Source: Escherichia coli (lineage in GTDB: Bacteria > Pseudomonadota > Gammaproteobacteria > Enterobacterales > Enterobacteriaceae). Taken from it: a stretch of 64,000 bases of DNA. The notes below the pieces were generated by a model. The model had not been told where the DNA came from. It ran no database searches and was given only the letters and a program-made list of their open reading frames with translations. Position 1 is the stretch's first letter. The number at the start of each line of letters is the position of its first letter. The position numbers were made by a program, and so were the translations under genes. Location of the stretch: NCBI RefSeq assembly GCF_030384885.1, contig NZ_CP128613.1, one strand, 5' to 3'. Shown here one piece after another: positions 1-64,000 of the stretch.

Positions 1-663
1 CTGGTTGAACGTGGTACGCAAGGTAAAGTAATGACCGTTCTGCCAGGCCAGGCGGCGCAGGTTAGAAAAACTTTCGCGTTCATCGAGCGCGTTGGCCTGT
101 TGCAACATCTCTGCGCGACGTGAATCAACAATGTCGCTGACGGTCGATTCTTTAAATCCGGAGGTGAGATCTTTGAGGGGTAGGGTCGAGATCAGTACCA
201 GACTGTTATCCTGACCATTCAGGTAATACATCGACCACGGTATATTTTCTGCGCCCCATAACGTGTCCAGATAGGTGGACATCCGTTGAGTCATCTCAAG
301 CGTTGAGTTGTCGTGAGAGCCAAAGATTAACGCTTCCGTTTTGCGGCGTGGTTTTTCCAGATAGTAGACATCCTGTTTCAGGCGCGTCTCTTGTAAACCT
401 TCGCCGGAGGAGGGGGAAGTCGTCGCGGCAATGTTGTCGTAAATCTGCCAGGTCACATAACGCCAGGTATCGACGCGCTTTTGGATAGCGTGGGTAATGT
501 CGACAATCTGGTAACTTTTATCTTTCAGCCAGGCGTTAACGGCGCTTTGTACCATTACACCCATCGTCACCAGTAACACAATGATCAACAGTAAAAAGAA
601 GCGGGTAATGCTCCCCGGTAGGAGTGAAAAGCGGGTCGTGGCCGTTGTCTCTTTCTGACGCAT
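1..663 (-). CDS. rcsD: Phosphotransfer intermediate protein RcsD, N-terminal 221 codons (gene continues past window start)
   Basis: Minus-strand ATG at 661-663; hand translation gives MRQKETTATTRFSLLPG; frame runs to the window edge; divergent from micF/ompC as in E. coli. Confidence 0.8.
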   Translation of the reverse strand, partial: MRQKETTATTRFSLLPGSITRFFLLLIIVLLVTMGVMVQSAVNAWLKDKSYQIVDITHAIQKRVDTWRYVTWQIYDNIAATTSPSSGEGLQETRLKQDVYYLEKPRRKTEALIFGSHDNSTLEMTQRMSTYLDTLWGAENIPWSMYYLNGQDNSLVLISTLPLKDLTSGFKESTVSDIVDSRRAEMLQQANALDERESFSNLRRLAWQNGHYFTLRTTFNQ

Positions 664-974
664 TCGTGTTTATGACCTGTTAAAACTTCGCGAAGTGATA
701 GGGCAGTATAAAGGGTACATTGTGAAATTCCAGACTCTTACCTGATTGATGATTCTCTATTCTCCCGTGATATTTATCATCCTGCATTGGGGGAAATAGA
801 TGTACAAGCGCCATTTTGCTGTACAAATAACCGACAAAAAGCCTAACGAAATTAATTGCAAATAAACGAAGATTGCTGGAAATTATGCTGATGTTAATTA
901 TTTGTGAAATAGTTAACAAGCGTTATAGTTTTCCTGTGGTAGCACAGAATAATGAAAAGTGTGTAAAGAAGGGT

Positions 975-1067
975 AAAAAAAACCGGATGCGAGGCATCCG
1001 GTTGAAATAGGGGTAAACAGACATTCAGAAATGAATGACGGTAATAAATAAAGTTAATGATGATAGC
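975..1067 (-). ncRNA. micF: MicF antisense sRNA (represses ompF translation)
   Basis: Minus-strand sequence matches recalled micF (GCTATCATCATTAACTTTATTTATTACCGTCATTCATTTCTGAATGTC ... hairpin + U-run), divergent from ompC. Confidence 0.85.
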
Positions 1068-1221
1068 GGGAGATATTCTAGTTGCGAGTGAAGGTTTTGT
1101 TTTGACATTCAGTGCTGTCAAATACTTAAGAATAAGTTATTGATTTTAACCTTGAATTATTATTGCTTGATGTTAGGTGCTTATTTCGCCATTCCGCAAT
1201 AATCTTAAAAAGTTCCCTTGT

Positions 1222-1290
1222 ATTTACATTCTGAAACATCTATAGCGATAAATGAAACATCTTAAAAGTTTTAGTATCATATTCGTGTTG
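1222..1290 (+). promoter_or_regulatory. ompC promoter region with OmpR-box-like repeats (TTTACATTCTGAAACATCTA, AAATGAAACATCTTAAAAG)
   Basis: Tandem GAAACATCT-containing direct repeats about 110-180 nt upstream of the ompC ATG; matches recalled OmpR C1-C3 architecture. Confidence 0.6.
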
Positions 1291-1386
1291 GATTATTCTG
1301 CATTTTTGGGGAGAATGGACTTGCCGACTGATTAATGAGGGTTAATCAGTATGCAGTGGCATAAAAAAGCAAATAAAGGCATATAA

Positions 1387-2502
<1,116 letters not shown>

Positions 2503-2520
2503 TCTCGATTGATATCGAAC

Positions 2521-2544
2521 AAAGGGCCTGCGGGCCCTTTTTTC
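2521..2544 (+). terminator. Rho-independent terminator after ompC
   Basis: GC hairpin aaagGGCCtgcgGGCCc followed by TTTTTT. Confidence 0.8.
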
Positions 2545-2613
2545 ATTGTTTTCAGCGTACAAACTCAGTTTTTTGGTGTACTCTTGCGACCGTTCGCATG
2601 AGGATAATCACGT

Positions 2614-3669
2614 ATGGAAATAAGCTTTACCCGCGTGGCACTGCTGGCTGCCGCGCTCTTCTTTGTTGGTTGCGATCAAAAACCACAACCCGCCAAAACC
2701 CACGCTATTGAAGTTACCGTTCTCGAAGGCAAAACCATGGGTACCTTCTGGCGTGCCAGCATTCCGGGCATTGACGCCAAACGCAGTGCCGAACTTAAAG
2801 AAAAGATTCAGACCCAGCTGGACGCTGACGATCAGCTGCTTTCGACCTATAAAAAAGATTCCGCGCTGATGCGCTTTAACGACTCGCAAAGTTTGTCGCC
2901 GTGGCCGGTAAGTGAAGCGATGGCCGATATCGTCACCACCTCGCTGCGCATTGGCGCAAGGACCGATGGTGCGATGGATATAACCGTCGGGCCGCTGGTG
3001 AATCTGTGGGGCTTTGGCCCGGAACAACAGCCGGTTCAAATTCCGAGCCAGGAACAAATTGATGCGATGAAAGCCAAAACCGGCTTACAGCACCTGACGG
3101 TCATTAATCAGTCGCATCAGCAATATCTGCAAAAAGACCTGCCGGATTTATATGTCGATCTCTCCACCGTCGGTGAAGGTTATGCGGCGGATCACCTGGC
3201 ACGCTTGATGGAGCAGGAAGGGATTTCCCGCTATCTGGTGTCGGTGGGCGGCGCGCTGAACAGCCGTGGTATGAACGGTGAAGGCCAGCCGTGGCGGGTA
3301 GCGATTCAAAAACCAACTGATAAAGAAAACGCGGTTCAGGCCGTGGTGGATATCAACGGTCATGGCATTAGCACCTCTGGCAGCTACCGTAACTATTACG
3401 AACTGGACGGCAAACGTCTTTCCCATGTTATCGATCCGCAAACCGGGCGTCCCATCGAACACAATCTGGTATCCGTGACGGTGATTGCCCCGACGGCGCT
3501 GGAAGCCGATGCCTGGGATACTGGCTTAATGGTACTGGGGCCGGAGAAAGCCAAAGAGGTTGTTCGCCGGGAAGGGCTGGCGGTTTACATGATCACCAAA
3601 GAAGGCGATAGCTTTAAAACCTGGATGTCGCCGCAGTTTAAAAGCTTCCTGGTGAGCGAAAAAAATTAA
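2614..3669 (+). CDS. apbE: FAD:protein FMN transferase (ApbE/Ftp lipoprotein)
   Basis: 351-aa ORF with lipoprotein signal (LLAAALFFVGC); position between ompC and ada. Confidence 0.9.
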   Translation: MEISFTRVALLAAALFFVGCDQKPQPAKTHAIEVTVLEGKTMGTFWRASIPGIDAKRSAELKEKIQTQLDADDQLLSTYKKDSALMRFNDSQSLSPWPVSEAMADIVTTSLRIGARTDGAMDITVGPLVNLWGFGPEQQPVQIPSQEQIDAMKAKTGLQHLTVINQSHQQYLQKDLPDLYVDLSTVGEGYAADHLARLMEQEGISRYLVSVGGALNSRGMNGEGQPWRVAIQKPTDKENAVQAVVDINGHGISTSGSYRNYYELDGKRLSHVIDPQTGRPIEHNLVSVTVIAPTALEADAWDTGLMVLGPEKAKEVVRREGLAVYMITKEGDSFKTWMSPQFKSFLVSEKN

Positions 3670-3675
3670 AGCGCA
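3661..3675 (+). promoter_or_regulatory. Ada box (AAAAATTAAAGCGCA) in the ada promoter
   Basis: AAAGCGCA core with upstream A-tract, about 70 nt upstream of ada start; overlaps apbE stop codon. Confidence 0.6.
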
Positions 3676-3742
3676 AGATTGTTGGTTTTTGCGTGATGGT
3701 GACCGGGCAGACTAAAGGCTATCCTTAACCAGGGAGCTGATG

Positions 3743-4807
3743 ATGAAAAACGCCACATGCTTAACTGACGATCAACGCTGGCAATCTGTCTTAGCCCGCG
3801 ACCCGAACGCCGACGGCGAATTCGTTTTCGCCGTGCGCACCACGGGTATCTTTTGCCGTCCGTCTTGCCGAGCCAGACATGCCTTGCGGGAAAATGTCTC
3901 CTTCTACGCAAATGCCAGCGAGGCACTCGCCGCCGGATTTCGCCCCTGCAAACGTTGTCAGCCAGACAAAGCCAATCCCCGGCAACATCGCCTTGATAAA
4001 ATTACCCACGCCTGCCGACTGCTGGAACAGGAAACTCCTGTAACGCTGGAAGCCTTAGCCGACCAGGTGGCGATGAGTCCGTTCCATCTGCATCGGTTGT
4101 TTAAAGCGACTACCGGAATGACGCCTAAAGCCTGGCAACAGGCCTGGCGCGCTCGCCGTTTGCGTGAATCGCTGGCGAAAGGGGAGAGCGTGACGACGTC
4201 TATTCTTAACGCCGGATTCCCCGACAGCAGCAGTTACTACCGCAAAGCTGACGAAACGCTGGGCATGACGGCTAAACAATTCCGTCATGGTGGCGAAAAT
4301 CTGGCGGTGCGTTACGCGCTGGCTGATTGTGAGCTGGGCCGTTGCCTGGTGGCAGAAAGCGAGCGGGGGATTTGCGCGATATTGCTGGGCGATGATGACG
4401 CGACGCTAATCAGCGAGTTGCAGCAGATGTTTCCCGCTGCCGACAACGCGCCTGCCGATCTGACGTTTCAGCAACATGTGCGCGAGGTGATCACCAGTCT
4501 GAATCACCGCGACACACCGCTGACGTTACCGCTGGATATTCGCGGCACCGCTTTTCAGCAACAAGTCTGGCAGGCACTGCGCACGATACCTTGCGGTGAA
4601 ACCGTCAGTTATCAGCAACTGGCAAACGCCATCGGCAAACCGAAAGCGGTACGTGCCGTTGCCAGCGCCTGTGCCGCTAACAAGCTAGCTATCGTAATAC
4701 CCTGTCATCGGGTAGTCCGTGGTGATGGCACACTTTCCGGTTACCGCTGGGGCGTGTCGCGCAAAGCGCAACTGCTGCGCCGCGAATCTGAACATGAGGA
4801 GAGGTAA
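3743..4807 (+). CDS. ada: Ada bifunctional regulator / O6-methylguanine-DNA methyltransferase
   Basis: ORF MKNATCLTDDQRW...; Cys-rich N-domain (FCRPSCRARH), C-terminal PCHRV active site; second ATG chosen for RBS spacing (first ATG at 3740). Confidence 0.95.
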   Translation: MKNATCLTDDQRWQSVLARDPNADGEFVFAVRTTGIFCRPSCRARHALRENVSFYANASEALAAGFRPCKRCQPDKANPRQHRLDKITHACRLLEQETPVTLEALADQVAMSPFHLHRLFKATTGMTPKAWQQAWRARRLRESLAKGESVTTSILNAGFPDSSSYYRKADETLGMTAKQFRHGGENLAVRYALADCELGRCLVAESERGICAILLGDDDATLISELQQMFPAADNAPADLTFQQHVREVITSLNHRDTPLTLPLDIRGTAFQQQVWQALRTIPCGETVSYQQLANAIGKPKAVRAVASACAANKLAIVIPCHRVVRGDGTLSGYRWGVSRKAQLLRRESEHEER

Positions 4808-5457
4808 TGTTGGATCTGTTTGCCGATGCTGAACCGTGGCAAGAGCCACTGGCGGCTGGTGCGGTGATTTTGCACCGTTTTGCTTTTAACGCTGCGGAGC
4901 AACTAATCCGCGATATTAATGACGTTGCCAGCCAGTCGCCGTTTCGCCAGATGGTCACCCCCGGGGGATATACCATGTCGGTGGCAATGACCAACTGTGG
5001 GCATCTGGGCTGGACGACCAATCGGCAAGGTTATCTCTATTCGCCCATTGATCCGCAAACAAATAAACCATGGCCCGCCATGCCGCAGAGTTTTCATAAT
5101 TTATGTCAACGTGCGGCTACGGCGGCGGGCTATCCAGATTTCCAGCCAGATGCTTGCCTTATCAACCGCTACGCTCCTGGCGCGAAACTGTCGCTGCATC
5201 AGGATAAAGACGAACCGGATCTGCGCGCGCCGATTGTTTCTGTTTCTCTGGGCTTACCCGCGATTTTTCAATTTGGCGGCCTGAAACGAAATGATCCGCT
5301 AAAAAGATTGTTGTTGGAACATGGCGATGTGGTGGTATGGGGCGGTGAATCGCGGCTGTTTTATCACGGTATTCAACCGTTGAAAGCGGGCTTTCATCCA
5401 CTCACCGCCGACTGCCGCTACAACCTGACATTCCGTCAGGCAGGTAAAAAAGAATAA
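4807..5457 (+). CDS. alkB: Alpha-ketoglutarate-dependent DNA dioxygenase AlkB
   Basis: 216-aa ORF; start overlaps ada stop by 1 nt (ada-alkB operon). Confidence 0.95.
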   Translation: MLDLFADAEPWQEPLAAGAVILHRFAFNAAEQLIRDINDVASQSPFRQMVTPGGYTMSVAMTNCGHLGWTTNRQGYLYSPIDPQTNKPWPAMPQSFHNLCQRAATAAGYPDFQPDACLINRYAPGAKLSLHQDKDEPDLRAPIVSVSLGLPAIFQFGGLKRNDPLKRLLLEHGDVVVWGGESRLFYHGIQPLKAGFHPLTADCRYNLTFRQAGKKE

Positions 5458-5532
5458 AAATAAGAATTATTATTGCTGTACGCGCGAAGATGTTTAAACT
5501 GCGGGCTGTAATTCATTGTCCGGGTTTTTTGC

Positions 5533-7176
5533 ATGGAACTTCTTGTACTTGTCTGGCGGCAGTATCGCTGGCCATTTATCAGTGTGATGGCGCTAAGCCT
5601 CGCCAGTGCGGCATTAGGCATTGGCTTAATTGCTTTTATCAATCAGCGCCTTATCGAAACGGCGGATACCAGTCTGCTGGTGTTGCCGGAGTTTCTCGGT
5701 TTATTGCTGCTGCTAATGGCGGTGACGCTAGGTTCGCAACTGGCGCTCACCACTCTGGGGCATCACTTCGTTTACCGACTGCGTAGCGAATTTATCAAGC
5801 GGATTCTCGATACTCACGTCGAGCGCATTGAACAACTTGGTAGCGCCTCGTTGTTGGCGGGGTTAACCAGCGATGTGCGCAATATCACCATTGCTTTTGT
5901 GCGTCTGCCGGAACTGGTGCAGGGGATCATTCTCACTATCGGTTCCGCGGCGTATTTGTGGATGCTATCGGGCAAAATGTTGCTGGTAACGGCTATCTGG
6001 ATGGCAGTCACCATCTGGGGTGGTTTTATACTGGTGGCGCGGGTGTACAAACATATGGCGACCCTGCGTGAAACCGAAGATAAGCTGTACACGGACTTTC
6101 AAACCGTACTCGAAGGGCGCAAAGAGCTGACTCTGAACCGTGAACGCGCCGAGTATGTGTTTAACAACCTCTACATTCCTGATGCGCAAGAGTATCGCCA
6201 TCATATTATCCGCGCAGACACCTTCCATCTTAGTGCTGTGAACTGGTCAAACATCATGATGCTGGGCGCAATCGGTCTGGTGTTCTGGATGGCGAACAGT
6301 CTCGGTTGGGCTGATACCAACGTTGCCGCGACCTATTCGTTGACGCTGTTATTCCTGCGTACGCCGCTGCTTTCGGCGGTTGGCGCATTACCGACGCTGC
6401 TGACGGCGCAGGTGGCGTTTAACAAGCTGAATAAATTCGAGCTCGCACCTTTCAAAGCTGAGTTTCCGCGTCCGCAGACGTTTCCCAACTGGCAAAGGCT
6501 GGAGCTGCGCAATGTTACGTTTGCTTATCAGGATAACGCGTTTTCCGTTGGGCCGATTAACCTCACCATTAAACGTGGCGAACTGCTGTTTCTGATTGGC
6601 GGCAACGGTAGCGGAAAATCGACACTGGCCATGTTGCTGACGGGCTTGTATCAACCACAAAGCGGCGAAATTTTGCTGGATGGCAAACCTGTCAGCGGCG
6701 AAAAACCGGAAGATTATCGCAAACTGTTTTCGGCAGTGTTTACCGATGTCTGGTTGTTTGATCAACTGCTGGGGCCGGAGGGGAAACCTGCTAACCCGCA
6801 ACTGGTTGAGAAGTGGCTGGCGCAGCTGAAAATGGCTCATAAGCTTGAGTTAAGCAACGGGCGTATTGTTAACCTGAAGTTATCAAAAGGGCAGAAAAAA
6901 CGCGTCGCGCTGTTGCTGGCGCTGGCAGAAGAACGCGATATTATCCTGTTGGATGAATGGGCGGCGGATCAGGACCCACACTTCCGTCGTGAGTTTTATC
7001 AGGTGCTGCTGCCGCTGATGCAGGAGATGGGTAAAACGATTTTCGCCATCAGTCATGATGATCATTACTTTATTCACGCTGACCGCCTGCTGGAAATGCG
7101 CAACGGGCTACTTAGCGAGCTGACAGGCGAAGAGCGCGATGCTGCTTCGCGTGATGCCGTTGCCCGGACGGCATAA
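5533..7176 (+). CDS. yojI: ABC transporter permease/ATPase fusion (microcin J25 efflux, YojI)
   Basis: 547-aa ORF; N-terminal TM domain, C-terminal Walker [10 protein letters not shown] and signature LSKGQKKR. Confidence 0.9.
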
Positions 7177-7381
7177 TATTTCGACGCTGACCTGGCGGAC
7201 TGCTGCCGCCAGGTCAATATTCTAAAAAAACCTTCGTTTCTAATAACCCTATAATTAATCAACGAAATTATAATGTTTCTAAAATTAGAATATAATTTAT
7301 AAACATTATTTAAATGTTGTTACTTAAGTGTTACCGTTGATGCCGCGCAAATCTCACCTGCAATAAAGCGACTAAAAGTAA

Positions 7382-9040
<1,659 letters not shown>

Positions 9041-9075
9041 TGATGTGCCACATCCGGCATGTTATGCCGGATGTG

Positions 9076-9167
9076 GCGTATGCTGATAAGACGCGCCAGC
9101 GTCGCATCAGTCAACCGGCTTGGGCGTTAGATGTCGGATGCGGCGTGACCGCCTTATCCGACCTACG
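9076..9167. repeat. REP / BIME palindromic elements between mqo and eco
   Basis: Two REP-like units (gcgtatgctgataagacgcgccagcgtcgcatcag; gtcggatgcggcgtgaccgccttatccgacctacg) preceded by a hairpin at 9048-9078. Confidence 0.7.
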
Positions 9168-9189
9168 GGGTGGAGCACTTCACGGCAGT

Positions 9190-9678
9190 TTAGAGGACTA
9201 CCGCGTTGTCAATTTTCTCTTCCGCCTTCCAGATGCGGTATTTCACATCTACATTGTCTGGCGTATACACCACGATCGGCAGCTTGCTGTTGTAACGCAG
9301 CATTCCAGCATCGCCCAGATACGCGGTGACAAATTTCTTCTCTTTCTTGCCATCCGGGCAGGCCATCATCGTGGAAACCGGCGAGCTAACTTTATCAAAG
9401 ACGTAATAATCATAGCCCCAGCCTTCCAGCGTTTTGCTTTCCAGCTTCCCGCCGAGACGATGCAAATTGCAATCGACTTCCAGCGTCTGACCGATTAACA
9501 GTTCTACTTTCAGGGTAGATTCATCTTCTTGCGGGGTTAACTGAATCACCTGACGCTTCATGCCTTTTTCAGCTTGCGGATAAGGCGCGATTTTTTCCAG
9601 TGGCTGGACGCTCTCTGCCGCCCAGGCGGAAGTGGTAGCGAAAGCGGCAAACAATACTGCAGGTAGAATGGTCTTCAT
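9190..9678 (-). CDS. eco: Ecotin (periplasmic serine protease inhibitor)
   Basis: 162-aa ORF with signal peptide [20 protein letters not shown]. Confidence 0.9.
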
Positions 9679-9899
9679 TGTTGTATTCCCTTCGTCATTT
9701 ATAGGTTTTCACCGATGATGTCGCTGAAGGTTAACATATTCATCAGATTTATTAATTTGCTTTATGAATAACTTAAAGAACATTCAGACAATTTTACCTG
9801 CTCTTTTAGTGTTAAATTCTGACGAGAGAACAAACCAGTAGAAATATCTCTGGTGAATTAATCGCTATATAAATGTGTTTATAACCATTTGAAATGTGA

Positions 9900-10084
9900 G
9901 CAAAAGCCCGTTTTTGCCACGCTTCCCGCCACTCTTTTGATCCTGCTACAGGTTTTACCTCGATCGGGGTATGCATCTTTGACACATCCTTTAATATCTT
10001 AGCGGCTATAAAAATGGCTTATTAATTATGCGGTTTATTTGGTCGCTCTCAATTTTCAGAGCGTATTAATGATGGAAGGTCAAT
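9900..10084 (+). promoter_or_regulatory. napF promoter/operator region (expected Fnr and NarP/NarL control)
   Basis: AT-rich 400-bp intergenic region upstream of napF; individual sites not resolved by eye. Confidence 0.35.
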
Positions 10085-10579
10085 GTGAAGATTGATGCAT
10101 CCCGTCGGGGCATACTCACTGGTCGCTGGCGCAAAGCCAGTAACGGTATCCGTCCGCCCTGGTCCGGTGATGAATCTCATTTTCTGACCCATTGCACCCG
10201 CTGTGACGCCTGTATTAATGCTTGTGAAAACAACATTCTGCAACGCGGCGCGGGGGGCTATCCGAGCGTTAATTTCAAAAATAACGAGTGCAGCTTCTGT
10301 TATGCCTGCGCGCAAGCTTGCCCCGAATCGCTATTTTCTCCGCGCCACACCAGGGCCTGGGATTTGCAGTTCACCATTGGGGACGCGTGCCTGGCGTATC
10401 AGTCAGTTGAATGCCGCCGCTGTCAGGATAGCTGTGAGCCAATGGCAATTATCTTTCGCCCGACGCTCTCCGGGATCTACCAGCCGCAACTTAATAGCCA
10501 ACTTTGCAACGGATGTGGAGCATGTGCAGCCAGCTGTCCGGTATCAGCCATAACTGCGGAGTATCTCCATGCACACTAA
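10085..10579 (+). CDS. napF: Ferredoxin-type protein NapF
   Basis: 164-aa ORF, GTG start, multiple CxxCxxCxxxCP 4Fe-4S motifs. Confidence 0.9.
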   Translation: MKIDASRRGILTGRWRKASNGIRPPWSGDESHFLTHCTRCDACINACENNILQRGAGGYPSVNFKNNECSFCYACAQACPESLFSPRHTRAWDLQFTIGDACLAYQSVECRRCQDSCEPMAIIFRPTLSGIYQPQLNSQLCNGCGACAASCPVSAITAEYLHAH

Positions 10580-10832
10580 CTGGCAAGTTTGCAGCCTGGT
10601 CGTGCAGGCCAAAAGCGAACGAATTTCAGACATCAGCACCCAACTGAACGCCTTTCCCGGCTGTGAAGTCGCTGTCAGCGACGCGCCGAGCGGTCAGTTG
10701 ATTGTGGTGGTGGAAGCAGAAGACAGCGAAACGCTGATCCAAACCATTGAGTCAGTACGCAACGTAGAGGGCGTGCTGGCGGTGTCGCTGGTTTATCACC
10801 AGCAGGAAGAGCAAGGTGAGGAAACACCATGA
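10569..10832 (+). CDS. napD: NapA chaperone NapD
   Basis: 87-aa ORF overlapping napF end and napA start. Confidence 0.85.
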
Positions 10833-13315
10833 AACTCAGTCGTCGTAGCTTTATGAAAGCTAACGCCGTTGCGGCCGCTGCGGCGGCTGCCGGTCTCAGC
10901 GTGCCGGGCGTTGCCCGCGCCGTTGTTGGTCAGCAGGAAGCCATTAAATGGGATAAAGCACCATGCCGTTTCTGCGGTACTGGTTGTGGCGTTCTGGTCG
11001 GAACGCAGCAGGGGCGTGTGGTGGCCTGTCAGGGCGACCCGGACGCACCGGTTAACCGTGGTCTGAACTGCATTAAGGGCTATTTCCTGCCCAAAATCAT
11101 GTACGGTAAAGACCGTTTGACGCAGCCGCTTCTGCGTATGAAAAACGGTAAATATGACAAAGAAGGCGAGTTCACCCCAATCACCTGGGATCAAGCCTTC
11201 GATGTGATGGAAGAAAAATTCAAAACTGCCCTGAAAGAAAAAGGGCCGGAATCGATCGGTATGTTCGGTTCTGGTCAGTGGACTATCTGGGAAGGTTATG
11301 CCGCGTCCAAGCTGTTCAAAGCGGGCTTCCGTTCGAACAACATCGACCCGAACGCGCGTCACTGTATGGCGTCGGCGGTAGTTGGCTTTATGCGTACCTT
11401 TGGTATGGATGAGCCGATGGGCTGCTATGACGACATCGAACAGGCTGACGCGTTTGTGCTGTGGGGCGCTAACATGGCGGAGATGCACCCGATTCTCTGG
11501 TCGCGCATCACCAACCGTCGTCTCTCTAACCAGAACGTCACCGTGGCGGTGCTTTCTACCTACCAGCATCGTAGCTTCGAGCTGGCGGATAACGGCATCA
11601 TCTTTACGCCACAGTCTGACCTGGTGATCCTGAACTACATCGCCAACTATATCATTCAAAACAACGCGATAAATCAGGACTTCTTTAGCAAACACGTTAA
11701 CCTGCGCAAAGGGGCGACGGACATCGGCTACGGTTTACGTCCGACCCATCCGCTGGAAAAAGCAGCGAAGAATCCAGGTTCTGACGCTTCCGAACCGATG
11801 AGCTTTGAAGATTACAAAGCCTTCGTTGCCGAGTATACGCTGGAAAAAACCGCTGAAATGACCGGCGTGCCGAAAGACCAGCTAGAACAACTGGCGCAGC
11901 TGTATGCCGATCCGAACAAGAAAGTCATCTCCTACTGGACGATGGGCTTCAACCAGCATACCCGTGGCGTGTGGGCCAACAACCTGGTCTACAACCTGCA
12001 CCTGCTGACCGGCAAAATTTCCCAGCCGGGTTGCGGTCCGTTCTCCCTGACCGGGCAGCCTTCCGCGTGTGGTACTGCGCGTGAAGTCGGCACCTTTGCT
12101 CACCGTCTGCCTGCGGACATGGTAGTGACCAACGAGAAACACCGTGATATCTGCGAGAAGAAGTGGAATATCCCGAGCGGCACCATTCCGGCGAAAATCG
12201 GCCTGCACGCGGTGGCACAGGACCGTGCGCTGAAAGACGGCAAACTGAATGTTTACTGGACCATGTGTACCAACAACATGCAAGCCGGGCCGAACATTAA
12301 TGAAGAGCGTATGCCGGGCTGGCGCGATCCGCGCAACTTTATCATCGTTTCCGATCCGTATCCGACAGTCAGTGCGCTGGCAGCCGACTTGATCCTGCCG
12401 ACCGCAATGTGGGTAGAAAAAGAGGGTGCTTACGGTAACGCCGAACGCCGTACTCAATTCTGGCGTCAGCAGGTACAGGCACCGGGCGAAGCGAAATCGG
12501 ATCTCTGGCAGTTAGTTCAGTTCTCCCGCCGCTTCAAAACTGAAGAAGTGTGGCCGGAAGAGTTGCTGGCGAAGAAACCGGAACTGCGTGGAAAAACGCT
12601 GTATGAGGTTCTGTATGCCACCCCGGAAGTGAGCAAATTCCCGGTATCCGAACTGGCAGAAGATCAGTTGAACGATGAATCCCGCGAGCTGGGCTTCTAT
12701 CTGCAAAAAGGGCTGTTCGAAGAGTATGCATGGTTTGGTCGCGGTCACGGTCACGATCTCGCGCCGTTCGATGACTACCACAAAGCGCGCGGTCTGCGCT
12801 GGCCGGTGGTTAACGGTAAAGAAACGCAGTGGCGTTATAGCGAAGGTAACGACCCGTACGTGAAAGCGGGTGAAGGCTACAAGTTCTACGGTAAACCGGA
12901 TGGCAAAGCGGTGATCTTCGCACTGCCGTTCGAACCGGCGGCGGAAGCACCGGATGAAGAGTACGATCTGTGGCTCTCTACCGGGCGTGTCCTGGAGCAC
13001 TGGCACACCGGCAGTATGACTCGCCGTGTACCGGAACTGCACCGTGCCTTCCCGGAAGCGGTCCTGTTTATTCATCCGCTGGATGCGAAAGCGCGCGATC
13101 TGCGTCGTGGCGACAAAGTGAAAGTGGTTTCTCGCCGTGGCGAAGTCATCTCGATTGTTGAAACGCGCGGTCGTAACCGTCCGCCGCAGGGCCTGGTGTA
13201 TATGCCGTTCTTCGACGCCGCACAGCTGGTTAACAAACTGACGCTGGATGCGACCGATCCGCTCTCGAAAGAGACGGACTTCAAGAAGTGTGCGGTCAAA
13301 CTGGAGAAGGTGTAA
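10829..13315 (+). CDS. napA: Periplasmic nitrate reductase catalytic subunit NapA
   Basis: 828-aa ORF; twin-arginine signal [11 protein letters not shown]; molybdopterin oxidoreductase Cys cluster CRFCGTGCG. Confidence 0.95.
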
Positions 13316-13321
13316 GCCATT

Positions 13322-14017
13322 ATGTCCCGGTCAGCGAAACCTCAAAATGGTCGCCGCCGCTTTCTGCGCGATGTCGTTCGCACAGCTGGCGGGCTGGCTG
13401 CCGTGGGTGTGGCGCTGGGGTTACAACAGCAAACCGCACGCGCATCTGGTGTGCGGTTGCGCCCGCCCGGAGCCATAAACGAGAACGCCTTTGCCAGTGC
13501 CTGCGTACGTTGCGGTCAGTGTGTTCAGGCTTGCCCTTACGACACCTTAAAACTGGCGACACTGGCCTCTGGCCTGTCGGCAGGTACGCCGTACTTTGTC
13601 GCGCGGGATATTCCTTGCGAAATGTGTGAGGACATTCCGTGCGCCAAAGTGTGCCCGAGCGGTGCGCTGGATCGAGAGATCGAATCGATCGACGACGCGC
13701 GGATGGGGCTGGCGGTGCTGGTGGATCAGGAGAACTGCCTCAACTTTCAGGGGCTGCGCTGCGATGTTTGCTATCGCGAATGCCCGAAAATTGATGAGGC
13801 AATCACCCTGGAGCTGGAGCGTAACACGCGTACCGGTAAGCACGCCCGTTTTCTGCCGACGGTTCACAGCGACGCCTGTACCGGCTGCGGTAAGTGCGAA
13901 AAAGTGTGCGTGCTGGAACAACCCGCAATCAAGGTGTTACCGCTGTCACTGGCGAAAGGGGAGTTAGGTCACCATTACCGCTTCGGCTGGCTGGAGGGGA
14001 ACAATGGCAAATCGTAA
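13322..14017 (+). CDS. napG: Ferredoxin-type protein NapG
   Basis: 231-aa ORF; Tat-like RRRFLRD; four 4Fe-4S Cys motifs. Confidence 0.9.
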
Positions 14018-14867
14018 ACGTGACGCCGGGCGCGAGGCGCTGGAGAAAAAAGGCTGGTGGCGCAGTCACCGTTGGCTGGTGTTGCGTCGCCTTTGTCAGT
14101 TCTTCGTGCTGGGAATGTTTTTGAGCGGCCCGTGGTTTGGTGTGTGGATCTTGCACGGCAACTACAGCAGTAGCTTGTTATTCGACACCGTTCCACTGAC
14201 CGATCCGCTGATGACGTTGCAAAGTCTTGCCAGCGGTCATCTGCCTGCCACGGTGGCGCTGACCGGTGCGGTGATTATCACCGTGCTCTACGCCCTGGCA
14301 GGAAAGCGATTATTTTGCAGCTGGGTCTGCCCGCTGAACCCGATTACCGATTTAGCAAACTGGTTACGCAGGCGTTTTGACCTCAATCAGTCTGCGACGA
14401 TCCCACGCCACATCCGCTACGTGCTGTTGGTGGTCATTCTGGTGGGTTCGGCCTTAACCGGCACGCTCATCTGGGAATGGATCAACCCCGTTTCCCTGAT
14501 GGGGCGCAGCCTGGTAATGGGATTCGGCAGCGGCGCGCTGCTTATTCTCGCGCTGTTTTTATTTGATCTACTGGTCGTTGAACACGGCTGGTGCGGGCAC
14601 ATTTGTCCGGTTGGTGCACTGTATGGCGTGCTGGGTAGTAAAGGTGTGATTACCGTTGCGGCCACCGATCGGCAGAAATGTAACCGCTGTATGGATTGTT
14701 TTCATGTTTGCCCGGAACCGCATGTGCTACGTGCCCCGGTGCTGGATGAACAAAGCCCGGTGCAGGTCACCAGCCGCGATTGCATGACGTGCGGTCGCTG
14801 CGTGGATGTCTGTTCTGAGGATGTATTTACAATAACTACACGATGGAGTTCGGGAGCGAAATCATGA
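14004..14867 (+). CDS. napH: Ferredoxin-type membrane protein NapH
   Basis: 287-aa ORF; TM helices plus C-terminal CxxCxxCxxxCP motifs. Confidence 0.9.
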
Positions 14868-15313
14868 AAAGCCATGACCTGAAGAAAGCGCTGTGTCAAT
14901 GGACGGCGATGCTGGCCCTGGTGGTAAGCGGCGCGGTTTGGGCGGCTAATGGCGTCGATTTTAGCCAGTCGCCGGAAGTATCCGGGACGCAGGAAGGGGC
15001 CATTCGGATGCCAAAAGAGCAGGATCGGATGCCGCTGAACTATGTGAATCAGCCGCCAATGATCCCGCATAGCGTTGAAGGTTATCAGGTAACGACCAAT
15101 ACCAACCGTTGCTTGCAATGCCACGGTGTCGAAAGCTATCGCACCACTGGCGCGCCGCGCATCAGTCCTACTCACTTTATGGACAGCGACGGCAAAGTGG
15201 GCGCAGAAGTGGCTCCACGTCGTTACTTCTGTCTGCAATGCCACGTGCCGCAGGCTGATACCGCGCCAATCGTGGGGAATACCTTTACCCCGTCAAAAGG
15301 TTACGGGAAATAA
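14864..15313 (+). CDS. napB: Diheme cytochrome c NapB
   Basis: 149 aa from ATG at 14864 (overlaps napH stop as ATGA); two CxxCH heme motifs (CLQCH). Confidence 0.9.
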   Translation: MKSHDLKKALCQWTAMLALVVSGAVWAANGVDFSQSPEVSGTQEGAIRMPKEQDRMPLNYVNQPPMIPHSVEGYQVTTNTNRCLQCHGVESYRTTGAPRISPTHFMDSDGKVGAEVAPRRYFCLQCHVPQADTAPIVGNTFTPSKGYGK

Positions 15314-15322
15314 GAGGTTATT

Positions 15323-15925
15323 ATGGGAAATTCTGACCGTAAGCCTGGTCTGATTAAGCGCCTGTGGAAATGGTGGCGTACCCCCAGCCGTCTGGCGCTA
15401 GGGACGCTGCTGTTGATCGGTTTTGTCGGCGGCATCGTTTTCTGGGGCGGCTTTAACACCGGGATGGAAAAAGCCAATACCGAAGAGTTCTGCATTAGCT
15501 GCCACGAAATGCGTAACACGGTGTATCAGGAATACATGGATTCCGTGCACTACAACAACCGTAGCGGCGTCCGTGCGACCTGTCCGGATTGTCACGTTCC
15601 GCACGAGTTTGTGCCGAAGATGATACGCAAGCTCAAAGCAAGTAAAGAGCTGTATGGTAAAATTTTTGGCGTTATTGACACGCCGCAGAAATTTGAAGCT
15701 CATCGCCTGACGATGGCACAGAATGAGTGGCGGCGCATGAAGGACAATAACTCGCAGGAGTGTCGTAACTGTCACAACTTCGAGTATATGGATACAACCG
15801 CCCAGAAATCAGTTGCCGCTAAGATGCACGACCAGGCGGTGAAAGATGGGCAAACCTGTATTGATTGCCATAAAGGGATAGCGCACAAGCTGCCCGATAT
15901 GCGCGAAGTCGAGCCAGGTTTTTAA
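15323..15925 (+). CDS. napC: Tetraheme cytochrome c NapC (NapC/NirT family)
   Basis: 200-aa ORF with four CxxCH motifs (CISCH, CPDCH, CRNCH, CIDCH). Confidence 0.9.
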   Translation: MGNSDRKPGLIKRLWKWWRTPSRLALGTLLLIGFVGGIVFWGGFNTGMEKANTEEFCISCHEMRNTVYQEYMDSVHYNNRSGVRATCPDCHVPHEFVPKMIRKLKASKELYGKIFGVIDTPQKFEAHRLTMAQNEWRRMKDNNSQECRNCHNFEYMDTTAQKSVAAKMHDQAVKDGQTCIDCHKGIAHKLPDMREVEPGF

Positions 15926-15937
15926 CAGGGTTATTGC

Positions 15938-16561
15938 GTGGGTATGCTTGAAGCCAGAGAGTTACTTTGCGAGCGGGATGAACGAACCTTATTTAGTGGC
16001 TTGTCATTTACGCTGAACGCAGGCGAGTGGGTACAAATCACCGGTAGCAACGGCGCGGGGAAGACAACGCTTCTCCGTTTGCTGACGGGGTTGTCTCGCC
16101 CTGACGCAGGCGAGGTTCTCTGGCAAGGGCAGCCCTTGCATCAGGTACGCGACAGCTACCATCAAAACCTGTTATGGATAGGCCATCAGCCGGGGATCAA
16201 AACCCGGCTGACGGCGTTAGAAAATCTGCACTTTTATCATCGCGATGGCGATACCGCACAATGTCTGGAAGCCCTGGCGCAGGCCGGGCTTGCCGGATTC
16301 GAAGATATTCCTGTAAATCAACTTTCTGCCGGGCAACAACGCCGCGTCGCTTTAGCGCGTCTGTGGCTGACCCGTGCCACGTTATGGATACTCGACGAGC
16401 CTTTTACCGCGATTGACGTTAACGGCGTCGATCGTCTGACCCAGCGTATGGCGCAGCATACGGAGCAGGGGGGGATTGTGATTCTGACTACCCACCAGCC
16501 GCTCAACGTTACTGAAAGTAAAATCCGCCGCATTTCACTGACGAAAACGAGGGCCGAATAA
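15938..16561 (+). CDS. ccmA: Heme exporter ATP-binding protein CcmA
   Basis: 207-aa ORF; Walker [10 protein letters not shown]; LSAGQQRR signature. Confidence 0.9.
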
Positions 16562-17220
16562 TGTTCTGGCGTATTTTCCGTCTTGAACTGCGCGTGGCGT
16601 TTCGCCATAGCGCCGAAATCGCCAACCCGCTGTGGTTCTTCCTGATTGTTATTACCCTTTTTCCGCTCAGTATCGGTCCGGAGCCGCAACTGCTCGCGCG
16701 TATTGCCCCTGGCATTATCTGGGTTGCAGCGCTGCTTTCATCCTTGCTGGCACTGGAACGACTGTTCCGTGACGATTTGCAGGACGGCAGTCTTGAACAA
16801 TTGATGTTGTTGCCGTTACCCTTGCCCGCCGTTGTGCTGGCGAAGGTGATGGCGCACTGGATGGTAACAGGTCTGCCGTTGCTCATCCTTTCGCCTCTGG
16901 TAGCAATGCTACTGGGAATGGATGTTTATGGCTGGCAAGTGATGGCGCTGACGCTGCTGCTGGGAACCCCAACGCTTGGTTTTCTCGGTGCACCGGGCGT
17001 GGCGCTGACAGTGGGACTTAAACGCGGTGGTGTGCTGCTCAGCATACTGGTGTTACCGCTGACTATCCCATTGCTCATCTTTGCCACCGCCGCGATGGAC
17101 GCGGCTTCGATGCATTTGCCCGTTGACGGGTATCTGGCAATTTTAGGCGCGTTGCTGGCAGGCACCGCGACATTAAGTCCTTTTGCGACGGCGGCAGCGT
17201 TACGAATCAGCATTCAATAA
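16561..17220 (+). CDS. ccmB: Heme exporter membrane protein CcmB
   Basis: 219-aa polytopic membrane ORF; ATG overlaps ccmA TAA by 1 nt. Confidence 0.9.
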   Translation: MFWRIFRLELRVAFRHSAEIANPLWFFLIVITLFPLSIGPEPQLLARIAPGIIWVAALLSSLLALERLFRDDLQDGSLEQLMLLPLPLPAVVLAKVMAHWMVTGLPLLILSPLVAMLLGMDVYGWQVMALTLLLGTPTLGFLGAPGVALTVGLKRGGVLLSILVLPLTIPLLIFATAAMDAASMHLPVDGYLAILGALLAGTATLSPFATAAALRISIQ

Positions 17221-17261
17221 CGCTGGATTACTGATTTTTGTTCGAGTCTGGTATCGAAACT

Positions 17262-17999
17262 ATGTGGAAAACACTGCATCAACTGGCGATCCCACCACGG
17301 CTGTATCAAATCTGTGGCTGGTTTATACCGTGGCTGGCAATTGCCAGTGTGGTCGTGCTTACCGTCGGCTGGATCTGGGGATTCGGCTTTGCTCCGGCTG
17401 ATTATCAGCAGGGAAATAGCTATCGCATTATCTACCTGCATGTGCCTGCGGCGATCTGGTCTATGGGCATTTATGCATCAATGGCGGTGGCGGCGTTTAT
17501 TGGCCTTGTCTGGCAGATGAAAATGGCCAACCTGGCGGTGGCGGCGATGGCCCCCATTGGTGCCGTATTTACCTTTATTGCCCTGGTTACCGGCTCTGCA
17601 TGGGGAAAACCGATGTGGGGCACCTGGTGGGTATGGGATGCACGCCTGACTTCTGAACTGGTGCTGCTGTTTTTGTATGTGGGTGTGATTGCCCTGTGGC
17701 ACGCCTTCGACGACCGCCGTCTGGCAGGCCGTGCGGCAGGTATTCTGGTGCTGATTGGCGTGGTGAACCTGCCGATTATTCATTACTCCGTGGAGTGGTG
17801 GAACACCCTGCATCAGGGATCAACGCGGATGCAGCAAAGTATCGATCCGGCGATGCGTTCGCCGCTGCGCTGGTCGATTTTTGGCTTCCTGCTGCTGTCT
17901 GCCACGCTGACGCTGATGCGGATGCGTAATTTAATTTTGCTGATGGAAAAACGCCGTCCGTGGGTGAGTGAACTGATACTGAAAAGAGGCCGTAAATGA
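17262..17999 (+). CDS. ccmC: Heme exporter protein CcmC
   Basis: 245 aa from ATG at 17262 (MWKTLHQLAIPP...); WGxxWxWD tryptophan-rich motif; track ORF begins at an upstream TTG. Confidence 0.9.
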   Translation: MWKTLHQLAIPPRLYQICGWFIPWLAIASVVVLTVGWIWGFGFAPADYQQGNSYRIIYLHVPAAIWSMGIYASMAVAAFIGLVWQMKMANLAVAAMAPIGAVFTFIALVTGSAWGKPMWGTWWVWDARLTSELVLLFLYVGVIALWHAFDDRRLAGRAAGILVLIGVVNLPIIHYSVEWWNTLHQGSTRMQQSIDPAMRSPLRWSIFGFLLLSATLTLMRMRNLILLMEKRRPWVSELILKRGRK

Positions 18000-18205
18000 C
18001 CCCTGCATTTGCTTCCTGGAATGAATTTTTCGCAATGGGCGGTTACGCCTTTTTTGTCTGGCTGGCGGTGGTGATGACCGTTATTCCGCTGGTGGTTTTG
18101 GTCGTGCACTCGGTGATGCAGCATCGCGCAATTCTGCGTGGCGTGGCGCAACAGCGGGCGCGTGAGGCGCGTTTACGTGCTGCGCAACAGCAGGAGGCTG
18201 CATGA
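17996..18205 (+). CDS. ccmD: Heme exporter small subunit CcmD
   Basis: 69-aa ORF with 4-nt overlaps to ccmC and ccmE. Confidence 0.85.
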
Positions 18206-18681
18206 ATATTCGCCGTAAAAACCGCTTGTGGATTGCCTGTGCCGTGCTGGCGGGGCTGGCGCTGACTATCGGCCTGGTGTTGTATGCGCTGCGCTCGAAT
18301 ATCGATCTTTTTTATACGCCGGGGGAAATTCTCTACGGCAAGCGTGAAACTCAACAGATGCCGGAAGTCGGTCAGCGTCTGCGCGTTGGCGGGATGGTAA
18401 TGCCGGGTAGCGTACAGCGCGATCCCAATTCGCTGAAAGTAACGTTCACCATTTACGACGCTGAAGGCTCAGTGGATGTCTCTTACGAAGGCATTTTGCC
18501 GGATCTGTTCCGTGAAGGGCAGGGCGTTGTGGTGCAGGGTGAACTGGAAAAAGGCAATCATATCCTCGCGAAAGAAGTGCTGGCGAAACACGATGAAAAC
18601 TACACGCCGCCAGAAGTCGAGAAAGCGATGGAAGCTAATCACCGTCGCCCGGCGAGTGTTTATAAGGACCCAGCATCATGA
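18202..18681 (+). CDS. ccmE: Cytochrome c-type biogenesis heme chaperone CcmE
   Basis: 159-aa ORF with N-terminal TM anchor. Confidence 0.9.
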
Positions 18682-20621
18682 TGCCAGAAATTGGTAACGG
18701 ACTGCTATGCCTGGCGCTAGGAATTGCGCTGTTGCTGTCCGTGTATCCGCTATGGGGCGTGGCGCGCGGGGATGCGCGCATGATGGCTTCTTCGCGCTTG
18801 TTTGCCTGGCTGCTATTTATGTCTGTGGCTGGCGCATTTCTGGTGCTGGTCAATGCTTTCGTGGTGAATGACTTTACTGTCACCTATGTTGCCAGCAACT
18901 CCAATACCCAGCTTCCGGTGTGGTATCGCGTAGCGGCAACCTGGGGTGCGCATGAAGGCTCGCTACTGCTGTGGGTGCTGCTGATGAGCGGCTGGACCTT
19001 TGCGGTGGCGATTTTTAGTCAGCGTATTCCGCTAGATATTGTGGCCCGTGTACTGGCGATAATGGGGATGGTCAGTGTCGGCTTTTTGTTGTTCATTCTC
19101 TTTACCTCTAACCCGTTCTCACGCACGTTGCCGAACTTCCCGATTGAAGGGCGCGATCTTAACCCGCTGTTGCAGGATCCAGGGCTGATCTTCCATCCGC
19201 CTCTGCTCTATATGGGGTACGTCGGTTTCTCGGTGGCGTTTGCTTTTGCCATTGCTTCTTTGCTGAGTGGGCGTCTGGACAGCACTTACGCACGCTTTAC
19301 CCGTCCGTGGACGCTGGCGGCGTGGATCTTCCTGACGCTCGGCATTGTGCTCGGTTCCGCATGGGCCTATTACGAACTCGGCTGGGGCGGCTGGTGGTTC
19401 TGGGATCCGGTAGAAAACGCCTCGTTTATGCCGTGGCTGGTGGGGACTGCGCTGATGCACTCACTGGCGGTCACTGAACAACGCGCCAGCTTCAAAGCGT
19501 GGACATTACTGCTGGCAATCAGTGCCTTCTCGTTGTGTCTGTTGGGGACTTTCCTCGTGCGTTCCGGCGTGCTGGTATCGGTACACGCGTTTGCGTCTGA
19601 TCCGGCGCGCGGTATGTTTATCCTCGCTTTTATGGTGCTGGTGATTGGCGGTTCGCTGCTGCTGTTTGCCGCGCGTGGACACAAAGTTCGCTCACGCGTA
19701 AACAATGCGCTGTGGTCGCGGGAATCTCTGCTGTTAGCGAACAACGTTTTGCTGGTCGCCGCAATGCTGGTGGTATTGCTGGGGACGCTGCTGCCGCTGG
19801 TGCACAAGCAACTGGGACTGGGCAGCATTTCGATTGGCGAACCGTTCTTCAACACCATGTTTACCTGGCTGATGGTGCCGTTTGCGCTACTGCTGGGTGT
19901 CGGTCCTCTGGTGCGCTGGGGGCGCGATCGCCCACGTAAAATCCGCAATTTATTGATTATCGCCTTCATCTCTACGCTGGTGCTGTCTCTGCTGTTGCCG
20001 TGGCTGTTCGAAAGCAAAGTTGTGGCGATGACGGTGCTCGGCCTGGCAATGGCCTGCTGGATTGCGGTGCTGGCAATTGCGGAAGCTGCGCAGCGTATTT
20101 CACGCGGCACGAAAACCACCTTTAGTTATTGGGGCATGGTGGCGGCTCACCTGGGGCTGGCAGTAACAATTGTTGGTATTGCCTTTAGCCAGAACTATAG
20201 CGTTGAGCGTGATGTGCGCATGAAGTCCGGCGATAGCGTCGATATTCATGAATATCGCTTCACCTTCCGTGATGTCAAAGAGGTGACTGGCCCGAACTGG
20301 CGCGGCGGTGTGGCGACTATCGGCGTAACGCGCGATGGCAAGCCGGAAACGGTGCTGTATGCGGAAAAACGTTATTACAACACTGCAGGGTCGATGATGA
20401 CCGAAGCGGCGATTGACGGCGGCATCACGCGTGACCTGTACGCCGCGCTCGGTGAAGAGCTGGAAAACGGCGCGTGGGCTGTGCGTCTTTACTACAAACC
20501 GTTTGTTCGCTGGATTTGGGCGGGCGGGCTGATGATGGCGTTGGGCGGGCTGCTGTGCCTGTTTGATCCTCGCTATCGTAAGCGCGTGAACCCGCAGAAA
20601 ACTGCGCCGGAGGCTGTATGA
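18678..20621 (+). CDS. ccmF: Cytochrome c-type biogenesis protein CcmF
   Basis: 647-aa polytopic ORF with W-rich motif [12 protein letters not shown]. Confidence 0.9.
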
Positions 20622-21175
20622 AGCGCAAAGTATTGTTAATTCCTTTGATTATCTTCCTGGCGATTGCCGCGGCGCTGCTGTGGCAGCTGGCGCGTAATGC
20701 CGAAGGGGATGATCCGACCAATCTGGAATCGGCGCTCATTGGCAAGCCGGTGCCGAAGTTTCGCCTCGAATCACTGGACAACCCGGGGCAGTTTTATCAG
20801 GCGGATGTGCTGACTCAGGGCAAACCAGTGCTGCTTAACGTCTGGGCGACCTGGTGTCCGACCTGCCGTGCGGAACATCAATATCTGAATCAGCTTTCTG
20901 CGCAGGGCATCCGAGTGGTCGGCATGAACTATAAAGACGATCGCCAGAAGGCAATCAGCTGGCTGAAAGAGCTGGGCAATCCTTACGCACTAAGCCTGTT
21001 TGATGGCGACGGCATGTTAGGGCTGGATCTCGGTGTCTATGGTGCACCAGAAACGTTCCTCATCGACGGCAACGGCATCATTCGCTATCGCCATGCGGGT
21101 GATCTCAATCCCCGCGTCTGGCAAGAAGAGATCAAGCCGCTGTGGGAGAAATACAGTAAGGAGGCCGCACAATGA
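20618..21175 (+). CDS. ccmG: Thiol:disulfide interchange protein CcmG (DsbE)
   Basis: 185-aa ORF; thioredoxin motif WCPTC. Confidence 0.9.
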   Translation: MKRKVLLIPLIIFLAIAAALLWQLARNAEGDDPTNLESALIGKPVPKFRLESLDNPGQFYQADVLTQGKPVLLNVWATWCPTCRAEHQYLNQLSAQGIRVVGMNYKDDRQKAISWLKELGNPYALSLFDGDGMLGLDLGVYGAPETFLIDGNGIIRYRHAGDLNPRVWQEEIKPLWEKYSKEAAQ

Positions 21176-22224
21176 GGTTTTTATTGGGCGTGCTGATGCT
21201 GATGATCTCCGGCTCAGCGCTGGCGACCATCGACGTGTTGCAGTTTAAAGATGAAGCACAGGAACAACAGTTTCGTCAGCTTACTGAAGAACTGCGCTGC
21301 CCGAAATGCCAGAATAACAGCATTGCTGATTCCAACTCGATGATTGCCACCGACCTGCGCCAGAAAGTGTACGAACTGATGCAGGAAGGTAAAAGCAAGA
21401 AAGAGATTGTCGATTATATGGTGGCGCGCTATGGCAACTTCGTCACTTACGACCCGCCGTTAACGCCGCTGACCGTGCTGCTGTGGGTGCTTCCGGTAGT
21501 GGCTATTGGCATTGGCGGTTGGGTCATTTACGCCCGTTCGCGGCGTCGGGTACGCGTGGTGCCGGAAGCGTTTCCTGAACAAAGCGTGCCGGAAGGTAAG
21601 CGTGCCGGATATGTTGTTTATCTGCCGGGTATTGTGGTGGCGTTAATTGTGGCTGGCGTCAGCTACTACCAGACCGGCAATTATCAGCAGGTGAAAATCT
21701 GGCAGCAGGCCACGGCACAGGCGCCGGCGTTATTGGACAGGGCGCTGGATCCGAAAGCCGATCCGCTCAACGAAGAAGAGATGTCCCGCCTTGCGCTGGG
21801 GATGCGTACTCAACTGCAAAAAAATCCGGGAGATATAGAAGGCTGGATTATGTTGGGACGCGTTGGCATGGCGCTGGGTAACGCCAGTATCGCCACCGAT
21901 GCATACGCCACTGCGTATCGCCTCGATCCGAAGAACAGTGATGCCGCACTCGGATACGCTGAAGCGTTGACTCGTTCATCTGATCCCAACGACAACCGCC
22001 TCGGCGGCGAACTGCTACGCCAGTTGGTGAGAACGGACCATAGCAATATCCGTGTGTTAAGCATGTATGCGTTTAATGCCTTTGAGCAGCAGCGATTTGG
22101 CGAAGCCGTTGCCGCGTGGGAGATGATGTTGAAACTCTTACCTGCCAACGATACTCGCCGTGCGGTGATTGAACGTAGTATCGCGCAGGCGATGCAACAC
22201 TTATCACCACAGGAGAGTAAATAA
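21172..22224 (+). CDS. ccmH: Cytochrome c-type biogenesis protein CcmH (CcmH-CcmI fusion)
   Basis: 350-aa ORF; LRCPKCQ motif; TPR-like C-terminal half. Confidence 0.9.
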   Translation: MRFLLGVLMLMISGSALATIDVLQFKDEAQEQQFRQLTEELRCPKCQNNSIADSNSMIATDLRQKVYELMQEGKSKKEIVDYMVARYGNFVTYDPPLTPLTVLLWVLPVVAIGIGGWVIYARSRRRVRVVPEAFPEQSVPEGKRAGYVVYLPGIVVALIVAGVSYYQTGNYQQVKIWQQATAQAPALLDRALDPKADPLNEEEMSRLALGMRTQLQKNPGDIEGWIMLGRVGMALGNASIATDAYATAYRLDPKNSDAALGYAEALTRSSDPNDNRLGGELLRQLVRTDHSNIRVLSMYAFNAFEQQRFGEAVAAWEMMLKLLPANDTRRAVIERSIAQAMQHLSPQESK

Positions 22225-22283
22225 GAACAAGCCCGATGGTGATGCCATTGGGCCAGACTGATGGCAAAGTGCGCTTTGTTTAT

Positions 22284-22381
22284 GCCAGATGCGGCGTAAA
22301 CGCCTTATTCAGCCTACAAAATCGTGCGAACTCAATACATTGCTCGATCCGCGTAGGCCTGATAAGCGTAGCGCATCAGGC
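22284..22381. repeat. REP / BIME pair between ccmH and narP
   Basis: gccagatgcggcgtaaacgccttattcagcctac and inverted cgtaggcctgataagcgtagcgcatcaggc. Confidence 0.75.
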
Positions 22382-22405
22382 AGTTTTGCGTTTGTCATCA
22401 ATATC

Positions 22406-22438
22406 AGCCCGAGGGTAAATCCATCGGGCTATTTTTTT
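22406..22438 (+). terminator. Rho-independent terminator at end of the nap-ccm transcript
   Basis: Hairpin agcccgagggtaaatccatcgggct followed by TTTTTTT; T-run abuts the narP stop. Confidence 0.65.
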
Positions 22439-23084
22439 ATTGTGCCCCACGTTGTTGCAGGAACAGAATGGTGGCCGCCACGCGTGAGCGGACATTGAGT
22501 TTACGCAGCAGATTGCGAATGTGTACTTTTACTGTCTGCTCGGAAATATTCAACACAGAGGCAATCTGTTTATTTGACAGCCCTTGTGCCAGCTCGTGCA
22601 GAACATCCAGCTCGCGCTCCGTCAGCACGCTGAAGGGATCTTCTTCCGCGCCAAACATTTCACGTTCACGTAAGTACTGATTGACGCGTTCGCTAAAGAC
22701 TTTGCTGCCTTTCGCTCCGGCACGAATCGCTTCCAGCAACACTTCCGGGTCGCTGTCTTTCAACAGATAACCGTCTGCGCCTGCGTCTATCAGCGCAAAG
22801 ACATCGCTGGAGGCATCTGATACGGTCAGGATAATAATTTGCGCGGTAACGCCATCCCTGCGCAAGGCATTGAGGGTATCCAGGCCACTCATACCTTTCA
22901 TATTGAGATCCAGCAAGATCACGTCGATATCCAGTCTATTCGCCAGATCGATAGCACTTGCGCCGTCGCCCGCTTCGGCGACCACTTCAAAGCCAGGATC
23001 AAGTTCCAGTAACTGACGAACACCGCGTCGCATAAGTGGATGATCATCCACAATCATCACCTGAAAAGGCGTTGCTTCAGGCAT
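22437..23084 (-). CDS. narP: Nitrate/nitrite response regulator NarP
   Basis: 215 aa from ATG at 23082-23084 (MPEATPFQVMIVDDHPLMRRG...); receiver domain plus LuxR-type HTH. Confidence 0.9.
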   Translation of the reverse strand: MPEATPFQVMIVDDHPLMRRGVRQLLELDPGFEVVAEAGDGASAIDLANRLDIDVILLDLNMKGMSGLDTLNALRRDGVTAQIIILTVSDASSDVFALIDAGADGYLLKDSDPEVLLEAIRAGAKGSKVFSERVNQYLREREMFGAEEDPFSVLTERELDVLHELAQGLSNKQIASVLNISEQTVKVHIRNLLRKLNVRSRVAATILFLQQRGAQ

Positions 23085-23402
23085 AGTAGTCTCCTGAGGT
23101 TTTATTAGAATCATTATGTTTGAGCGTAGCGTTGGTAACGCTACCAGGCGCGTGAATGTTACCCCATTTTATGTATGGACATGTAGTGAAAACTACAACC
23201 TTGTCTTTTGCTTTGGCATCATTTTCATTATAAAGACGGAATTTTGCATCAACTTCCCATCAAGAAAAACAACTAAAAAATCAATCACAATACATGTGCA
23301 TTTCTTTAAACAGTTTTTAAAAACTGACTCCGGGTATGGCGCTATGGGTATTTTCAGTACCCAATGCTTTTACAGCAATTAATTTCATAGGATGAAAGAT
23401 TA

Positions 23403-36090: not shown

Positions 36091-37116
36091 CTACACCGCC
36101 TTATTAGGATCAAATGCGTCGCGGACGGCTTCACCAATAAAGATCAGCAAAGACAACAATATCGCCACCGACAAGAAGGCGGTGATCCCAAGCCACGGGG
36201 CCTGAAGGTTATTTTTCCCTTGTAACAGCAGTTCGCCGAGTGACGGTGAACCGAGCGGCAGACCGAAGCCGAGGAAATCGAGTGAGGTCAGGGTGGTGAT
36301 CGAACTACATAAAATAAACGGTAAAAAGGTGAGGGTAGCGACCATGGCATTTGGCAACATATGACGCAGGATGATACTGCGATCGCTGACGCCAAGCGCC
36401 TGCGCCGCACGGATGTAGTCGAAATTACGGGTACGTAAAAACTCCGCCCGCACCACGCCGACCAGACTCATCCAGCCAAACAAGACGGTAATTGCCAACA
36501 GCCACCAGAAGTTAGGCTGTACGACGCTGGAAAGTAAAATAATCAAAAACAGCGTCGGCATCCCCGACCATACTTCAATAAAACGTTGCCCCCAGAGATC
36601 GATTTTACCGCCATAATAGCCTTGTAGCGCCCCCGCCAACACGCCCATCACGCTGGAGCAGAGGGTCAGCATCAGGCCAAACAGAACTGAGATCCGCGTG
36701 CCATAGAGAATGCGCGCCAGCACATCGCCGCCATTGGCATCCGTTCCCAGCCAGTTTTGCCGGGAGGGTGGAGAAGGGAAGGGCTTATCGGTAGCAAAGT
36801 TGATACTGGTAGCACCAAAGCGAATCGGTGCCCACAGTACCCAGCCTTTATCTTCCAACCGCTGTTTCAGCCACGGGTCCTGATAATCAGCCTGGCTTGC
36901 CAGCGGGCCGCCAAAATCGCTTTCGCTGTAGTTTTTCAACAACGGGAAATACCAACTGCCGTCATAACGTACCAGCAACGGTTTATCGTTGGCGATAAGT
37001 TCAGAACACAAACTCAAACCAAATAAGACGAGGAAAATCCATAACGACCAGTAGCCGCGACGGTTATGACGAAAACGCGCCCAACGGGCCTGATTGACGG
37101 GGCTGAGTCGCGACAT
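36091..37116 (-). CDS. yejE: Peptide ABC transporter permease YejE
   Basis: 341-aa membrane ORF of the ABC permease family. Confidence 0.9.
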   Translation of the reverse strand: MSRLSPVNQARWARFRHNRRGYWSLWIFLVLFGLSLCSELIANDKPLLVRYDGSWYFPLLKNYSESDFGGPLASQADYQDPWLKQRLEDKGWVLWAPIRFGATSINFATDKPFPSPPSRQNWLGTDANGGDVLARILYGTRISVLFGLMLTLCSSVMGVLAGALQGYYGGKIDLWGQRFIEVWSGMPTLFLIILLSSVVQPNFWWLLAITVLFGWMSLVGVVRAEFLRTRNFDYIRAAQALGVSDRSIILRHMLPNAMVATLTFLPFILCSSITTLTSLDFLGFGLPLGSPSLGELLLQGKNNLQAPWLGITAFLSVAILLSLLIFIGEAVRDAFDPNKAV

Positions 37117-38210
37117 TAACGTCCCTCAAAATCTATACGCGGATCGACCAGCGTATAGCTGATATCACTGACAATATTCAGCAGCAGGCCAATCAGGGTG
37201 AAAATATACAAGGTACCAAACATTACAGGATAATCGCGCGAGACGGTCGCTTCGTAGCCCAGTAAGCCAAGACCATTGAGTGAAAACATCACCTCAATCA
37301 GCAGCGAGCCGGTAAAAAACATGCTGATAAACGTCGCCGGAAAACCGGCAATCACCAGCAGCATGGCGTTGCGGAACACATGTTTCCAGAGAATATTTTT
37401 TTCACTTACCCCTTTCGCACGGGCGGTCACCACGTATTGCTTGCGCACTTCATCAAGGAATGAGTTTTTTGTCAGCATGGTCAGCGCCGCAAAGCCGCCA
37501 ATCACCGTCGCCAGCACCGGCAGCGTGATATGCCACAGATAATCGGTGATTTTCTGATACCACGGCAGCGAATCAAAGTTAGCGGAAACCAGGCCGCGCA
37601 GAGGGAACAGGTCGAAATAGCTGCCGCCCGCGAAGAAGACAATCAGCAGGATGGCAAACAAAAAGGCCGGAATGGCGTAGCCGATGATGATAAATGCGCT
37701 ACTCCAGACGTCAAAGCGGCTACCATTATAAACAGCTTTGCGAATACCCAGCGGAATCGACACCAGATAGATAATCAGCGTGCTCCACAATCCGAGGGTG
37801 ATGGAAACCGGCAGACTGTCTTTAATCAGCGTCAGCACCGAGGCGCTGCGAAACAGGCTATCGCCAAAATCAAAGCGGATGTAGTCCCAGAGCATTTTGA
37901 AGTAACGTTCGTGGATCGGCTTATCAAAACCGTAGCGATGAGTGATCTCGGCGATCACTTCTGGATCTAATCCGCGTCCGCCACGGTAATTACTGTCGCT
38001 GATATTGCCGACGCCCGTTTGTGCATGGCTGGCACGAACACCTTCACCGCCAGCGCCGGGTAATACTCCGGCATTACCAAACTCAATGGCGGCGATGGCC
38101 TGGTCGACCGGACCGCCAGGCGCAATTTGCACGATGAAAAAGTTGATAGTGATAATCGCCCATAACGTTGGGATCACCAGCAACAGACGGCGAATCAGAT
38201 AAGCGCCCAT
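37116..38210 (-). CDS. yejB: Peptide ABC transporter permease YejB
   Basis: 364-aa membrane ORF; start overlaps yejE stop region. Confidence 0.9.
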
Positions 38211-40025
38211 CTACTCTCCCTGTTGTCTGGCTGACGGCAGTTTCGTCGCTTTATTAACGTCATACCACCAGGTATCGATACCCAGGCTGTAAACAGGGCG
38301 CACTGCGGGTTGAGAGAATTTATCCCACCAGGCGAGACGGTCTTCCGCCATATACCACATTGGCAGCATGTAATAATTCCACGTTAATACGCGATCCAGT
38401 GCTCGCCCCAACGGCAGTAATTTTTCTTTATTTCCCTGCGCGGCAATAATTTGGTTGATCAGCGAGTCGATAACCGGACTTTGCACGCCGGGGGCATTAT
38501 AAGTGGAGTTGATATATTCCGATGACCAGGAAATCTGTAAATCGGAACTGGGCCACGGCATCGCCCGCCATACGCGCGGCATCATGTCATAGTCGCGACT
38601 GCGCATGCGGTTGGTGATTTGCGAGTTATCCACCTTGCGAATGTCCATGTTGATACCCAGCCGTTGCAGGCTGTGCTGGAACGGTAATACCCACTGACTA
38701 TTGCTGCTTGCGGGAAGCAATAATTCAAAGCTGAGAGGCTGACCCGTTGTGGCATTAACGCGTTGCTGACCCTTTAGCACCCAGCCCGCTTCATTGAGAA
38801 GTTTGTCGGCTTTTAACAGGTTGTCACGATCGTAGCCATCGCCTTTCGATACCGGCGGCTGGTAGATTTGTGTGAAGACTTCTGGCGGAAGATCTTTTTT
38901 CATTGGTGCCAGAAGCACCAGCTCCGCGGCGTCGGGGTAATTTCTGGCTGCGTATTCGGTATTCTGAAAATAACTGTTCGTGCGACTCCAGGCATTGTAA
39001 AACAACGCCTTGTTCATCCATTCAAAGTCAAAGGCGAGAGTGATCGCTTCCCGGACCCGGCGATCGCTGAATACCGGACGTTGGATATTAAACGCCAGCC
39101 AGCGCGTATCCTGGGCTGATTCGTTCTTTTGCTCATCTTTGATGATGTATTTCTTATCGAAATTTTTACCGGTATAGCGCGTGGCCCAGTTTTTGGCGTC
39201 GTTTTCCATACGCAAATCAAATGCACCGGCTTTAAACGCTTCAAAGGCGACATTATCATCGAGGTAGTAATCGTAGCGAATGGTGTCGAAATTCCAGCGT
39301 CCACGGTTTACCGGTAAGTTTGCTGCCCAGTAATCTTTCACGCGGGAATAGACAATATTTTGCCCCATTTTCCAGGACGTAATTCGGTACGGACCACTGG
39401 CAAGCGGAGGCGTGGCGATCGGATCGCTAAGTTTGTGATTCTTCCAGTACTTTTCTGGAAATACCGGCAGCGAAAACAGGCTCAGCATATCTTCTTTGCC
39501 GGGTTTCGCTAACTCAATACGCACGGTTAATGGTGCAATGGCTTTGACGGTGGTGCCTTTGTAGACCAGACGAAATTGCGGCACGCCTTCGGTCATAAAT
39601 TTTTGAAAAGTAAACTCTACATCGCGGGCAGTAATGGGGGAACCATCATGAAAACGGGCGCGCGGATTAATTGCGACCTCCACCCAGGAATAATCGTCAG
39701 CATAGCGCGCACTTTCGGCAATCAGCGGATAATAACTACCTGGCTCGTCATCGGAAGTAGTAAATAGCGTGTCGTACAGCTGCTCGGTGCGTGCGCCTGC
39801 GTTGCCGCGCAGTGCATAGCGGTTGAAATTATCGAAGGTGCCGAGGGCTGACAACGTTATCTGCCCACCTTTTGGCGCGGCGGGGTTCACATAATCAAAA
39901 TGGTTGAAATTAAACGCGTACCGGGGTTCGCCCAGTACCGCAAAGGCATAGCTTTCCTTGATAGCCTGCGCCTGCGCACCAAAGGTGAACAGAGCGATAA
40001 ACAGCAGCAGTATGCGCACAATCAT
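38211..40025 (-). CDS. yejA: Periplasmic oligopeptide-binding protein YejA
   Basis: 604 aa from ATG at 40023-40025 ([21 protein letters not shown]...); track ORF begins at an upstream TTG. Confidence 0.9.
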
Positions 40026-40106
40026 CTGCAACAGATTTCCTTTTACTCATCATTAGCCGCAAACCGGCATGCTTTCACTATGAATAATAAGGGACGTAAG
40101 CACGCC

Positions 40107-41663
40107 TTACCACTGCGGCGTATACGGTTTCTTCAGCCAGCGGACAAAATCGTCCAGCGGTAATGGGCGACTGATCCAGTAGCCTTGCATGAAATTAACG
40201 CCGCGTTCGCTTAGCCATCGCGCCTGTTCCGGCGTTTCAACCCCTTCAGCAACCGTCAGCATATTGAGACGTTTCGCCAGCGTCAGCACCGCGTCAAGTA
40301 CGGGTGAAGTGATCGTTTCCGTACCGATGGCGTTGATAAATCCACGATCAATTTTCAGATAATCGAGCGTAAAACGCTCAAGATAGATAAGCGCGCTGTG
40401 CCCGGTGCCAAAGTCATCAATAGCAATTTCAACGCCGACTGAATGCAGCCAGGCGAAGAGTTGCGTGGCTTCTTGCTCTTTCAACATATCGCGCTCGGTA
40501 ATTTCCAGCACAATCTGGAAATGATGTGCGGGCAGGCAAGTGAGCAGTTTCTGGATATCAGCTTTAAAGCTTTCGCTATGCAGATGGTCCGGCGCAATGT
40601 TAATGCCAAATTTGACGCCTACCGGCAGTACTTTTTCTAATTCTGCGGCATCGCGGGCAATTAACTCAAACAGGTGCTGAGTCAGCGGCACAATCATCTT
40701 TTGCGATTCGGCAAAGTTGATGAAGGCATCCGGGGGAATTTCTCCCGCTACAGGATGCCGCCAGCGTAGTAGTACTTCCAGGCCTGTTACCCGCAAAGCT
40801 TGTGTATCAACCACCGGTTGATATACCACGTAAAATTGTTCGCGCTTGATGGCGGTCATGATTTCTCTGCCCGGTCGCATACGCACGCTCATCAGGTAAT
40901 AGCAGAGAAGTCCAACCATTGTTCCACTCATGCCGCCCAGTAAAAATGCATACCACACATCGTTCCATGTCCAGTCATCCGCATAAAGCCGAACGGTCAG
41001 AGGAATGCCCGCAATTTTAGTTTCACGGACCGGCATGTCGGTTAATTCATTAACATTCATCAAACGTGACGAAAAGGTAGATAGCGCAGTATTGCCAATA
41101 ATGAGGGCGACGCCATCGTAATCTTCCTGCCGTGAACTATAAAAGAGAGAAGGCGTCAGGTTGAGATTCAGAGCGGCAAACACGCCGCTATTTTTCAGCA
41201 AAGGGTTGCGATACCAGATGACGATTGCGGGTTTGTTCGGCACCATCGGCGTGCCGGGTAAGATCGCCATATCGACGTTTTTATTAATGTCGAGCGCCGG
41301 AATCAATTCATTGAGTGGAATGTCCATCTCACCAGTCGCAGATGAACAGAATGTCTTTTTATCTTTCACCAGCACAAACGTACGGACATTCATACTAAAC
41401 GCCGCACGGGCGGTCAGTTCGGGGTTAGCTTGCTGACAAGTATCTAAGGTCAGCGGCTGGAGCCGGTCAGTAGTGGATTTCAGGTCGGCAAAATAGGTAT
41501 CGAGATACTTTTGTACGTCGGTAATCAGTGTGTCGTATTTGACTTCGTGCTTATGCCAGGCCACTAAAAACTGAAGGCAGCTCACCAGTATCGCAATCAT
41601 CACGCCTGCAACAATGCAGGTAAGCAGGAGCTTACGTCCAGAATTGGGAGCGCGTATGAACAT
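40107..41663 (-). CDS. pdeN: Cyclic-di-GMP phosphodiesterase PdeN (Rtn), EAL domain
   Basis: 518-aa ORF with N-terminal TM/periplasmic domain and C-terminal EAL-type domain. Confidence 0.85.
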   Translation of the reverse strand: MFIRAPNSGRKLLLTCIVAGVMIAILVSCLQFLVAWHKHEVKYDTLITDVQKYLDTYFADLKSTTDRLQPLTLDTCQQANPELTARAAFSMNVRTFVLVKDKKTFCSSATGEMDIPLNELIPALDINKNVDMAILPGTPMVPNKPAIVIWYRNPLLKNSGVFAALNLNLTPSLFYSSRQEDYDGVALIIGNTALSTFSSRLMNVNELTDMPVRETKIAGIPLTVRLYADDWTWNDVWYAFLLGGMSGTMVGLLCYYLMSVRMRPGREIMTAIKREQFYVVYQPVVDTQALRVTGLEVLLRWRHPVAGEIPPDAFINFAESQKMIVPLTQHLFELIARDAAELEKVLPVGVKFGINIAPDHLHSESFKADIQKLLTCLPAHHFQIVLEITERDMLKEQEATQLFAWLHSVGVEIAIDDFGTGHSALIYLERFTLDYLKIDRGFINAIGTETITSPVLDAVLTLAKRLNMLTVAEGVETPEQARWLSERGVNFMQGYWISRPLPLDDFVRWLKKPYTPQW

Positions 41664-41763
41664 GATTCCGTTAATTTCCTGAAATTACGACAACATTTAA
41701 AAGATAACAATGACCGGACTATAGCCTGGATCAAGACGCGGAAACATCATTTTCTCTGATGAA

Positions 41764-41797
41764 TGAAAACAAAAAAGCACTGCCTAAGCAGTGCTTT
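41764..41797 (-). terminator. Rho-independent terminator downstream of mepS
   Basis: Minus strand: AAGCACTGCttagGCAGTGCTT followed by TTTTGTTTT. Confidence 0.75.
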
Positions 41798-41843
41798 CAG
41801 TTAACTCGTCAGGATAGCCAAGGGATTGCATCCAAACGGTTTA

Positions 41844-42410
41844 TTAGCTGCGGCTGAGAACCCGGCGTGCTTCGTTGTAACGCTTCTTCCAGTACGGTTC
41901 ATTCATGCTGGAAATAATAACACCACTGCTGGTGGAAGCATGGACAAACTGATTGTTGCCGATATAAATACCGACATGGCGTCCCGTTGAACCGGCGCGG
42001 AACAGAACTAAATCACCCGTACGCAAATTACTGCGGGAAACAGATTTACCCATTTCCTGCTGTTCGTAAGTCGAACGCGGAAGTTCTAAGCCAAATTGCT
42101 CACGGAATGTACGCTGTACGAAACCAGAACAATCGATACCTTTTTTAGTGCTGCCGCCCAGACGATAGCGTACGCCTTTCCAGTCAGCATACTGATCCAT
42201 AATTCGCGATTTTACGTCGACATTACGAACCAGGTTTTCAAATTCATCCTGAGAAGCTTGCAGTGATGATGTTTCACTACCCACTGCACGTGTCTCAGGA
42301 TGCATATTCTTTGCGGTGTTATTTGCACTACATGCAGAAAGCAGAACCGCTACTGCAATCGCGGGGATCCCGCGCAAGATATATCTCAAAATCGGTTGAG
42401 ATTTGACCAT
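41844..42410 (-). CDS. mepS: Peptidoglycan endopeptidase MepS (Spr), NlpC/P60 lipoprotein
   Basis: 188-aa ORF; lipobox LLSAC; catalytic Cys in GIDCSGFVQ. Confidence 0.9.
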
Positions 42411-42822
42411 GTTGTTTGTTTTCCCTTGAAGTCCTTAACGACAAATATCGTTATAAAAAAATGCCAAGCGACACGAGACTAATTACCTGGGCATGTTGAA
42501 ACAATTCCTTAAGGCCAAATCTGTGGACTAACGCACAAAATTATATGCTGTGAGGATAATCTACCGCCGAGGCAAAACGAGTTCGAGATTACCCGATTGG
42601 TGCGGTCTTGGCGAGTGGTTTTACATGATTTTTTATAAGAAAAAGTGATACAGAAAGTTAATAAGCGGGATTGGTCAATTAAAGTACGATTGAGTGAAAC
42701 GCATACAATCCATTCATTTACTTAGGGAATGATTTTTGTGTTCGATGAAAGAAAGCAAAGGCGCACATCATCAGGAATATCCTTACTATAAAAATAAACC
42801 TGATGATGTTAATTACCGTGAG

Positions 42823-43536
42823 TTATTTGTTTTGGAAATGTTTGTTTTTTCCCGGTAGTGATTTGTCAAAAAAGGTGATTAATCGATCACTTAATGGCGT
42901 CAGCAACATCCAGGGCAAACCAATCAATATCACGGTCATCGAACCAACAATGATGTCAGTAAACCAGTGTGCACCAATCATTACTCTGGGAAATGCAAAA
43001 ACCACAAAAATAATAAGGGCGATAAGGCCTGCGACTTTGCCGAAATAACGCCACATGAATGCCGAAAAAATAAGCAGCATCATGCCGTGATCGCCGGGAA
43101 AGCTGTCTCGTGAGGCATCTTTCGTGGGGATAGGGAGCAGTTCGCTGACGCGGTTAATATTGGCAAAAGTTAATGTTGGGCTGGCCCGTTTTACAGGAAT
43201 TAATGCCTGTCCCAGTTGGTTTAAGACCACTGCAGTTAATAGCATGACGAGGCCAATAATCACGATACGTCGTCGGCCTGGGGCGTTTTCTTTCAGCCAG
43301 AAACTCAGCATCAACATTCCCATTGCCAGCAGTGAACAACCGTCGAAGGCACGATTATTGGTCAATGCAACCAGCCACAAAAAGGCCTTACTTTCGACCA
43401 GTTTCTGATTAAAAAAATAAAAAATATCCGCATCAATCGGCAACCAGAATCCATGATTAACGGGAATATACCAGGAAAGAAACAGCGCGAGGCCGACAAT
43501 ATTCAACAACACTATTTGCGGCAAATTTTTAATCAT
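42823..43536 (-). CDS. lpxT: Lipid A 1-diphosphate synthase LpxT (PAP2 family)
   Basis: 237 aa from ATG at 43534-43536 (MIKNLPQIVLLNIVG...); PAP2 membrane phosphatase fold. Confidence 0.85.
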   Translation of the reverse strand: MIKNLPQIVLLNIVGLALFLSWYIPVNHGFWLPIDADIFYFFNQKLVESKAFLWLVALTNNRAFDGCSLLAMGMLMLSFWLKENAPGRRRIVIIGLVMLLTAVVLNQLGQALIPVKRASPTLTFANINRVSELLPIPTKDASRDSFPGDHGMMLLIFSAFMWRYFGKVAGLIALIIFVVFAFPRVMIGAHWFTDIIVGSMTVILIGLPWMLLTPLSDRLITFFDKSLPGKNKHFQNK

Positions 43537-43574
43537 ATTTTCTCTAATTATCTTACTGAAAAACGCAGGCAACC

Positions 43575-44561
43575 TTACGCGGTAGTCGCTAAACGAAGCT
43601 TCAACAGCGCGCTCTGCAAAGCATTCCAGTCAGCTTCGCTGCTGGAAATCAGCTCAATACGACTGTCCGGTGGAGCAACGTTTTGCGTTTCAATGTGCAG
43701 GTCATCGCCCTGACGGTTGATTCGCACCAGCCCTTCGGGAATACGCATCACGCCTTTGACGCGTTCCACCGGTGCAAGTCGCGCCCATTCCAGAATGCCA
43801 ATGGTGTCGAATACCGTATCAGCGTCGAATATCCAGCCACAGGCCTGATGCCCTTGTCCACTGTTCAGACTGCGACGCCAGCGTTGATGCTCTGGCAGGC
43901 TTAACGCTGCTAACCCTTTTTTCACGCTATGCTGATGAGAATGCGCCGCGCTGGCGGGCAACTCGGCTAAATTGCGTCGTGGCAAATCCAGAAGATGACC
44001 GTCAATTTTCCCATGCTCGCTGTGAATTAATTGCCGATCGCCACCATTTTGCTGCCACCAGCGCTGTAGCGCTTGCTCACTTTCGGGCGTCGCACGGTCG
44101 GATTTATTGGCGACAATAATGTCTGCGGCAGCCAGCTGGTCACGGAAGTTTTCATTGCTGGCGCTTTTTTCGTCCAGCAGCAGGCGTGGATCGAGAATGC
44201 ACAACGTGGCGCGCAGATCTATCCACGGTTCATACACGGGCGCGGTTAAGAGATCGAGGATCTGTTTCGGATGGCCCAGCCCGGTCGGCTCTATCAACAA
44301 GCGGTCTGGTTTTCCCTGACGCAGTAAGGTATTCAACCCTACCTGCATGGGTAAACCATTAACGCAGCACATACAGCCGCCGGGGATCTCTTTCAACAAT
44401 GCGCCGCTATCGGCGAGCAAAGCACCATCAATTCCGACTTCCCCAAATTCATTAACCAGTACCGCCCATTTTTCGTTGGGATCTTTATGGGCTAACAGAT
44501 GAAGAATCGACGTAGTTTTCCCGCTGCCGAGAAAACCGGTGATGAGGTTGGTCCTGGTCAC
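43575..44561 (-). CDS. yeiR: COG0523 (CobW-like) zinc-binding GTPase YeiR
   Basis: 328-aa ORF; Walker A GFLGSGKTT; CxCC motif GGCMCC. Confidence 0.9.
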   Translation of the reverse strand: MTRTNLITGFLGSGKTTSILHLLAHKDPNEKWAVLVNEFGEVGIDGALLADSGALLKEIPGGCMCCVNGLPMQVGLNTLLRQGKPDRLLIEPTGLGHPKQILDLLTAPVYEPWIDLRATLCILDPRLLLDEKSASNENFRDQLAAADIIVANKSDRATPESEQALQRWWQQNGGDRQLIHSEHGKIDGHLLDLPRRNLAELPASAAHSHQHSVKKGLAALSLPEHQRWRRSLNSGQGHQACGWIFDADTVFDTIGILEWARLAPVERVKGVMRIPEGLVRINRQGDDLHIETQNVAPPDSRIELISSSEADWNALQSALLKLRLATTA

Positions 44562-44678
44562 AACGGCTCCGCAATACTCTTAAAAGTTAACTGAGCGTTA
44601 ATCCTGGCTAAAAAAGGCAGAAAAGAGAAGGGGAGAGCGGACGAAGGCGAGCTTCATCCGCTTTAACCGCAGAAATCG

Positions 44679-46145
44679 TTAAATTTTGAGGGTGTTTAAT
44701 AGCGCCTGATGCGCGCCGAATTGTACGATTTGTTGCCAGGCTTGTTCGATAGCCTGCACAAAATGCGGGTTATCTGGCAGATCATCACCGAAAACTTCAC
44801 GCAGAGAAAGCAGGGCGGTTACGCGTTGTTCACTGCTACTGCCCGCAACAAGTTCGCAAATTTTATCGCTAAGCGGATCGCGAACATCAATGGCATTTCC
44901 GGCATCATCAACGCCGCTGACGTAACGCATCCAGCCTGCAACGCCTAATGCCAGCAACGACCAGTCCGTTTCGCGCGCCAGATGTATGCGAATACCTGCC
45001 AGCATACGTTGCGGTAATTTCTGGCTACCATCCATTGCGATTTGCCAGGTCTTATGTTTCAGCGCCGGGTTAGCAAAACGTGCAATTAACTTATCTGCAT
45101 ATTGTGTTAAATCGACATCTTTAATTCGCAGTGTCGGCGCTTGCTCATCCAGCATTAATGCTCTGGCGGCATGGCGAAATGCGCGATCCTGCATGCAATC
45201 GCTGATGTGGGCGAATCCTGAGAGGTAACCCAGATAAGCGAGAAAAGAGTGGCTTCCATTAAGCATACGCAGTTTCATCTCTTCCCATGGCAGAACATCA
45301 TTCACCATTTGTACACCGGCGACTTCCCAGGCTGGACGCCCTGCAACGAAGTTATCTTCCACTACCCACTGGATAAACGGCTCGCAGCTAATTGCACAGG
45401 GATCATTCACGCCCAGATGCTGGCTAATTTCTGCCAGCGACTCGTCGGTTGCTGCCGGAACAATGCGGTCGACCATGGTTCCCGGAAAACTGACGTGTTC
45501 TTTTATCCACCCGGCGAGTTCTGGTGAACGTTTTTCCGCCATCCCCTGCACCGCGTTTTTCACCACATGGCCATTGTCGGGAATATTGTCGCAGGAGAGT
45601 ACGGTAAACGGTGCAAGGCCGCGTTCACGGCGTCGTTTCAGTGCTTCGACGAGAATACCCGGAGCGGAGTGAGGTTCTTCAGGATTTTGAAGATCGTGAA
45701 TAATCCGCGGATTGCTGGTGTCGAGTGCACCGGTGGCCGGGTCAATACAATAGCCTTTTTCGGTAATCGTCAGGGAAACAATTGCCACCTGTGGCTCGCA
45801 AAATTTCTCAATAATTGCCGCTAAGGAATCCAGTTTTGCATTCAGGCATTCGTGAACGGCACCGACAATTATCGCCTGATTGCCGTCCGCACCTTTCTCC
45901 AGCACGGTATATAAATGGTTCTGTGCGCGGAGCTGGCTCATCAGTTGATCGCCGCTGAACAAGCTGATCTCACAGATCCCCCAGTCGCCGCCCTGGGCAT
46001 TCAGCACACGATCGGTCAGTAACGCCTGATGTGCGCGGTGAAAGGCTCCGAAGCCAAAATGAACGATACGTGATTGCAACTGCTGGCGATCGTAGCGTGG
46101 AGCGTGTACCTGAGGCGGGAGCGTAGCGGAGGCGATTGTATTCAT
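44679..46145 (-). CDS. yeiQ: Mannitol dehydrogenase-family oxidoreductase YeiQ
   Basis: About 488 aa; start taken at ATG 46143-46145 (MNTIAS...); track ORF begins 3 codons upstream at a GTG. Confidence 0.85.
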   Translation of the reverse strand: MNTIASATLPPQVHAPRYDRQQLQSRIVHFGFGAFHRAHQALLTDRVLNAQGGDWGICEISLFSGDQLMSQLRAQNHLYTVLEKGADGNQAIIVGAVHECLNAKLDSLAAIIEKFCEPQVAIVSLTITEKGYCIDPATGALDTSNPRIIHDLQNPEEPHSAPGILVEALKRRRERGLAPFTVLSCDNIPDNGHVVKNAVQGMAEKRSPELAGWIKEHVSFPGTMVDRIVPAATDESLAEISQHLGVNDPCAISCEPFIQWVVEDNFVAGRPAWEVAGVQMVNDVLPWEEMKLRMLNGSHSFLAYLGYLSGFAHISDCMQDRAFRHAARALMLDEQAPTLRIKDVDLTQYADKLIARFANPALKHKTWQIAMDGSQKLPQRMLAGIRIHLARETDWSLLALGVAGWMRYVSGVDDAGNAIDVRDPLSDKICELVAGSSSEQRVTALLSLREVFGDDLPDNPHFVQAIEQAWQQIVQFGAHQALLNTLKI

Positions 46146-46321
46146 AGGAGTCACGTCTTAGTAACGATTAATTAACAATGACAGTGTAAAGTTATATGAC
46201 AGCAATTGAAATTGGTCTGGATTGTTAATGCGATGAAGTGTGAGGGCGATCAATCAACGAGTGAATATTGCGGGCGTAAGGTGTTCAGGAAGCGCAAAAT
46301 AGAAGATTGGTATAATAAATT

Positions 46322-46352
46322 AAAAAAGGGACAGTCTGAGCTATCCCTTTTC
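46322..46352. terminator. Hairpin terminator downstream of yeiP
   Basis: aaaaaaGGGACAGtctgagCTATCCCttttct. Confidence 0.55.
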
Positions 46353-46367
46353 TGCATGCGGCTGAAG

Positions 46368-46940
46368 TTAGTCAGCACGCCCCATATAACGGCGTTCTTC
46401 GATATGGATACGAATTTTTTCGCCCGGGCTTAAGTATTCTGGTACCTGAATCACCAGACCAGTGCTCAATGTCGCCGGTTTGTTACGGGCGCTGGCAGAT
46501 GCCCCTTTGATGCCTGGTGCGGTTTCAACGATTTCCAGATCAACGGTCTGCGGCAGCTCAAGCGCCAGCAGTTGACCGTCCCAGGTCAGCACCTGCATGT
46601 CCGGCATGCCGCCCTCAGGCATAAACAGCAACTCTTCTTCAATCTGATCTTTGGTGAAGGTATACGGGGTATAGTCTTCTTTATCCATAAAGACATATTC
46701 GTTACCATCGACATAGGAGAAGTCAACGTAACGGCGGGTCAGCGTCACGGTGTCAACGATATCATCACCTTTGAAACGCTCTTCTACTTTCAGCCCGGTA
46801 CGGACATCAGAAAAACGCATTTTGTACAGCGTAGCGGCACCGCGGGCAGTGGGCGACTGAATATCAATGTCCTTAACCAGCAGCAGTTTGCCGTTGTAAT
46901 TCAGTACCATACCTTTTTTAATTTCGTTCGCTCTTGGCAT
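46368..46940 (-). CDS. yeiP: Elongation factor P-like protein YeiP (EfpL)
   Basis: 190 aa from ATG at 46938-46940 ([22 protein letters not shown]...); track ORF carries an 85-codon upstream extension. Confidence 0.9.
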
Positions 46941-47094
46941 CGAAAAATTCCTGTAGTCGAAAATGTCAAAAATATCGCGACAAAGTACTCGCGACGGGCC
47001 TTTCGGGCAAGTGGTATTCGCACTTTTGCTGGTGCAAAAAAGGTGGTACTGTGCGCGCTCATCAATCCGGTGGTTAACCTTAAGAGAACAACGT

Positions 47095-47349
47095 ATGGAA
47101 TGCCGTCCGGGTTGCGGGGCGTGTTGCACTGCCCCTTCAATTTCCAGCCCTATTCCCGGTATGCCAGATGGCAAGCCCGCCAATACGCCCTGCATTCAGC
47201 TTGATGAGTATCAGCGCTGTAAAATTTTCACCTCGCCACTGCGGCCGAAAGTCTGTGCAGGCTTACAAGCCAGCGCTGAAATGTGCGGTAACTCGCGTCA
47301 GCAGGCAATGACCTGGCTTATCGAGCTGGAAATGCTGACCGCGCCTTAA
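47095..47349 (+). CDS. yeiW: UPF0153 Cys-cluster protein YeiW
   Basis: 84 aa from ATG at 47095 ([14 protein letters not shown]...); stop overlaps the setB stop on the opposite strand. Confidence 0.8.
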
Positions 47350-48527
47350 ACATCTTTAATCCGCAGTAAGCAAAACAGAGTGGCGATAATCATCACCATC
47401 GCAAACCAGAACACAGCGTGATAATTCCAGATCTCGGCGACGATGCCCGCCACAGATCCTGCGATGATCCAGCCCACGCGCGACGTGTTGGTATAGAGCG
47501 TGGTGGCTGAACCTGCCTGACCGGGCATCAAATCCTGAAAATAGAGCATCCCGATGCCGCCCAGAATGCCAATAAAAATAGCATTTAGCAGCTGCAAGCC
47601 CAACAGAATGACAGGTGAATGCGCCATCAGCATTCCTGCGTAAAAACAGACGCCACCCACGGCAGCAACGCGCATTAAGAAACGCTTACCCAGACGTTTG
47701 GCGAAATATCCGGCAATCAACATGGTCGGGATTTCCAGCCCGGCGGCGGTCCCCATCATCACGCCTGCCAGTTTCTCGGGAAGATGCAGTTCGTTGATAA
47801 TAAATAGCGGCATGTTGATGATGTACAGGCTGTTCGAGCCCCACATCAATGTACAAATGACAAACAGCAGCAGCGTATCGCGACGGTTACGGCGCAGCGC
47901 TTCAACCGTGCCGGTCGCCAGCGGAAGCTCTTTTTGCATCGACGGTAAAAACAGCCACACCATCACGCCGCAAACAATAAACGCTACCGCTGCGCTCAGA
48001 TACATTACCGTAAAGCTGAAACCCATCGCTAAGGCATAAGCCAGTGGCGGGCCAATGACCCATGCCAGTGAAACCTGAGCGCGTAAAAAAGAGCTGAACA
48101 TCACCGCCTCACGTCCGGTTTTGTCGGCATGTTCACGTGCAAGGGCAAACATTTGCGGGTTAGCGGTCGAGCCAAAGCTGCTAAGAAAGACGCCAACGAA
48201 TAGCAAAACAAAGTAGTTGCGATTCCAGGCAAAAAGGGTGCAGGCCAGCACGCCTAACAGGCAGCAAAAGACAATCAGCGATTTGCGATCGCCGCGCTTA
48301 TCAGAGCGCCCGGCGAGAAACTGACTGACCAGAATCCCAATGACAGCGCTGCCGGTAAAGAAGAATCCCACCATCGCCGGACGGGCATGTACTTCATCGG
48401 TAAGGAAAATACTGAGTGTCGGGGTTTGCAGAGCGCCCGCAATACCGGTGAGAAAGGCAACGATTAAAAACGCCGTCGAGGTCAGGTCAAACGATTTCGC
48501 GCTGGAGACTGCGGGGGAGTTATGCAT
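47346..48527 (-). CDS. setB: Sugar efflux MFS transporter SetB
   Basis: 393-aa 12-TM ORF. Confidence 0.9.
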
Positions 48528-48794
48528 GCTGGTCGATCACTGGAAGATGAAGACGCGGAGTTTACGCTGCTTGTCAGTAAATAAACAGACAGCAAAATCA
48601 AAAGCGCCACGAATAATCAAAATGCCATTTCACTCTTGCTGATTGTCTGCTGACGCTGCTGAATTGAAATTACTGACCACGGATTTTCCCATCAGCAATT
48701 CGGAAAAATGACAAAAAATTGTGCAGCACATCAAACTTTTGTTCATAACTTTACGGCTTTCCTTGCGTGCTGAAACAGAAGTATTATGCTTTCT

Positions 48795-48806
48795 TGAAAC
48801 GTTTCA
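48795..48806. promoter_or_regulatory. Cra (FruR) operator, distal site of the fruB promoter
   Basis: Perfect palindrome TGAAACGTTTCA about 90 nt upstream of fruB. Confidence 0.8.
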
Positions 48807-48862
48807 GCGCGATCTTGTCTTTAACCCTAAGCCAGGTTGGCGCTTTTTTTCTCATAGAAGCT

Positions 48863-48874
48863 GAATCGTTTCAA
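48863..48874. promoter_or_regulatory. Cra (FruR) operator, proximal site of the fruB promoter
   Basis: TGAATCGTTTCA within gctgaatcgtttcaattcagc, about 25 nt upstream of fruB. Confidence 0.8.
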
Positions 48875-48894
48875 TTCAGCAAGAGAGGAGAACT

Positions 48895-50025
48895 ATGTTC
48901 CAGTTATCCGTACAGGACATCCATCCGGGCGAAAAGGCCGGAGACAAAGAAGAGGCGATTCGCCAGGTCGCTGCGGCGCTGGTGCAGGCCGGTAATGTAG
49001 CTGAAGGCTACGTCAATGGCATGCTGGCGCGCGAACAGCAAACCTCTACGTTCCTCGGCAATGGTATTGCTATTCCACACGGCACTACCGACACCCGCGA
49101 TCAGGTGCTGAAAACCGGCGTTCAGGTATTTCAGTTCCCGGAAGGTGTCACCTGGGGTGACGGCCAGGTAGCGTACGTGGCGATCGGTATTGCTGCCAGC
49201 TCGGATGAACATCTGGGTCTGTTACGCCAGCTGACCCACGTACTGAGCGATGATTCCGTTGCTGAACAGCTGAAGTCAGCAACGACAGCAGAAGAACTTC
49301 GCGCATTGCTGATGGGCGAAAAGCAGAGTGAGCAGCTGAAGCTCGATAACGAAATGCTGACGCTGGATATTGTCGCCAGCGATCTGCTGACGCTTCAGGC
49401 GCTTAACGCTGCGCGTCTGAAAGAAGCAGGGGCAGTTGACGCCACCTTCGTCACTAAAGCCATCAATGAACAACCGCTGAACCTCGGACAGGGCATCTGG
49501 CTGAGCGATAGCGCTGAAGGCAATTTGCGTAGCGCGATTGCGGTAAGCCGTGCGGCAAATGCTTTTGATGTGGACGGCGAAACGGCAGCCATGCTGGTGA
49601 GTGTGGCGATGAATGACGATCAGCCCGTCGCGGTTCTTAAGCGTCTCGCTGATTTGTTGCTCGACAATAAAGCTGACCGTTTGCTGAAAGCGGATGCGGC
49701 AACGTTGCTGGCGCTGCTGACCAGCGATGATGCGCCGACCGACGACGTGTTAAGCGCGGAGTTTGTGGTGCGCAATGAACACGGCCTGCATGCTCGTCCA
49801 GGTACCATGCTGGTCAATACTATTAAACAATTTAACAGTGATATTACCGTGACAAACCTTGATGGCACCGGCAAACCGGCAAACGGACGTAGTCTGATGA
49901 AAGTTGTGGCACTTGGCGTTAAGAAAGGTCATCGCCTACGCTTTACCGCCCAGGGTGCAGATGCTGAGCAGGCGCTGAAAGCCATTGGCGACGCTATCGC
50001 TGCTGGTCTTGGGGAGGGCGCATAA
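48895..50025 (+). CDS. fruB: Fructose PTS multiphosphoryl transfer protein FruB (EIIA-M-FPr)
   Basis: 376-aa ORF; EIIA-like N-domain and C-terminal HPr-like domain (GLHARPG). Confidence 0.95.
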
Positions 50026-50963
50026 TGAGCAGACGTGTTGCTACTATCACCCTTAATCCGGCTTATGACCTTGTTGGTTTCTGCCCGGAAATTGAACGCG
50101 GCGAAGTGAACCTGGTGAAAACCACCGGTCTGCATGCGGCGGGTAAAGGCATCAACGTGGCCAAAGTATTAAAAGACCTGGGGATTGATGTCACCGTTGG
50201 CGGCTTCCTCGGTAAAGACAATCAGGATGGTTTTCAGCAACTGTTCAGCGAGCTGGGCATTGCCAACCGTTTCCAGGTTGTACAGGGGCGCACCCGAATT
50301 AACGTTAAGCTGACGGAAAAAGACGGCGAAGTGACCGACTTCAACTTCTCGGGTTTTGAAGTTACCCCCGCCGACTGGGAACGCTTTGTGACTGATTCTC
50401 TGAGCTGGCTCGGTCAGTTCGATATGGTCTGTGTCAGCGGAAGCTTACCGTCAGGCGTCAGCCCGGAAGCGTTCACCGACTGGATGACTCGCCTGCGTAG
50501 TCAGTGTCCTTGCATTATCTTTGATAGTAGCCGTGAAGCGTTAGTGGCAGGTTTGAAAGCGGCACCGTGGCTGGTGAAACCTAACCGCCGCGAGCTGGAA
50601 ATCTGGGCGGGCCGTAAACTGCCTGAAATGAAAGATGTGATTGAAGCTGCGCATGCGCTGCGTGAACAAGGTATCGCGCATGTCGTTATTTCACTGGGTG
50701 CCGAAGGCGCGCTTTGGGTTAATGCCTCCGGCGAATGGATCGCCAAACCACCGTCAGTCGATGTCGTAAGCACCGTTGGCGCAGGGGATTCTATGGTTGG
50801 TGGCCTGATTTATGGCTTGCTGATGCGTGAATCCAGTGAACACACACTGCGTCTGGCGACAGCTGTTGCAGCCCTGGCGGTAAGTCAAAGCAATGTGGGT
50901 ATTACCGATCGTCCGCAGTTGGCCGCAATGATGGCGCGCGTCGACTTACAACCTTTTAACTGA
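50025..50963 (+). CDS. fruK: 1-phosphofructokinase FruK
   Basis: 312-aa ORF, pfkB family (GAGDSMVGG); start overlaps fruB stop by 1 nt. Confidence 0.95.
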   Translation: MSRRVATITLNPAYDLVGFCPEIERGEVNLVKTTGLHAAGKGINVAKVLKDLGIDVTVGGFLGKDNQDGFQQLFSELGIANRFQVVQGRTRINVKLTEKDGEVTDFNFSGFEVTPADWERFVTDSLSWLGQFDMVCVSGSLPSGVSPEAFTDWMTRLRSQCPCIIFDSSREALVAGLKAAPWLVKPNRRELEIWAGRKLPEMKDVIEAAHALREQGIAHVVISLGAEGALWVNASGEWIAKPPSVDVVSTVGAGDSMVGGLIYGLLMRESSEHTLRLATAVAALAVSQSNVGITDRPQLAAMMARVDLQPFN

Positions 50964-50979
50964 CAGCAGGAGAGGCATA

Positions 50980-52671
50980 ATGAAAACGCTGCTGATTATT
51001 GACGCTAATCTCGGTCAGGCACGCGCCTATATGGCGAAGACCCTGCTGGGCGCGGCGGCGCGAAAAGCAAAACTGGAAATCATCGACAATCCGAACGACG
51101 CTGAAATGGCGATTGTTCTCGGTGATTCCATCCCGAACGACAGCGCGCTGAACGGTAAAAATGTCTGGCTGGGCGATATTTCCCGGGCAGTTGCGCACCC
51201 TGAGCTGTTCCTGAGTGAAGCCAAAGGCCATGCGAAACCTTACACTGCACCGGTCGCTGCGACAGCACCAGTTGCCACCAGCGGTCCGAAACGCGTAGTT
51301 GCGGTGACAGCTTGCCCGACTGGCGTAGCACACACATTTATGGCGGCTGAAGCCATTGAAACCGAAGCGAAAAAACGTGGCTGGTGGGTGAAAGTTGAAA
51401 CCCGTGGTTCTGTTGGCGCGGGTAATGCGATCACCCCTGAAGAAGTAGCCGCAGCGGATCTGGTGATTGTGGCGGCAGATATCGAAGTGGATCTGGCGAA
51501 ATTTGCTGGTAAACCGATGTATCGCACCTCTACCGGTCTGGCGCTGAAGAAAACCGCGCAGGAACTGGATAAAGCGGTTGCTGAAGCAACGCCGTATGAA
51601 CCGGCGGGCAAAGCTCAAACAGCGACCACTGAAGGTAAGAAAGAGGGTGCAGGCGCTTACCGTCACTTGCTGACGGGCGTCTCTTACATGCTGCCGATGG
51701 TCGTTGCAGGTGGTCTGTGTATCGCGCTTTCTTTTGCTTTTGGTATCGAAGCGTTTAAAGAGCCGGGTACGTTGGCAGCGGCGCTGATGCAGATTGGTGG
51801 TGGTTCAGCCTTTGCGCTGATGGTGCCGGTACTGGCAGGTTACATAGCCTTCTCCATTGCCGATCGTCCGGGTCTCACGCCGGGTCTGATTGGCGGTATG
51901 CTGGCGGTCAGCACCGGTTCTGGCTTCATTGGGGGTATTATTGCGGGCTTCCTGGCTGGTTACATTGCGAAGTTAATCAGTACGCAACTGAAACTGCCAC
52001 AGAGTATGGAGGCGCTGAAACCGATCCTGATCATTCCGCTAATTTCCAGTCTGGTGGTCGGTCTGGCGATGATCTACCTGATCGGTAAACCGGTTGCTGG
52101 CATTCTCGAAGGGTTGACTCACTGGCTGCAGACCATGGGGACTGCGAATGCGGTTCTGCTGGGGGCGATCCTCGGTGGCATGATGTGTACTGACATGGGC
52201 GGTCCGGTAAATAAAGCAGCGTACGCATTCGGTGTGGGTCTGCTGAGTACTCAAACCTATGGCCCGATGGCGGCGATTATGGCGGCAGGTATGGTGCCAC
52301 CGCTGGCAATGGGTCTGGCAACAATGGTGGCGCGTCGCAAATTCGACAAAGCGCAGCAGGAAGGTGGCAAAGCCGCTCTGGTTCTTGGTCTGTGCTTTAT
52401 TTCGGAAGGTGCAATTCCGTTTGCTGCTCGTGATCCGATGCGTGTGCTGCCGTGTTGTATCGTTGGTGGGGCGCTGACTGGCGCAATCTCAATGGCGATT
52501 GGTGCGAAACTGATGGCACCGCACGGTGGTCTGTTTGTTCTGCTGATCCCTGGCGCTATTACGCCGGTACTGGGTTACCTGGTAGCAATTATTGCCGGTA
52601 CGCTGGTGGCGGGTTTGGCCTATGCCTTCCTGAAACGTCCGGAAGTGGACGCAGTAGCGAAAGCAGCGTAA
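50980..52671 (+). CDS. fruA: Fructose PTS EIIB'BC component FruA
   Basis: 563-aa ORF; EIIB Cys motif VTACPTGVAHTFMA; multi-TM EIIC domain. Confidence 0.95.
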   Translation: MKTLLIIDANLGQARAYMAKTLLGAAARKAKLEIIDNPNDAEMAIVLGDSIPNDSALNGKNVWLGDISRAVAHPELFLSEAKGHAKPYTAPVAATAPVATSGPKRVVAVTACPTGVAHTFMAAEAIETEAKKRGWWVKVETRGSVGAGNAITPEEVAAADLVIVAADIEVDLAKFAGKPMYRTSTGLALKKTAQELDKAVAEATPYEPAGKAQTATTEGKKEGAGAYRHLLTGVSYMLPMVVAGGLCIALSFAFGIEAFKEPGTLAAALMQIGGGSAFALMVPVLAGYIAFSIADRPGLTPGLIGGMLAVSTGSGFIGGIIAGFLAGYIAKLISTQLKLPQSMEALKPILIIPLISSLVVGLAMIYLIGKPVAGILEGLTHWLQTMGTANAVLLGAILGGMMCTDMGGPVNKAAYAFGVGLLSTQTYGPMAAIMAAGMVPPLAMGLATMVARRKFDKAQQEGGKAALVLGLCFISEGAIPFAARDPMRVLPCCIVGGALTGAISMAIGAKLMAPHGGLFVLLIPGAITPVLGYLVAIIAGTLVAGLAYAFLKRPEVDAVAKAA

Positions 52672-52826
52672 TAAAAGGTGTGTTACAGGGCAGAAATTTC
52701 CTGCCCTGTAACATTTGATGAGCGCAAAGGGAATGACCAGTTTGTGAATGTAATTTTATGAATTTAAATGGTTTTATCTTTCAGTAGAAACCTGAAATGT
52801 TCATCAAACACTAAGGTTATTTCCTC

Positions 52827-52854
52827 AAGGGCAGATTATTTTCTGCCCTTTTTA
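52827..52854 (+). terminator. Rho-independent terminator after fruA
   Basis: aaGGGCAGattattttCTGCCCttttt; a weaker hairpin also at 52681-52713. Confidence 0.8.
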
Positions 52855-53093
52855 GTGTTCCTGTTCTGTGCATCCCGTCACAAATTCCTCACTTTTGTAA
52901 TTCAGGCATTTAATCGCATTTTGTGAGCCTGCTCAAATCTGCCCATTTTGCCTCTCTGGCGGCAATTTACTTTACGTAAAACATGCATACTATGAGCACA
53001 TGTTTAAATATGAACACATGTTTAAACCGTCTTTGCAGTATCTATATTCTTGTGGATTGACAGGGTTGGTAATTTTTTACCAGAGGACGTGCT

Positions 53094-54035
53094 ATGCGCG
53101 AAAAGGATTATGTCGTAATTATAGGCTCGGCGAATATTGATGTCGCCGGATATTCACATGAATCATTAAATTATGCGGATTCAAATCCAGGTAAAATAAA
53201 ATTTACGCCTGGTGGGGTAGGGCGCAATATTGCACAAAACCTGGCGTTGCTGGGTAATAAAGCCTGGCTACTGAGCGCCGTAGGCAGTGATTTTTATGGT
53301 CAATCGCTGCTAACGCAAACCAATCAATCTGGCGTTTATGTCGATAAATGCCTGATTGTGCCGGGAGAAAATACGTCGAGCTATTTATCATTACTCGATA
53401 ATACCGGTGAAATGCTGGTTGCTATAAATGACATGAATATTAGCAACGCTATTACAGCTGAATATCTCGCACAGCACCGTGAATTTATTCAGAGGGCAAA
53501 GGTCATTGTCGCGGACTGTAATATCAGTGAAGAGGCACTGGCATGGATTCTGGATAATGCCGCCAACGTACCCATATTTGTCGATCCTGTTTCTGCGTGG
53601 AAATGTGTCAAAGTGCGCGACCGTCTAAATCTGATCCACACTCTCAAGCCAAACCGCCTTGAAGCGGAAACCCTGAGTGGGATTGCGCTGTCAGGGCGTG
53701 AAGATGTGGCAAAGGTTGCCGCCTGGTTCCATCAACATGGCCTGAACCGCCTGGTGCTGAGCATGGGCGGTGATGGTGTTTATTACAGTGATATCGGCGG
53801 TGAAAGTGGTTGGTCTGCGCCGATTAAAACCAATGTCATTAATGTTACCGGAGCGGGCGATGCCATGATGGCGGGACTTGCTTCGTGTTGGGTAGACGGA
53901 ATGCCGTTTGCCGAATCTGTTCGTTTCGCACAGGGATGTTCGTCAATGGCGCTCTCCTGTGAATACACCAATAACCCCGATTTATCGATTGCCAACGTTA
54001 TATCGTTAGTGGAGAACGCAGAATGTCTGAATTAA
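53094..54035 (+). CDS. psuK: Pseudouridine kinase PsuK (YeiC), pfkB family
   Basis: 313-aa ORF with TGAGDAMMAG motif; AT-rich coding sequence. Confidence 0.85.
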   Translation: MREKDYVVIIGSANIDVAGYSHESLNYADSNPGKIKFTPGGVGRNIAQNLALLGNKAWLLSAVGSDFYGQSLLTQTNQSGVYVDKCLIVPGENTSSYLSLLDNTGEMLVAINDMNISNAITAEYLAQHREFIQRAKVIVADCNISEEALAWILDNAANVPIFVDPVSAWKCVKVRDRLNLIHTLKPNRLEAETLSGIALSGREDVAKVAAWFHQHGLNRLVLSMGGDGVYYSDIGGESGWSAPIKTNVINVTGAGDAMMAGLASCWVDGMPFAESVRFAQGCSSMALSCEYTNNPDLSIANVISLVENAECLN

Positions 54036-54961
54036 AAATTTCCCCTGAATTATTACAAATTTCCCCGGAAGTGCAGGACGCTTTAAAAAACAAAAAACCG
54101 GTTGTGGCACTGGAATCGACAATTATTTCTCACGGGATGCCATTCCCGCAAAATGCTGAGACGGCAATTGAAGTAGAAGACACAATTCGTAAGCACGGTG
54201 CTGTACCTGCAACAATCGCCATTATTGGTGGTGTCATGAAAGTAGGTTTGAGCAAAGAAGAAATTGAATTGTTAGGCCGTGAAGGACATAACGTGACGAA
54301 AGTCAGTCGCCGTGATTTACCTTTTGTCGTTGCCGCAGGAAAAAATGGCGCGACCACCGTTGCTTCAACGATGATTATCGCGGCACTGGCAGGAATTAAA
54401 GTATTTGCAACGGGGGGGATTGGTGGTGTGCATCGCGGTGCGGAACATACATTCGATATTTCTGCCGATTTACAGGAACTGGCAAATACTAATGTCACCG
54501 TTGTTTGTGCCGGTGCAAAATCTATTCTCGATTTAGGATTAACAACAGAATATTTAGAAACCTTCGGTGTACCGTTAATTGGCTATCAGACAAAAGCGCT
54601 GCCTGCGTTTTTCTGCCGTACCAGCCCATTTGAAGTCAGTATTCGCCTTGATAGTGCCACGGAAATCGCTCGTGCAATGGCAGTGAAATGGCAAACCGGT
54701 TTGAACGGCGGCCTGGTAGTGGCGAATCCGATCCCGGAGCAGTTTGCGATGCCGGAGGAATCTATCAATGCAGCCATAGATCAAGCTGTCGCCGAAGCCG
54801 AAGAGCAGGGCGTTATTGGTAAAGAAAGTACACCGTTCCTGCTGGCTCGTGTTGCTGAACTGACCGGTGGTGACAGCCTGAAATCCAACATCCAACTGGT
54901 GTTCAACAACGCCATTCTGGCGAGCGAAATTGCCAAAGAATACCAGCGTCTCGCGGGTTAA
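54023..54961 (+). CDS. psuG: Pseudouridine-5'-phosphate glycosidase PsuG (YeiN)
   Basis: 312-aa ORF overlapping psuK end by 13 nt. Confidence 0.85.
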   Translation: MSELKISPELLQISPEVQDALKNKKPVVALESTIISHGMPFPQNAETAIEVEDTIRKHGAVPATIAIIGGVMKVGLSKEEIELLGREGHNVTKVSRRDLPFVVAAGKNGATTVASTMIIAALAGIKVFATGGIGGVHRGAEHTFDISADLQELANTNVTVVCAGAKSILDLGLTTEYLETFGVPLIGYQTKALPAFFCRTSPFEVSIRLDSATEIARAMAVKWQTGLNGGLVVANPIPEQFAMPEESINAAIDQAVAEAEEQGVIGKESTPFLLARVAELTGGDSLKSNIQLVFNNAILASEIAKEYQRLAG

Positions 54962-55054
54962 TTTCTGACGGGCAGAAAGCCGTCGCCCGTACTGATCATA
55001 CATACCAAAACCTGGCGCTAACGCCGGGTTTACTGGCATGAAAGGAAAATCATT

Positions 55055-56292
55055 ATGGATATAATGAGAAGTTTGGTGGGTATGGTGGTATTGCTGGCAA
55101 TTGCATTCTTATTGTCAGTGAATAAAAAAGGTATCAGCATACGCACGGTCGGGGCTGCATTGCTGCTGCAAATCGCTATTGGTGGCATTATGCTCTACTT
55201 CCCACCGGGAAAATGGGCAGTAGAGCAGGCGGCATTAGGCGTGCATAAAGTGATGTCTTACAGTGATGCCGGTAGCGCCTTCATTTTTGGTTCGCTGGTT
55301 GGGCCGAAAATGGATGTCCTGTTTGATGGCGCGGGCTTTATCTTCGCCTTTCGCGTACTTCCGGCAATTATTTTCGTCACAGCGCTCATCAGCCTGCTGT
55401 ACTACATTGGCGTGATGGGGCTGCTAATCCGCATTCTTGGCAGTATTTTTCAGAAAGCCCTCAACATCAGCAAAATCGAATCTTTTGTTGCGGTTACCAC
55501 TATTTTCCTCGGGCAAAATGAGATCCCGGCGATCGTTAAACCGTTTATCGATCGCATGAATCGCAACGAGCTATTTACGGCAATTTGTAGCGGGATGGCG
55601 TCCATTGCCGGTTCGATGATGATTGGTTATGCCGGAATGGGCGTACCAATTGACTACCTGTTAGCGGCATCGCTGATGGTATTTTGTTTGCACGTATTCT
55701 TAGCCCAGCCACCGAGCCTTCGCAGGTGACATTTGAAAATCTGTCGTTCAGCGAAACGCCGCCAAAAAGCTTTATCGAAGCGGCGGCGAGCGGTGCGATG
55801 ACCGGGTTGAAAATCGCCGCTGGTGTGGCGACGGTGGTAATGGCGTTTGTGGCAATTATTGCGCTGATCAACGGCATTATCGGCGGAATTGGTGGCTGGT
55901 TTGGTTTTTCCAATGCCTCTCTGGAAAGTATTTTTGGCTATGTGCTGGCACCGCTGGCGTGGATCATGGGCGTGGACTGGAGTGATGCCAACCTTGCGGG
56001 TAGCCTGATTGGGCAGAAACTGGCGATTAACGAATTCGTCGCTTACCTGAGTTTCTCCCCATACCTGCAAACGGGCGGCACGCTGGAAGTGAAAACCATT
56101 GCGATTATCTCCTTTGCGCTTTGTGGTTTTGCTAACTTTGGTTCTATCGGTGTTGTCGTTGGGGCGTTTTCGGCTATTTCGCCAAAACGCGCGCCGGAAA
56201 TCGCTCAGCTTGGGTTACGGGCGTTGGCAGCAGCAACGCTTTCAAACCTGATGAGTGCGACCATTGCCGGGTTCTTTATTGGTTTAGCTTGA
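55055..56292 (+). pseudogene. psuT: Nucleoside (putative pseudouridine) transporter PsuT/YeiM, frameshifted into two ORFs (55055-55729 and 55684-56292)
   Basis: The two ORFs are in different frames and together span 1238 nt versus 1251 nt for intact paralog nupX; by-eye alignment places a 13-nt gap between 55679 and 55680. Confidence 0.7.
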
Positions 56293-56299
56293 GTTTCAT

Positions 56300-56338
56300 T
56301 GCCGGATGTACGCGCTTATTAAGCGTTGCATCCGGCAA
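56300..56338. terminator. REP-like palindromic hairpin between convergent psuT and yeiL
   Basis: tTGCCGGATGtacgcgcttattaagcgttgCATCCGGCAa. Confidence 0.55.
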
Positions 56339-56360
56339 TCGCGCTATTCCAGATTATTTT

Positions 56361-57020
56361 TTACTGCATCATCCCGGAGAATTTATTCTCCGGGTCCATC
56401 TCCAGCGCCAGCCCTAACAACTGCTTTCTGTTTTTAATCAGATACCCTTTCTTGCTTTTAATTAATAAACCGTCATGAATGAATTGCGCGAGAACATATA
56501 AAAGATGTCGATAAGAAACGCCCAAATACTCTGCCGCTTGCGTATGCTTTTCTTGATAAAGATCACCTTCCTGCGAGAGTAATATAAAAGCTGCCAGGCG
56601 ATTCATTAACGGAAATGATTGATTCTGAGTTAAAGAAACAATATTACGATAATTTTTATGACTTAAGGTGACGCAGAGTTTTCGTAAAAATAGCGTATCG
56701 TTTAATAACAGCGGGCGGTAATGTTTCATAGGGAGCGCAAGGCACCAACACTCTTCAATCGCCTGTACCGCTCGTGGTTCATGATCTTTATCGATTAACT
56801 CAATCTCGCCAATAAAACAGGGTGCAGCAAAGAAATCAATCAGCGACACGCGACCATTAGCAAGCGTGGCGTAAAGCCTGGCGCGGCCTCGCGTCAGGTA
56901 AAACAGCCATGACGGCTGTTGCCCTTCCTGCACAATGTAGTCACGCGCTAAAAAATGAAACAGCCGTGTATCGGCTGAAACATCCGTTGAAAAGCAATCC
57001 TTATACGCGGACTCACTCAT
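56361..57020 (-). CDS. yeiL: Crp/Fnr-family transcriptional regulator YeiL (Nsr)
   Basis: 219 aa from ATG at 57018-57020 ([13 protein letters not shown]...); cNMP-binding-like domain and C-terminal HTH. Confidence 0.85.
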
Positions 57021-57188
57021 CAATTGCTGCTTAAGATCATTATTGTGGATTTCTTTCACGATGTTTATCCGCTATGAGATTTCTCATATTTAGCATACGT
57101 ACGCTGTTGTTAAGATTCAATCATCGGCCCGGTCGAATTTTCTTTGCTGTAGAAAAAATAACGCAACTGGAAACAGAGGAAATAAACA

Positions 57189-58130
57189 ATGGAAAAGAGA
57201 AAAATTATTCTGGATTGTGATCCGGGTCATGATGATGCTATTGCCATAATGATGGCCGCGAAACATCCGGTGATTGATTTATTAGGTATCACTATTGTGG
57301 CGGGGAATCAAACCCTCGATAAAACATTAATTAATGGCCTGAATGTTTGCCAGAAACTGGAGATTAATGTTCCGGTTTATGCGGGGATGCCGCAACCCAT
57401 TATGCGTCAACAAATCGTTGCCGATAATATTCACGGTGAAACCGGACTTGATGGCCCGGTATTCGAGCCGCTGACCCGCCAGGCAGAAAGTACCCATGCG
57501 GTGAAATATATCATCGATACCCTGATGGCAAGCGATGGCGATATCACTCTGGTGCCGGTTGGTCCGCTTTCAAATATCGCGGTGGCAATGCGTATGCAGC
57601 CCGCAATCCTGCCGAAAATCCGTGAAATTGTACTGATGGGCGGCGCTTACGGTACTGGCAACTTCACCCCATCTGCCGAGTTCAACATCTTTGCTGACCC
57701 GGAAGCGGCACGTGTGGTGTTCACCTCCGGCGTTCCATTAGTAATGATGGGCCTCGATCTCACCAACCAGACCGTTTGCACCCCGGACGTGATTGCACGA
57801 ATGGAAAGGGCAGGCGGCCCTGCCGGAGAGCTGTTCAGCGACATCATGAACTTCACTCTCAAAACTCAGTTCGAAAACTACGGCCTGGCTGGCGGCCCGG
57901 TGCATGACGCCACCTGTATCGGTTATCTGATTAACCCCGATGGCATTAAAACCCAGGAGATGTACGTCGAAGTGGACGTCAACAGTGGCCCTTGTTACGG
58001 GCGTACCGTCTGCGACGAGCTGGGCGTTCTTGGCAAGCCCGCCAATACCAAAGTCGGCATCACTATTGATACCGACTGGTTCTGGGGATTAGTCGAAGAG
58101 TGCGTGCGCGGCTACATCAAAACCCATTAA
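57189..58130 (+). CDS. rihB: Pyrimidine-specific ribonucleoside hydrolase RihB (YeiK)
   Basis: 313-aa ORF with N-terminal DCDPGHDDA nucleoside hydrolase motif. Confidence 0.9.
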
Positions 58131-58229
58131 GTGTTGATAACAAGCCGGGACAGTATCGCAAGATGCAAGCCTGGCTATTTCTGATGGGCAGAAAGCCGTC
58201 GCCCAAAATGACATGAAGAGATAATAACT

Positions 58230-59480
58230 ATGGATGTCATGAGAAGTGTTCTGGGAATGGTGGTACTGCTGGCAATTGCGTTTTTGCTGTCAGTAAACAA
58301 GAAGAAGATCAGCCTGCGTACCGTTGGCGCGGCGTTAGTGTTACAGGTCGTGATTGGCGGCATTATGCTTTGGTTACCGCCAGGGCGTTGGGTCGCAGAA
58401 AAAGTCGCTTTTGGCGTGCATAAAGTGATGGCGTACAGCGACGCAGGTAGCGCATTTATCTTCGGTTCTCTGGTTGGACCGAAAATGGACACCTTATTTG
58501 ATGGCGCAGGATTTATCTTTGGTTTCAGGGTATTACCGGCAATTATCTTCGTTACAGCACTGGTGAGTATTCTCTACTACATCGGTGTGATGGGGATCTT
58601 AATTCGCATTCTCGGCGGTATATTCCAGAAAGCGTTAAATATCAGCAAGATCGAGTCATTCGTCGCGGTCACTACCATTTTCCTCGGGCAAAACGAAATT
58701 CCGGCAATCGTCAAACCCTTTATCGATCGTCTGAATCGCAATGAATTATTTACAGCGATTTGTAGCGGGATGGCCTCGATTGCTGGTTCGACAATGATTG
58801 GTTACGCCGCACTGGGCGTGCCTGTGGAATATCTGCTGGCGGCATCGTTAATGGCTATCCCTGGCGGGATCTTGTTTGCCCGCATGTTAAGTCCGGCTAC
58901 GGAATCTTCGCAGGTTTCCTTTAATAACCTCTCTTTCACCGAAACACCGCCAAAAAGCATTATTGAAGCCGCTGCTACAGGGGCAATGACCGGGCTGAAA
59001 ATCGCTGCAGGTGTGGCGACAGTGGTGATGGCATTTGTCGCCATCATTGCGTTGATCAACGGTGTTATCGGCGGCGTTGGTGGCTGGTTTGGTTTTGAAC
59101 ATGCCTCGCTGGAGTCCATTTTAGGTTACCTGCTGGCCCCGCTGGCGTGGGTGATGGGGGTTGACTGGAGTGATGCGAATCTTGCCGGGAGTTTGATTGG
59201 ACAGAAACTGGCGATTAATGAATTTGTCGCTTACCTCAATTTCTCACCTTATCTGCAAACAGCTGGCACTCTGGATGCTAAAACCGTGGCGATTATTTCC
59301 TTCGCGTTGTGCGGATTCGCTAACTTTGGTTCTATCGGGGTGGTGGTTGGCGCATTTTCTGCGGTTGCGCCACACCGTGCGCCGGAAATCGCCCAGCTTG
59401 GTTTACGCGCGCTGGCGGCGGCGACACTTTCTAACCTGATGAGTGCCACCATTGCAGGATTCTTTATTGGCTTAGCGTAG
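58230..59480 (+). CDS. nupX: Nucleoside permease NupX (YeiJ), CNT family
   Basis: 416-aa intact ORF; close paralog of the psuT reading frames. Confidence 0.9.
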   Translation: MDVMRSVLGMVVLLAIAFLLSVNKKKISLRTVGAALVLQVVIGGIMLWLPPGRWVAEKVAFGVHKVMAYSDAGSAFIFGSLVGPKMDTLFDGAGFIFGFRVLPAIIFVTALVSILYYIGVMGILIRILGGIFQKALNISKIESFVAVTTIFLGQNEIPAIVKPFIDRLNRNELFTAICSGMASIAGSTMIGYAALGVPVEYLLAASLMAIPGGILFARMLSPATESSQVSFNNLSFTETPPKSIIEAAATGAMTGLKIAAGVATVVMAFVAIIALINGVIGGVGGWFGFEHASLESILGYLLAPLAWVMGVDWSDANLAGSLIGQKLAINEFVAYLNFSPYLQTAGTLDAKTVAIISFALCGFANFGSIGVVVGAFSAVAPHRAPEIAQLGLRALAAATLSNLMSATIAGFFIGLA

Positions 59481-59496
59481 TGCGCGAGTTATGAGC

Positions 59497-59530
59497 CGGA
59501 TAAGACGCGGTCAAGCGTCGAATCCGGCAA
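59497..59530. terminator. REP-like palindromic hairpin between convergent nupX and yeiI
   Basis: GCCGGATaagacgcggtcaagcgtcgaATCCGGC. Confidence 0.5.
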
Positions 59531-59535
59531 GATTG

Positions 59536-60624
59536 TTACACCATCGGCACTAATGAAAGCGCGTTATCGGCAGACAGGGTAGGGTTGTTTAAGCTGCCGC
59601 TGGCGCGTGAAATTGCCGCGCAGGCCATCGCAAAACGGGCACTATCACGGAAACTGCTTCCTTCCAGAAAGCTATACACCAGGCCCGCCATAAAACCATC
59701 GTCAGCACCAAAACTGTCTACCGTCGTATGCGCTGGCGCAGTCAGCAAAAATTGTTCGCCATCCTTTTGGCTGCAATAAACAGACTCATCGGGCAAATAA
59801 ACAAACAGTTGCTGAACGCCTTGCTGATGCAACGCATTCACTGCGGCATTACGATCAGCATCGCGGGTTATCGGCTGGCCCCATAAAATTTCCAGCTCCG
59901 GCAAAGTGGGTTTCAGAGTGTGAATATGCGCCAGCCAGTGTTTGATTTTGCCCGCTTTGAATTCTGAAACGGTATCGACAAACACCGGGATTTCATCAGC
60001 GAGGGTAAAGACCCACTCCAGCGCCTCGGCTGTCAGGTTGCAATCAGCCAGTACCACGCCCGCATGACGAAGTAAATCGCGCGACCCGTTCAGTAGTTGC
60101 GGTGTCAACTGATCCAGCAGATGGGTATCGTTAATCGCCAGCACGGTTTGATCGTCTCGATTGGCAATTGCCAGATACGTCGATGTGCTTTGACCATGTA
60201 AACGAACGCAGCCGGAGACATTCACGCCGGCGCGGCGCGTTTCTTCCAGGAGCATTTCGCCATAAAAGTCATCGCCAATCACTGAAAGCAAATGGACGTC
60301 GCGGCCTAACAGCGCCAGATTGTGGGCGATATTGCGTCCAACGCCGCCTGCCGAGCAATGAATTGTACCGGGATGAGAAGCCGCTTGCGGGTAACGGATA
60401 TCCGCCATCCCGCGAATATCCATATTGATTGTCCCCACCACTACGCAGTATTCCTGCTCGGTGAGAATGTAACCTTTGCCTTTAATCCGACCTTTGCGCA
60501 TTAAATCCATAATATGCGCTGCAACACGCGAACGGCTGATTTGCAGCATATCCGCAATTTCGTTCTGCTGAATCAGCGGGTTACGCCTTAATATTGCAAG
60601 GATCTCCTTCTCCCGGTTATTCAT
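59536..60624 (-). CDS. yeiI: Putative sugar/nucleoside kinase with N-terminal HTH domain YeiI
   Basis: 362-aa ORF; N-terminal HTH (EILAILRRNPLIQQNEIADMLQISRSRV) fused to a pfkB-type kinase domain. Confidence 0.85.
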   Translation of the reverse strand: MNNREKEILAILRRNPLIQQNEIADMLQISRSRVAAHIMDLMRKGRIKGKGYILTEQEYCVVVGTINMDIRGMADIRYPQAASHPGTIHCSAGGVGRNIAHNLALLGRDVHLLSVIGDDFYGEMLLEETRRAGVNVSGCVRLHGQSTSTYLAIANRDDQTVLAINDTHLLDQLTPQLLNGSRDLLRHAGVVLADCNLTAEALEWVFTLADEIPVFVDTVSEFKAGKIKHWLAHIHTLKPTLPELEILWGQPITRDADRNAAVNALHQQGVQQLFVYLPDESVYCSQKDGEQFLLTAPAHTTVDSFGADDGFMAGLVYSFLEGSSFRDSARFAMACAAISRASGSLNNPTLSADNALSLVPMV

Positions 60625-60626
60625 CT

Positions 60627-61484
60627 TCAGGCTACCGCTTTTTCAGTTTGTTGCGCTTTCAGCCAGGCGATCTCTTCTGCCCAGATATCCGGGTTGATGG
60701 TTTCAAGGATCAGCGGAATGCCGTCGAAACGGTCGTCCTGCATGATCCAGCGGAACGCATCATGACCGATATTGCCTTCACCGAGGCTATGATGGCGGTC
60801 AACGCGGCTGCCAAAGGTGCTTTTCGCATCGTTAAGGTGCATCCCGCGCAGATACTTAAAGCCGACAATACGGGCAAAATCCGCGAACGTTTTCTCGCAT
60901 TCGGCAGGAGTACGCAAATCATACCCGGCAGCAAAAGCATGGCAGGTATCAATGCAGACGCCGACGCGGGATTTATCTTCCACGCCGTCGATAATCGCCG
61001 CGAGATGTTCGAATTTAAACCCTAAATTGCTGCCCTGACCGGCGGTGTTTTCAATCACCGCTGTCACACCTTGAGTTTTATCCAGCGCAATGTTGATGGA
61101 TTCGGCAATACGCGCAAGGCAATCCTCTTCTGAAATCTGCATCAGATGGCTGCCAGGGTGGAAGTTGAGCAAAGAAAGCCCCAGCTGTTCGCAACGCTGC
61201 ATTTCATCTATAAACGCATCGCGCGATTTTTCCAGAGCTTCAGCGACCGGATGTCCGAGGTTAATCAGATAACTGTCGTGGGGAAGAATTTGCGCCGATG
61301 TGTAGTGATATTTTTCACAGGCGGCTTTGAATTCATCGATGGTTTGCGTCGTGAGCGGTGCGGCACGCCACTGACGTTGGTTTTTGGTGAACAAGGCAAA
61401 CGCGGTTGCGTCGATTTCGGCGGCGCGAATTGCGGCATTTGCCAGACCGCCAGCAGCACTAACGTGCGCTCCAATGTATTTCAT
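60627..61484 (-). CDS. nfo: Endonuclease IV (AP endonuclease)
   Basis: 285-aa [42 protein letters not shown]... Confidence 0.95.
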
Positions 61485-61557
61485 GCGAGGACTCCTGTTA
61501 AACCCGCTGGAGGAAAACGGTAATGATAGCGGGTTAACAGGAGCAAGATGTAGTGGT

Positions 61558-62607
61558 TTATGCGATGACGCTTTGAATCACATAGTTAATCGCACCACCA
61601 CCAACAATCAGCCAGGCAAACAGTACCAGAGCCATCAGCAGAGGTTTCGCCCCGGCTTTTTTCAGCGCGCTGACGTGAGTGGTCAGACCCAGCGCCGCCA
61701 TCGCCATTGCCAGCAGGAAGGTATCCAGCGTTACCAGCATATTCACTACGCTCTGCGGTAACAGGTGGAACGAGTTAAAGATGGCAACTACGATGAACAA
61801 GATGGCAAACCACGGAATAGTGATTTTGCTTTTCTCGCCGCTGTTCGCCCCAGACAGCTGTTTAACACGCGCCGCCAGCAGGATGAGGAACGGAGCCAGC
61901 ATCATCACGCGCAGCATTTTGGAAATAACTGCTGCGTTTTCTGCATCCGGGCTGATGGCATGACCTGCCGCCACCACCTGCGCCACTTCGTGCACAGTAG
62001 AACCAATGTAGATACCGAAAGTTTCCGGACTAAACCATTGAGACATCAGCGGATATATCGCCGGGTAGAGGAAAATCGCGACGGTCCCGAAGATAACAAC
62101 GGTTGCAACAGCCACGGTTACTTTACTGGCTTCCGCTTTCACTACCGGCTCAGTCGCCAGTACCGCGGCAGCACCACAGATACTGCTACCGGCACCGATC
62201 AACCAGCTGGTGTGCTTATCCAGACCAAACACTTTCTGCCCCAGGAAGCAAGCCAGCAGGAAGGTACTGGACAGCGTCAACACGTCAATGATGATCCCAC
62301 TGATACCGACATCGGCAATTTGCGAGAACGTCAGACGGAAGCCATAAAGAATGATACCCAGACGTAATAAATATTGCTTGGCAAACAGCACGCCACCGTC
62401 ACAGCTTTTCCAGATGTGCGGATAGATGGTGTTGCCTAAAACCATCCCCAACAAGATTGCGAGGGTGAGGGCACTAAACCCGGCACCCGCAACCGCGGGA
62501 ATGGAACCACCCCACAGGGCGACCCCGGTGATAACTGCACTCAGGGCTAACCCCGGAATAAAATGCCACAGTGTACGATGTTGTTTCTGTAAGGTGATAT
62601 TCGTCAT
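61558..62607 (-). CDS. yeiH: UPF0324 inner membrane protein YeiH
   Basis: 349-aa polytopic membrane ORF, divergent from yeiE. Confidence 0.85.
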
Positions 62608-62705
62608 AACCCTCTCCTTTAACCGGGCATAAGGTTACGACTAACTGGTTTAAAAATAAAATTGATTATATATTTATAATCAATCTTTATAAGTGGTAAG
62701 CGACT

Positions 62706-63587
62706 ATGCACATCACCCTCCGGCAGTTGGAAGTTTTTGCAGAAGTATTGAAAAGTGGATCAACCACCCAGGCGTCGGTGATGCTGGCGTTGTCGCAATC
62801 AGCAGTGAGCGCAGCCTTGACTGACCTGGAAGGGCAGCTTGGCGTGCAACTGTTTGATCGCGTGGGGAAAAGACTGGTTGTTAATGAACACGGGCGGCTG
62901 CTCTATCCGCGTGCGTTGGCACTGCTTGAACAGGCGATTGAAATCGAACAACTGTTTCGCGAAGACAACGGCGCGATTCGTATCTATGCCAGTAGTACTA
63001 TCGGTAACTACATTCTGCCTGCAGTCATTGCCCGTTATCGCCATGATTATCCGCAGTTGCCGATTGAACTTAGCGTTGGGAACAGCCAGGACGTGATGCA
63101 AGCGGTGCTGGATTTCCGCGTTGATATTGGCTTTATTGAAGGACCGTGCCACAGCACTGAAATCATCTCTGAACCGTGGCTGGAAGACGAGCTGGTGGTT
63201 TTCGCCGCGCCGACTTCGCCGTTGGCTCGTGGTCCGGTCACCTTAGAGCAGCTGGCCGCTGCGCCGTGGATCCTGCGTGAACGCGGTTCCGGCACGCGGG
63301 AGATTGTCGATTATCTGTTGCTGTCACATTTACCGAAGTTTGAGATGGCGATGGAGTTAGGTAACTCCGAGGCAATCAAACATGCGGTGCGTCATGGATT
63401 GGGAATTAGTTGCCTGTCGCGACGGGTCATTGAAGATCAATTGCAGGCAGGCACATTAAGTGAAGTTGCGGTCCCTCTGCCGCGCCTGATGCGTACGTTG
63501 TGGCGTATACATCATCGGCAAAAACACCTTTCCAACGCGCTACGGCGCTTTCTGGACTATTGCGATCCCGCGAATGTACCGCGTTAA
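62706..63587 (+). CDS. yeiE: LysR-type transcriptional regulator YeiE
   Basis: 293-aa ORF; N-terminal LysR HTH ([38 protein letters not shown]). Confidence 0.9.
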
Positions 63588-63791
63588 GTTGCTGTACAAG
63601 AACATGCTGGTGCTGTGTCGATTTCGTGACGCAGCGCCCGCAGCATGCATTCGCCAGAAAAGAGATTGGCTGCTTTACTTATAATCCCGGGGCGATCATG
63701 AAGGTGTCTTATAACCGTGTATTTCTGCCGGAAGGATTGCCAATCGTCTGCTACAATCGCGCCTCATTTTTAAGATGGATAGCATTTTTGT

Positions 63792-64000
63792 ATGGTTTCC
63801 GAAACTAAAACCACAGAAGCGCCGGGCTTACGCCGTGAATTAAAGGCGCGTCACCTGACGATGATTGCCATTGGCGGTTCCATCGGTACAGGTCTTTTTG
63901 TTGCCTCTGGCGCAACGATTTCTCAGGCAGGTCCGGGCGGGGCATTGCTCTCGTATATGCTGATTGGCCTGATGGTTTACTTCCTGATGACCAGTCTCGG
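63792..64000 (+). CDS. lysP: Lysine-specific permease LysP, N-terminal part (continues past window end)
   Basis: ATG at 63792 then MVSETKTTEAPGLRRELKARHLTMIAIGGSIGTGLF... open to window edge; APC-family signature. Confidence 0.85.
   Translation, partial: MVSETKTTEAPGLRRELKARHLTMIAIGGSIGTGLFVASGATISQAGPGGALLSYMLIGLMVYFLMTSL

Follow-up and report, generated by a model that had tools for sequence, protein, structure and literature searches.

A 13-bp deletion divides psuT (yeiM), very probably a null allele in an Escherichia lineage close to strain 2013C-4282

The psuT locus and its lesion

We analyzed a 64,000-nucleotide stretch of Escherichia coli contig NZ_CP128613.1 (the window) that carries psuK, psuG, psuT and the CNT paralog nupX. 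The gene order in the window (fruA, psuK, psuG, psuT, a convergent yeiL, rihB, nupX, and yeiI) is identical to that of E. coli K-12, where the ortholog, psuT/yeiM (UniProt P33024), closes the psuK-psuG-psuT operon. We assigned psuT orthology by locus, since the gene lies 3' of psuK-psuG, is convergent with yeiL, and is nearly identical to an annotated psuT. Over 13.2 kb, the locus is the same as that of strain 2013C-4282, in which psuK, psuG, psuT, yeiL, rihB, and nupX are annotated, except for one single nucleotide polymorphism (SNP) and one 13-bp gap. The features considered here are as follows.

53094 to 54035, + strand: psuK, pseudouridine kinase, first gene of the operon; intact open reading frame (ORF) of 313 aa, identical to the annotated psuK of 2013C-4282
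54023 to 54961, + strand: psuG, pseudouridine-5'-phosphate glycosidase; intact ORF of 312 aa, identical to the annotated psuG of 2013C-4282
55055 to 55729, + strand: 5' part of the psuT pseudogene, 224 aa with an ATG start, from the ORF list
55673 to 55680, + strand: deletion junction, from alignments to intact alleles and the repeat computation
55678 to 56292, + strand: 3' remnant of psuT in the native (-1) frame, codons G213 to A416 plus the stop, from the ORF list and alignment
58230 to 59480, + strand: nupX, intact CNT paralog; ORF of 416 aa with a full-length TIGR00804 match

The first of the two psuT ORFs consists of native codons 1 to 208 followed by 16 out-of-frame codons (55679 to 55726) and a TGA stop codon at 55727 to 55729. 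The second listed ORF runs from a TTG at 55684 to 56292 and is 202 aa long. Gene callers instead start the 3' remnant at a GTG at 55726 (V229), which gives 188 aa, and this GTG overlaps the upstream TGA as GTGA (55726 to 55729).

A base-by-base alignment of psuT from the window with the intact gene of 2013C-4282 showed a single 13-nt gap and one SNP, and the SNP is private to 2013C-4282. The window psuT therefore carries no further change, and the deletion is a recent event. Exactly 13 bases are missing, TGGCGATCCCTGG, which are nucleotides 623 to 635 of the 1251-nt coding sequence (CDS) of 2013C-4282. At the codon level, the loss comprises A209-I210-P211-G212 plus one base. After Met208, the shifted frame encodes 16 foreign residues, VFCLHVFLAQPPSLRR, before the stop codon. 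The string that spans the junction in the deletion allele is GCTGATGGTATTTTG. When we aligned positions 55600 to 55760 with nupX from the same window, one 13-column gap was again obtained.

These alignments bear out an earlier note on this DNA, which had described psuT as two ORFs in different frames, the second opening at a TTG, and had proposed a 13-bp deletion that removed the A-I-P-G codons. It also correctly described psuT of K-12 as intact, with 416 codons (CDS of 1251 nt). The comparison with nupX on which it relied holds, but the nupX string was misquoted in a trivial way; it starts with tcgttaatgg rather than ctgttaatgg.

The gap has four equivalent placements, from 55676|55677 to 55679|55680 (a 3-bp ambiguity), because TGG flanks both ends of the deletion. 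The deleted block is bounded by the 7-mers CTGATGG and CTGGTGG, which form an imperfect direct repeat (6/7 matches) spaced 13 bp apart, and the CTGATGG retained at 55673 to 55679 is a fusion of the two ancestral copies. We propose that an ancestor very near the cryptic clade I strain 2013C-4282 lost the 13 bp between these imperfect repeats, and the repeats suggest slipped-strand mispairing during replication as the most likely cause. The arrangement resembles short direct-repeat deletions (slipped-strand or microhomology-mediated), in which the lost block is bounded by repeats, here spaced by 13 bp, and one repeat copy is retained. However, the perfect homology in the window is only 3 bp (TGG), so the mechanism is one that we infer and not one that can be demonstrated.

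A consensus scan reported a terminator-like hairpin at 55658 to 55689, followed by UAUUUUGUUU, exactly at the deletion junction. We rejected a terminator created by the deletion, as the fold is not significant (z score of -1.69) and the intact allele likewise has a hairpin before the same U-run.

Predicted effect on the transporter

Translation from the normal start would yield a product of 224 residues that is shifted after Met208 and keeps TM1 to TM4 and HP1. In such a product, TM5 would be incomplete, and both the scaffold helix TM6 and the transport-domain half made up of HP2, TM7, and TM8 would be missing. Two Pfam domains, PF01773 and PF07670, are recorded on a product identical to this fragment. 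We compared both parts of the gene with the TIGR00804 profile (length of 401, curated cutoff of 442 bits). The 5' fragment matched positions 1 to 200 with 238 bits and the 3' remnant matched positions 221 to 401 with 244 bits, both under the cutoff, while intact 2013C-4282 psuT and window nupX gave full matches (1 to 401) of 514 and 498 bits, respectively. Thus, no single polypeptide from the window psuT contains the whole profile that defines the CNT/NupC family (TIGR00804, or PF01773 with PF07670 and PF07662).

The lesion also separates the residues expected to bind the substrate. In the Vibrio cholerae transporter vcCNT, base-binding residues lie on HP1 (G153 to E156) and TM4, ribose-binding residues are E332 on HP2 and F366, N368, and S371 on TM7, and the transport domain moves across TM6, a long helix that acts as a scaffold (bioRxiv 10.1101/2023.02.03.527023; eLife PMC4139061). 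Intact PsuT aligns end to end with vcCNT (3TIJ) and the Neisseria wadsworthii CNT (5L26) with E values of 1e-125 to 1e-131, is 53% identical to the latter, and conserves the HP1, HP2, and TM7 binding residues as well as the MAxPGG motif. Its HP1 residues G153 to E156 correspond to G153 to E156 of vcCNT, and E331, F363, N365, and S368 correspond to E332, F366, N368, and S371. The HP1 motif G153-Q154-N155-E156 is encoded upstream of the break, in the 5' ORF, while E331 (HP2) and F363, N365, and S368 (TM7) are encoded downstream of it and in the other frame only. Unlike in the solved CNTs, the halves of the fold are split between two reading frames in the window, and no one chain combines the HP1/TM4 and HP2/TM7 residues into a complete nucleoside-binding site.

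The deletion falls within a conserved motif. The affected MAIPGG aligns with MAAPGG of the N. wadsworthii and V. cholerae CNTs. The pattern MAxPGG is invariant in PsuT, NupX, and the N. wadsworthii protein, and P211, G212, and G213 are invariant across our five-sequence alignment. Since the ribose-binding half is gone, the CNT structures lead us to expect neither a nucleoside site nor a normal protomer, and the truncated PsuT product is almost certainly null. An AlphaFold2 model of intact PsuT built from the five-sequence alignment had a mean pLDDT of 34 and was unusable for placing the lesion; as a hint only, this low-confidence model has a helix at 199 to 219 that is broken at 210 and a 43-residue helix at 244 to 286, in agreement with TM5 and TM6.

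Distribution of the allele and alternative readings of the split gene

We searched 5,426 complete RefSeq E. coli genomes by megablast with positions 55055 to 56292 as the query. psuT was found in 5,413 of these genomes, and in 5,411 of the 5,426 at least 80% of the gene is retained. The best match was 2013C-4282, at 98.9% over a 1251-bp span, and none of the 5,426 genomes exceeded 98.9% identity to the window psuT. Because 98.9% is the value for an identical allele without the deletion, the best complete-genome match is the undeleted allele, and among the matches listed, every row covers the undeleted psuT length. An exact scan of the GTDB species-representative genomes for the 36-nt junction gave no match. 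On these counts, the deletion allele is rare. The junction was also absent from P0004, which is likewise 224 aa long, and from L017 and L018, which share the 188-aa C-terminal ORF; these are other alleles or partial or noisy contigs.

Identity of at least 95% to the window psuT was reached by only 23 of 5,419 matching records, with most E. coli at 88 to 95%. Both of the complete genomes closest to the window, 2013C-4282 and EC42405, are listed under Escherichia cryptic clade I (PMC10100065); the strain is thus atypical for E. coli, and this relationship explains the unusual look of the psuT allele. Judged from its sequence, the window comes from a cryptic clade I member that has the stx1-positive 2013C-4282 as a very near relative. 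Compared with K-12, the window psuT lacks the 13 bp, is frameshifted after M208, and is about 5% diverged in DNA, being the rare cryptic clade I allele; with the frame restored, the protein would be 99% identical to K-12 PsuT.

The segment from about 53500 to 56300 (the 3' half of psuK, psuG, and psuT) diverges between E. coli lineages far more than its flanks do. Identity over this block is 85 to 95% to K-12 and 57 to 90% to strain C8, against 96 to 100% for fruA and rihB. Such a pattern could reflect long-standing allelic lineages or a hotspot of recombination. Across alleles that differ by 5 to 11% in DNA, the PsuT proteins are 97 to 99% identical.

The earlier note had posed strain-specific inactivation and assembly error as the two ways to explain the split gene, and the assembly-level evidence settles this in favor of genuine inactivation. 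An artefact would mean that the genome truly has an intact 1251-bp psuT from which 13 bases were lost in assembly or polishing, a reading in keeping with the truncated product standing under one GenBank protein accession only (CAD6028658.1) and with the deletion being common to no complete RefSeq E. coli genome. Against this, the junction string is present in GCA_904842275.1 (CAJGVI010000001.1) and in Logan contigs from at least three other SRA runs (SRR19266938, SRR34489103, and SRR35948513), and these four loci are 99.97 to 100% identical to the window over 6.7 to 18 kb. The exact 224-aa product was called on 14 contigs and the downstream 188-aa ORF on 15. The SRR19266938 locus has two additional private differences from the window and is therefore not merely the same assembly. 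The comparison with 2013C-4282 across all 64 kb turned up 5 SNPs, a single base in a G-run, and the psuT gap, with no other multi-base indel relative to this closest complete relative, and a 13-bp loss within nonrepetitive coding sequence is atypical of homopolymer or polishing errors. The case thus consists of agreement between independent assemblies and assemblers, with the qualification that the Logan runs could in principle share one circulating strain as their origin. With the junction recurring in independent data that went through a different assembler, we consider an assembly error very unlikely and give it hardly any weight. The frame is broken relative to intact orthologs and the lesion is repeated in independently generated assemblies, two of the features by which a genuine frameshift pseudogene is recognized. 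We consider it very probable, from the sequence comparisons, that psuT (yeiM) carries a true null mutation here, one that arose recently and is restricted to this lineage.

A real deletion could still leave a working gene if the two halves were cotranslated by reinitiation at the GTGA and formed a split transporter, or if ribosomes slipped by -1 near GUAUUUUGU. The overlap of the ORF1 stop codon with a native-frame GTG at 55726 to 55729, the 188-aa downstream ORF predicted by gene callers, the native frame being -1 relative to ORF1, and the U-run at the junction all fit this idea. However, reinitiation at V229 would leave the 20 conserved residues 209 to 228 in neither piece, and with them would go the invariant P211-G212-G213, L215-F216-A217, and the last part of TM5. 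A Shine-Dalgarno core of at least 4 nt precedes the native start (AGGA) but no candidate internal start. We rejected a programmed frameshift at the junction, as the sequence lacks a canonical X XXY YYZ slippery heptamer and the downstream structure is not significant (z = -1.69); moreover, a slip product would still miss four residues of the conserved motif. Residual function by either route is thus highly improbable, and the specific proposal that both halves are made via GTGA reinitiation and form a working split CNT without residues 209 to 228 is equally far-fetched. If it were true, it would be a natural elevator-type transporter that works as two polypeptides cut between TM5 and TM6.

A null allele might also have been selected, with PsuT loss being advantageous in some niches and other knockouts representing convergent adaptive loss. 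There are at least three independent psuT lesions: the 13-bp deletion, a G194* nonsense mutation, and an IS600 insertion in E. coli 2014C-3051. The G194* lineage (GGA to TGA) is widely sampled, with 236 index blocks, and some of its members have a second frameshift. The coordinates of these alleles, and of a nupX loss, in the extracted loci are as follows.

L007 to L010, 3580 to 3582: psuT G194* nonsense mutation
L013, 1379 to 3896: IS600 insertion in psuT of E. coli 2014C-3051
L012, 7687 to 7752: nupX reduced to a 66-bp stub in strain C8

Like the window, the G194* lineage and 2014C-3051 inactivated psuT independently and kept psuK and psuG intact, but the lesion type, position, and allelic background differ, and the 13-bp junction occurs in neither. 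Knockouts of psuT in production strains block pseudouridine re-uptake with no growth cost of their own reported (PMC13090712), which is compatible with an advantage of loss. On the other side, the near-universal retention of psuT among the complete genomes and the conservation of the protein despite its DNA divergence indicate purifying selection species-wide, neutral decay of a dispensable gene would be expected to leave a few independent losses across many thousands of genomes, and no selective agent is known. This species-wide conservation argues for occasional neutral decay, and we regard adaptive loss as unlikely, if less so than an artefact or a gene that still works.

Some differences among the close relatives lie outside the deletion. 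In ccmA, positions 16462 to 16468 of the window form a run of 7 G, against 6 in 2013C-4282; the gene is annotated as frameshifted in 2013C-4282 and is one read-through ORF in the window. Only the reference gene is frameshifted, and the homopolymer problem (or real mutation) therefore belongs to 2013C-4282 and not to the window. In the SRR19266938 locus, rihB has an extra G (position 5754 of L006, window position 57807) that splits the gene into 239 and 94 aa, and the psuT remnant has a SNP (position 3978 of L006, window position 56032). These are either assembly noise or a sign that a sister isolate has decayed further.

Transport capacity and significance

Because psuT is last in its operon and yeiL is convergent, nothing downstream is affected and no polarity is expected. 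The assignment of a substrate to PsuT comes from operon context and the phenotypes of production-strain knockouts (PMC11241209, PMC13090712). K-12 PsuT had no detected uptake of uridine, cytidine, xanthosine, or gemcitabine, and NupX had weak uridine and cytidine transport (PMC11241209). In pseudouridine-producing strains, psuT knockouts were reported to inhibit pseudouridine re-uptake (PMC13090712). From the sequence, this strain has probably lost or reduced PsuT-mediated uptake of exogenous pseudouridine.

The earlier note had argued that the lesion would leave the strain with a kinase and a glycosidase but no cognate transporter. Its first half stands, since psuK and psuG are intact; the second is overstated, as nupX, 2.5 kb downstream of psuT, is intact and encodes a protein 88% identical to intact PsuT. 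NupX is a possible partial backup for PsuT. PsuK and PsuG should still process intracellular pseudouridine from RNA turnover.

The nupX-yeiI spacer in the window (59481 to 59535) is 55 bp long, versus 106 bp in K-12, and local identity dips to 73%. A small repeat element present in the K-12 spacer is possibly absent from the window.

The psuT lesion is an ordinary lineage-specific frameshift pseudogene and not a new kind of feature, and its importance beyond the annotation of this strain is very little. The GenBank record, which has two "nucleoside transporter" CDSs, should have one frameshifted psuT pseudogene, and PsuT-mediated pseudouridine uptake should be removed from metabolic models of the lineage. 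The junction is a handy 13-bp marker for a cryptic clade I sublineage close to 2013C-4282. Taken with the other losses of psuT and nupX, the deletion shows that some lineages can do without one or the other gene of this CNT paralog pair, despite the species-wide conservation of psuT.
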